Assembly: GCA_001600695.1 (NCBI GenBank)
Contig: BCKQ01000007.1
Location: 254,713-318,712 of the forward strand
DNA: 64,000 nucleotides
Reading direction: 5' to 3'
Source of the DNA: Ascoidea asiatica JCM 7603
Taxonomy: Eukaryota; Fungi; Ascomycota
Shown here piece by piece: positions 1 to 64,000 of the stretch. Below the pieces are notes generated by a model. That model did no database searches, was not told the origin of the DNA, and worked only from the letters and a program-made list of their open reading frames with translations. The position numbers were made by a program, and so were the translations under genes. Positions within the stretch are counted from its first letter, which is position 1. Each line of letters begins with the position of its first letter.

Positions 1-93
1 TTCTTCTTTTAGTTCTTCTTTTAGTTCTTCTTTTAGTTCTTCTTTTAGTTCTTCTTTTAGTTCTTCTTTTAGTTCTTCTTTTAGTTCTTCTTT
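1..93. repeat. 12-bp tandem repeat (TTCTTCTTTTAG)n, ~8 copies, runs off the window start
   Basis: Directly visible near-perfect array upstream of NAG1. Confidence 0.95.
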
Positions 94-312
94 TATTCAA
101 GCAACCAGCAAAGCATTTGATTACTAGATTATTAGATTACGATAATAATAAACAATGGAATAATTAATGAATAAGAGAGCCATATAATAAGTATTGACAA
201 TTAGATAATTAGATCTTTCTTATTTCTTATTTCTTATTTCTTATTTCTTATTTCTTATTTCTTCTTTCTTCAATTACATTCATTCAACCAATACCCAATA
301 CTTTTCACCAAA

Positions 313-1095
313 ATGAAATTACAAGTTTATGAAAATAGTGATATTTCTTCAAAACAATTAGCTTTATATATTATTAAAAAAATTAATGATTATAATCCAA
401 CTTTTTCTGATCCTTTTATTCTTGGTTTACCAACTGGTGATTCTCCATTAAATTTATATAAATATTTAATTTATTTTTATAATCAAAATTTAATATCTTT
501 TAAAAATGTAATTACTTTTAATATGGATGAATATTATAAAATTTCTCCAAAAAATAAAAATTCATATAATTATTTCATGTTTAAAAATTTATTTAATTTT
601 ATTGATATTCCAAAAGAAAATATAAAAATTTTAAATGGTTTAAATAATAATTATAAATTAGAATGTTTAAATTATGAAAAAAAAATAAATGAAATGATAA
701 ATTTACCAAATAGAAAATTAAAAAAAATTAATTTATTTCTTGGTGGTTTAGGTACAAATTCTCATTTAGCTTTTAATGAAATTGGTTCAAATTTAAATTC
801 AAAAACAAGAAAAATTAAATTAAATAATTCAACAATTAATTCAAATTTAAAAAATTTTAATAATAATTTAAATCAATTTCCAAAATTTGCTTTAACTGTT
901 GGAATTTCAACAATTTTAAATAATTCTGATGAAATTATTTTATTAGTTTTTGGTAATAAAAAATATAATGCTTTAAAAAAAACTTTATTTAATCAAATTT
1001 CTTCAGATGTTCCAGCTTCATTTTTAAGAACTCATCATAATGTTACAATTTACACAGATTATGATGCAGTTTATAATTTAAAATCTAAGTTATAA
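313..1095 (+). CDS. NAG1: Glucosamine-6-phosphate deaminase, with C-terminal PTS1 (-KSKL)
   Basis: Motifs ILGLPTGDSP, TFNMDEY, FLGGLG..HLAFNE, ALTVGISTIL, PASFLRTH; NagB/GNPDA family. Confidence 0.97.
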   Translation: MKLQVYENSDISSKQLALYIIKKINDYNPTFSDPFILGLPTGDSPLNLYKYLIYFYNQNLISFKNVITFNMDEYYKISPKNKNSYNYFMFKNLFNFIDIPKENIKILNGLNNNYKLECLNYEKKINEMINLPNRKLKKINLFLGGLGTNSHLAFNEIGSNLNSKTRKIKLNNSTINSNLKNFNNNLNQFPKFALTVGISTILNNSDEIILLVFGNKKYNALKKTLFNQISSDVPASFLRTHHNVTIYTDYDAVYNLKSKL

Positions 1096-1205
1096 GTCTA
1101 TTTTACTTTATATATTTTATATAATTTATATCAGAATAGAAAAAGAAAAAGAAAATATTATATTATTAAAATGAATGAAAAAAAGTGATAAGAAGATTGA
1201 TTACA

Positions 1206-2588
1206 TTACAACTTGGATTTAATATCAGTATTATCAACAACTTTATTACCATATTTATAAACTTGTTTAATATTTAAATTAAAATCAAAAATATTTAAAT
1301 CTGCATCACAACCAGAATTTAAAAAACCTTTTTTATTTTGTAAATTTAAAGCAATTGAAGGATTATTTGTAACTAATTTTATAGAATTTGGTATATTTAA
1401 ATTACACCATTTTTTTGTATTTTTTATACAATCAATTAAATTAATTAAACTACCTGCAATTGTATTTGTATCTTTAATAAATAAATGATCTTTATCTTTT
1501 TTTTCAATAATTATTGAATTACCACTATTATTATTTGCATTCCATTTATAAAAACCATTTGGTAAACCATTAACAAACATAGTATCAGTAACTAAAATTA
1601 AATTATTTGGAGATGATAAATATGATGAATTTATAACATTTGGATGAATATGAATACCATCAGAAATCATACCAAAATAAATTTTTTTTTTAATTAAATC
1701 ATTTGTACAAGAAATTAAACCAATTATTGATGGATTTCTACTATTAAAATCAGGCATTGCACTAAATAAATGTGTAATCATATTAAATTTAGAATTTAAA
1801 ATTGAATTTAAAGATTGTTTATAATTTGAAATTGAATGACCAATTGAAAAAATTATATTTTTATTTAAATTTAAATTAATTAAATTTACTGAAGTTAAAA
1901 TTCCATTTAATTCAGGTGCACAAGTTATAATTTTTATATTACCATTTTTAAGATTTTCAATACCATAAATTTCTTTAAAATCATTAATTGAAATAATTTT
2001 TTTTTTTTTGTTTTCTGAAGAAGTTGTAGCTAAAGTTATAGCATTTTTATTATGACAACCTTTTTTAATAATATTTATAAATGGACCTTCAACATGACAA
2101 CCTAAAGATTCAGTTCTATCAATAATTTTTGAATTTGTATTATTATTAGATATACCAAAAACTGGTAAATTTTTTAAATAAATTTTTTTAAAACTTGAAG
2201 GTAAAGTTGGACAAATTGAAGTTACACCAAATTTAATTAATTTTTTACAAATTCTTATAAAATTTAAATTAATTTTATTTAAATTTAATTCATCTGTTAA
2301 AAAATCTAAACCATCATAACCATTAATTTGAATATCTATAAAACCAGGAGAAATTATTAAATTATTTAAATTTATAATTTCTATAATTAATTTTATTTCT
2401 TCATTTCTTTTAAAGTTATTAAAACTTGATTCTGAGATTATTTTTCCAGATGTTTTATTTATAAATAAATCTTTTTTTATTAGTTTACCTTCATCACATA
2501 AGAAACAATTAGTAAAATGAATTAGTTGAATTTCTTCTTTAAGTTCATTAAACTCTTTTATTTCTTTATTAGATTCAACTAATGACAT
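1206..2588 (-). CDS. DAC1: N-acetylglucosamine-6-phosphate deacetylase, with C-terminal PTS1 (-KSKL)
   Basis: Motifs PGFIDIQING, HVEGPFI, KGCH, GHS, THLFSAM, DGIHIHP, LVTD, IAGS. ORF track starts at TTG 2594; first ATG is at 2588. Confidence 0.96.
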   Translation of the reverse strand: MSLVESNKEIKEFNELKEEIQLIHFTNCFLCDEGKLIKKDLFINKTSGKIISESSFNNFKRNEEIKLIIEIINLNNLIISPGFIDIQINGYDGLDFLTDELNLNKINLNFIRICKKLIKFGVTSICPTLPSSFKKIYLKNLPVFGISNNNTNSKIIDRTESLGCHVEGPFINIIKKGCHNKNAITLATTSSENKKKKIISINDFKEIYGIENLKNGNIKIITCAPELNGILTSVNLINLNLNKNIIFSIGHSISNYKQSLNSILNSKFNMITHLFSAMPDFNSRNPSIIGLISCTNDLIKKKIYFGMISDGIHIHPNVINSSYLSSPNNLILVTDTMFVNGLPNGFYKWNANNNSGNSIIIEKKDKDHLFIKDTNTIAGSLINLIDCIKNTKKWCNLNIPNSIKLVTNNPSIALNLQNKKGFLNSGCDADLNIFDFNLNIKQVYKYGNKVVDNTDIKSKL

Positions 2589-2626
2589 TTTCAAATTAAG
2601 TATCTACTAAAGTACTTGATTGATGC

Positions 2627-2660
<34 letters not shown>

Positions 2661-3164
2661 TGTAGAATATATATGGATTTCCATATATTTTTTCCATGAG
2701 TCTATATATATATACTATAGTTTAATGAACTATTTTCATTACTTATATAAGATTCATATAATAATTTAGTTATATTCTAATACACTTACTTTATCATATT
2801 AATTAGTCTAGTAAAATTTCGGATAATTTTTTCAATTATTAGTGGATTCTAAAAGCAATTAATGACATTTTTTACTTCATATCATGAATTTGAAATGAAT
2901 TTGAAATGAATTTGAAAAGATAAAAGAACAATCCAATTAGTTTTTCTGAATGAAATAGAGACTAATAATTCTAGATAATGATAAGAATAAGAAAAGCAAT
3001 AAGCAGAAAGAAAGAAAACAGAAAGAAAGAAAGAGGAAAGAAAGAAGAAAGCAAAAAGGTTGCAATTTCCACTTTCTTTTGCTAAAACGTGGATTGAGAA
3101 ATGATTGAGAAATGATTGAGAAATGATTGAGAAATAAATGAAAAATAAATGAAAAATAAATGAA

Positions 3165-3420
3165 AAATGCGCAGTGGTTTCATTTGGCAGGGAAAATAAA
3201 AAAAAGGCAGTCGGATCCAGTGAAGTGGTCTCAGCGGGTACGTCGGAAACAAAAACGGCAGAAATAATACCGTATCTGCCGAAATCACGGACAAATCGGT
3301 AATTTTGCACCGCTCACGTGCTTAAAGCATCCATTATATTGGTCTTAAACTAGTCAGCTGACTTTGTGCTATTTTCGAGACCATTTTTGCGGTGCTTTTC
3401 TTCTTTCTGCTGATCTGAGA
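3165..3420. promoter_or_regulatory. GC-rich divergent promoter core between DAC1 and NGS1
   Basis: E-box TCACGTG (CACGTG 3315-3320), inverted CGGCAGA..TCTGCCG 3256-3281, Ndt80-family-like TTTGTG 3363-3368 and TTTTTGCG 3384-3391, GAGACCA motif at 3226 and 3377. Confidence 0.7.
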
Positions 3421-3671
3421 TTGAAGAAGGAAAGTTGAAGCAACATCTGAAAACGAATCTGAAAACGAATCTGGAAGGAAGCTGGAAAAGAAGGTCAAAC
3501 GACAAGGTCAAAGATCAGAGGATAAACAAGCAGAGAATAAAGAAGTGGATTGAATATATATTCAATAATCACTTTCATTCTCGATTCAATTTAATATACT
3601 ATTGTCAATTATACCTTTTTTTTAGTTCTTTTATATGGAATTCATTTACGTTTTCTATTCATTTTCATAAT

Positions 3672-5334
3672 ATGCTTCCATACTCGATTGAATCGGATTC
3701 TAATTCAAATAACAATAACAATAACAATAACAATAACAATGACAATGACAATACTAACGCCAATACACTTTCTAATAAGAATTCTAATGATAACGCCAAT
3801 GAGAATAAAAATTATGATAAAGATATGGAATCAGATATGGATAACGTGAACTTAGCAAATTCTGGAGATATAATTCTTAATGAAATCTTAAAAACTGAAA
3901 ATGATTCAAAAGAATTAAAAGATACAAATGATTTGAATAATAGTAGTTCAAGTAAAGATTCAAGTAATAATTCAAATAATAATCAAACAATTACAGATGA
4001 TTATGATTTAATAAATAATTCTGATATTTCAATATATGCAAATGATAAAATTAAAAAAAAAATAAAAATGAATAAAAAAATTGGTCAATTATTATTAGTT
4101 GGTTTTCAAGGTACAAATATAACTTCAAATATTTCAAATTTAATTTCAAATTATAATGTAAGTACAATAATTTTATCTTCAAAAAATTTTATTAATGCAA
4201 ATCAAGTTAAAAATTTAATTTTAAATTTACAAAAATTAGCAAAATTAAATAATTATAAATATCCAATAATGTTTGCTGTTGATCAAGAAAATGGTATGGT
4301 TGGTACTTTATTTGATGAAAATTATATAACTCAATTTCCTGGTGCAATGGCTTTAGCTTCAACTAATTCAATTGATTTAGTTTATAAAGTTTCAAAAGCA
4401 ATTGCAATTGAATTAAAATCAATTGGTTTTTCAATAAATTTAGGTCCAGTTTTAGATACTGTAACTAAATTTTCAAATCCTTTAATTGGTGTTAGATCTT
4501 TTGGTTCAAATATTAATGATGTTATAAAATTTGGTATTGCTGCCTCAAAAGGTTTCAGAGATGGTGGTTTATTTTGTTTTGGTAAACATTTTCCAGGTTT
4601 AAATAATGCTGAAATTTCTTCAATTTTAGAATTACCAATAATGACTGAATCTTTACAACAATTAGAAAATTCAAATGTTAAAACTTTTAAAAAATTAATT
4701 AATTTAAATTTATTAGATGGTATAGAAATTGCAGGTGCTGCAATTCCAAATATTTCTCCAAATGAAATTTATACATGTTTAAGTCCAATAATTATAAATA
4801 ATTTATTAAGAAAAAAATTAAATTTTAATGGTGTTGTAATTAGTGAATGTTTAGAATTAGATCCAATTGCAAATTTTATTGGTTTTAAACAAGCTGTAAT
4901 TATGGCAATTTTCGCAAGATGTGATTTAATTTTAGTTTGTCATGATTATAAATTACAAATTCAAGCAATTAATGCTATGATTCAAGCAATTGATGATGGA
5001 ATTTTAAATGAAAATTTAATTATTAATCAATCTTTAGAAAGAATTATAAATTTACAAAAAAAATTACCAAATTGGATAGAAATTTTTAAATTTAATAATA
5101 TCTCAATAAATCAAAGATTAATTCATTCAAATTTATCAAAATTAGCTTATAAAAAATCAATAACTTTAGTTAGAGATTATAATAATTGTTTACCAATTTC
5201 AAAATTTTTAAAAAAAGATAAAAATAAAAATAAAATTAATAATGAAAATATTAAAAAAAATATATTATTATTAACTCCAGTTTTACAACCTTTATATCTT
5301 AAAAATCAATCTTGTTGTAATAATAATATAAGCA

Positions 5335-5391
<57 letters not shown>

Positions 5392-7454
5392 GATTTTTTC
5401 CAGGTGAAGAAGTATTTCAAGAATTTGGTAAATCTTTATCAAATTATTATAAAAATAATAAAAATTATGATTATAAAGTTTTTCATACATCATATACAGC
5501 AAATGGATTAACAAATTTTCATGAAAATTTAATTGAAAAATCAAATTTAATAATTTTAATAACTTCAGAAACTTCAAGAAATATTCATCAAATTGGTATA
5601 ACAAAATATATTTCAATATTATGTGGAGGATCAAATCATAAACCACCAAATAAAATTCCATTAATTATAGTTGCAGTCTCAAGTCCATATGATTTTTTAT
5701 ATAATAAAAATATTGGATCATGTTATATTTCAACTTATGATTATACAGATAATGCATTAGAATGGTTAGTTAAAGTTTTATTTGGTGAATATAATCCAAC
5801 AGGTTTAATACCTGGAGAAGTTCCACAAATTTCAAATTTAATTACAAATAAAAGAAAATTTAATGAAGTTAATGAAATTAATAAAGAAATTGAAAAAAAT
5901 AATGAAAATTGTAATTCAGATGATAATAATGAATTAATTGAAAATGATAATATTACAAGTATAAATAATAATGAAGAAGATGAATATAATAATAAAAAAA
6001 ATTCATTTATTTCATTAAAAAGTTTAAATATTGTACCAAAGACAATATGGTTAGTTGATGAATTAAATTTAAAAAGAGATTGGAATAATATATTAAAATT
6101 ATATAAAAATCATTATTTTCCATATTATAATAGTAATAATAGTGATAATAATGATAATATTGAAAGTAATAAAGAAGGTAATATTGATTCAAAGATATCA
6201 AAAGATATAATTGAGAATATAAATTTTGAAAAAAATTTTGAAAAATATTTTTATAAGCTTTTTTGTTTATATAAAGAAAAAAATAAAAAAGAAAATGTAT
6301 TTATAGTTAGAAATTCTAGTTTGAATATAATTTATGGAATTTTAATACTTTGGGTTGATGAAAGGTTAAAAATAGGTAGTATAATATCAATATTAGTTGA
6401 TAAAAATAAAAGAAATCAATCAATTGCACAATGTCTTTATATTAAAGGTATGAAATATTTAATTGAGAATAAGAATTGTAAAAAAATTACAATTGGATGT
6501 CCATTACCATTAATTTTTTTTTTAAATAAAGAAATTTTTAAAATAAAGAGTAACAGGGATAATAATAATAATAATAATTTAAAGAAATTTAATTATGAGA
6601 CAATAAATTTTTTTAATAAAAAAGGATGGAATTTAAATTTAAATTATTTTAATGGTAGTTTTAATAATAAATTAACATATATTTTAAAATTAAATAAATT
6701 GAATGAATGGTCAGTTAGTGAGAAATTAGTTAAAGAATTACAAGTTGTTGGAATAATGTTTGATATATGTAATGATAATAAAGAAATTTTAAAATTAATT
6801 AAAAATCAATATTTTAAAGATCCAATATTATATTCATTATATTTTGAAGCATTTAAAAATTATTCAAATGATTTTAAAGTTATTGTTGCTTTAGAACCAA
6901 ATAATAGATCAATAGTTGGTAGTATTATGGTTTTTACAAATAATTCTAAAATTTGTAAATTTTTTCCATTTGTTGATGATATTATTAATAGTGATGAAGA
7001 AGAAGATTGTGATAAAGGAAATGAAAATGAAAATAATAGAGTAACAATTGGATGTTTGAGTGGATTAGTTATAGATTCAACATTTAAAAATTTAAGTGAT
7101 ATATTTAAAATGGGATTAGTTTGTACAGCTTTAAGTTTTTTAAAAAGGAGATTAAATAATGATAATGAAAATAGTAATAACAAGGATAATGTTGATGATA
7201 ATGAGAATAAGAATATTAATAAAAGGAAAACTATAATTAGAGATTGTTTATTGATTGGACTTAAGAAACAGAATAATAATTTTACAAATTTTAAAGAGAA
7301 TGGATTTTATGAATATAAGAAATATTTTGATTATTATGATGAGAGAATTGTTTCTGAAAGTGATGAAAGTGATGAAAGTGATGACAAAGATGGGATTATA
7401 AATAAAGAGTTTATAGATGAAGAGACTATAAATGAAGGGATTGTGAATGAATAA
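3672..7454 (+). CDS. NGS1: Ngs1-type GlcNAc sensor: GH3 beta-N-acetylglucosaminidase-like domain fused to C-terminal GNAT acetyltransferase folds
   Basis: GH3 motifs KIGQLLLVGF, AVDQENG, QFPGAMA, GVRSFG, GKHFPG, ISECLE, SSPYDF; GNAT-like ILVDKNKRNQSIA. First ATG at 3672 (track start 3435 is TTG). Sits inside the NAG cluster. Confidence 0.88.
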
Positions 7455-7584
7455 TCTAATGAAACTGACGATGATAACAATACTTAATGATCTATAATAA
7501 AAGAATAAGCATTAAAAAGATTATCCAAAAGATAATCAATCAATTGTAGTTGTGGTATTGAATTAGATATATTTTTTTATCTGG

Positions 7585-7860
7585 AAACTGAGACCATTAT
7601 TGTGGTACTGCTTGGAAAAAGCGTGTGAAAGTGCGTCACGATTTTGTTCCGTGTCATAATCCGGTAAATGTTATATCACGCAAGTAAACGTACTGTAGTG
7701 GTACCATAAAGCTGGCCTCAAAATATTCTTAATTTTTTTTATCTTTACCATTACTGTGGGTCTATAATATGCGTGGCTGATGTTTGTGGCTGGCGACGTG
7801 ACATTTTTGTGAGTTTCTCAGTTTCGCGGCTGGAACTGGCACCGAAAACGAGAAATTGAG
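7585..7860 (+). promoter_or_regulatory. GC-rich upstream region of the GlcNAc kinase gene
   Basis: GC island with GAGACCA 7590, TTTGTG 7783 and TTTTTGTG 7804 (Ndt80-family-like), and several TCACG/ACGTG half sites. Confidence 0.6.
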
Positions 7861-8565
7861 AAATGAGAACGAAGCAAAGCAAAAGCAGAGCAAAATGAGA
7901 ACGCAGCAAAAACCGATAAAAGATAAAAGAAAGATAAAGACAGATAAAAAATAAAGGTGAAAGGCAAAAGAATAAAGAATAAAGGATATATTCTATCAGA
8001 CATCAAGAAGGAGAAGAAGAAAAAGAAGAAGAGCAGAAGTAAGAGATATATTCAAGAAGAGAAGAACAAAGATCATGAATACTATCCTATCATGAATATA
8101 TCAACAACAACAACAACAACAACAACAATCCAAACTTGAGCAATATCAAATCATAAATCATAAATCATAAATCATAAAATATGAAATTATGGAAATAGGT
8201 TCCAATTACTCATTCAATTATTTTATTTATCTTATTATTTATCTCTTTCATATCAACGTAGATCATTTGTAATTTATATTCATAATTATTCATAATTATA
8301 TTCATATCTTCTTAGTACCTTAGTCATAATATCACTGATTACATATTACATATTACATATTCATTACATATTATCTTATCTTCTAATAATATCTAATAAT
8401 ATCTAATAATATTTCAATATTTACATACTTTATTATTATATTGGATCAATTTGAATAAATATTATATTATTTCCTTTACTTTACTTTTATATTATAATAT
8501 ATTATAATCTTTATATTCTTTCACTTTCTCATTCTCTTACTTATATATTCACTGATTTATTTATA

Positions 8566-10098
8566 ATGTTGCAGACTGTGTTGAAAAGTGATATAAATAA
8601 CAAAGATATATCTCCAGAATTATCTCAAAATATATCTCAAAATATATCTCAGGATATATTCAATAACCAAAATAATAACAATGATAATATTGATTTCTCA
8701 AAACTTAACCCAAATATCTTAATAAATTCATTTATAAATGAATTTAAAGAATCTTTAAATTTATCTAAAAATTCAATGTTATCAACTTTTAATTTATTAC
8801 CAAATGGTAATGAAAATGGTATTTTTTTAGTTATTGATATTGGTGGTTCAACTTTAAGAATTTCAATAATTAATTTAAATTGTGAAAAAACTGAAAATTT
8901 AATTGATAAAAAATGGTTAATTAAAGATAATGAAAAATTAATTAATTTAAAATTTTTTGAAAATATTTCTTTAAAAATTAAATATATTTTAAATTTATAT
9001 AAAATTCAAAATATTAATAACCAAAATATATTTGATAATAAAAATGGTATAAATACAAGTATAACTTGGTCTTTTCCAATTTATCAAACTTCTCCAAATA
9101 ATGGGTTTATTCATTCTGCTGGTAAAGGTTATAAAATTTCAAATGAAACAAAAAATAAAGATATAAATTTATTATTAAAAAATTCATGTTTAAAATTAAA
9201 TATAAATTTAAATATCTTAGCAATTTGTAATGATTCAATAAGTGTTTTATTAGCTGGAAAATATTTTAATAATAGTAATTTAGCTTTAGTTTTAGGTACT
9301 GGTATAAATTGTTCTTTTTATTTAAATAATATTCATTTACCAAAATTTAAAAAAATATCATATAGCAACAATTATAATAACACTAATTCCAGTTTGGCAA
9401 TTATAAATACTGAATTATGTTTCTTTGGTGGTAATCAATTATTTAATTTTAAAAATAAATTTGATGAAATTATTGATAATCATTGGTCTTTAGATTTATC
9501 AAATAATTTAAAACCACATTTAACAATTTCTGATTATGGAATTTTTGCCCCATGTGAATTAATGACTTCTGGTAGATATATTTGTGAATTAGTTAGATTA
9601 AGATTAATTCATTCAATTAATAATAAAATTTTATTTAATGGTAATTTTCCAAAAAATTTTAATCAAAATTTTGAATTTAAAGGTGATGTATTATGTTCAA
9701 TTTATGATAATAATGATTTTAATTTATTTTTAAAATATTATCCTTTTGAAATTAATTCAAATTATATTCTTACCAATAATGATTTGATTTTAATTAAATC
9801 AATTATTAAATTAGTTCTTGATAGAGCTATATTCATTGCAGGTTCTGCTTTAATATCTTTATTACAATTATATGATCATTTTAATCAAAACTCCAATTCC
9901 AATAACAATAATATACAAAATGATATAATATCAATAAGTTATGTTGGTTCATTTTTACAATATTTTAAATCTTATAAAAAAGATTTAGAACAATTTATTA
10001 ATAAATATTATCATAATAAAAAAGTTGTTCTAACTTATGTTGATAATAGCAGTGTTTATGGTTCTGCAGTCGCTGCTGCTGTTAATTTATCTCAATAA
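8566..10098 (+). CDS. HXK1: N-acetylglucosamine kinase (hexokinase family, Candida HXK1/NAG5 type)
   Basis: Motifs VIDIGGSTLR, TWSFPI.Q, GKGY, CNDSISVL, LVLGTGIN, INTE, MTSGRYI.EL.RL, SVYGSAVAA; position in the NAG cluster. Confidence 0.9.
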   Translation: MLQTVLKSDINNKDISPELSQNISQNISQDIFNNQNNNNDNIDFSKLNPNILINSFINEFKESLNLSKNSMLSTFNLLPNGNENGIFLVIDIGGSTLRISIINLNCEKTENLIDKKWLIKDNEKLINLKFFENISLKIKYILNLYKIQNINNQNIFDNKNGINTSITWSFPIYQTSPNNGFIHSAGKGYKISNETKNKDINLLLKNSCLKLNINLNILAICNDSISVLLAGKYFNNSNLALVLGTGINCSFYLNNIHLPKFKKISYSNNYNNTNSSLAIINTELCFFGGNQLFNFKNKFDEIIDNHWSLDLSNNLKPHLTISDYGIFAPCELMTSGRYICELVRLRLIHSINNKILFNGNFPKNFNQNFEFKGDVLCSIYDNNDFNLFLKYYPFEINSNYILTNNDLILIKSIIKLVLDRAIFIAGSALISLLQLYDHFNQNSNSNNNNIQNDIISISYVGSFLQYFKSYKKDLEQFINKYYHNKKVVLTYVDNSSVYGSAVAAAVNLSQ

Positions 10099-10410
10099 TC
10101 ATACTTTTTTCATTTTCTAATTTCGCTTAATGTTTTTACGCTATTTTTATTCCTTTTTTTTGTTTTTTTTCAATTTTTTTTTGTTTTTTTTTGAATGTAT
10201 GTTCTATAGACAGTTTTCATTTCTTTTCTTTTCTTGATTTTAAAATTTTTTTGTTTTATTTTCCTACTAGCTTTTAATGTTATATTTCATTGATTGATTT
10301 CATTTTTGAAAAATTTTGATTTGATTTTGAAAAATCGAAGTTATCATTGTTCTAATTATGATTCTTATATTGATTATATCTCAAGGTTTATTTTTATCTT
10401 GATTATTTTT

Positions 10411-13194
10411 TTATAGCAAACTTTTAAATGCTTTAAGGCAAATTTCTTTAACCATAATTTCAAGTTTATAATCATTGATATTTAACTTCAACTTCTTGAT
10501 ACTTTTTATTGAAATTGAAATGATTTCTTTATAAAATGATTTAAATTCCTTATATCCAATATCTAAAATAATTTTATTACCAAATTTTTTTTCTAATTTA
10601 TTTTTCTTTAAACATTCAGCTAAACTTTTAATTGATAAAAAAATATTTTTTTTAACAAATTCAAAATTATTATCCTTATTCAATTCATTTATTTTATTTA
10701 ATAAACCTAATCTTGTTTTATAAATCCAAATTAAATAATCAATTATATTCCTTTTATTTTTAGATTTAATTATAATATCACTTGGATTTCTAATGACATT
10801 TAAGGATTTTAAATGAATTTCCAATCCACAAAATATTAAAACTTCTTTATTTAAGTTTTTATTTTTTTTTTGATTACTCAATTGGCTTATTTTATCATTA
10901 TCAAAATTAAATTCAGTTTTATTCAAATTCAATTTTATATTAAATAAATTAAATTCATTTCTAATTGAAAAATATTTATTAACTAATTCTTCTTTATTTG
11001 ATCCAATAATTAAAAAATCATCTGCTAATCTAATAATAATTAAATTTTTTGAATCTCCTTCATTATTGATAAAATTATTTATAATTTCATCATAAAATAA
11101 ATCATTTAAATATGATGATAATCCATAACCTTGAAATAATCCAATTTTTCTGAGATAAATTTTATCTTTAATTTTAATTCCACTTTTAGTAATTTCATCT
11201 TTAATTATTTCTTTGATTTGTTCATTATCAAGTATAATTAATTTATTTTTATCATTTACTAAACAATTTTTCATTGAACTTTGAGTAATTTCATTATTAA
11301 TAATTTTTTCATTCATAATTATTTTCTTTAATTTTATTAAATTATTATTTAAATTAAAAGTTTGTAAAAATTTAAAATAATTTAATTTATTATTATCACT
11401 AAATTTATTATCAAGAATTTCAATAATTTTATCTATAGATAATGTATCATAACAAGATTTTACATCAAATTTAATAAAATATGAATCTTTTAAATTAATT
11501 GAATTTGAATTTATGAATTTTTCTTTTATATATTTAATATTACTTATAATATCTTCTAAACTTCTAACAATTGGATAACAATTAAATTTCTTACATCTTA
11601 AAGATTTTAAAACTTCTTTAACTGGATTTAATTCATAATTTTCACGACATTTATAAGTTAAATCAATATTATTATTTTTTAAAGATTTTAATCCTTTTAT
11701 TGGCATTGAAATAATTCTAAAATCTTTTTTTTTTGGAACAATAATTAAAGAACTATAATAATAATTAAAGTCATTAAAAGTTATATTATTTAAATTTATT
11801 TGATCATTTGGTAAAATTTTAACTTTTAAAAATTTATTAAAATATTTATCTAAAAATGGTTTTGAAATTTTATTCCAAAGTTTATGATCATAATATAAAG
11901 TTTTTTCATTTTCAATTTCAGTAATATAAAAAGAAATCTTTAATAAATTTTTTAAAAAATTTTTAAAAAACCAATCAAAAAACATAAATAATAAAGATTT
12001 TCTTTTAATAAAATCATGTTTATTTAATTTATAATTATTATTTATATGTTTTGTATTTAACCAATTTATTTCTTTTAATTTAATATTTTTAATTAAATTA
12101 TCAGTTTTAAATATTGTAGATTTTAAAGATTTTATGAAAAGAGAAATTTTATTAAATAAAACCTCCTTATTTTTTTTAGTTTGACCAATTAATTCAATTG
12201 GAAATAATTTATCAATAATTACAGTTATGAATTTGATTACATTTCTAATATTAATACATTTAGAAAAATTATCTTTATCAGTACTTTTAGTAGATGATGA
12301 GGTTAAGTTATAAAAAATAAAGTGATATTTGTTATTTGATAAAAGATTTTCATGATTATAAAGAAGTTTATCGATTAATGGTTTAATTGTTCTTAATTTT
12401 TTGGGAATTTTTAAATTAACATTTTTATAAATCGTTGGAAAAATTAAAACCAATAATCTTTCAGTAGTTCTAGCTTTAAATAAATCTTCATATTTATTCT
12501 TAATTTGATCATGTTTGATATAATTGAAGAAAATATTTGCTTTTGAAATACACTTTTTAGAGTTAATATTATTAAGTTTATTATTAAGTTTATTATTATT
12601 TGCAATAGTTTTCTCAAATAATGATTCAATTACATTATTACCGAAAATTTGAATAAATGAATTTTTCTTAGAATCATGATAAAACCCATTAAAATTAATT
12701 AAAATATGAATTAATAATTTTGTACCAATTCTTGAATGTAAAATTCTCCAAGAGTTTAAACCTTTTAAAAAATTTGTTTTTGTATTTAAACCATCTGATA
12801 TTATTAAATTCTTGACATTTTCATCAACTGCAGATCTATAACCATCAATCACAACATTATTTTGATTTAAATAAGATATAACTTTTGAAAGTTTGGGTGC
12901 TGATTCTTTAATTTTATCCTTTTTGTTATTCTTAATAGTGAAGAAATAATTAAGTAATTTATCAATTACTTCAGAATGATTATAGTTATTAATCAACAAG
13001 TGTCTTGGGACTTCATTTTTTGAATGCTGTTGAATATAAACATTATTCAATAGATTCAAATATGAATTGTTATCAGTAGATTTGATTAATATTCTTTGAG
13101 CAACACTTTCATTCAATTCAGTTTCTTCTTGATGAGTCCAATTCCATTCTTTAGTCTGCAATTTGATTGTGAGATAATCCAAAAGCAGTTGCAT
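10411..13194 (-). CDS. EST2: Telomerase reverse transcriptase catalytic subunit
   Basis: TEN (WRILHSRIG, FIQIFGN), QFP (VIKFI...KLFP), T motif (WFF..FL..LL..SFYITE), motifs 1/2 (VPKK..FRII), A (FIKFDVKSCYD), B' (GLFQG..LS), C (IRLADDFL), E (FCGLEI). First ATG at 13194. Confidence 0.96.
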   Translation of the reverse strand: MQLLLDYLTIKLQTKEWNWTHQEETELNESVAQRILIKSTDNNSYLNLLNNVYIQQHSKNEVPRHLLINNYNHSEVIDKLLNYFFTIKNNKKDKIKESAPKLSKVISYLNQNNVVIDGYRSAVDENVKNLIISDGLNTKTNFLKGLNSWRILHSRIGTKLLIHILINFNGFYHDSKKNSFIQIFGNNVIESLFEKTIANNNKLNNKLNNINSKKCISKANIFFNYIKHDQIKNKYEDLFKARTTERLLVLIFPTIYKNVNLKIPKKLRTIKPLIDKLLYNHENLLSNNKYHFIFYNLTSSSTKSTDKDNFSKCINIRNVIKFITVIIDKLFPIELIGQTKKNKEVLFNKISLFIKSLKSTIFKTDNLIKNIKLKEINWLNTKHINNNYKLNKHDFIKRKSLLFMFFDWFFKNFLKNLLKISFYITEIENEKTLYYDHKLWNKISKPFLDKYFNKFLKVKILPNDQINLNNITFNDFNYYYSSLIIVPKKKDFRIISMPIKGLKSLKNNNIDLTYKCRENYELNPVKEVLKSLRCKKFNCYPIVRSLEDIISNIKYIKEKFINSNSINLKDSYFIKFDVKSCYDTLSIDKIIEILDNKFSDNNKLNYFKFLQTFNLNNNLIKLKKIIMNEKIINNEITQSSMKNCLVNDKNKLIILDNEQIKEIIKDEITKSGIKIKDKIYLRKIGLFQGYGLSSYLNDLFYDEIINNFINNEGDSKNLIIIRLADDFLIIGSNKEELVNKYFSIRNEFNLFNIKLNLNKTEFNFDNDKISQLSNQKKNKNLNKEVLIFCGLEIHLKSLNVIRNPSDIIIKSKNKRNIIDYLIWIYKTRLGLLNKINELNKDNNFEFVKKNIFLSIKSLAECLKKNKLEKKFGNKIILDIGYKEFKSFYKEIISISIKSIKKLKLNINDYKLEIMVKEICLKAFKSLL

Positions 13195-13390
13195 CTCATT
13201 CAATTGAAATCTTCTTTTAATTCAATAAATCATTCCCAAGCTTTCCCAATACCAATAAGATCAATCCAAGAAAGAATCATTTTGATCAGAAGAAGTTGTT
13301 TAAAATATTTTAATAATCTTTGTTGTGTTAAGCGCTGACAGAATTGTTTATATTTCGATTGTTCTACAAAACGGGAAAGTGGCGTTTAAG

Positions 13391-13438
13391 TACTGAAGTT
13401 ACTACTGAAGTTACTACTGAAGTTAGTACTGAAGCTAG
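13391..13438. repeat. 12-bp tandem repeat (TACTGAAGTTAC)x4, degenerating, upstream of EST2
   Basis: Directly visible. Confidence 0.85.
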
Positions 13439-13571
13439 TAGTAATTAGTAGTGAGTTGGTTGTTAGTATACAAATATATATTAAATGAGTGATTGAGATA
13501 TATAATAAATTGGTGAACAGAAGAATATAAATGAATATAAATGAAGGTCAATGAATATAAAAGGATGTAAC

Positions 13572-14860
13572 TCAAGAGGATCTTGTTATTCTTTTCTTGG
13601 AAGATAGCATTGATAAAACATCTTCATTTTTTCGTTTCTTACTACCAGAACTTTCTTCACTTCCTTCATTTTCTTCATTTTTTAATTTTTTCAATGTTTT
13701 TTTATCTTCTTTAATCTTTTTATTAGTTTCTTTTCTAATTTTTTCTTTATATTTTATCATTTGTTCTTTTCTTTCTTTTTCACCAATTTTACTTAATTCA
13801 TCTTTTTTTATAATAAATTCATCATCATCAATTTTTTTATCTTTTAACCATTCTAATAATTTAATTTCTTTACCATATTCATTATCTTCTTCACCTTTAT
13901 TAATTGGAGTTTCTAAAATTATTGGAATATTTATAAATCTATTATCATTTGAAATAATTCTAAAAGTTTCTAAACTTAAATAACCTAAACCTAATTTTTG
14001 ATGTAAATCTCTATTACAACCAATTGGACCTTTTGAATCATTTAAATGAATTGCATTAATATAATTTATACCAATTAAATTATCAATTTTTTTAATAAAT
14101 TCATTCCAATTATTTAAATTTGAAATATCATAACCTGAAGCAAATGAATGACAAGTATCTATACATATACCAATTCTTGATTTATCATCAATTAAATTTA
14201 TAATTTCTTTTAATTCTTCTAATTTTGAACCAATTAAATTTCCTTGACCTGACATATTTTCAATTAAAATTTTAACAAATTTTGTTTTTTTTAAACCAAT
14301 ATTAATATTTTTTGCAAGTTTTTTAATTGCATCTTTAGTATTTGAAGAATTTAATTTTGAACCTGGATGAAAATTATATAATCCAATACCTAATTGTTCA
14401 CATCTTTTTAAATCATCTAAAAATGAATTTAAAGATTTTAATTCCATTTCTTCATCTGGATTACATAAATTTATAAAATATTGTCCATGTGGTAAGATAT
14501 CTGTTAATGGATTATAATTAAATTTTTTACATAAATCTTTAAAATTTTTTATTTCAATATTTGTAAATTGTTTTGAATCCCATTTTCTTGGAGATTTTAA
14601 AAAAATTGCAAATGAATTTGCTCCAATATTTCTTGCATTTATTATTGAATTAAATATACCACCAGAAATACTAACATGAGCACCAAATTTAGATTTATTA
14701 TTTTGAATTCTTTGATAATCAAATGTATCTATTGAAAATGGTGATACTATTTTCTTTGGTTTACTTTTTATACTATAAATTTATTTAAATTATAATTTGA
14801 TTAGTATTTAACTTATTATTTTAATTGTAATTGACAAAAATGAAATTCTACTTACGCCAT
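13572..14860 (-). CDS. APN1: AP endonuclease 1 (endonuclease IV family); exon 1 14860-14856, exon 2 14772-13572
   Basis: Spliced frame gives MAIKSK...KFGAHVSISGG; motifs PHG, YNFHPGS, IENMSGQG, CIDTCH, HLNDSK, DLHQ, ILETP; basic C-terminal NLS. Confidence 0.95.
14773..14855 (-). other. 83-nt spliceosomal intron in APN1
   Basis: GTAAGT donor after ATGGC, branch TACTAAT (14806-14800), TAG acceptor; removal restores the frame. Confidence 0.88.
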
Positions 14861-15234
14861 ATTGAATTACACAGGCCAATGAAATGAAACAATTGAATTG
14901 AAATAGATTTATGAATTATTCAATTATATTTTTATATCTTTATTTCAATTAAAATAAAAAAAGTACTTTCCATTAAATAAATAAGTAAAGTAATAAATAA
15001 ATAAATAAATTGAGTAGATTTTTAAAGGTTTATTATGAAATTTTAAATTTGATACGTGAAATGGGCAAAAATTCCCAAAAGGGAAATAAAATCAAGGAAT
15101 CGAAAAGCCGGGAATTTTACTCAATCGAAGAATTTTAATTCAGATTAAAAAAAAAGAATATTTGAAATAAAATTAAAGAAAATACATAAAAGAGAAATAG
15201 AAGAAAAGAAGGAAAAACACAAATAAACTTAGTT

Positions 15235-16014
15235 TCATATATCTTTTTCATTTTCATTTTCATTTTCATTTTCATTTTCATTTTTATTTTTATTTTCACT
15301 TAAAAGTGAATCAATTTCTTTTTTAGCTAATTGATAAGATAAATCTGGTTTAATATTAATATGTTTATATTTTAATTTACCATTATAAAAAATCCAATGA
15401 GATCTAATAATTTTATTTGTTGAAAGTCTTTTATTACCTAAGATTGTAATTAAATTTTTATTTGGATCAGAAATTAAATTATAATTTAAATTATTTTTTT
15501 TAATAAATTTCAATTGAGAAGTTGGTGAATCTGAAGATAATCCTAAGATTGAAAATTTACAATTTTCATTATTTTCATTTAAAAGGTTATTAAAACCAAT
15601 TGCTTGTCTTGTACAACCTGAAGTTAAAGCTTTTGGATATGAGAAAATAATTAAAATTTTTTTATCATTTTTAATTGAATTTGAATTAAATTCTTTTAAA
15701 TTTAAATCTTTATTATTTTCATCTTTTAAAGTTATATCTGGAATTTCATCATCAATTTCAATTTCTTTAACAATATCTTTAGATTCCTTTTCTTTTTCTT
15801 CTGCTTCATCTTCTTCCTTAGATAGTTTTTCTTCTAATTTTTCAATTTTCTTGGAAGATAATGATTTTGGTGATTTAACTACTTTTTTTGCAGATTTAAC
15901 TACTTTTTTTGTTGATTTTTTTACCGGTTTTGACTCAATATCATTTTCACCAATTTTTAAATCTTTTGTTTTCTGATTATTGGATTCAATTCTACTTGAG
16001 CGACGTAATATCAT
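15235..16014 (-). CDS. DOT5: Nuclear thiol peroxidase (BCP/PrxQ family)
   Basis: N-terminal LRRS.R, IPDITL.DE, YPKA.T.GCTRQA, GLSSD, LISDP, RSHWIF. Confidence 0.92.
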   Translation of the reverse strand: MILRRSSRIESNNQKTKDLKIGENDIESKPVKKSTKKVVKSAKKVVKSPKSLSSKKIEKLEEKLSKEEDEAEEKEKESKDIVKEIEIDDEIPDITLKDENNKDLNLKEFNSNSIKNDKKILIIFSYPKALTSGCTRQAIGFNNLLNENNENCKFSILGLSSDSPTSQLKFIKKNNLNYNLISDPNKNLITILGNKRLSTNKIIRSHWIFYNGKLKYKHINIKPDLSYQLAKKEIDSLLSENKNKNENENENENENEKDI

Positions 16015-16638
16015 TGTGAAAGATAAATTTAAAATTGAATAAAAGAAAAGAACAAAATAAAGTGAAAAGAGAATGAAAATACAAAAAAAAGGCTGCGAAA
16101 TCTAAGTCTTTTTATATCAAAACAAGGAAAAAAAACGGAAACGAACCAAAAATTAGAAAAAAAACAACCGAAAAGAGAAAACAGGCAAGATAATGCAGCA
16201 CATGTGTGTAGGTACATAGAAAAACATAAGACAACAGCCACTGAAAGAAACAAGCAGCCACCACCAGAGCAATGCATGACACCACAACTATGGATCCTTT
16301 ACTACAATGCACTCTCCATTATTTCTGAGCTTTTTTCTGATTGGCTACAGCCGTTCTGCAAAGTGCACCCAAACACGTTCTGACGTTTACAGTCTTTTTA
16401 CGCTAAGTCACGTGATCATCTACTTTCAATTTTTCACTGAACTCCGCTGCCAGCACTTTGCACTTTGCACTTTCCACTTTGTGCTTTGTGCTTTTGCACT
16501 TCTGAGGTTTCTGCTGGACTGAAATTAAATGTGAATAATTCATTCACTGATATAAGAAGAATACGAAAGGTCAATTAGAATAAACAATAGTAATAGACAA
16601 GACTAACTAATAAATAAAATTCATATCATCATCTAACA

Positions 16639-17049
16639 ATGGCTTCTAACGCATCAAGTGATTTAATCTGGGAATTAACCAAAAACAATAGTTCATTTTT
16701 AATTAAACGTTCAGGAACTACATTCTCAAAAGATCCATTAAATTTAACTCATAAAAATAGTAAAACTTCTTCAGGTTTAGTTAATAAAAAATCTATAAAT
16801 ATTTTACCAGGTTCAAAATTAGGTGAAGTTGAAATTTTATCAAGAGTTCAATCTAAAAAATCTAATTTTTTAATCTCTAAACATACTTTAAAAAACAATA
16901 AATCTTCAAGAAAAACTGCTTTGTTAGTTTCTAATTCAGCCAAAGGTTACAGAGATGATTTAAGAGTTGTTGCTGTTAAAAAAGCTTCTCAAATCTCAAG
17001 ATCTAAAATTGCTAAAAAAGATTATCCAGCTTCAACTAGAGGTATCTAA
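16639..17049 (+). CDS. RPL28: 60S ribosomal protein eL28
   Basis: DLIWELTKNNSSFLIKR...FSKDPLNL...SGLVNKK and YRDDLR match the eL28 family. Not S. cerevisiae RPL28/uL15. Confidence 0.9.
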   Translation: MASNASSDLIWELTKNNSSFLIKRSGTTFSKDPLNLTHKNSKTSSGLVNKKSINILPGSKLGEVEILSRVQSKKSNFLISKHTLKNNKSSRKTALLVSNSAKGYRDDLRVVAVKKASQISRSKIAKKDYPASTRGI

Positions 17050-17409
17050 TTTATTTAGTTTATATATCTTTATATACTTATGTTTATATATCTTAGCTAC
17101 AATTAGCATTATTATAAATGTAAATATTAATATCTATTTATTATCTTCAATTTCTTTCATTTCTATGTAATTTGATAAGTTTGAAATATTTTTCAAATAT
17201 ACTAATCACGTGATCCAGTCCTTTAATTTTAAAGCTATTTTAAAATTATTAAAATTATTAAAATAAATAAATAAATAAATAAATAAATAAAAACATCAAT
17301 AAATATTTCAATATTTCAATCCTCTGATTTGAATGAAACATCTTTAATTAAAGTAACCAAATTAATCACCAACTTCGAATAATAATCATATCCAATAACT
17401 ATTTTAAAC

Positions 17410-18056
17410 ATGTCTGTATGTATATTCTCTTGTTCTCTTTATAAAAAAGTATTCAAATAAGATACTCATTTCAATAGATATTTTCAAATTTCTAACATTT
17501 ATAATAAAAAAAATTTAAAATTGAATTACTATTCTATTCTATTTCTTTTTCTTTTTCTTTTTCCTTTTTATTTTCAATTTACTAACAGTTTTTAATATAA
17601 TAATTTAATAATTTAATAAAATAGCTTGTAAAACCAATAAATCCAACACCTTTTTTAAAATCTTTAATTAATAAACAAGTTATAATTAGATTAAAATGGA
17701 ATAATACTGAATATAAAGGTTTATTATTATCAATTGATAATTATATGAATTTAAAAATTGATAATGCTTTTGAATATATAAATAATAAAAATAAAGGTAA
17801 AATTGGTCAAATTTTTATTAGATGTAATAATGTTTTATTTATTTCTGAAAATATAATTGAAAATATTGATAATGAAGATAATGAAGATAATAAAGATAAT
17901 AAAGATAATACTAAAACTAATAAAATAAAAAGAACAATTGATCAAACTTCAGATATAGATAATGATAGTAATAATGAAAAGGATAAAAATACAGATAATG
18001 ATAATGATAATGATAGAATAAGTACAAAAAGGCAAAAAAAATCAAATTTAACTTAA
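17410..18056 (+). CDS. SMX3: Sm protein F with C-terminal extension; exon 1 17410-17415, exon 2 17625-18056
   Basis: Spliced product MSLVKPINPTPFLKSLINKQVIIRLKWNNTEYKGLLLSIDNYMNL...IGQIFIRCNNVLFI. Confidence 0.93.
17416..17624 (+). other. 209-nt spliceosomal intron in SmF gene
   Basis: GTATGT donor, TACTAAC branch 17580-17586, TAG acceptor at 17624; removal restores the frame. Confidence 0.92.
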
Positions 18057-18478
18057 TAATTTAATAATAAACTCATTCATTTATCTCAATTTGTACTATT
18101 TTTATTTAATTTCATATTAACTTACTTCATATACATCTACATTTTTACAATTAGAAATATATTGTAAATATATATTGTAATGTGCTTGCCTTTTTTGTTT
18201 TCTTTTTCTTTTTCTTTTTTTATTTTTATTTTTATTTTTATTTTTATTTTTATTTTCTCTTTATATATAAAAAATGTATAATGTGTAATGTATATAAAAA
18301 AAAACTATAAACTATATATACAGATAAATTATTAATATTTTATACTAAATTTGAGAAAGAATGAAAACGAATAGAAGAATATAACAAATAGAAAAGAATA
18401 ACAAAGAGAATAACAAAGAGAATAACAAAGAGAAAGATATAATTTACAAATTTTACAAATAAATTATGATTAATAAAT

Positions 18479-19041
18479 TTAATCAATTTTTCTAATATCT
18501 AATAATTCAAAACCATCTTTTTTCAATGCTTGACTTTTATGTTTTTTTCTATTACTTCTATTCTCTCTTTCCACTTTCTTATGTCTATGTAATTTATTAA
18601 TCTCTTTATCCACTTTATCCATTTCTCCATTCACTTTATTAGCTTCTGTATCCAATTTATCATTTTTTGTTCTTGTTTCTTTATCATTTTCTTTATCCAC
18701 TTTTTTTATTGCTTTACTAGGAGCATTTACATTGTCTTTATCCACTTCTTCTTTATTTATATTATTTCTAATATTATTAATTTTAGAATATATGATTTTT
18801 GATTTTGGTATAATACAAGAAATATTTTTTTCAAAACAACTTAAACATTTAGAATTTTCTATAGTTTCATCTCTAATACAACCTCTTTTTGCTTTTCTAC
18901 AACTTTGACAAGCTATTTTTGTTTTATTTCTACTTTTAAATTTATATTTTCTCTTTGGAATTATATCATCTAAACTTCTATTAGAAATTCTATTTGAAAT
19001 TCTATTAGAAATTCTATTTGATAATCTATTTGTTATTCTTC

Positions 19042-19079
<38 letters not shown>

Positions 19080-19191
19080 GTTGGGAAATCATTAATTGAT
19101 AAATAATTATTAAAATTAGTTTTTAATGGTCTTTTTTTCCTTAATTTATTATTAAAATTATAATCTAAATCTGTTATATCAGCTATTCTAA

Positions 19192-19223
<32 letters not shown>

Positions 19224-19674
19224 GTACTTAAAGAATCATCAATAACTCTAAACTCAGGATTACTATTATCATTATCATTATCATTATCATTATCATTATC
19301 ACTTTGATTAGAATTCCTACTTTGACTATAAATATTATTATTTGAAGAACTATTTGAATTATTTGAATTTACTTTAAATAATAATTTCCCAATTTTTTTC
19401 TTTTTAATTGTATCAATAGGAACTTCTTTATATTCTTGTTGTTTTTGTTGTTGAATATTATTTTGTATATTACTGATAACTTCATTATTTAAATCATTAT
19501 TTAAATTATCATTTATACTTATATTATTATTTGATAATATAGATTTATAATTATTTAAAGTATTTGATAAAATTTTAATTTGAATATTTTTTTGATCAAT
19601 ATAATTTTTTATATATAATTTTAAAAAATCTATATCAAAATTTATATCAATTTTATATTCTTCATTACTATTAA

Positions 19675-19714
<40 letters not shown>

Positions 19715-19813
19715 TATAATATTAAATTTTTCATTTAAATTTGATAATTTTTCATTAATTAATTCAATTGAGAATTTTTTAAATAATGATGGATTTGAAT
19801 TTAAATTATTCAT
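18479..19813 (-). CDS. Zn(II)2Cys6 transcription factor with the cluster in the C-terminal third
   Basis: ACQSCRKAKRGC-x10-CLSCFEKNISC fits C-x2-C-x6-C-xn-C-x2-C-x6-C; the rest is Asn-rich. Confidence 0.85.
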
Positions 19814-20963
19814 TATTTATATTTGATAAATAGGGATTGACTTTTGATATTTTGTAATTGAAGATTGATAATTGTAGTTCTTAATAAAGTGATTAATTTA
19901 TATTTATGAATTGAAATATTTTATTATTGATTGTTTATTATTGATTTATTATCTATTTACCACTATTTGATTGTTTACTTATTTACTTATTTACTTATTT
20001 ACTTATTTACTTATTTACTTATTTACTTATTTATTTACTTATTTATTCACCTGTATCTTCATTAGAATCTCTTTGTATCTCGTACAATTACAATTATTTA
20101 TAGCCAAAATATTCAATTGAACAAGAAGCACCAAAGAATGCTAACAAAACTAAGAAAGTTTCAAAGAAAGATAGTTCTGAAGATGCTTTTGAATCTTCCT
20201 TTGAAGATAGTTTTGAAGATGCTTTTGAAGTTGGCCAAAAAGAAAATCAGCTGCAAAACCGCCAAAAACTGTAAAAACACGAAAAATAAGACCCGTTGAA
20301 CTGGTAGGGCCATGGATGTGGGTGCACCCACAGCAGTGGTTCAAAGCCACATTAATCAGCCATAAATATCAGCCACAATTTGTAACCCAGCCTTAAACAG
20401 GCTAATTGAGGCTAATTTGGTTAGAGCCCTATTTTGACTTGTAGAGCCCTGTTGCAAAAGCCCTGAAAGAATGTTTTTTATTGAATAAATGAAATTTTCA
20501 CTATTCCTGAAACTAAAAAAAAAGGTATTTAAAAACTATTTCTCATGAACTAATTATTATAATTATTATATTTTATTATTTTATTTCATTATTTCTTGAA
20601 GAGTATTCTTAAATAGATTCATTTCTTTGAGTAAGAATAAAGATTAATAATCTCAAGAAGAGTATGTTTTAATTTCCATTTCAAATTACTTCAATTCAAG
20701 TAATTATTTACATTCAAATGATGATAGATTTTATGATAGGGACAAATGAATATTCTTTGATTAGAAAACATAAAATAAAATAATTTTACTGATTTAATGT
20801 ATTATAATTACTTAAAAATTACTTTTCAATTCAATTCAAAATCACTTATATATTTCAATTTACTAACTTATATTGTTATTTATTATAGATTTGCTTTTCA
20901 TTTTTTTTTTTTTCTTTACTTTATTGTATTTTATATAGTCTTTTAATAAATAATATTTTCTTA

Positions 20964-22312
20964 TTAAATTACATAAATATCAATTGAATTATTTAAATTT
21001 TCATTAAAATCATTAAGATCATTAAAAATTAAAAAATTTTTAAATCTATTTAATTCACACTTTATTTCAAATTTTAATTTATTTGAAATTAATTCATAAA
21101 TTTTAATATATCCATCATCACTAAAAATTAAAATTCCAAAATTTTTAATAATTTGAATTAATCCAATACTAAATTTATCTTGAATAGAATTTGTAATTAA
21201 ATTACCAATAATTTTATTCTTTATTTCATTTTTTTCATTATTTATTTCATTTTCATTTGGTAAATAAATTGTAATAATTCTTAAATATGGTAAAGTTAAT
21301 AAAGATATTGAAATTAATTTAAATTTTAAATTTATTTCAATTTTCAATTTCTCAATTTCATTAAATTTATAATTTGAATATTCACTTTCATTAATTAAAA
21401 TTTTAAAATATTCTTTATTATTATTTTTTTCAATATCATAAAATGATAAATATGAAGAATTATTCATTAAAATTATAATTAATTTTTTATTTAAATAATT
21501 TAAAACTTCAATTCCTTTAATTTTTTGAAAATTATTAATTTTTATCTCTTTTATTTCATTTATCTCAATATTAATATCATTATCATTATTAATATCATTA
21601 TTGGTAATTGAAAACTTAATAATTTTTATAATATTATCAAAACCATATGTGATGATATAATTATCAATAATTTTTATATCAATTATAAATTTATTATGTA
21701 ACTTAATAATCTCATTAATTTTTATCAAATCATATTCATAATTATTTTCATTTTTAGAAAAGTTATGAAGTTTAATAAATTTATAAAAATCTAAATTTCC
21801 ATTAAAATTACCACCAATTAAAATATTTGAATTTTTAATATTTTTAAAAATTTTATAATTAATATTTGAAGATAAATTTAATTTAAAAATAATTTTATTT
21901 AAATTTTTAATATTTAAAATTCTAATAATTTTATCATTTGAAATTAAAATTATAAAATTATCAAAATTTAATTTAATTTTATTTAAATTTATTAAAAATA
22001 TTTTTTTATTTTTATTTTTATTTTCAATTTTTTCATTAAAAATTTCAATTTTTTTAATATTAAATGAATTTTTAGTTAATTTATTATTCCAATTATTAAA
22101 ATATTTTTTATAATTTATATTTAAATAATTATGTTCATTATTAATTTCATTAAATTTTTTAATATTATATTCTTTAATAATTTCTTCTAAATTATTTAAA
22201 TTATTATTATTATTTGAAATGAAATCTTTATTTGTATCATTTTTAAAACTTTTTATAGTTTCTTCATAACCATTTCTCTTTAAATAATCATATATTAAAT
22301 AATCTATTGACA

Positions 22313-22313
<1 letters not shown>
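20964..22313 (-). CDS. N-terminal LisH protein with probable degenerate WD40/beta-propeller
   Basis: IDYLIYDYLKRNGYEETIKSFKND is LisH-like; WD-like segments HNKFIIDI..ITYGFDNIIKI and FSDDGYIKIYEL. Confidence 0.65.
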
Positions 22314-22352
<39 letters not shown>

Positions 22353-22558
22353 TCATTAATTACAATCTATTTGAATATAAAGTAGTAAGTATATTCAATA
22401 TATTCAATATATTCAATATATATTTTACTTTCCGTGGTGTAATGCGATAGTTAAGAGACAAACCCCGGTAATAAAATAATAAATAGGTTTAATATTAATA
22501 TTAATATTTATAAGTAAATGAATAAATGAATAAATGAATTAATAAATAAAGAAGAAAT

Positions 22559-23221
22559 ATGCCAAAGTTGATAAGTTCAAGATATAAAAAAAAGAATAGA
22601 ATTCATTCAATATTATTAAATGATTGGTTATATAAATCAGTTTTAAAATATTTTCAAAAATCTAGTTTAAAAATTGAGAATTTCATCAATTGTAATAATA
22701 ATAATAATAATAATAATAAAAGTTTTAAAAATAAGAATGAAAATGAAAGATTTATGAAAATTTTAAAATTTTTAAAGATATATAAATTTGAAATTAATTG
22801 TTTATTATCAGATTCAAAAAATTCAATATTAAGTAAATTTAATAAAAAATCATTAAATAAATTTGAAAAATTTTCAAAAATTAGATTAACTTGTTTAAAT
22901 AAAAATTCAATAATTTTAATTAAAGATTCATCATTAATTTTTTTAAATAAATTTGAAATTTTTAAAAAATTTAATTATAAAATTTATAATCTTAATAATA
23001 ATAATAATGTTAATAATAATGTTAATAATAATGAATCTTTAATTATTTTTCCAGTATTGATAATTAATGAATTTATTGTTATTGATCAAAATCAAATTGA
23101 AGATAATTTCATTTTACAACCAATTTATTTTCAAATTAATGAATCAAATAAATTAGATTATAATATAAAGTTGGATGATATTGAAGAAGTTGAAGAAGTT
23201 ACCATTGATTTATTCAAGTAA
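22559..23221 (+). CDS. EST3: Telomerase regulatory subunit Est3 (TPP1-like OB fold), single frame
   Basis: Aligns by eye with S. cerevisiae Est3: MPKLI..SILLNDWL; RFMKILKF..EINCLLSDSKNSILSKF..SLNKFE..IRLT..NSIILIKD; IFPVLIINE..IDQNQI. Confidence 0.88.
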   Translation: MPKLISSRYKKKNRIHSILLNDWLYKSVLKYFQKSSLKIENFINCNNNNNNNNKSFKNKNENERFMKILKFLKIYKFEINCLLSDSKNSILSKFNKKSLNKFEKFSKIRLTCLNKNSIILIKDSSLIFLNKFEIFKKFNYKIYNLNNNNNVNNNVNNNESLIIFPVLIINEFIVIDQNQIEDNFILQPIYFQINESNKLDYNIKLDDIEEVEEVTIDLFK

Positions 23222-23420
23222 TGGTAATTCACATTCAGTTGTTAAACAACTTCTCATGCAATTATTACTGATGAAGAATCTGAAGCGTATGAAAGTGCAA
23301 TAAGGATAGAGTAGATAGAAATACTTTCATAAATGTTTCAATTGAATTCAAGTTATTCAATTTATCTTCATCAAATATCAATATTCAATCAATAAATATT
23401 TAGTTAATAGTATCTGTTGT

Positions 23421-23480
23421 TTCTTCTTCTTCTTCTTCTTCTTCTTCTTCTTCTTCTTCTTCTTCTTCTTCTTCTTCTTC
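23421..23480. repeat. (TTC)20 microsatellite
   Basis: Directly visible. Confidence 0.95.
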
Positions 23481-23764
23481 CTTTGTTTATCTTCTTCTTG
23501 TTTATCTTGTTTATTCATTTATTTGTTTATTTGTTTGTTTACAAAAGAGAAAAGAGACCAGTTTCATGGGACTTCTCGCGACGCCACCAGAGGAAAATAA
23601 ATAAAAAATAAAGGAATAAAAGGAATAAAAGGAATAAAAGAAGAAGAAGAAGAAGTAAAAAAAGTAATAGAAGTAATAGAAGTAATAGAAGAAGAAGAAG
23701 TAATAGAAGAAGAAGATAACAATAAAGAACTTATTGAATCAAGCATCAATGATACAGAGCTGGA

Positions 23765-25330
23765 ATGGACAATAACACACGCAATAACACAACTAATGCT
23801 AACAATCCCCATATATTCAACATCCCCAAAAAACCACAGATATCTGATACAGTTCCTTTATATTCAGTCAATGATAACGAAGATGACGATGATATGAATC
23901 CATTTATAAATCAATCAGACGATGATGATGATGGTGGTGATGGGGACGAATATGGAGATGAGGATATTAATATGGATGAAGAAGAAGGATATGAACAAGA
24001 AGAAGAATATTATACAACTGGTTCTGAAGATTTATTAAAAGCAAGAACTTTCATTACAAAATATTCTTTAATTAAATCAAAACAAAGATATATAAATCAA
24101 GAAGCCTTTTATAATGAAAATAATTCAGATAATAATAATAATAAGAAGAATGTTATTGATAAAAAATATTCAATAAATTCAAATTTTGAAAAAATTTTAA
24201 AATTTAGAAGAAATTTAAATTCAAATTTATTTAATTTTCAATTATTTGGTTCAAATTTATTAACAAATAGACCTATTTCAAAAGTTAGATTTTCTCCATT
24301 ATCAAAAAAAATTTTATTATCTTCTTGGTCAAATGATATAAATTTATTAAATATTAATGATTTATCAATTGAAAAAAAATTTACAAATTTTAATTCAAAT
24401 AATAATAAAATTTCTGCTTTAGATTGGCATCCATTTTCTGAAATTTCTCAAAATGAAAATGAATTAAATTTTGTCACTGGAAATTCAAATTCAAATTCAA
24501 ATTCATATTCATATTCAAATAATTATTTAATAAATCTTTGGTCATTAAATTGTATAAATAAACCAATTTTAAATTTAATTGGTCATAAAAATAGAATTTT
24601 AAATACAATTTTTCATCCATGTGGAAAATTTTTAATTTCTTCTTCAATTGATAAAAATTTAATATTTTGGGATTTAATTAAAAATTTAAAATTATTAAAT
24701 TATAAAAATATTGAAAGTAATTCAATTTCTTTTCAAAATAATGGTAATTTATTATTTACTGGTGGTAATGATTCAATTGGTAAAATTTGGGATTTAAGAA
24801 TTGGTAAATCAATTTTAATTTTAAATGATCATATTAATAAAATTTTATCTTCTGATTGGTCTGATAATGGTTTTCAATTAGCAACTGGTAGTGAAGATTC
24901 AACAATTAAAATTTGGGATTTAAGATATAATTATAAATTAAATTTATCATCATCATTATCAAAAAATATTAATAATACAAAACCATTATTTACAATTCTT
25001 GCTCATAATAAATTAATTTCAGATTTAAAATTTTTTAAATTAAATTTAAATTCAAATACAAATAAAAATTTAATTCCAGATTATTTAAAATTTAATTTAT
25101 CAAATAATGAAAAAGATTTATTATATTCTTCAAGTAAATTTTTAATAAGTTCTTCATATGATGGTACAATAAATATTTGGTCTTCAGATAATTGGTTAAA
25201 AATTAAAACTTTAAAAGGTCATACTGATAATAAAATTATGAGTTGTGATATAAATTGTTATGGTGATAAAATTATTTCAAGTGGTTGGGATAGAACTGTT
25301 AAATTATGGTCAAATGATGATTTTTTTTAA
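23765..25330 (+). CDS. PRP4: U4/U6 snRNP WD40 protein Prp4
   Basis: EYYT.GSEDLLKAR.FI.KYSL, FGS....RPISKVRFS, WD repeats (FHPCGKFL, IWDLRIGK, LATGSED), WSSDNW, SSGWDRTVKLW. Confidence 0.92.
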   Translation: MDNNTRNNTTNANNPHIFNIPKKPQISDTVPLYSVNDNEDDDDMNPFINQSDDDDDGGDGDEYGDEDINMDEEEGYEQEEEYYTTGSEDLLKARTFITKYSLIKSKQRYINQEAFYNENNSDNNNNKKNVIDKKYSINSNFEKILKFRRNLNSNLFNFQLFGSNLLTNRPISKVRFSPLSKKILLSSWSNDINLLNINDLSIEKKFTNFNSNNNKISALDWHPFSEISQNENELNFVTGNSNSNSNSYSYSNNYLINLWSLNCINKPILNLIGHKNRILNTIFHPCGKFLISSSIDKNLIFWDLIKNLKLLNYKNIESNSISFQNNGNLLFTGGNDSIGKIWDLRIGKSILILNDHINKILSSDWSDNGFQLATGSEDSTIKIWDLRYNYKLNLSSSLSKNINNTKPLFTILAHNKLISDLKFFKLNLNSNTNKNLIPDYLKFNLSNNEKDLLYSSSKFLISSSYDGTINIWSSDNWLKIKTLKGHTDNKIMSCDINCYGDKIISSGWDRTVKLWSNDDFF

Positions 25331-25414
25331 TATTTTTCATATATTTTTTAAAAAAAAAAATTGTATATTGTATATTATTTTATTTTATATCAAATGAAAT
25401 AAATTAATAAGTAA

Positions 25415-26287
25415 TCATTTTTTACCAGCAGCTTTAATTAAATCTAAAAATTTAGATTTTGAAATATTATTTAAAATTTCTTGTTTTTTTGAAAAATTTA
25501 TTGAAGATCCATTAATTTTTTCATTATTTATTTTTTTTAAACTTGATAAATCAGATTGAATTTGAGTTTCTAAAACTGCATTAAATAATTTAATTACACC
25601 CTTTTGAGCAATTTTTTTAAATTTTTTTTCATTTTCAAAATATTTTCTAATTTTATTTGAATCATCATTGGAATTTGGTAAAAAATTTATAATTCTATCT
25701 TTATTCATTAAATTTTCTCTTTCAATTCTTAATAAATTCTTAGCTTTTTTCTCTAATAATTCATCTTTTTTTATAGAAATTATTGATTTTTTATTCTTAG
25801 ATTTAACTTTTGATAAAATTGGATCATTTCTAATTTTTAATTTAATTTTGGAATTTAATATAGAATTTAATGCATTTGAGAATTCTTTGGATCCATCATC
25901 ATCACCTCTATTTCTTTTTTTACTTCTTTGTTTCTTTAATATAAAGTCATCATCATCTTCTTCCTCATCTTTTTCTTTATCTTCTTCTTCTTCTTCATCG
26001 TCATCTTCATCGTCATCTTCATCTTCAGAATCCGATTTCTCTACATCTCCAAGATTACTATCGTCACTATCATCAGAATCTGAACCATTATTTTGAATAC
26101 TTATTCTCTTCTTACTTGAGTCTATTGAAGTTATTGAATTTATGGAGTTATTAAGTTCTTCTTTTTCTTCTTCATCACTTGAACTCGAATCAGACTTTGT
26201 ATGGATATTTATTTTGTCAGCAGTCTCGACTGTCTTAGCCTTGGACTTTCCCTTATCTATCTTCTGTTTCTTCACTGTCTTTCCCAT
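25415..26287 (-). CDS. RRP15: Pre-60S biogenesis protein Rrp15
   Basis: FSNALNSIL, DPILSK, KKIAQKGVIKLFNAVL, SKSKFLDLIKAAG. Confidence 0.92.
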   Translation of the reverse strand: MGKTVKKQKIDKGKSKAKTVETADKINIHTKSDSSSSDEEEKEELNNSINSITSIDSSKKRISIQNNGSDSDDSDDSNLGDVEKSDSEDEDDDEDDDEEEEEDKEKDEEEDDDDFILKKQRSKKRNRGDDDGSKEFSNALNSILNSKIKLKIRNDPILSKVKSKNKKSIISIKKDELLEKKAKNLLRIERENLMNKDRIINFLPNSNDDSNKIRKYFENEKKFKKIAQKGVIKLFNAVLETQIQSDLSSLKKINNEKINGSSINFSKKQEILNNISKSKFLDLIKAAGKK

Positions 26288-26861
26288 TATAAATATTGTC
26301 TTATTGTAATATTACTTCTCTATTTATTTCAATCTTCAATTTCTTCTTCAATTTCTTCTTCAATTTCTTCTCAAATTCTTTTCAAATCCCACACCAAAAA
26401 ATAAATTCAAAATTCAAAAATAAAAAAATAAAAATAAAAATAAATTTCAAAATCCGCCTCACGTGTGCATCCGCATCCGTTTCACTGTTTCCGTGTTTAT
26501 CTCTCGCTTTTTGCGTGCAGAGATTTTGGCAGTGAAAGAAACGAAATTAAATTTATTCAATTTGCTTTGTCTGTGGAAAGAAGTGAAAAAAGAAGTGAAA
26601 CCACAACCACCAGAAAGAATTGATAAAAGGAATTGATAGAGGAATTGATAGAGGAATTGATAAAGAAGTTGTATCTTTCAAGACCAATTTAATAGCATCT
26701 AGAAGAGTGACCTTGATTTCTATTGGAGGTTCTGATATTCAACTGTTTCCTGTTTATTTCTCATTTCGTATACATTTCTCAAACTTTAGATTCAATTTGA
26801 AATTTGATTCAAAGTTAAGATTTCAAAAAAAATCAAAAAAATAAAAAGTAAATAATAAACA

Positions 26862-27047
26862 ATGTTTGGAAATAATTCTGGATCATCTGGAGGTTTTTCA
26901 TTTGGTAATAAGCCTGCTGCTTCTACCAATACTGGTTTTAGTTTTGGTTCAAATAATTCATCATCTAATACACCTACAGCAAATACTGGATTATTTGGAA
27001 ATGCAAATAAATCATCAAATACAAGTACTGGATTTTCATTTGGTGCA

Positions 27048-27085
<38 letters not shown>

Positions 27086-27554
27086 AACTAATAATACTTC
27101 ATCTGGTGGTGGATTATTTGGAAATAATAATACTTCTACATCTGGTGGACTATTTGGAAGTTCTAATAATAATACAACTAATACTTCTGGGGGTTTATTT
27201 GGTAATAACAATAACAATAAACCTGCTCCATTGTTTGGAAATACAAATACTACCTCAACTGGCTTGTTTGGAAGTAATAATAATACAACTAATTCAAGTG
27301 GTGGTGGTCTCTTTGGAAATAATAATAATACAACTAATACATCAGGGGGCCTTTTTGGAAATAATAATAACAATACCACTAATCAATCCGGTGGACTCTT
27401 TGGAAATACCAACAATAATAATAATAATCTTAATAGTGCAACAAGTACATCTGGTGGATTATTTGGAAGCAGTAATAATACTCCCACTAATACCTCTGGT
27501 GGACTTTTTGGAAATACTGCTAATACTAACACAGCTTCTGGAGGTCTTTTTGGA

Positions 27555-27592
<38 letters not shown>

Positions 27593-27845
27593 AACTAATA
27601 CATCTGGTGGATTATTTGGAAATAAACCTGCAACAACAACTGGTTCAACTGGATTTTCATTCGGTACTGGAAACACAATAAATACTGGAACTACATCAGG
27701 TGGTTTATTTGGAAATAATAATACAACAAATTCAAATACTTCCACAGGTTTATTTGGTAATAATAATAATAATAATACAACAAATCCAATTAATACCACT
27801 AATACTACTGGTTTTTCATTTGGAACAAATAATAATAACAATACC

Positions 27846-27877
<32 letters not shown>

Positions 27878-29003
27878 TATATCTTCATTCGGAGGTTTAT
27901 TTAGTAAACCTAACACTTTCAGTCTAAACAATAATACTACAAATACTGGATTTTTTAATAATAACAATAATAATACTAATAATAATAATACTGGTGGTTT
28001 ATCAACTGGATTTTTCAATAACAATAATAATAACAGCCTTAATAATAATAATAATAATAATAATAATGTTGGTAATAATTTCAATCTTAATAATAATAAC
28101 CTTAATAATAATCAGCAGCAAGGTAATTCTCTTTTCCAACAACCTACTCAACAACAATTACAACCTCTACAACCCTTACAACAATTACAATTACAAGTTC
28201 AACAAAATTATACACCTTCAATAATTGATCAATTAATTAAAGTTAAAAATGCTTGGGATCCAAATTCAAATTCATGTTTATTAAAAACTTATTTTTATAA
28301 TAAAGTTCCTGAAAATAATGCAATTTTATTCACAAAACCACCAAATGAAAATCAAGAAGAATGGGATGAAGCAATTTTAAAAAGACCAAATAATGATTAT
28401 GTACCTGTAAAAGCTTTAGGATTTCAAGATTTAGCAAAAAGAGTTGAAATTCAAACAACTCATATAGCTCAATCAAGAATAATTTTAAAACAAGTTGAAT
28501 TAAAATTAAAAAATATAAGTGAAAAACATGAATTAGATACTTCAATAAGATTATTAAATTGTAAAAATAAAGAAAAACAATTATCAAGAAGAATTTTAAA
28601 ATTAGCTTGTAATTTATCAATTTTAAAACTTAAAGGTTATCCTTTAAATAAAGATGAAGAAGATTTAGTTAAAGAATTTAATAAAATTCTTAATGGTTTA
28701 AAAAATTCAAATGGTTTAACTGGTAGAGTTAATGAATTATGGGCAAGATTAGCAATTTTAAGAGAAAGAAGTAATACTTTAAATCAACAATTAGAAAATC
28801 AAATTTCTATAAATGGTACAAATCAAAAATCAAATTCTAAAAAAATTGATAATAAAGAACAAATAATGGATATTGAAACTAAACAACAAATTGAGAAAAT
28901 TGTACATGTTTTACAAAAACAACAAGCTGGTATACAATATCTATATGAAGTCTTAGCTAAAGATAAAGATGCTTTAAATACTTTAATTTCAAAACAGATT
29001 TGA
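26862..29003 (+). CDS. NUP57: GLFG nucleoporin Nup57/Nup54
   Basis: Many (S)GGLFG and GFSFG repeats, then IDQLIKVKNAWDP, YFYNKV, GFQDL..R, GRVNELWARL, L.KQQ.GI.YL. Confidence 0.93.
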
Positions 29004-29538
29004 TCTCAATTTAAATCTTTTTCATTATTAATATATACGCTGTTTTTTTGATAATCTCTTTTTCCCGTAGTTTGTAATTTATCTATTAAACCCCTTCAAA
29101 TAGACCCTATACTGAATATAAAACTCTGAAAACAGTTCAATTGAAGATTCTATACTGATAATTACCAACACTGCTATCACTAATATAAAATATAAATATT
29201 TTCTTAAATCTCATTTGAATCTCTTTCAAATCTCTTCAAATCTCTTCAAATCATTTTTAAATCTCCTTTTTAAATTTAACTGTTTGATAAATTGAAACTT
29301 TTTAAGGTTTTTTACCAAAACTTATAAGTTCTAAAAGTGTCACGTGCGCTAAAATTTTCTGAAATAATTTTTTTTTCAAGTGGAAAATGAAAATCTGAAA
29401 AAGTTTAAATTGAAAAATACAGAACTTTTCAGTAACGTTGAAGAAAATCAGCTTATGAAAGTGAATTGGTAACTACTATTACTTCATTGAAACAAAAAGT
29501 TTAGATCGGTTTGTTATATAGAAGAAAAACATATCAAG

Positions 29539-31650
29539 ATGTCTGATCCTCTAAATTTAAATACTATTAAAAAATTTTTAGATGAAAATAAATATTCAAA
29601 AACTCTAGCAGTACTTGAAGAGGAAGCTGCAAAGGCAAAAAAATCGGGAAAAGATGTAAAGGCAAAGGATTCTGATGATGATTCTTCTTCTGATTCCTCC
29701 AGTGATTCAGACTCCAATTCTTCTAGTGATTCAGATTCAGATTCAGATTCAGATTCAGATTCTGATGATGAAAAGGATACAAAAGACAAAAAAGATACTA
29801 AAAAAGAAAAAAGTTCAAGTGATTCATCTGATGAAGATTCAAGTGATTCTGATTCGGATTCTGAACCAAAAGGAAAAGATTCTAAAAAAGCTGATTCTAA
29901 AATGGTAGAAGCTAAAAAGGAAGCTTCATCTAGTGATTCAGAATCTTCAGACTCTGATTCTGATACTGAAATGAAAGAGGTTGAAGAAGATAAATCTAAG
30001 GATAAAAATGATGATTCTGATTCCGATTCTTCCAGTGATTCAGATTCCGATTCAGATTCTTCCAGTGATTCAGATTCCGATTCAGATTCTTCCAGTGATT
30101 CAGATTCAGATTCAGATTCTTCAAGTGATTCAGATTCCGATTCCGAAAAGAAATCAAATAAAAAAAAGGAAGCTACTAAAAAAAAAGATGATAGTGATAG
30201 TGAATCGGAGAGTGATTCTGAAGATGAAAAAAAAGAAGATAAAAAAGAAGTAAAAAAATCTAAAGCTACTAAGTCAGAATCGAGTTCGGATTCAGACTCA
30301 GATTCCGATTCAGATTCCGAAGATGAAAAAGAAAAGAAAAAAGTAGAAACCAAGAAAGATGAAATTAAAAAGGCAGAAGTTAAGAAAGATGAATCTTCAG
30401 ATTCAGATTCAGATGATGAAAAAGATAAAAAAGCAAAAGTTGAAACTAAAAAAGAAGATTCATCGGATTCAGATTCAGATTCAGATTCAGATTCCTCAGA
30501 TTCAGAAGAAGAAAAACCTAAACCTAAAAAAGATGAATCATCAGATTCAGATTCAGATTCGGATTCAGAAGATGAAGAGAAAAAACCAAAAGTAGAAACT
30601 AAAAAGGATGAATCTTCAGATTTGGACTCAAGCTCAGATTCAGACTCAGATTCTGATTCTGAAGATGAAGATGAAAAAAAGAAAGATGAAAAAGAAAAAG
30701 GTAAAAAAGTTGAAAAAGCCAAGGTAGAAACTAAAAAAGAAGAATCCTCAGATTCAAATTCGGACTCAGATTCAGATTCAGACTCAGAAGATGAAAAAGA
30801 CGAAAAAGATAAAAAAATTGTAGCTAAAAAAGTTGAATCATCAGATTCAGATTCAGATTCAGATTCTGAGGGCGAAAAGAAAAAAGCAGACACCAAAATG
30901 AAAGAATCATCTGATTCAGACTCCGATTCAGACTCTTCAGATTCAGAAGATGAAAAAGATAAAAAACTGGTCACCAAAAAAGATGAATCCTCAGATTCGG
31001 ATTCGGATTCGGATTCGGATTCCTCAGATTCTGATGATGAAAAAACTAAAGCTAAAAAGGCTGCTTTATCAAAAAAATCAAAGAAAACTGAAGCTAAAAA
31101 AGAAGATTCCTCAGATTCAGATTCAGATTCAGATTCGGACTCAAGTTCAGATTCAGATTCAGATGATGACGATGATGAAAAAAGTAAAATCACCAAGAAA
31201 AAAGATTCCTCAGATTCAGATTCAAGCTCAAGTTCTTCTGATGATTCAGAAAGTGATTCAGATTCCGAAGATGAAAAGTCAAAATCTAAGAAAAGATCTC
31301 TTTCAGAATCAGAATCTCCAATAAATTCAAAAAAGATAAAACATGATCAAAGTTCATCCTCCTCCACAGAAGATATATCAGTAAGTAGTAGAGAATCAAC
31401 AATTGAAAGTAAATCCGATGAGAAAAAATTTTTTTCTAGAATCGATCGATCAAAAATTTCATTTGAAAATGATGCATTAACTGACAATACTTATAAAGGT
31501 GCAGCCGGTAATTGGGGTGAAATAGCTAATGAAAAATTAGGAAGAATAAAAGGAAAAGATTTTGTAAAAAATAAAAATAAAATGAAAAGAGGATCTTACA
31601 GAGGTGGTAGTATTTCATTAGCATCTGGTAGTTATAAATTCAAGGACTAA
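29539..31650 (+). CDS. SRP40: Nucleolar Ser/Asp-rich protein Srp40 (Nopp140)
   Basis: N-terminal LisH-like segment, alternating SD and K-rich blocks, C-terminal [23 protein letters not shown]...[18 protein letters not shown]. Confidence 0.96.
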
Positions 31651-32145
31651 TTCAATACGTCATATCATTTGAATTCAATAATACTCATTATAAATGCTTT
31701 ATTTCTCTCTTTCCACATTTGTTTATTTATTTTTTTATCTTGAAGAGGAGAAATTAATAGTAATATTTATAAATTTCTATAACTATTGTATAGTAACTCC
31801 TGCATTTTACACTGTTTTTCGCCATTTTTTTATTATAGTTTTTTCAAAGTAATATAACAATTTTATTAGGTAACTTTCTAGAAACAATAAAAATCACACT
31901 ATTTAATTTACATTATTAAATATACAAAAAAAGTAGTAAAACGCTTATATAGAAAATTGAAATAAATTAACAAAAATCAAACAAAACAAACAATGAATAT
32001 ATAATATAACAATTTGAAAGCAGAAAGAAAAAAATATAATTAAAATTAGTAATACAAATAATAAAATAGAGTTGAGAATAATAGTAAGCTGATTAAAATT
32101 ACAGCATAGAATTAAAAATGAGAAAAAAAAAAAACCTAGAAACAT

Positions 32146-34548
32146 CTATTCAACAGCGCAAGTATCATTGATTTTTTTAGAAAAGTCTTTTAGATTTTCA
32201 TTAAGAGTTTCTTTGAAACTTAAAAGATCTGCAACAACACGATTAACATCTTGAGTTAAATTAGCTCTTTTTTGTTTTAAGTCTAAAATAATTTCATTTT
32301 CTTGTTGTTTAATTTGAGCCAATTCTATATCTAAATCATTTTCTTTTGTTAAATTATATTCAGCATCTTCAATTTTTTTTTGATAACTTTGAGTCATTTT
32401 TTGTATATTTTGATTTTCTTCAATTTCTTTTTGTTTTAAAGATTTTAAAGTTATATTTTTTTGACTAATTTCAGTAATAATATTTTCTTTTTCATTATCA
32501 TTATTTGAAATTAAATCATTAATATCTTCAATTTTATGAAATAAAGTATTAAAATTTGAAGGATAAGAAGAATAAATAACATCTAATTCATTTTTAATTT
32601 TAGTTAAATTATTTTTATAATCATATTTCCAATCTTGATTATTTAATAAATCTTCAATTGATTTACCTAAATTTGATTCAGAAAGTAAATTATCATAATT
32701 TATATCATTAATTAATAAATTATCTTTATCAGGAATATCAATTAAAACATCATTAATTTTAACTTGAAAATTTGAATCATTATTAATTTTTTTAATATTT
32801 CTATTTATTGAAGATAATGAATCAAAAACTTTATTAATATTTAAATTATAATTAATTAATAAATCTTCTAAAATTTTAAAATTTATATTAATTTTTTTTT
32901 TAAGATCATTTAAAATTGAATTTAATTGATTATTTTTTAAATTTTGTTGATTAATTTTTATAGAAATATCATTTTTTTCATTAATTAAATCATTAATTTT
33001 ATTAATATTTAAATTTTTTAAATTTAATTGATTATCAATAAAATTTATTTTTTTTTTAAAAAATTCATTTTTTAAATTTAATTTATTAATTTCATTATTA
33101 ATTTTTATTAAAGTATCATCCCAATTTGGTTTTGCAAGTTTAACTTTATTATTAAATTTATCAAAAACTTTAACATCATTTTTTAAAGCTTTTTTTTTTG
33201 CCATTAAATTATTTAATTTATTTAATTGATTAATAATATAATCATTTTTTTTAAAATTTTTATCAATTTCAATTTCAAAATTTGAAATTTTATTTTGAAA
33301 AAATTCAAAAAATTTATTAAAAAAATTTAATAAATTATTAAAATTTTTATTTTTTAATGGATCTTCAATACATTTTTCATCACCATTAATTAAAAAATCA
33401 TTATAAGATTTAAAAAAAAAATTAGAAGAATTTAAATGAATTAAATTATTTAAATTATCAATATCTTCTAAGAATTCTTCATTTACATTAAAATTATTTA
33501 AATTATTCATAAAAGAATTTAAATCTTCATTACCATTAATATTATTATTAATATTATTATTTGTAGAATTAAGATTATCATGAATTAAAAATTGATAAAA
33601 TTGATTTTGTTTTAAAGAATTATTTAAATTTATTGAAAAATCAACAAGCCAAAATAATAAATCAATTAAAATTATAGATAATCTATTTGAATTAAAATTT
33701 AAAATATTTTTTGAAATTGAATTAATTTTTGGATATCTTAAAAAATTTAAAATTTCATAAATTTCATTATCAGAAAAATTTAAAATTAATTTATCTTTAT
33801 TTATATTTTGTGGTATAAACATTGAATCTATTGATAATATTATAAATAAGAAAATTTTAATAAAATCATGTTTTTGAATTTGTTTAAAATTTCTTTGATT
33901 TAAAAATCCATTAATTGTTGAGTTTAAATTAATTTTTAAATTAAACATTGAATAAAAGTTATTTGATTCTAAGAAATCAATAATTGATTGAATTTTTTCT
34001 TTTAATTCATTATAACTGTTATTATTAATATTATTATTATTATTGTTACTCATATAAAAAGAAGAAGGTCTTTGTGATTTTGAATTATAAGTTGAAGAAG
34101 CAGAATATGGAGTATTTGAATTATTATTCATTGGAATTGTTGAGAATCTATTATTTAAATTATGATTATTGTTAATTATATTAGAAGTTAATCTTCTTGA
34201 AGAAGATGAAGAAGCAGAAGATGGAATTGGATTTCCATTATTATTAGTATTTAAGTAATTCAAATTATTGAAATTGGGTACTTGAGGTCTAGCAAATGAT
34301 AATCTATTATTATTATTAATGTTATTGTTATTTGATATTGGATTTAATTGATTTATTGGATTTGAATGAGTGATATGATTAGATAAAGAAGATATTCCAG
34401 AAAGAGTTGATCTTTGATTAAGACCATTATTTAAACGCCTTTGTTTAACAGAATTTGTAATAGGAATGGGAATTTGAGATTTCAAAGAATTTGAATTTGA
34501 ATTTAAATTTGAATTTAAAGCTGCTTTTTGAATGGGTAATTGTGACAT
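32146..34548 (-). CDS. NDC80: Kinetochore protein Ndc80/Hec1, divergent
   Basis: Basic Ser/Arg-rich tail; CH domain (IIDFLESNNF, FIKIF, EIYEILNFLRYP..SISK, LLFWLV); KKALKNDV..F..W; long coiled coil. Confidence 0.8.
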   Translation of the reverse strand: MSQLPIQKAALNSNLNSNSNSLKSQIPIPITNSVKQRRLNNGLNQRSTLSGISSLSNHITHSNPINQLNPISNNNNINNNNRLSFARPQVPNFNNLNYLNTNNNGNPIPSSASSSSSRRLTSNIINNNHNLNNRFSTIPMNNNSNTPYSASSTYNSKSQRPSSFYMSNNNNNNINNNSYNELKEKIQSIIDFLESNNFYSMFNLKINLNSTINGFLNQRNFKQIQKHDFIKIFLFIILSIDSMFIPQNINKDKLILNFSDNEIYEILNFLRYPKINSISKNILNFNSNRLSIILIDLLFWLVDFSINLNNSLKQNQFYQFLIHDNLNSTNNNINNNINGNEDLNSFMNNLNNFNVNEEFLEDIDNLNNLIHLNSSNFFFKSYNDFLINGDEKCIEDPLKNKNFNNLLNFFNKFFEFFQNKISNFEIEIDKNFKKNDYIINQLNKLNNLMAKKKALKNDVKVFDKFNNKVKLAKPNWDDTLIKINNEINKLNLKNEFFKKKINFIDNQLNLKNLNINKINDLINEKNDISIKINQQNLKNNQLNSILNDLKKKININFKILEDLLINYNLNINKVFDSLSSINRNIKKINNDSNFQVKINDVLIDIPDKDNLLINDINYDNLLSESNLGKSIEDLLNNQDWKYDYKNNLTKIKNELDVIYSSYPSNFNTLFHKIEDINDLISNNDNEKENIITEISQKNITLKSLKQKEIEENQNIQKMTQSYQKKIEDAEYNLTKENDLDIELAQIKQQENEIILDLKQKRANLTQDVNRVVADLLSFKETLNENLKDFSKKINDTCAVE

Positions 34549-35363
34549 TTTTGAGATTTTTTTAAAATGTAATAATTATTAGATATTATTAAAGATAGAA
34601 GAATACTATTGAATTTTAAATCAGCTTTAAAAACTATTAAAAAGGAATCTGAGATTTGTTCCTTGTGTGTCAGAATATCAATGAATTAATTCTTCTTCCT
34701 TCTTTGACTGAATTCATTCAATGATCTAATTGAATTAAAATAGATTCAAGTATCTGAATTGATTTAATATTTATGATTTAAATTGATTTTTTTTGATTAT
34801 TTTGATTATTTTGATTCAAATTGATTTAAATTGAAGATAAATGGAAAGTAAACAAGAAATTGATAAACAAAGTCGAGAAAGCAAAAACAACCCGCAAATC
34901 TGGCTTTATAGTTCTAAACAAGGGCTCTAATAAAACTGTTTAGGGCTCTGTTAAAGACCCACAAAATTGGTTGGATCCACAGTTCTGGCTTTTAAAAATA
35001 TGTATTTACATGTGGTTTAATGTACCATTTGCAGTTAAATGCATACACGAATTTCTAGACGGAAGTTTATTTTATTTCATTCCGTGGCTCTAATACGGAA
35101 CTGTATTATCCGTCCGTGTACTGGAATTGAACAAGACGGATACAGTAATCCGCTGTGAAATTTTCCAAGATTTACCATTCTGCAGGGTCCCAAAAAGCTT
35201 CTTTCTCAGGCAGAATTTTAAGATCGGAAGAACTCACAAAGGAAATTTACCAAAATGTGGGTAAATAAATATAAAAGAAGATACAGTAAAAATTAATGGT
35301 TGTTTTAGAATTTATTTCGCGTGTTTATTCTAAAGTTGAATTAACTGGAATAAATTCACATTA

Positions 35364-35422
35364 AATAAGATGGAATAAGATGGAATAAGATGGAATAAGA
35401 TGGAATAAGATGGAATAAGATG
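35364..35422. repeat. 10-bp tandem repeat (AATAAGATGG)x6
   Basis: Directly visible upstream of the protease gene. Confidence 0.93.
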
Positions 35423-35679
35423 AAATTAAATGAAAAATCAAATAAAAATCAGTTTTTTTGGAAATTATACTCTTTTTCATAAGACCAAATCCTTCTTTCC
35501 TTATACCAAAAAAAACTCTAATTTATATTTGATTTTATCCTTCATAACCATGGAAAGATTTTTTACATTATATCCTATATAATGGAGTCTTAAAGACTTT
35601 TTAAACTAACAATTCTTTTTTTTTAATCTTAGTTTGTTTTCGATATCAATAAATAATTTACAAAAATAAATCAATAATA

Positions 35680-36265
35680 ATGATATTTAAACAATTTTTA
35701 ATAATATTTTTATTAATAATAAATATATCAAATTCATTATGGTTACCAGAAAATTTTAAAAATTGGAAAAATTCATATTTTAAAACTTCTAAGATTGATA
35801 ATTTAAAAAATTTAAAAGAAAAATTTGATAATTTTAAATTTGAAGAAATAAATGATGATGAATTTTTAAAAAATACATTAAAATTAAAATTTAAGAAAAA
35901 AAATATTTTAAATAAAAGAGATTCTTCATTAATTGGTGATGGTTATTCATATTCTTCAATAATAAATCAAGAAAATTTTGCTTATTATATAACTTTAAAT
36001 GTAGGTACACCATCTCAAGAAGTTGAAGTACAAATAGATACTGGATCTTCTGATCTTTGGATTATGTCTTTAGATAATCAATTTTGTTCTAAAGAATCAG
36101 TTGAAGATTATGAAGAAGAAGAAGATGATGATGATAAAGATGATGGAAAAACAAAAAGAAATGTTAATGTTAATGTTAATGTTAATGATGATGATGATGA
36201 TGATGATGATTATAATATGTATGATATTGAAGAATATGATGAAGATAATTTAGATTATTATAATG

Positions 36266-36300
<35 letters not shown>

Positions 36301-37413
36301 AAAAATGGTAAAGATATTGGATTAATTCCAAAAATGAGAAGAAAAAAAATATTATCAAGAAGAAAAAGAGAAGTTTGGGATACTGTTAAACAAGGATCAA
36401 TGAATTGTTCAGATATGGCAGGATTATTTGATCAAAATGAATCTTCAAGTTTTAAGAATATTTCTACTGAATTTTTAATAAGTTATGGTGATACATCAGA
36501 AGCTTCTGGATTTTGGTCAACAGAAACAATTAATATAAAAAATACAAATATAATTTTAAAAAATTTTCAATTTGGTTTAAGTACATTTGCAAATAGTTCA
36601 AATTCAGTCTTAGGTATTGGACCAAAAGGTAATCAATCACCATATACACCAGATGGTAATGGTACAAATTATCTAAGTTTTCCATATGCTTTAAAAGATC
36701 AAGGTTTTATTTCTAGAAATATTTATTCAGTTTATATGGATGATATTAATTCAAATTCAGGTACAATTTTATTTGGAGCTGTTGATATTAAAAAAACTAA
36801 AGGTGATATTATTACTTTACCAATTTTAAATTCAACTTATAATTATTCAAATGGTGATAAAGTAACTTTACTTGATTTTTTTAATATTAAATTAGATAAT
36901 ATAACTTTAATACCAAAAAAAAAAATTTCAAAGGATTATAATAAAATTTTTATTAAAAATTCATCATCAATTGTTATTTTAGATACTGGATCTTCAGCTT
37001 CAAATTTTCCATATGAAATTTTATATAATATTATATCAAATTTTGAATCATATACTTATGATAATTCAAGTGGATATTTTTCATTTAATAATACATTATA
37101 TAATCAAGAAATTATTAAAAATTATTATATAACATTTAATTTTGGTAATGTTCCAATAAAAATACCAATAAGTAATTTTATTGGAATTGATTCAGATAAT
37201 TATTCAAATTATAATGATTTAAATGATAATAATAATGATAATAGTGATTATATTATTTCATTTTTAGTTTCAAGTTCAGATGATAATTCTTTTTTATTTG
37301 GTGATGATTTTTTAAGATATGCTTATGTTATTTTTGATATTGATTATTCAGAAGTGACTATAAGTCAAGCAAATTTTAATTCCAAAAGTGAACATATTGT
37401 AAGAATTTTATAA
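35680..37413 (+). CDS. Secreted aspartic protease, yapsin/Sap-like, no GPI tail
   Basis: Signal peptide, KR pro-site, VGTPSQ, catalytic DTGSSDLW and ILDTGS, ISYGDTS, VLGIG, FGDDFLR.AYVIFD; ends at EHIVRIL. Confidence 0.92.
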
Positions 37414-37501
37414 TCAAAACTTTTCATTAAATAAATTTTACTTTCTCATATTTTTTTTTTTATCAACAACTGAATAAATGTAAATTGTAAATAATACAAT
37501 C

Positions 37502-37630
37502 AAAACCAACAACTAGATTACCTTATACTCTCCTTCCACAGGGATCGAACCGGATATGCTCAGCGGAAAACTCTTCCAAGCCCAGAAATCTAGAATTGTT
37601 GTAGTTCCCACCAAAATGCCATTACAGCGT
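37502..37630 (-). ncRNA. SRP RNA (SCR1/7SL)-derived ~129-nt Pol III gene: Alu domain and closing helix, no recognisable S domain
   Basis: Starts ACGCTGTAATGGCATTTTGGTGGGA (fungal SRP RNA 5' signature GCTGTAATGGC with UGUNR motif and A box); B box GGTTCGATCCC 37551-37541; CAACAA-TT-CTAGATT pairs with AATCTAG-TTGTTG; ends in TTTT. Confidence 0.72.
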
Positions 37631-37889
37631 AAAAAAGGTGAATTTTACTTTGCCATACAGAAATACAACTGGAGTAACAGAAACTAAGAAAGTTGTCTAC
37701 AGTGATACTGTACAAAATATTCACCAAAACCAGTAGTAATAGGAAAACGATATTCAATATAATACTTTCTGATTTAGAATATTTTTTTCATATGATATAC
37801 TATGGTATAATATATAATAATATAATAATATAATAATAATATGCTTGTTTTTAATCTATGTTTGGGATTAACCTTGTTATGTTGTTTGT

Positions 37890-37959
37890 GCCTCTTTAGC
37901 TTAGTGGTAAAGCGTTGCACTTGTAATGCAAAGATGACTAGTTCAATTCTTAAGAGGTA
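37890..37959 (+). pseudogene. tRNA-Thr(UGU)-derived sequence, probably non-functional (T-stem 2 nt short)
   Basis: Acceptor GCCTCTT/AAGAGGT, D arm GCTT/AAGC, anticodon arm TTGCA-CTTGTAA-TGCAA, T loop TTCAATT; 3' T-stem strand is only CTT against ACTAG; 70 nt; downstream T-run. Confidence 0.8.
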
Positions 37960-38227
37960 TTGTAATTTGTTTTTTTTATCATTTACCTTAATTGTTATTA
38001 TTTTTATTACTTCCTGGGTAATTGAAATATTAAAGCAATATTTATATTAAAGTTGTTCTATATAGAAATATAAAATGAAAGAAGAATGAAAATCAATTAA
38101 TTAAAGAGATTTATATATATATATATATATATTTTACATTAAAAAAGGATAAAAAAAACAAAAAAACAAAAAGGAAACTAGAAAATGAACAATTATTAGT
38201 ACTTTCTTTATATAAAAGTTTTAATCA

Positions 38228-39619
38228 TTAAGCTTTAATAGGCTTTATTGATTTAGATGAATTTATAGATTTTATAGATTTTATTGAAAATAAAGATACA
38301 TGAGATTTGGCAGTTACCATTGATTTTGAACATGTACTTTCATTAGTTGTATTTGTATTTATAGTTCTTTCATTAATATCTATATTTTCACTATTTTCAC
38401 TATTTTCACTTATATTACTTATATTACTTATATTACTTATAGATTCAGTAAATGAATCATAATCAATTAAAAGATTATTAAAAGTTGTATCTTCAACAAC
38501 TGAAGCATCATAATCATTAACTATAGAAGATAAACTAGAATTATCAAGAAAGTTATTATTATTATTAATATAATTTAAAGATATTGAAGAATTTAAACTT
38601 GAATTTTTAGAATGTTTATATAATAATGGATTTTTAATAATTTTTGTACTTTTAGTTAAATTATTTATTAAATTATCTTTATTATTGTTATTATTATTGT
38701 TATTTAAAAATGTTTTAGAAGTTGATAATATTGAAAGATTATTAATTTCTTCCATTTCTCTTGGATAATTAATTAAAGGTTGATAATCATTATTTGAAAT
38801 ATTATTTGATAAATTATTAGTTAAATTATTAGTTAAGTTAATAGTTTTATAAAATAAATTATTTAAAAATTGTATAAATTTATCCTTTAATGATAATTTT
38901 GAATAATCTATAATATTATTATTAAAATTATTATTAAAATTATTATTAAAATTATTATTGAAATTATTATTAGTATTTAAAAGAGAATTATGTAAATAAG
39001 ATGAATTTATGAATATATTATCATTATTATTAATATTATTATTAAGATATGTTACATTGACATTAAAATTAAAAAAATTTTTATTATTATAATTATTATT
39101 ATAAATATCATTATAAAAATCAGGTAAATTATTTGATAAATATTCTAATTCTTTTTTATTTTTACCTTTACTGTTTATTAGATTATTATTATGATTACAA
39201 TGATTATTATTATTATTTTCATTTTCTTCATAATCAAACATATCAAAAAACATATCAACTGAATTTCTTCTTTTTAATTTTTGTTTTATTGAATTACTAA
39301 GATTTTTTATATTTTTATCATAAAGATATTGATAATTAATTATATGATTATTATGATAGTTATAATTATCATTTTCATTTTCAATTTCATCATCATTATA
39401 TTGATTATCATTATCATTGATAATTTGATTATTATAAAATTCATCAGAATTATTTATATATTCACCATTATTATTTGAATCTTCATTAAAATCTATAACA
39501 GTTGAAGGATAAATACAAGAACATAAGAAATAAGAAATTGAATTGAATATTGAATTATTTAAATTAGAATTAGAAATAATTATAGAATTATTATTTAATA
39601 ATTCATTAAAATTTGACAT
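38228..39619 (-). CDS. Uncharacterised Asn-rich protein
   Basis: 463-codon ATG ORF with the same codon bias as neighbours; only short non-repetitive islands (YFLCSCIYP, KRRNSVDMFFDMF, YDASVVED). Confidence 0.6.
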   Translation of the reverse strand: MSNFNELLNNNSIIISNSNLNNSIFNSISYFLCSCIYPSTVIDFNEDSNNNGEYINNSDEFYNNQIINDNDNQYNDDEIENENDNYNYHNNHIINYQYLYDKNIKNLSNSIKQKLKRRNSVDMFFDMFDYEENENNNNNHCNHNNNLINSKGKNKKELEYLSNNLPDFYNDIYNNNYNNKNFFNFNVNVTYLNNNINNNDNIFINSSYLHNSLLNTNNNFNNNFNNNFNNNFNNNIIDYSKLSLKDKFIQFLNNLFYKTINLTNNLTNNLSNNISNNDYQPLINYPREMEEINNLSILSTSKTFLNNNNNNNNKDNLINNLTKSTKIIKNPLLYKHSKNSSLNSSISLNYINNNNNFLDNSSLSSIVNDYDASVVEDTTFNNLLIDYDSFTESISNISNISNISENSENSENIDINERTINTNTTNESTCSKSMVTAKSHVSLFSIKSIKSINSSKSIKPIKA

Positions 39620-39996
39620 TATTTGTAATATTAACTAAATTGATATAAACTATAAATTATAAGATTATATGATTATATCTTTCATTAAGAATATCATATC
39701 TAAATAGAAAAGATTATATGTAAGATATATAATAACTTAGTATTACTCTATTCTCAAAAATAAATGAATAAAATAAAAGTATTTAATACACTTATCATCA
39801 TCCTCAACATAAATATTCTGAAAATAATGTTGGTTTATTTCTCTCCAGCACCCTTTAACATGTTTATCGAAGGTCATTAAAATAGGTCACTTTAAGCTTA
39901 GTGAATATTGAAATAGTATTGCAATAGCATTAAATATTTAAATAGGGACAGCTTCAACAAGATCGGAGATAAAACAGCCGACGAGCCGGACTTAGC

Positions 39997-40220
39997 TGAG
40001 TCAGCGCTTATGTAATGATAAAAAACAAAAACCAGTGTAACGGGTCGGGACATTTTGACCTGAATCGTATTTTTATTGACCTGAACTTGATACTTGTGTG
40101 TCCCATTGACGGTATTCTCCGTCGCAGTTCTCCGTCAAAAGTTCCCTGCTGTTTTCGGGATATTTACCAATTACGTATTATCCGTGGTATATATCCGCCA
40201 TACTCCGCCGAGATGACTCA
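39997..40220 (+). promoter_or_regulatory. Two Gcn4/AP-1 sites in the HOM2 promoter
   Basis: TGAGTCA 39997-40003 and TGACTCA 40214-40220; fits general amino-acid control of HOM2. Confidence 0.8.
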
Positions 40221-40445
40221 GTTTCCGTGTCCCAAACATCTGCCGAGACTTCGATCGTAAACCGTTTTCAATCCACGCAAATAAATGATGAAATAAATGA
40301 TGAAATAAATGATGAAATAAATGATGAAATAAATACATAAGTAAATCTTTGAAATATCTTTTCTTTTATAAATGTCTCTTTTATTTTATATTCTTTAAGA
40401 ATTATATTGAAGTAAGATTATTTTACAATCAAGAAATACTTAAAA

Positions 40446-41522
40446 ATGAGTCAAAGAAGAAAAGCTGGAGTTCTTGGTGCAACAGGAAGTGTTGGACAAA
40501 GATTTATATTATTATTATCAAATCATCCAAATTTTGAATTATCTGTATTAGGTGCATCATCAAGATCTTCAGGTAAAAAATATAAAGATGCTGTAACTTG
40601 GAAACAAATTGAATTATTACCTGAAATTTCTTCTGATTTAATTATTAAAGAATGTAAATTTGAAAATTTTAAAGATTGTGATATTATATTTAGTGGTTTA
40701 GATGCTGATATTGCTGGTGATATTGAAAAAAATTTTACTTTAAATGGTTTAAATATTATTTCAAATGCAAAAAATTTTAGAAGAGATGAAAATGTACCTT
40801 TAATTGTACCAATTGTTAATTTAGATCATATTGATTTAATCTCAAATAATAAAAATAAAAATTTAGGTTTTCAAATTTGTATTTCAAATTGTTCAACTGC
40901 AGGTTTAGTTGCTCCTTTAAAACCATTAATTGAAGAATTTGGTCCAATTAATAAAATTATGGTTACAACTTTACAAGCAATTTCTGGTGCTGGGTTTTCA
41001 CCAGGTGTTTCTGGTATTGATATTTTAGATAATATTGTACCATATATTTCTGGTGAAGAAGAAAAAATGGAATGGGAAGTTAAAAAAATTTTAGGTAATT
41101 ATAATAAAAATCTTAAAAAATTAGAATTAATAAATGATAATGATATTAAAATTTCTGCTCAATGTACAAGAGTACCTGTTTCTGATGGTCATACTGAATG
41201 TATAAGTTTTCAATTTAAAAATAGACCTGCTCCTTCAATTGAACAAATTAAAAATTGTATGAAAAATTATACTTGTGAAGCTTATAAACTTAATTGTTAT
41301 TCTGCTCCAAAAAATTCAATTATTGTTTTAGATCAACCTGATAGACCACAACCAAGATTAGATAGAAATCGTGGTAATGGATATACTGTAACTGTTGGTA
41401 GAGTAAGACCTGATCCAATTTTAGATTTTAAAATGGTTTCTTTATCTCATAATACAATTATTGGTGCTGCTGGTGCTGGTGTTTTAATAGCTGAATATTT
41501 ATTAGCTAAAAATTTAATTTAA
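40446..41522 (+). CDS. HOM2: Aspartate-semialdehyde dehydrogenase
   Basis: AGVLGATGSVGQRF, ISNCST, QAISGAG, EEEKME.E, CTRVPVSDGH, SHNTIIGAAG. Confidence 0.98.
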   Translation: MSQRRKAGVLGATGSVGQRFILLLSNHPNFELSVLGASSRSSGKKYKDAVTWKQIELLPEISSDLIIKECKFENFKDCDIIFSGLDADIAGDIEKNFTLNGLNIISNAKNFRRDENVPLIVPIVNLDHIDLISNNKNKNLGFQICISNCSTAGLVAPLKPLIEEFGPINKIMVTTLQAISGAGFSPGVSGIDILDNIVPYISGEEEKMEWEVKKILGNYNKNLKKLELINDNDIKISAQCTRVPVSDGHTECISFQFKNRPAPSIEQIKNCMKNYTCEAYKLNCYSAPKNSIIVLDQPDRPQPRLDRNRGNGYTVTVGRVRPDPILDFKMVSLSHNTIIGAAGAGVLIAEYLLAKNLI

Positions 41523-41699
41523 TTTAAAATAAAAGAAATTTAAATAAAAACAATAAATAAAAAAAGTAAATAAACGAATGTTAAAGAAAATGTAATAAAT
41601 ATAAAAAATGAAATGTATTATTATATTAATAAATATAAAATTGAGTGAGTTTTATTTAACGAATGACAAGTTTTAAAATTAAATATTATATTTATAAAT

Positions 41700-44522
41700 T
41701 TAATCAATTATAATTGGTTTTGAAGGTTCTCCAGTCAGAGTTTCAGTTTTTAAAACTTCAATATCCTTTACTGGTGGTAATTCTGATTTCTCAATTTTAA
41801 TTTCACTACCTTTTGGACCAGCAATTGAGTCTGACTTTGAACTTAAAGGTAAATTTGAATCATTATTTAAATTAGAAATATCACTATGATCATTAATATC
41901 ATTGGTATTTATGTTTTCATCAATATTATCATCATTATTTGACAGTTGAGTATTTGAAGTATTTGAAGTATTTGAAGTATTTTGAGAATTTTGAGAATTT
42001 TGAGAACGTTTTGAATCTGATCTTTTAACTTTTTTTTTACTACCATGTCTTGAAACAATTTTCTTTGATTTTCCAACACCTTGAGCAGTTTTCTTTAATT
42101 CTTTAAAAATTGGTTTTTTATGAATAATTAAATCATTAATAATTTTATATGGATGTTTATCACTAAAAATATTATTATTTTGAATTGGAGATTTATGAAT
42201 ACAATTTGCATAAATATGAGAAATTTCATTTCTAACAAATTCAGATTTTTTAATTGAATTAATTTTTGAATCAATTTTATCATCATTAACAGCAATTGTT
42301 GAAATAAATCTTTCAAAATGAGAAATAATTGCATTTAAAGTTATTACATTTTGTTTTGGTAATCTTGAAATTGTATTTGTTAATGAATTAATTCTTTGTT
42401 TTTCATTATTTTCATAATCAAAATAAATTTTTTTTAAAATATCATAAAATTTTGATGGTATTATAGAATCTGGTAATTCTAATAAATATAATTTTAATAA
42501 ATTAGTTATAATTTCAGGTTTTGATTTATAATTATCAAAAATTTTAAAACAATAATCTTCAGATAATTCAATATTTGGATCATTAACAAGATTTCTTAAT
42601 TCATGAACTTCTTTTAATTTTGGAATTTTTAACCAAGCAGAAATTCTTTCATCATCATCTTTCATTTCAGGATATAAAGAATCTAAATAATTTAAAATAT
42701 TTGTAATAATTAAAGGTATACTTTTATTATCATAATGACATTTAATTTGTAAAGAAATACCAAAATTAGATTTAATTTTTGAATTAAAATAATCTTCATA
42801 AACAGTAACTTCAGGTATAAAAAATCCAGATCTATAATTTTCAATTAAAAATAATAAATCATTTTTTGGATTAATTGATTCTTGAAATAATTTTGATTCT
42901 TTTAAAGTTTGATTAATTGAAATTAATTTATTTGTTAAAATATCTAAATAATCATAAGTAATTTTTTCAATTGCTTTTAATCTATCAAATTCACATCTTT
43001 GCATAAATTCTAAATGATCCATAATTAATTCTTCTAAATTTAATCTTTTTAAATCTAAGAATTTAATTGAATTTTGATAATCAATATCTAATTTTTTTAA
43101 ATCTTTTAAATATTTTTTATAATTTTCTTCATTTGGTTCTTGAGTTACAAATTTTTCTTTAACATTATCAAGATAAGAAGTAAAAATTGAAGTATCTATA
43201 CCACTTGATTGTTTTTTAATTGTTAATAAATTTCCATTATCATCAAATTCATCCATAATTGTATGACTATTATTGTTATCAGTAGTATTAGTAGTAATAG
43301 TAGCAATAGTAGTAGTAGTAGTAGGATCTGTATTAGTATTAGTATTAGTATTAGTATCGGTTGTATTATTATTATTTAAATCAATTTCAGCTAATTTAAA
43401 AGCTTCATTTTTCCATTGATAAAATAATTTAGAACTATTTGCAAAATCATTTGAACCAAATACAATTGATTTTAAAAAACCATAATTAATTAAATCTTGA
43501 CCAGTTTGTTCAGCTCTATCTAACATTTGAATACCTAAAGTTTTCATAATACCTTGAAGTATATTTGAACCAGTTGAAACATTATCATAAGTACCAAATA
43601 TTTTTTTAACAGAAGTAATTTTAATTTCTTGTAATAATTTTTTTAAAATTTGTTTCATTTGAGGTATATCATATTCTGCACCACCAATATTATATAAAAA
43701 ATCTTGATCAATTGAATCATTATTTGTTGTTGAATTATTAGATATAATTGAAGAATCTGTAAAAGTTTTAGTTATAGATTGTATTAAACTCAGATCATTT
43801 GATGTATTTGTTGTTGAAGTTGTTGTTGAAGTTATGGCGGTTGAATTAGAATTAATATTTGGATGATTGTTATTATTATTATCAATTTGATTATCATTTA
43901 GATTAATATTTTCTAAATCAGTTGAGATTGAAGATAAAGTATTTGATAAAGCACCATTTTTGATTAAATTTGCATCTAATTTTTGTTTAAATTCTTCAAT
44001 AAATTTATATTTATTAAAATATTTTTTACTTAAATTTAATGAATTTTTTAAAATTTTTTTAAAATTATTAATATTTGTAAATAATAAATTTTCACTAAAT
44101 AAAATTCTTTGTTTATGATCAATTGACCATTTATTAAAAGGTTTTAAAATTAATAAATTTAAATTATTTGAAATTTTTAAATGATTTTCACTTTCTTTAA
44201 TCATTGAATTATTTATACCATTAAAAGAATTTTTAATTGATGGAGATAATGAATTTTGTAAAGCATTTGAATTATTATTATTATTAATATTATTTGAAAT
44301 TGTATCAATATTAATATTATTAAAAAAAGAATTATTATCATTTGCAATTTGTAAAAGGTTTATAGAATATTGATTTTCTAAATTTTTTCTATCTGTGAAA
44401 AGAGATAAAATTTTTTCATTTTCTTCAATACCTTGTTTTAATTTTGAAAATAAAATTATCAAACCAGATTCATAATCATTTTTATTTGACCAAAATGAAT
44501 CTTGAAAAGTTGGAGTTGGCAT
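41700..44522 (-). CDS. RGD2: F-BAR / DEP / RhoGAP protein Rgd2
   Basis: FQDSFWS..DY..GL..LF.KL.QG..EN; DEP (FGTYDNVSTGS, AEQ.GQDLI..GF); LEE.IMDHL.FMQ.CE.DRL; FGISL; LKLYLLELPDSIIP. Confidence 0.9.
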   Translation of the reverse strand: MPTPTFQDSFWSNKNDYESGLIILFSKLKQGIEENEKILSLFTDRKNLENQYSINLLQIANDNNSFFNNINIDTISNNINNNNNSNALQNSLSPSIKNSFNGINNSMIKESENHLKISNNLNLLILKPFNKWSIDHKQRILFSENLLFTNINNFKKILKNSLNLSKKYFNKYKFIEEFKQKLDANLIKNGALSNTLSSISTDLENINLNDNQIDNNNNNHPNINSNSTAITSTTTSTTNTSNDLSLIQSITKTFTDSSIISNNSTTNNDSIDQDFLYNIGGAEYDIPQMKQILKKLLQEIKITSVKKIFGTYDNVSTGSNILQGIMKTLGIQMLDRAEQTGQDLINYGFLKSIVFGSNDFANSSKLFYQWKNEAFKLAEIDLNNNNTTDTNTNTNTNTDPTTTTTIATITTNTTDNNNSHTIMDEFDDNGNLLTIKKQSSGIDTSIFTSYLDNVKEKFVTQEPNEENYKKYLKDLKKLDIDYQNSIKFLDLKRLNLEELIMDHLEFMQRCEFDRLKAIEKITYDYLDILTNKLISINQTLKESKLFQESINPKNDLLFLIENYRSGFFIPEVTVYEDYFNSKIKSNFGISLQIKCHYDNKSIPLIITNILNYLDSLYPEMKDDDERISAWLKIPKLKEVHELRNLVNDPNIELSEDYCFKIFDNYKSKPEIITNLLKLYLLELPDSIIPSKFYDILKKIYFDYENNEKQRINSLTNTISRLPKQNVITLNAIISHFERFISTIAVNDDKIDSKINSIKKSEFVRNEISHIYANCIHKSPIQNNNIFSDKHPYKIINDLIIHKKPIFKELKKTAQGVGKSKKIVSRHGSKKKVKRSDSKRSQNSQNSQNTSNTSNTSNTQLSNNDDNIDENINTNDINDHSDISNLNNDSNLPLSSKSDSIAGPKGSEIKIEKSELPPVKDIEVLKTETLTGEPSKPIIID

Positions 44523-45473
44523 TTTTATTGATTATTATTTGATTATTTGATTATTTGATAATTAATGATAGAAATCAATTGATTAATTTGAATTTTATTA
44601 AAAAGAATATGAAAAAGATTGAAGAATTAAATAATGTAAAAAGTAATACATAAGTTAGATCAACCAGGAAATGATGAATATGAATCTTCTTGTCTTCTAA
44701 TCTTCTGATCTCCTATTTCTCTATTCCAACTGTGTTCTGATTCTGTTTTTACTTAGAATAATCAAATATTATTAAAAGATACAAATAGAAATATAAATAA
44801 ATAAAAGAAGCTATAAATAATAATAAAGGTGAATTATTGAATTATTACCAGTAAATGAGATTTGAGAACAATTGGCGTTGGGCAAAGACGTAGCAGGAGG
44901 AGAATCAAACAAGAGCCGCAGCCGTGGTAAAAAGGGACACAAATCAAAGGAACCGCAGAGGTGGTAGGGAAGTAGGCAAAAAGAGGTTATGTTATGTATG
45001 GGAATGTATTAGCATGTATAGGCATGCGTGAAGGTGTGGAGGTACGTAGATGTCTGCAAGGGGTACGCAGAACAGCGTATTGTTGCGGTAACCAGAGTTT
45101 CTACACCGGGACTCGGTTACCGGATCTAAAAATAAAAACAGCACACAAAACCAGAATAAAATCAGAATCAGAAGAATATTTTTAACTCATCTCCAACTGT
45201 CTTTGATGTCTTTGATGTTTTTGATGTTTCTTCATTTTGTTCTGTTTCTCTGTGTTTCCAGGCTTTAAAAGAGGCAGATCTTCATCTTGTAAATATTATC
45301 ATTCACTTTCACTTAAGCCAAATTAACAACACTAAAGAGGCTATGTTTAACGAAATGCAATTACTCGATTATATTTAACAAATTTTTTATTACTTTCATA
45401 GTTATTTAAAAAAAAAATATTACCTCATACTCATATCTATCTATTTATTATTGATATTAATATTGATAAAAGT

Positions 45474-46509
45474 TTATTGTAATTTAACATAATTTCCTGG
45501 GAATAATTTTCTTTCACCATTTAAATCACCTAACCACCAATTATCATCAATAAATTCAATATTAATAATCTTATCACCTTCTTTAAAATTTAATTCATTA
45601 TCTTCTTTTGATTCATAATCAAATTCTGCAATTCCAATTTCTTTTGTAATTTTACTACCTGCTTTATATTCTTCTTCTTCTTCTTCTTCTTCTTCTTCAC
45701 CATCATCTTCTTCTTCTTCCTCTTCACCTTCTTCATCACCTTCTAATCCAACAGATATTCTATATTCTTCAACTAATTTTTCAATTTCAATTTCATTTAA
45801 TTCAGGTTCTAATTTAACAAAATTTGATGGAAATACACCAATTTTACCTTTTAAATTTTTACCTTGCCACCAATCTAAATCTGTAAATATAATTTCATTA
45901 ATAATTTCATTTTCATTAAATGATATTTCATCTTCATCACTTTGTATATAATCATATAATGCAATTGCTTTATATTGTTTATTTGAACTAGGTTCTACAA
46001 CAGGCTCTACAACAGGTTCTACAACAGGTTCTACAACAGGTTCTGGTACTACATTTCTTGGAGGTAATGGGACTGGAGCTGTAGCTGGGGTTGGAATATT
46101 ACTACTCATTGTAGGAGTACTTATAGGTTTTTCAATTTGACTTCTACTTGGTAATACAGGTAAAGGTCCTTCATCTTCCTCTTCTTCATCTGATGATAAT
46201 TCTTCATTATTAATAATTGGTTTTCTTTCTGAAACAACATTACGTATTGGAGGTGGTGGTGCTTTAAATGAATTACCAAAACCTGTACTCTTTGGTACAA
46301 AGGATGATGTAGTTGAAGTACCAGAAGGAACTGATGGAATTGAAGAAACTGAATATGGAACTGAAATTGAAACTTTTTCTTTACTTTCTTCTTCTTCTTC
46401 TTCTTCTTCTTCTTCTTTATTATCATTGACAGATAATTCAGAAAATTTATTACCAAGACCAGAAATTTTATTAAATTTAAATTCATTTTTACTTGGAGTA
46501 GTAGTTGTT

Positions 46510-46550
<41 letters not shown>

Positions 46551-46910
46551 TTCAAAATCATCAGAATTTATTGGTTTTGTATCTTTTATAGAACTATCAA
46601 ATTTTCCTCTTTTTTCAGCCCAAATTTGTGCAGGAGTTTTACCATTATCACTACCAAAATTTCTACTTGCACCTTTAACTAATTTATCTTTATCTTTATC
46701 TTTTGAATTTGAATTTGAATTTGAATTTGAATTAAATGAACCATATACTTTTGGAACAGATGATGGTTTAATTGAATTATTACTTGGAATATATTTATTT
46801 GAAACTGAATTAATAACTCTTGGTTTTGGTAATTGAAATAATTTTTTAGATTGAATTGAAGGATTAATTTTATTTGAAGAATTTGATGAAGATCTTGAAC
46901 GATTATTGAG

Positions 46911-46948
<38 letters not shown>

Positions 46949-47963
46949 CATAATCAATTGAATTTGATTGAGAATGAGAGAAGATATTTAATTTTTTTTT
47001 AAATTTCTTTTCATCATCACTTAAATCATCATCATTTTCTTCTTTATGAAATGAATTATATGAATTATTTGTATTATCTCTAGAAATTGGTTTTGGAGAT
47101 GGAGATGGAAATAATTTTTTTGTTTGAGGTTGTTGTTGTTGTTGTTGTATTGGAATTGAATTTTTTAAATTATTCATATTAACTTTTGTTGGAATATAAG
47201 AAGATTTAACTGGTTTAATTGGATCTTTTAATAAATCTCTTTCTTTAACTTCTTCTGCATTACCCCAACCATCATTATCATTATCATCATTACTACTATT
47301 ATTATTATTATTTGATTTAATAATTTTAGATTGTTTAAATGGAACTGGTTTTGGAATAAATGGTTTTGGAATAAATTGATTAGATTTATTAACTGATGAA
47401 TTAAATGATTTTTTAGGACTAAAAGTATTTGAAATATTTGAAATATTTGAAATATTTGTAACTTTTGATGGTTTATTATTTGAATAAGAATTTTGATTTG
47501 AATTTGGATCAATTTTTTTTAAAATTTCAATTGAATTTAAATCATCTTCATCTCTTGCAATAATTTGTAAATGATAACCTTTTAAAATATTTGAAAATTG
47601 ATTTAAATATGAATTAAAATTTGATTTTAATTTAATTGAAACAGAATCTGGACAAAATGATAAAAATAAAAATTTATTAATTTTTTTATTAAATGAAATT
47701 AATGAAATTCTAATTAAACCAAATTGAATAATATTTGAAGGATTTTCTTTAAATTCATTTAAAAAATCATTTAAATTATCTAAATTATCTAAATTATCAT
47801 TAATTTCCGAAATTTCTGATTTTGATGTTGGTTTATATGATAAATTATTATTATTTGAAGGTGTAAAAATTACCCAAGATAAATTTGGATTATTATTTAA
47901 AATTAAATTATAACATTCAGTTATTTCACTTGAATAAGTTGATAAATCAATTGAACGAGACAT
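45474..47963 (-). CDS. ABP1: Actin-binding protein 1 (ADF-H domain plus two SH3 domains)
   Basis: N-terminal ADF-H (LKGYHLQIIARDEDDL), KTPAQIWAEK, Pro-rich region, SH3s ALYDY..WWQG..G.FPSNFV and AEFDY..WWLG..LFPGNYV. Confidence 0.93.
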
Positions 47964-48526
47964 TATATAAAGTAATTGATATTTATTGAAGTTTTAATGA
48001 TAATTTAATTGTGATTTGAATTGATTAAATATAATCAAATAGAATATTAAATGAAATAGATGAAATAAAATAAGTGATAACTTAATGACAAGTGCTCTTT
48101 AAATGAAAAGAACAATAATAAACAAACAGTAAAATAGGAGTCAGTCAGTTCCCAGCTCTCGCCGTCTGCCAGCCCCGTTCAACTCGACAGCGTTGAAGAA
48201 ATTGAAACAAGGCCACGTGAACACGGTCGGTGTTTGAGTTACGAGGGGTAAATTACTTTATTGGGTAATTGTCATCGGTCTGGATTGCTGCGCCTGGTTT
48301 TCGTGGATGGTGAGTTTAATTGGGTAATTTATATGCTTTGCGAGGCTGGTGACCAGAAAGAGAAGTTCCGCGTTTCTGGTCTCTGGCTGAGTATGCATAC
48401 TTCGCAGCTGCCCCTTTTTGTATTCATTCATTCACTTCTTTATTGTTTATATCTTTTATATCTTTTGTATCTTTTGTATCTTTTGTATCTTTTGTATCTT
48501 TTGTAAAATATATCATTTATTGACGA

Positions 48527-50190
48527 TTAACAATTAATATAAATGTCAGTTTTATTGGTTATTAGTTCATCACTTGCAACTAATGTAGGTAAATTAACTT
48601 TATATTGTAAATCAAAAACTTTTAAATTTGGTAATTTTAATAAACCTTTATTAATTGCAATTAAATTATATTTAATTTTTTGTCTTGTATAAGGTAATAA
48701 AATTAATTGATTAAAAAAAATCTTATCACCAGATATTGAAAAATTTAAATTATTTGAAAATTTTGAATTAAATTCAATTTTAAATGAAAAAATTCTTGAA
48801 GTTGGATTTTCAATAAAATAATTTAATTTTATTAAATTTATCTCTTTAAAATTTTTAACTTTTAATAAAACTCTTGGATCTAATAATGGTAATCCAATAT
48901 TCCAAATTTTTGAATAATTTAAATTTATTATTCTTTCTTTTTTATTATTATTATTATTCCTTTTCCATTTTATTAAAAATTTAATTTCTAATGGTATATG
49001 ACGATGACTTTTACCATCTATAACTTTTGTAATAAAATAATTATTAAAAATATTTTTAGAATTTCCATTAATTGTCTTCAATAATTGTCCATCACTATTA
49101 ATAATTTCTTTCACTTCTTCATCTTCATCTTTCTCATCTTCTTCATTATCAGATTTAATAACTTTACATAAAAATTCTTCATTTCTTTTACAAATAATTT
49201 CAATTTTCTCTTCAATTATATCAATTTTACAATCTCCAAAATATTCTAATGTCATCTTACCACACCAAATTCTTTCTGGAATTGGATTTATAAATTCTTT
49301 ATCTTTTTTAAAATCAATTAAAAATGAACATGGCATATTATTTAATCTTAATCTTGGTAAAATTCCAAATCCAATTTCAAATCCATTTATTATCTCAATT
49401 TCAAAATATCTTTTATCTAAAACTGGAATTTTATCTTGAATTCCAATAATATAATAAATTATATCAATTTCAACTTTTAAAATTCCACATTTACCTCTTT
49501 TATTAATTCTATTATCATTATTATTATCATCTTGTACTTCTTCTTGCTCTTGCTCTTGTTCTTGTTCTTGTTTATTAGAATTATTATTTGAATTTAATAT
49601 GGTTAAATCAGGTATATTTATATATAAAGTATTTATTAATTCTTCATCTTTTGAACTTAATTCTTTATTAAATTTAAATGTTTGTAAATTATGTGATTTT
49701 TTCTCTAAATTCCAATTTATATCAATATTTTCTTCATAATCTTCATCAATAATTTCAATAATTTTACCATTTTCTTCTTCATCTTTAATATTTAAAAATC
49801 TTTGAATTTCAACAAATGCTCCTAATTCAATATTTATATTATCTTTATCTTCATTTTTAATATGAATTGAAATTGGAAATTTTTCTAAACAAAAACAATA
49901 ATCATCTTTATTAATATTTAATAAAATATTTGGTCTTCTTGGTATAATTTCATTAATTATAGAATTTTCAACTTTAATTTTATTTTCAATATATCTTTGT
50001 TTTTCTTTTGCCTTTGATTTTGATTTTTCATACCAATTTTGAACTTTATTTAAATGATTTTTTGAAAAATTTAAATTTTCAATAATTAAATTAAAATTAA
50101 ATTTATTATTTTCAATTAAAATTATTATTGATTCAATTTTATTTATACCAATTTCTTTTGATAATAATGAAAATTGAATAATTTTACCAA

Positions 50191-50223
<33 letters not shown>

Positions 50224-52780
50224 CTTCATTAATATTATTTAAATTAATTTGTTTAAATAAATATTCATCATCTTTTAAAATTTTATTTTCAATTTCACTT
50301 AAATTTTCATTTAAATTATTTAATCTTTTTTTTATAATAAATTCATCATGATTTATAAAATTTATATAATCATTTTTAATAATTTTTGAATTTAAATTAA
50401 TATTTTCAAATAAAATTGGTAAAAAAGATGAATTTTTATCAAATTTAATTAAAATTTTTTTAATTTTAAAAAAATTTTTAAATAAATTATTTAAATTTGA
50501 TTTAATTATTAATTGTAAATAAGATTTTGATTCAAATGAAGTTATAGAATTTTTAAAAATTAAAGAAATTTTAAACATTTCAAAATCTTTTAATTCTTCT
50601 TGAGATAAATTTATAATAATTTTTTCATTACAATTATCATTATTATTATTAGTTGATAGAAATTTTTTATTTTTTGAAGATATAATTTTTTTTAAATTAT
50701 TATAAATTTTTAATAAAATTAAATTATTTTTAAAATAATATTCATTTATTATTGATAATTCAATAAGATATTGAAAAGAATCATTAAATCTTTTTAAAAA
50801 AATAGAAGATTGAAATAATCTAAATAATATAAATATAGAAATATAATTTTGTTTATCAAATTTAAAAATTTGATAAGATTCTTCAAAATATAATAAAGAA
50901 TTTTGAAAATTATTTAAATTAAAAAAAATTTCTGCAATTTTAAAATTTATAAAACTTATAGATCTATTAAATTGATTTAAATTATTTGATCTTGAAAATG
51001 CAATTATTGATTTTTTTAATAATTTTATAATATATAAATTATAATTAAAATTTTTATCAGAATTAAGTGAAAAAATATTATCAATATAATTATTATTAAA
51101 ATATGGATCAGAATTAAGTTTTGTATAATTTTCAATATTTTTTTTAAGAGATAATCTTGATTGTAAAAAAAAGATTGAATTTAAATATAAATAACCAGTT
51201 TGTGGTAAATATGAAGATATTAAATTATCATTATTTGAAAGGTATGGAATATTTATTGGTAATAAAGAAGATGGAATCATATCACATAATTCTGCAAACC
51301 ATAAATATTGAATATATAACCAATTAAGTAATGAAGATGAAGAAGAAGAGGAGGAAATAATTTTATTTTCTTTTAATATATTTGTAATTGAGATAATATG
51401 AAAATTAAATTTTTTAAAAGCAATTAATGGAGAATTTAAAATAAAATAAAATTTAATAATTTGAATAGAAGTTATATCTAATAATTTTCTAATTTCAATA
51501 TAATTTTTAATATTTATTTTATTTGTTTTAATTAAATTATTTAAATTGTAAAATTTTAAATTTATTAATAAAGAATCATATGAAATTATAAAATTTTTTA
51601 CAATATTTTCAAAATTATTTTTTCTTAAAGATGAAATATATGAAAGTTTTAAATTATATCTTGAGATCCAAGAATTTGAATTATAAGATTCTAATAAATT
51701 TATTAAAAAATCTTTTTCAATTGGTTTTAAATTTTTAAAATTTTCAATATCTTTAAATTTTGAATTTAAATTTCTTAATTTTTTTCTTCTTATTTTTCTT
51801 TCTGAAGTTAAATAAAATTCAAAAATATTATATTTTAAAATTTTTAAAAAAATATTATTTATAAAATTTGTAATTTGATTTATAGTTGTGATTGAATTAT
51901 TATAATTTGGTATAAAAAAAAAATTTGTTTCATTATTGTTGTTGTTATTGTTAGATGAAGATGAAGATAAGAAATTATAATCAATAAAATTATTTGATAA
52001 ATTATTATTTAAATTTGATAATTTTTTTAAATTATTAATTCTTAAATTAATATTTGAAATAATTTTTGAATTTGAATTTAATGGTATATTACAAAAAATA
52101 AATTGAATAAATTTTATTTCTCTTTTTAAAATTTGATTTTTAATAATATTAATTTCTTCAGATAATTGATTATCAATAATATTTGTAATATTAAAATTAT
52201 TAATATTATTATTATTAGAAATTAATTCAAGTTGATGAATGGATATAAATATTGAAGGTATATAATTTATATATTTTTTTAACCAATTTTTAGATAATAT
52301 ACCATTTGGATAAATATTTGAATTTAAATTAAATGGAGAATTTTTAGAAAATTGAAATTTTTTATTATTAATTGGAGGTAAAATGAAATTATTATTAATA
52401 AATTTAAAATTATATTTTACTAAGTTTGTAGTTGTTAGAGAAGAAGATGAAGTAGATGAAGTAGATGAAGAAGATGAAGATTGTTGTTGATTATTATTAT
52501 AATTATTATTATTATCATTTGAATCATAAATAATATTTGAATTTATTGAATAATTTTTTTTAATTAAATTTTTAAAAATTAAAGATGAATTAGTATTTAC
52601 AATTGGAGAAATTCTTGCAATTTTTTCACCATTTTCTAAAAAAGAAGGAATTGAATTATCTTTTAAGTTATCATCTTTTAAGTTATCATCATTTAAGTTA
52701 TTATCATTTGAATGATCTAAACCTTGGATTATAATTAATGGAGATAATTTTGAAATGAATTCAATTGGATAAAAATCCAT
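48527..52780 (-). CDS. TRAPP complex subunit TRAPPC11 (Foie gras/Gryzun)
   Basis: MDFYPIEFI....PLIIIQGL, SP....YPNGILS..WL.K..YIPSIFI, W..RY.LKL; C-terminal ENPT...F, FSISG.K, LLP.TRQ...YNL. Confidence 0.8.
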
Positions 52781-53791
52781 AATTATTTTAATATTATTAT
52801 AAATAATTAAAGTCTATAGATGAATGTAATGGAATTTAGTATATGTGAATTGAAATTGATTTGATGGAAGTGATGGTTGTTGTGGCGGTTAAGAAGAAGA
52901 AGCAGAAGCAGAAGCAGCAAGAAGATTATCCTCACATTCACCACTGTTGTTTTGACACTGTTCGTAGATCTGAAGAAGGAGAGAAAGAAGAAAGAAGAGA
53001 AAGAGAAAGAGAGAGAAAGAGGTGTTTGTTGGTGCTTTGTTTGCAGTGGTAAGAGAACAGGGCAGAAACAGGCACGTGTGGGAGAAGACCCGTTAAGCTG
53101 GTCTCAGCTTCCACTTCAACTCCAATCTCGAAACAAGCAACAATAAAACAAGAAGCAGAAGCAGAAGAAGAAGAAACAACAGATACTATTACACAGAAGA
53201 CAAGGACACAAGAAGACAAAGAACAATTCATTCAAGCTGTTTGAGTTGTGTTTATCGTGGACTTAAGCGCCGAAGCATCTTTTACACCATCTTTTACACC
53301 ATTTCTCTTCTTCTTCTTCTTCTCCTTCTTCTTTATCTTCTTTATCTTCCTTCTTCTTCTTCTTCTTCTCCTTCTTCAATATCATTATCATTATACTATA
53401 TTGTAATCAACTATTAACTATTGTTTTGTTTTCTTCTTCTTTGCTTGCTATTTTCATTTATTGCTATTTTCTTCAATTGCAGTCTGAAACAGAACTGGAG
53501 CTGATTTTAAATGCACTAAACGCCGGTACCCAATTCATTATTACTTATTACTTATTACTTATTACTTATTACTTACTTAACATTGCTATTTACTCTGATG
53601 ATATTGGTAATATAATCATTAAATAAAGCAATAGATAAAAGACAAATTTATATATAAAAAGATTATATAAAGAGTAATTAAACAAGATTCAATTATAAAT
53701 ACATCAATATCCCATTCAATTCAATTCAATACTTACTTTAGATATATAAGCAATTCAAGATTATAAGATTATAAATTTATAAATTTACAAA

Positions 53792-55702
53792 ATGTCTGAT
53801 AATAATTCATCATCGCATTCAAATATGCCTACTTTATCTAATATATTAAATCCATCTAATGAACCTAATGAACAAACTTCTTCAACTTCTTCAACTTCTT
53901 CAACTTCTTCAACTTCTTCAACTTCTTCAAATCAATTAATCAATACAACTACTAATAATAATAGTAATAAGAAACTTAATAAGAATATAAAGAATATAAA
54001 GAATATAAAGAATATAAAAAATATGAAAAATTTTAACTTTATTAAAGAAAAAACTGATAATAAAATTAATAATCATACTTATAAATTTAATAATTACTTA
54101 ATTTTAAATGATTTCATATCCGATGATGATGATGATGAAAATACTTCTCCTCCATATATAATAACTCTTAAATTAGATAATAACAATAAATTAATTCAAA
54201 TTATTTTAAAAGATAAATTAAATAATTATTTCTCAAATTATTTCTCAAATAAATTATTTCAAAATAATTTTATTTCAATTAATAATCAAAATTTACATTT
54301 ATTTATAAATTCAAAATATTCAAATAATTTAATTATAAATAAAAAATTAATATATTCTTCAATTAATTCTTCTACTATTCAATCTTCTTTAAAATTTAAT
54401 AATTATCAATTAAAATTAAAAAAAAGAACTTTTAATAACGAAATTAATATTGATGATGATTATTTAAGTAAAAAATTTCAAAAATTAAATCCAGAAAAAC
54501 CAATTTTAAATAAAAATCAAATTTCTAATAATAATAACAATAATAACAATAATAACAAAGATAATATAATTAATGAAAAATTTCAATTAAATCTAATCAA
54601 ATTAAATAATCAATTATTAAATAATTTAAATAATTTTCAAAAATTTTATAATAATTCAAATATTAATATTTTTAAATTAAAACATTTAAATCATTTAAAT
54701 TTAAATAATTCAAATAATAATAATAATAATAATAATTTTAATTTTGATAAAGATTTATTTCAAATTAATGAATATATTAAACTTATATCAATTGAAAAAT
54801 TTCAATTAAATATTAAAATTCCAAGATTTTTATTAGAATTTTTTAATTATGATAATCAAATTTTAAAAAAAAAAAATATAAATATTAATGATATTTTAAA
54901 TCAATTTATGTTAAATAATTCAAAAAATTTAATTCAATCTAAATATTCAAATTTTCAATCAATTTATTTTAATAAAAATTTAATTTCAAGTAATTTTAAA
55001 ATTAATTTTAATGAAAATTTTAATAATAATTTTAATTTATTTAAAAATTCTTTTGATAATTCAATTTTTGAAAATTTTTATTTATATTATTTTAATAAAA
55101 ATTTATTTAAAAAAAAAAAAAATTATGATAATGATAATGATATTTTAAATTTAAAAAATTTTAATCAATTTTATTCTTTTCAAAATGATTTAAAAATTAA
55201 TTTAAATTTTAATATTTTAAAAAAAAAAGCAAAATTATCTTCAAATTTTGGTTTCTTAGATTTTTGGATTTTAAATAATAATATTAATATTACTAATAAT
55301 AATAATAATAGTTTAAAAAATTATAAATTTTTTAAAAATTATAAATTTTTTAAAAATTTTAATAATTATAATAATAAATTAAATTCAAAAATTTTTAATA
55401 AAAAAAATTCTTTAAAAGGTGATAAAAATCTTTTAACAGAATTTGAATTTAATTTTAAAATTATAGATTTTAAAAATCATGATTTAAGAAATAAATTAGC
55501 TCCATTTAATATTTTAATGGAAATTAATAATTTAAAAAATTTTGAAAAAAATTTAATGAATACAAATTTAAAAAGTCCAATAAATAAATTAAAGAAAAAA
55601 AGACAATTAAAAAATCTTCAATTAAAATCAAATTTAAATTCTCATTCTCATTCTCATTCTCATTCTCATTCTCATTCTTCATTATCAAATTCAAGAATTT
55701 TA

Positions 55703-55750
<48 letters not shown>

Positions 55751-57499
55751 TCTTCACAACGTTCTTCAACTAGATTTTCAATTAATGATAATAGATCTAT
55801 ACCTAATACATTTCGTCCAAGAAGATATAGATTACCAACTCGTGAAAATTTAATTAATAGAAATCCTAGAATTAATCTTCCATTACGTACTCCATCATAT
55901 AATTCTTCTAATACTATTAATAATTTTAATCTTGCTAATCATCATAGATCTAGATTAGGTCATATAACTTTTGGAGCTAGAGTTAGAAATAATACAGTTA
56001 ATAATAATGTAAATAATAATATTATTTCAAATGAACTGAATGAAATATTTGATAATATTAATAGTACTAGAGATTTTAGAAGAAGATTAGAACCTTCAAG
56101 ATTTGAAAGATTTGAAAATATTCCATCTGAGGATGATCCTATTGATGTTATAGTTTCCAATTTTTATGGAAATGAAGATGTAGAATCTGATGATAACTTA
56201 ACTAGTGCTAATGTTCCTTTTGTTAATAGTAATGAAACTGATGATGAATATGAATATGAAGATAATGATGATGATGAAGATGAAGAATTATTAGAAAATG
56301 ATGATGATCTTTATGAACAATTTAATGATTTAGAAGATGGTGATGATTATGAATATCAAGATAATGAAGTAGAACAATTGGATGATAATGATAATGATAA
56401 TGATAATGGTGATTATGAAGAAGATAATGATTATGATGACGATGATTATGATGATGATGATGATTATGATGATGATGAAGATGATGATGATATTGATATT
56501 GATGATGATCGATATAATTTTCGTCTTAGACATCATCAATCAAATTTTTATGATGAAGAAGTTAATGAAATTGATAATAATAATATTGAAAAAATGATTG
56601 AAGAAAATATTGAATTTTTAGAAGATAAAAAATATTCAAATCTTGGTTTAAGTTCATTAGATATTAAAAAACTTCGTAAAAGTCAAAAGATTTTAAATGA
56701 AATTAATTGTTTTAATAAATTAAGGAAAAAACAAGTTGATAAATTAATGAAAATTAAATTAAAAAATTGGTTTAAATTAAAACCATTTAATAAAATTAAT
56801 TATTTTAAAAATTTTTTAATTTGTTTAAATTGTGAAAAATGTTTAAAATATATTTTAAATAATTTTACATTTATGGAATTAGAATTAAATGATATTAAAC
56901 ATAAAATTAATAAAAAAGATAAAGAATATTTAAAAAAAGATTATAGAAAAGAAATAATTATTCAAGAAATTAATAAATTATTTAATGATAAAATGAATAG
57001 ATATAATGATTTTGGTATAAATGATATGAATTTAACTAAAAAAGAATTTGAAAATGTAATAAAATTATTAAAATTTCCTAAAAAAGAATTTAATGAAGAA
57101 TTTTTAAAAAAAATTGGATATAATAAACTTGAAAAATTAAAAGAATTAAGAAAAAAATATGAAAATGAATTTGATAAAGAAAAAGAAGAAAAAGAAGATA
57201 AAGAAGATAAAGAAGATGAAAAATTAAGAAAAGAAAAAGAATTATTTAAAAAATTCAAAGTTTTAATAAGTTTAAATAAAACAACTGGAGAAATTAGTTT
57301 AATTAAATTTTTTGATTCATTTAATTTTAATATAAATAATGAAATTGATGAGTTTAAAGAATTGAATAATAATATTAATAATTCAAAAAATGGAAAAAAT
57401 AAAATCAATTATGGAAATAAGTTTGTTAAAAATGATTATTTAAGTTTTAAAAGTGATAAAAATTTTAATAATTCATCAATTAATCATGAAATGTGTTAA
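53792..57499 (+). CDS. Large Asn/Asp-rich protein, possibly a very divergent Gid4/Vid24-family member
   Basis: The 1235-codon ORF is real by length and codon bias. The family guess rests on ordered short motifs FYSFQ, KIIDFKNH, WFKLKPF, FTFMEL, ISLNKTTGEI and is weak. Confidence 0.45.
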
Positions 57500-57581
57500 T
57501 AATAACATCATATTATGTTGTTTTATATATTATATATTATATATTATATATTATATATCGTATGTATATTGGTGATAATAT

Positions 57582-58020
57582 TTATACACAAGTTGATAAC
57601 ATTTTTGAAATTACTTTAATTAATTGAATATTTTGAGAAGCAGCATAAACTCTTTCTTTATCATTTAATTGTTTATTAACTTGATTTTCACTTTGATGTT
57701 TTTTTTCTTTAATTTTTATTGATAATCTATATCTCACAGGTAATGATCTTATTAATCTAATTCTTATACCTAAACCAATTAAAGTTGCTAATGAACAATG
57801 AGTTATAGTTGGAGTAATTTTTATTAAAATTTCTGAAATTTGATTTCTATTATTATAATTATTATTATTATTATTTAAAATTTGAATATCATTTAAATTT
57901 ACAACAGCTAATTGAGCTAAATTTAATGGATGTTCAGGATCAGAAATTGTTGCAATTAAATTATAAATATCTTGAGAATCTATTTCTTCTTCAATTTCAT
58001 CATTATTATTTTTAATTAAA

Positions 58021-58072
<52 letters not shown>

Positions 58073-58325
58073 AAATGTTTTGTAATTCTTCTAATGATAA
58101 ATTATTCATATCAATTTGATTCAAGTTATCTTTATCATCTTTATCATCTTGATCTTGTTGATATTGTTTTTCTTCTACTTCTTGTAAAAAATATGGAATT
58201 AATGAAATACTATTAAGATTTAAATCATTTGAAACTAATTTAGATATTGGATCAGATATTGAATCTCTATTTTGATTTATATTCACATCATATATAGTTG
58301 GATTTGCATTTATTGCTTCAGTCAT
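57582..58325 (-). CDS. CIA2: Cytosolic Fe-S assembly component Cia2 (FAM96B)
   Basis: INANPTIY, IYNLIATISDPEHPL.L.QL.VV, ITPTITHCSLATLIGL, HQSENQVNKQLNDKERV. Confidence 0.96.
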
Positions 58326-59397
58326 TATTGTTTATATTCTTATTTACTCAGTATTACTTTGTTATATTAACTTCTTTAATTAATATATTTTGTAATCTTA
58401 TATTATCATTCTTCTTCTTCTTCTTCTTCTTCTTCTTATTTATTATCTTTATCTTTATTTGATTCACTTTTGCTTCCTTTGCTTCTTTTCTTCGAGATTC
58501 GAGTTTAATCACCAGCCCCGAGCAATTTCTTACCTTTTACGTACATATGTGGCTGTGCACCGGTCATTCACCCTAAAACTATTAAAACAATTCTGGATTC
58601 AGCTTATTAATATCATTATTGCAAATGCTGATAGTGAGACTGGTTTCAATCCCATTTTTGAAAATACACTGAAAACCCCGAAAACATTTCTCGGGTCCAC
58701 TTCCAAATCAAAGACCCCGATAAATATCAAACAGATCCCAAAGCTAGAGGGATCACGTGGAATTTCCAAAAAAATAAAAACAACCCACAATTCTGGTCTC
58801 TAACTATCAGACCCACAAACATGGGTTTTATTAAAACACGAGACCATAATTGGGGGTCACATCTTCAATCACCTGACCGTACACGTGTTTCTCTTTATTA
58901 CTGTTATTGGAGCTGGAAGTGTATTTATTGTACGAGCAGTGCCTGCATTGTTTATTATTCACTTTTATTATTCATTACCACGAGATAACGAAATCAACAA
59001 GAAATGAGATAAATAAATAAATAAAAAAGAAGCATTAAATTATTAAATTATAGTCTAATAAATCAATTAATAAATAAATAAACCAATGAAGTTTAAGATT
59101 ATCTAAAGAAAAGAAAAATATGAACTAAAGAAAATAAACTAATAAAATTGATCTAATATTCATAAATTCAATTAATATCATCCAACTTTTACTTTTTACT
59201 ATTAACTAAAGTTATATATTATAAAGTAAAGTAATTGATTATCTCAATTTCAATTCAAATATTATATATTTCCATAATTTCCATTTTTATAAATAATCTC
59301 GTAAATATATCATCTCATCTCATCATCATTATCATTATCATTATCATTATCATAATCATCATCATCATCACTATTACTATTATTATTATTATAAAAT

Positions 59398-61710
59398 ATG
59401 AATTCTGTTTCAAATTTTTCAATTATTCAACCTGATTGTTGGGAAAATATGGAATTATCTGATCTTGGAAAATCAATATTTAATGATAATCCATTATCTA
59501 AAATGACAAAAGATTTAAAATTATCTTCAATTAATTATCTTTTAAAAAATTTATCAAATAATTTAAATATTAATACTAATATAAATAATTCAAATTATAT
59601 TAATGATTTAAATCTTTTAAAAAATTTATTAAAATCAAGAGATGGTTTAATTTTAAATTCTTTAAGAAGAAAAATTTATCCATTAATTTTAAATATTAAT
59701 ATAATTAATTCAAAAAATAATAATGATTATGAATTTGATATAATTAATAATGATTATCTTAATAATAATAACCAACAATTTAAACATAAACATAAAGATG
59801 AAAATCAAGTTTTTTTAGATACTGAAAGATCTTTTGTATTTTATCCAAAAAATTTAAATATTTCTCAAAAAAATTTTCTTAAAAAAAGATTAAATTTATT
59901 AATTATTTTATTCTTAAGAAAATTTAATAATTTATCTTATTATCAAGGTTATCATGATATTGCTCAATTAATTTTATTAATATCTTATACAAATAATGAT
60001 ACAAATAATAATTCAAATAATAATTTAAATTTAATCAACTTCTCCAATAAAGATCAAGATCAAAATCAAGAAGAAAATGAAAATGAAAATGAAAATTATA
60101 ATTTTAACTTAGCTTTTAAATTATTACAATATATATCTTTAAATCATTTAAGAGATTTCATGATGCCAACTATAAATCAATCAATTGATCAATTAAATTT
60201 AATTCTTTTAATTTTAAAAAAAATTAATAATAATTTTTATAATTTATTAAATTTAATTAATCCATTCTATTCATTATCAAATATTTTAACTTTTTTTATT
60301 CATGATATTAAAAATTTTAATAATATTTCATTTTTTTTAGATTTTTTCATCTCTTATAATTCAATTTTTTTAAATATTTATTTATATATTTCAATACTTT
60401 TATTAAAAAAAAATTATATTTTAAATAAATTAAATTTAAATCAATTAAATATTAATTATTCTTATTTCAATGATAATATAAGTTTAATTGATACTTCCAA
60501 TTCAAATTCAAATTCAAATTCAAATTCAATGTCAACTAGTTTTTTAAGTGAAAATGAAACTTTAGTTGATAGTACTATTTTAAATCCAATTATAGATTCT
60601 GATAATAACTTTAAAGACAATTTAAATAACTTAGATAATATACAAGATTTTCAATTAGAACCAATACCAAATTCAAATTATATTTCAGATTTAAATAATA
60701 ATTATAATAATAATTCAAACTTATCATCAACTTTACCATTTGATGAATCTTTAATTAATAAAGATCTTTTACATACAACTTTATCAAATCTTACAAATGA
60801 TATAAATTCAGAATTCTTATTTAATGCTTTAAATTTATCAAATGATTTAATTTTAAAATTTCCTCCAATAATTTTAAATGAATTCAATTATCAATCAAAT
60901 TTAAATTTTAATTCAAAAATCTTAAATTTCTATAAAAATTTATCAAATATAACAATTACAAAAAATATTTTTAATGAAAATTTCTTCAAATTTAAAAAAA
61001 TTAATCAATTCTCAGTCTTAAAAACAACTTCATTATTATTAAATAATGATTTAAATTTTCAATTTAAAAAAAATTTAATAAATATAAATTTTAAAAATTT
61101 AATCAATTTACAAATTAATGAAATTAATCAAAAGACAAATTATGAAAAAAAATTAAATGAAGAAAATTTTAATAATTTATTAATTAAAAGAAAAAAATTA
61201 AAACTTGAAAATGAAAAACAAAAACAAAAACAGAAACAAAAACAAAAACAAGTAATAAAAAAAAATAGTAATAAAAAGAGTAATAATATTGTCATTCAAT
61301 TATTTAATAATATTTATAAGAATTTATTTTCAAATAATAATAAAAATATTAATAAACATTCAAGAATTTTGAAAATTATAAAAATCTCTTTAATTATTGG
61401 AATTTCAAGTATTCTATTAAGTTATTTCATGAATAAAAAAAATCTTTTAAATAATAACTTTAATAATACTTTAATCAATTCTCTGCTGAGTAATAAGAAT
61501 TTAAATAAGAATTTAAATATTCTTTATACAAATTTCTTAAATTTGAAATTCAATTTCAATAATAATTTCAATCATTTTAATAGTTTTAATAGTTTTAATA
61601 CTATTGATACTTTTAATAATATTGGTATACATGTTGGTATATTCAAAGAAACAATGAAAGAACAATTAAATCAAAGTTTAAATACTTTATTAAATAAATT
61701 TTCATCTTAA
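59398..61710 (+). CDS. GYP8: Rab GTPase-activating protein (TBC), Gyp8/TBC1D20 type, with a C-terminal hydrophobic segment
   Basis: LRRKIYPLIL, DENQVFLDTERSF, YYQGYHDI, LRDFM; hydrophobic ISLIIGISSILLSYF. Confidence 0.88.
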   Translation: MNSVSNFSIIQPDCWENMELSDLGKSIFNDNPLSKMTKDLKLSSINYLLKNLSNNLNINTNINNSNYINDLNLLKNLLKSRDGLILNSLRRKIYPLILNINIINSKNNNDYEFDIINNDYLNNNNQQFKHKHKDENQVFLDTERSFVFYPKNLNISQKNFLKKRLNLLIILFLRKFNNLSYYQGYHDIAQLILLISYTNNDTNNNSNNNLNLINFSNKDQDQNQEENENENENYNFNLAFKLLQYISLNHLRDFMMPTINQSIDQLNLILLILKKINNNFYNLLNLINPFYSLSNILTFFIHDIKNFNNISFFLDFFISYNSIFLNIYLYISILLLKKNYILNKLNLNQLNINYSYFNDNISLIDTSNSNSNSNSNSMSTSFLSENETLVDSTILNPIIDSDNNFKDNLNNLDNIQDFQLEPIPNSNYISDLNNNYNNNSNLSSTLPFDESLINKDLLHTTLSNLTNDINSEFLFNALNLSNDLILKFPPIILNEFNYQSNLNFNSKILNFYKNLSNITITKNIFNENFFKFKKINQFSVLKTTSLLLNNDLNFQFKKNLININFKNLINLQINEINQKTNYEKKLNEENFNNLLIKRKKLKLENEKQKQKQKQKQKQVIKKNSNKKSNNIVIQLFNNIYKNLFSNNNKNINKHSRILKIIKISLIIGISSILLSYFMNKKNLLNNNFNNTLINSLLSNKNLNKNLNILYTNFLNLKFNFNNNFNHFNSFNSFNTIDTFNNIGIHVGIFKETMKEQLNQSLNTLLNKFSS

Positions 61711-61879
61711 ACTTCCAATTACTTTATTATCTTTTAGATCATTATAAGAACAATTTATTAGCAAAATTTAAACTAGATATAATACATATGAAGAACCTAA
61801 AAAAGAAAAAGAAAAAGAATATATAATAACAATAATAATAATAGTAATAATAATAACAAGGTAAATTAAAATCACCATT

Positions 61880-64000
61880 TTAACTTGTTGTAGAAATTTT
61901 TTGATCTGGATATTTTGTTAAATCTAAAGTAATAATCTTGGAACTATTTTCAACTTGTTCTCTATAAATTCCAACTAATGAATCACTTCTTTCAAATAAA
62001 CCATTTTTTAATGATATTACAATAAATTGAAAATTTGGTCCAGCATTTTTACTTATATAATTTGCAATTTTTGAAACATTTGCATTATCTAATGCTGCAT
62101 CAACTTCATCTAAAACAAAAAATGGTGATGGTTGAAAAGAATGAATTGCAAATAATAATGCTAATGCTGCAATGGTTTTTTCTCCTCCTGATAATAATTC
62201 CATATCTCTAAATCTTTTCATTGGTGGCATTGCATGATATTTAATACCATAATTATATGGTTCATATTCATCTTCTAATGTTAAATAAGCTGATCCACCT
62301 GATGGTGAAGCTTTTGATTTTGTTAAATCTTTATATATTGAATCAATTTTTGATGATATATGATTAAATGCTTTTAAAAATAATTCAATTCTTTTATCTT
62401 TAATATCATTAAATTCTTTTGCAATTGAATTTTCTGTTTGTCTAGTTTGTTGATGTTCTTTTTCTACATTTTTTAATCTTTTTTCAACTTCTTCTAATCT
62501 AGCTATAGCTTTTGTATTTGGTGAAAGATTTTCTAATTCTTCATTAATTTCAGAAATATTATCATTAAATCTATTTTCAATATTAGGATCTGTATTATCT
62601 TTTAAATTTTCATCTAAATCTGTATAATCAACTTTAATTGATTCTGAAATTTGAATTATATCAGGAACTTCTTCATTTTCATCTTCTTCATCTTCTTCTC
62701 CAATTGGTAAAGAATCTAAAGAACCTTCAAGTAAATCAATTTCAATATTTTCTATTTTACATGATTTTAATATATTTATACGATTTATTACTTCTTTTTC
62801 AATATCTTCTTCAATATTAAAACATTTTCTTTTTAATGATTCATATTTTTCTCGTAATTCTATTGCATTCTCTTCAGTTGTTTTTGAAACAAGTAATTTA
62901 CTTTGTAATTCTTTTTCTAAAGAAGCTAAATCAGATGATAAAACTTCAATTTCAGATTCTAATAAATCAATTTCTTCTTCTATCTCTTCTTTTTCTTTTT
63001 CTAATTCTTCTAAATTTTTATCATATTCTTCTTTAGATTTTTTAACTTTTTCTATACGTTGATTTGTTTCTTCTAATCTTTCATTTTCAAAATTTAATTT
63101 ATTTTCTATAGTTGTAATTTGTTTTGTTATTTTTGCTTTTTCTAAAGCTCTATTTCTAATTAAAGCACCATGAGTCTTTTCATATTCATCAATACCTTCT
63201 TTTAAATTATATTTTATACAAAATGATGAATAAATTTCTTCTTGAAGTTTAGAAATTTTACTTATTTGATCTTTAATTTTTAAATTTATTGATTCTAATT
63301 GATTTTTTTTAATATCATCAATTTTTTTAATAATTTTTTCTGAAAGAATATCATTTGATTGATATTTAAGTTGCATTTCACAATCATTTATATTTCTTTT
63401 AATTTCAGAAATTGAAGTTCTTTGAAGTGGAATTGTATTTTCTAAATCAACTATATCATCTAATAATTTTTTTTCTGTTAAATCATTTGGTTTTTTATTA
63501 TTTAAAGAATTTAATTGATTTATAAGATTATCTTTTTTATAAATTAATTCATTAAATTCTTGTTTATCCCATCTTTGTTTTTTTTTATCATTACCAGATG
63601 TACCACCAGTCATTAAACCAGATTTATGAATTATTGAACCATCAATAGTTACAACTTTTGTAGAAATATTTTTTTCCCAACGTACAATTTTTGCAATTTC
63701 CATATTATCACAAACTATTGAATCATTACAAGAATATTGAATTGCTCTTTCTAAAATTGGATCAAATTCTAAAATATCTATTATAGGTTTTGCATTTGGA
63801 TGAATATGACGAAAATTTTGATTTGGAGGTTTTGATTCAATAAAATCTAAAGGTATAAAAGAAGCAACACCAGCTCTTTGTTCTTTAAGATAAGAAATAC
63901 ATTGAGTTGCAATTGATAAAGTATCAACAATAATTGAATCAAAATTTTTACCAAGAGCTGTAGAAACTGCAATTTCATATTTTTTTTGTCTTGGTTTACA
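61880..64000 (-). CDS. SMC1: Cohesin subunit Smc1, 3' part (5' end outside window)
   Basis: Frame open to the window edge (CKPRQKKYEIAVSTALGKNFDSIIVD hinge); KYHAMPPMKRFRDMELLSGGEKT, FFVLDEVDAALD, FIVISLK. Confidence 0.97.
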   Translation of the reverse strand, partial: CKPRQKKYEIAVSTALGKNFDSIIVDTLSIATQCISYLKEQRAGVASFIPLDFIESKPPNQNFRHIHPNAKPIIDILEFDPILERAIQYSCNDSIVCDNMEIAKIVRWEKNISTKVVTIDGSIIHKSGLMTGGTSGNDKKKQRWDKQEFNELIYKKDNLINQLNSLNNKKPNDLTEKKLLDDIVDLENTIPLQRTSISEIKRNINDCEMQLKYQSNDILSEKIIKKIDDIKKNQLESINLKIKDQISKISKLQEEIYSSFCIKYNLKEGIDEYEKTHGALIRNRALEKAKITKQITTIENKLNFENERLEETNQRIEKVKKSKEEYDKNLEELEKEKEEIEEEIDLLESEIEVLSSDLASLEKELQSKLLVSKTTEENAIELREKYESLKRKCFNIEEDIEKEVINRINILKSCKIENIEIDLLEGSLDSLPIGEEDEEDENEEVPDIIQISESIKVDYTDLDENLKDNTDPNIENRFNDNISEINEELENLSPNTKAIARLEEVEKRLKNVEKEHQQTRQTENSIAKEFNDIKDKRIELFLKAFNHISSKIDSIYKDLTKSKASPSGGSAYLTLEDEYEPYNYGIKYHAMPPMKRFRDMELLSGGEKTIAALALLFAIHSFQPSPFFVLDEVDAALDNANVSKIANYISKNAGPNFQFIVISLKNGLFERSDSLVGIYREQVENSSKIITLDLTKYPDQKISTTS

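Follow-up and report, generated by a model that had tools for sequence, protein, structure and literature searches.

Does Ascoidea asiatica JCM 7603 carry a shortened, Alu-like derivative of its own signal recognition particle (SRP) RNA, and would such an RNA have a function of its own? The question is raised by a stretch of 129 nt on the minus strand of contig BCKQ01000007.1, which an earlier note, written from the sequence alone, had described as an 'Alu-only' gene transcribed by Pol III. For its role, the note had offered a stand-alone Alu RNP, one half of a split SRP RNA, a SINE-like precursor or a decaying duplicate. We followed up these proposals by computational comparison.

Three intact SRP RNA genes and a truncated copy

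The element was found where the earlier note had placed it, at 37502-37630 of the window (the whole 64,000-nt stretch of DNA that was analysed). It is flanked by the 3' end of an aspartyl protease gene on one side and by a tRNA-Thr(TGT) gene on the other, forming a GC-richer island (47% GC) in surroundings of 15-25% GC; the features of the locus are collected in Table 1. Its match to the Rfam Fungi_SRP model (RF01502) is weak, at 23.5 bits (E 0.011), unlike a fungal SRP RNA, for which the score cut-off is 65 bits. By BLAST, three full-length SRP genes of this genome match the element at 80-85% identity across about 110 nt, and these two results bear out the derivation from SRP RNA.

Table 1. 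Features in and around the element, in window coordinates (nt numbers follow the 271-nt SRP gene or the element itself)
Feature	Position	Strand	Basis or remark
SRP-homologous segment, nt 1-104 of the 271-nt gene (5' hairpin and whole helix 5 5' strand)	37527..37630	-	ungapped alignment, BLAST
Fungal Alu 5' hairpin with UGUNR motif	37618..37628	-	identical to intact copies
Pol III A box, nt 10-20 (by consensus)	37611..37621	-	unchanged relative to intact copies
Pol III B box, nt 80-90	37541..37551	-	identical to C8 copy; inherited
Closing helix, 5' arm, nt 23-44	37587..37608	-	carries 7/12 element-specific substitutions
End of SRP homology; candidate deletion junction with AGTTT microhomology	37525..37529	-	putative; best score tied with alternatives
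Closing helix, 3' arm, with T4 at its end (weak terminator); probably left over from SRP nt about 243-255	37502..37519	-	
Eroded trace, possibly of the original 3' end (C-to-T pattern)	37489..37501	-	not statistically secure
A11 tract (plus strand: T11, 38 nt beyond the protease stop codon)	37451..37461	-	
17-bp direct repeat, downstream copy (15/17), immediately after A11	37434..37450	no strand	
17-bp direct repeat, upstream copy, 10 nt ahead of nt 1	37641..37657	no strand	
Upstream flank like that of the C4 copy (T-run and about 25 nt); overlaps the upstream repeat copy	37631..37663	-	BLAST extends 33 nt upstream
tRNA-Thr(TGT) gene, damaged, syntenic with A. rubescens	37890..37959	+	
Aspartyl protease gene, convergent with the element	35680..37413	+	

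The short form is real and not an assembly error. Assembled contigs from three DNA runs (two samples, two studies), which may be the source of the assembly itself, cross the element with 0 differing letters. Nine variant letters that were observed belong to a paralogous contig ending at 37527 and not to the element.

A genome-wide profile search returned three intact SRP RNA genes of 271 nt, here called C4 (113.7 bits), C8 (112.9 bits) and C2 (98 bits), and the element as the fourth match. The three genes are dispersed (C4:1142300, C8:377757 and C2:2273212), about 88-90% identical and covarying, and SRP54, SRP14 and SRP21 are encoded by one gene each. The element does not supply the SRP RNA of this genome. 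S-domain sequence has no match in the genome beyond the three intact genes, and an orphan S domain was not detected.

Most budding yeasts have one SRP RNA gene. Y. lipolytica CLIB89 has a single SCR1 (PMC5014426). Three intact genes and one ruin form a small, unusual family, and a literature search returned no paper mentioning Ascoidea and SRP RNA together. Just upstream of the C2 gene (L003, about 1430-1500), a B-box-like motif sits in a T-arm-like stem, like a tRNA-derived leader, and fainter traces of such a motif occur in the flanks of the other SRP copies. The C8 gene is adjoined by a divergent aspartyl protease gene (L147:5405-6841), probably by coincidence; this gene is absent among the matches to the protease of the window.

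Nt 1-104 of the element align with the intact genes without a gap. Over nt 2-108, ungapped identity is 89/107 to C4, 86/107 to C2 and 83/107 to C8, compared to 93-94/107 among the intact copies themselves, and the derived positions 32-34 are common to the element and C4. The 5' UGUAA hairpin and both Pol III promoter boxes are present. The UGUNR hairpin and the A box had thus been recognized correctly; the B box had also been recognized, but it occurs in all intact copies; it derives from the full gene and cannot count as evidence particular to the element. In these features and in the 5' strand of helix 5, the element, a direct paralog of the three full-length genes, resembles fungal SRP RNA (RF01502; S. 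cerevisiae scR1). Unlike fungal SRP RNA, it lacks helices 6-8, the 3' strand of helix 5, the terminal helix and a long T terminator. Motif and profile comparison detected neither the helix 6 nor the helix 8 motifs in the element, including the SRP54-binding loops, in agreement with the loss of the S-domain core that had been claimed.

The structure derived from the three intact sequences is a single extended rod in which 97% of cells are paired and seven pairs differ at both positions. In the rod, nt 19-57 pair with 234-267 and nt 64-94 with 195-228, and nt 100-104 begin helix 6. Projected on the element, 38 of the 59 long-range pairs had their partners in the lost part. Most of nt 46-104 have no partner left, and nt 19-22 have none either. 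The element is therefore not a clean Alu domain, and the label 'Alu-only' does not apply, because it carries the whole 5' strand of helix 5, of which nt 46-104 are an orphaned strand reaching the foot of helix 6. The pairing of the 5' strand with the 3' terminus does not hold either, as nt 19-23, which pair with 263-267 in the terminal helix of the intact copies, are left without a partner in the element. The internal hairpin proposed in the earlier note is marginal (predicted pair probability <0.5) and was rejected as a domain: its bases belong to the orphaned strand, and in the intact RNAs they pair with the 3' strand, with covariation. As a whole, the RNA folds no more stably than shuffled sequences (z +0.96), with a predicted -26.9 kcal/mol compared to -37.9 for a simulated fresh deletion of the C4 gene.

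Closing helix, candidate deletion junction and terminator

A short closing helix of nt 23-44 with nt 112-129 is predicted with pair probabilities of about 0.6-0.95. At a fixed position, it exceeds chance, with p about 0.01 (0.006-0.015): 7 of 1125 GC-matched genomic 22-mers ending in T4 and 151 of 10000 shuffles equal it. The helix thus stands as first described with its position fixed, but not with the partner position free, where 7% of matched sequences do as well. It is strongest with the element's own 5' arm (-13.4 kcal/mol, versus -3.3 to -10.3 kcal/mol with the arms of the intact copies). Element-specific changes at 35, 38, 39 and 42 (nt 35-42) create new pairs with the tail, and one apparent double change is seen in the helix (pair 42 with 248). 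Seven random changes yield an equally strong helix 5% of the time. Three of the four pair-creating changes fall within five bases; template switching can produce such clustered, stem-perfecting changes (PMC8794818).

The best join of the C4 gene to fit the element leads from nt 106 to 242/243. It falls on the AGTTT microhomology (nt 102-106 and 238-242 of the C4 copy) and keeps the ancestral pairs 40-44 in register. On this footing an internal deletion, as the earlier note had suggested, is plausible and indeed likely but not proven: alternative joins tie or score within one point of the best, and the tail taken alone shows no significant similarity to the SRP 3' strand (p 0.15-0.8 in three scoring schemes). 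An 8-mer of the 3' arm of the closing helix recurs 43 nt downstream, right before the A11 tract (window 37462-37519, minus strand), possibly as a small local duplication.

The T4 run at the end of the element is a weak stop, because T4 runs lie inside every one of the three intact SRP genes, which terminate in T9-11. T4 also occurs at nt 15 and 61 of the element. T6 or longer follows within 45 nt in 26 of 30 tRNA genes of the genome; past its T4, the element meets the first T5 at nt 469 and the first T6+ at nt 706, inside the protease gene. For S. cerevisiae Pol III, five Ts are the minimum functional terminator and six are needed for fair efficiency, while a hairpin directly ahead of T4 stimulates release in vitro (PMC9278858). 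A discrete product of the ~129 nt given in the earlier note would therefore be possible but not the default, and it appears doubtful. Pol III read-through from the element would overlap 250-490 nt of the 3' part of the protease gene in antisense.

Rate of change, neighbours and route of origin

Since the split of the element from C4, 12 changes in nt 2-104 fall on the element branch and 4 on that of C4 (p=0.08), which suggests a rate of change about three times that of the sister gene. The substitutions A66C and G76A disrupt pairs conserved in all intact copies, and they are uncompensated. Two observations speak for some constraint: nt 2-23 and the B box have escaped substitution (probability 0.03-0.1 if decay were uniform), and the changes lack a clear AT bias (6 vs 4, p=0.12). 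The neighbouring tRNA-Thr(TGT) gene differs from four intact copies elsewhere by 5 substitutions and a 2-nt deletion in the T stem; the deletion abuts its B box, and the promoter boxes are kept. The levels of damage are alike, 5/70 for the tRNA gene and 12/103 for the element (p=0.44).

The only Ascoidea relative compared, A. rubescens, is a distant one (its HOM2, the nearest HOM2 homolog, is 77% identical), and it keeps the order SRP40, NDC80, tRNA-Thr(TGT). Neither a protease nor an SRP-like sequence was found in its syntenic NDC80-to-tRNA-Thr interval, which spans a few hundred bases versus 3.3 kb in A. asiatica (window 34548-37888). Synteny is held through NDC80 and broken between tRNA-Thr and HOM2, on the element-facing side. 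Other observations at the locus concern NDC80 (window 32146-34548, minus strand), which is extremely diverged, with a weak Pfam match and two hits among 1.8 billion representatives; a GC-richer island with inverted repeats upstream of the protease gene (window 35080-35146); and a 463-aa ORF at 38228-39619 without a Pfam match.

The element is the only truncated SRP copy in the genome. Two further exact hits to the 5' Alu motif, both inside ORFs, and ten one-mismatch hits were inspected, and none had an SRP-like continuation. A SINE or other repeat family was rejected with this copy number, as seen by both BLAST and motif search, and the SINE option of the earlier note goes with it. In metagenomes, an exact 21-mer found nothing and a gapped pattern gave only chance hits without S-domain motifs, setting aside one hit labelled as human gut metagenome (L069).

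The search for a target-site duplication gave a divided answer. A 17-bp direct repeat (15/17) does bracket the element, with A11 directly before the downstream copy, and resembles a target-site duplication with an A tail; its upstream copy, however, lies inside a flank resembling that of C4. In the non-coding DNA of the genome, 0 of 2500 do as well as repeat plus A11, and under a relaxed criterion 5 of 11223 overlapping placements, from two loci, do so; the direct repeat alone has p about 0.016. The resemblance of the upstream flank to that of the C4 gene goes beyond the shared T-run (p about 0.009), and the C8 and C2 sister pair likewise shares a flank (p about 0.009). There was no match in the genome to the non-LTR markers APE endonuclease (PF14529) and zf-RVT (PF13966). 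Among 6 ORFs sampled from the RT regions, a small part of the 54 RT hits, two had LTR-type domains, three had RT only and one had no hit. The idea that the tail is the 3' end of a LINE (a U6/L1-type chimera) was rejected, with no second tail copy and no LINE marker found in the genome. Because of the shared upstream flank and the lack of a detectable LINE, DNA duplication is a likelier origin than retroposition, which leaves the repeat unexplained.

A probable decaying duplicate and its alternatives

The element is probably a decaying, redundant fourth copy of the SRP RNA gene, and hence a pseudogene. Among the options first offered, a decaying duplicate fits best, given the three intact genes, the faster change, the single copy and the missing A. 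rubescens ortholog. Intact SRP genes elsewhere were also one half of what the earlier note had said would refute it, and these genes exist. A functional homolog elsewhere is here combined with the disabling loss of essential domains, as in a truncated pseudogene.

We envisage that a fourth SRP gene, sister to C4 and sharing its flank, arose as a DNA-level duplicate of the C4 lineage and brought about 30 nt of upstream flank with it. Roughly nt 105-242 would then have been lost, probably via deletion between short repeats, taking with them helices 6-8 and the 3' bases that pair with most of the 5' strand of helix 5. By known SRP anatomy, an RNA without helices 6-8 cannot bind Sec65/Srp19 or Srp54, and the shortened RNA would therefore be unable to target proteins. 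[quoted passage not shown] Some of this RNA would stop at T4, and most of it would continue into protease antisense. It would presumably be cleared by TRAMP and the exosome in the manner of mis-assembled scR1, which is removed by Rrp6, TRAMP and the exosome (PMC4176351). Most of the complementarity in the closing helix would be inherited, and a single template switch could have supplied the cluster of changes that strengthened it. Counted against decay are the intact nt 2-23 and B box, the retained 47% GC, the weak AT bias and the new pairs of the closing helix, as well as the ability of a hairpin ahead of T4 to stimulate termination (PMC9278858).

An unlikely alternative to decay is a functional Alu-like RNA. 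An SRP gene duplicate that had shed its S domain would have acquired a new closing helix that aids Pol III release at T4. The element would then be transcribed by Pol III into a 129-nt RNA whose UGUAA hairpin binds Srp14/Srp21 and which titrates these proteins or contacts ribosomes; as an Alu-monomer-like RNA that arose independently in a budding yeast, it could affect translation or SRP assembly. Its would-be models are BC200 and the small cytoplasmic Alu RNAs, Pol III transcripts with an Alu domain that bind SRP9/14-type proteins (PMC11581171). The perfect 5' hairpin, A box and B box would suit this role, as would a closing helix that is beyond chance at its fixed position (p 0.006-0.015) and strongest with its own 5' arm, the apparent double change in pair 42 with 248, and the hairpin-assisted termination at T4 shown in vitro (PMC9278858). 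Against it stand about 60 nt of orphaned strand, the lost terminal helix, a fold weaker than that of shuffles, the weak terminator, the faster evolution, the single copy and the absence of an ortholog. BC200 is abundant, conserved across anthropoids and slower to evolve than its flanks (PMC11581171), whereas the element has no ortholog and changes faster than its sister gene. A stand-alone Alu RNP is unsupported.

It is improbable, too, that the element acts at the DNA level only, its A and B boxes and the damaged tRNA-Thr gene serving as a landing site for TFIIIC and Pol III and the RNA being irrelevant. Such a site could act as a boundary or interfere with the protease gene, like the ZOD1 and ETC sites of S. 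cerevisiae. The element and the back-to-back tRNA-Thr remnant both keep their promoter boxes, and read-through would overlap 250-490 nt of protease antisense. Like ZOD1, YGR033C and the ETC sites, the element is a degenerate Pol III gene of a budding yeast that keeps its promoter boxes, and ZOD1 and YGR033C are old tRNA genes still occupied by the Pol III machinery (PMC5356446). Those sites are, however, tRNA-derived with measured occupancy, while the element is SRP-derived and a candidate for occupancy only. Moreover, the retention of the boxes is within chance for copies that are 7-12% diverged, and the T-stem deletion of the tRNA gene directly abuts the B box.

Equally improbable is a retroposed origin, which would imply no function. 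A non-LTR element, since lost, would have reverse transcribed an internally deleted, A-tailed SRP RNA, and the insertion, dead today, would have created a 17-bp target-site duplication. The element does resemble the SINE1 monomers (FAM/FLAM/FRAM, PB1 and the hagfish SINE1-1_EBu; PMC7245038) as an internally shortened 7SL/SRP derivative that keeps the 5' ~100 nt and both promoter boxes, with the S domain removed, and that is followed by an A tract and flanked by a candidate 17-bp repeat. The rarity of repeat plus A11 (0/2500, or 5/11223 at two loci in the looser test) and the lineage-specific locus are consistent with retroposition, and hagfish SINE1 makes duplications of about 17 bp (PMC7245038). 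Unlike SINE1, however, the element is a single copy with no partner LINE found. Its deletion is lopsided, such that the Alu domain does not appear to have been reassembled from corresponding 5' and 3' portions. The parent gene shares the flank ahead of the element; this C4-like flank contains the upstream copy of the repeat, and flank sharing is also seen in the C8/C2 sister pair (p about 0.009 each). Ten extra nt precede nt 1, the tail is single-copy, and the T11 of the plus strand may be the 3'-end signal of the protease gene. The genome has no APE endonuclease or zf-RVT match, and the RT ORFs that could be typed among the six sampled are LTR-type.

The remaining proposals, one half of a split SRP RNA and an assembly collapse hiding the S domain, can be dismissed as extremely improbable, since there are three intact genes, S-domain matches are confined to them with no separate S-domain gene in the genome, and contigs of two samples span the element without differences.

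The element belongs to no functional family, because it fails both the S-domain and helix tests of SRP RNA and the copy-number test of SINE1. Were it expressed and bound by Srp14/Srp21, fungi would provide a parallel to the first step from 7SL to Alu, B1 and BC200, in a culturable microbe where the action of an isolated Alu domain could be tested. The step from 7SL to a SINE has been reported only for Euarchontoglires and hagfish (PMC7245038). As the pseudogene that it probably is, the element is of little importance in itself and records turnover in the SRP RNA gene family.
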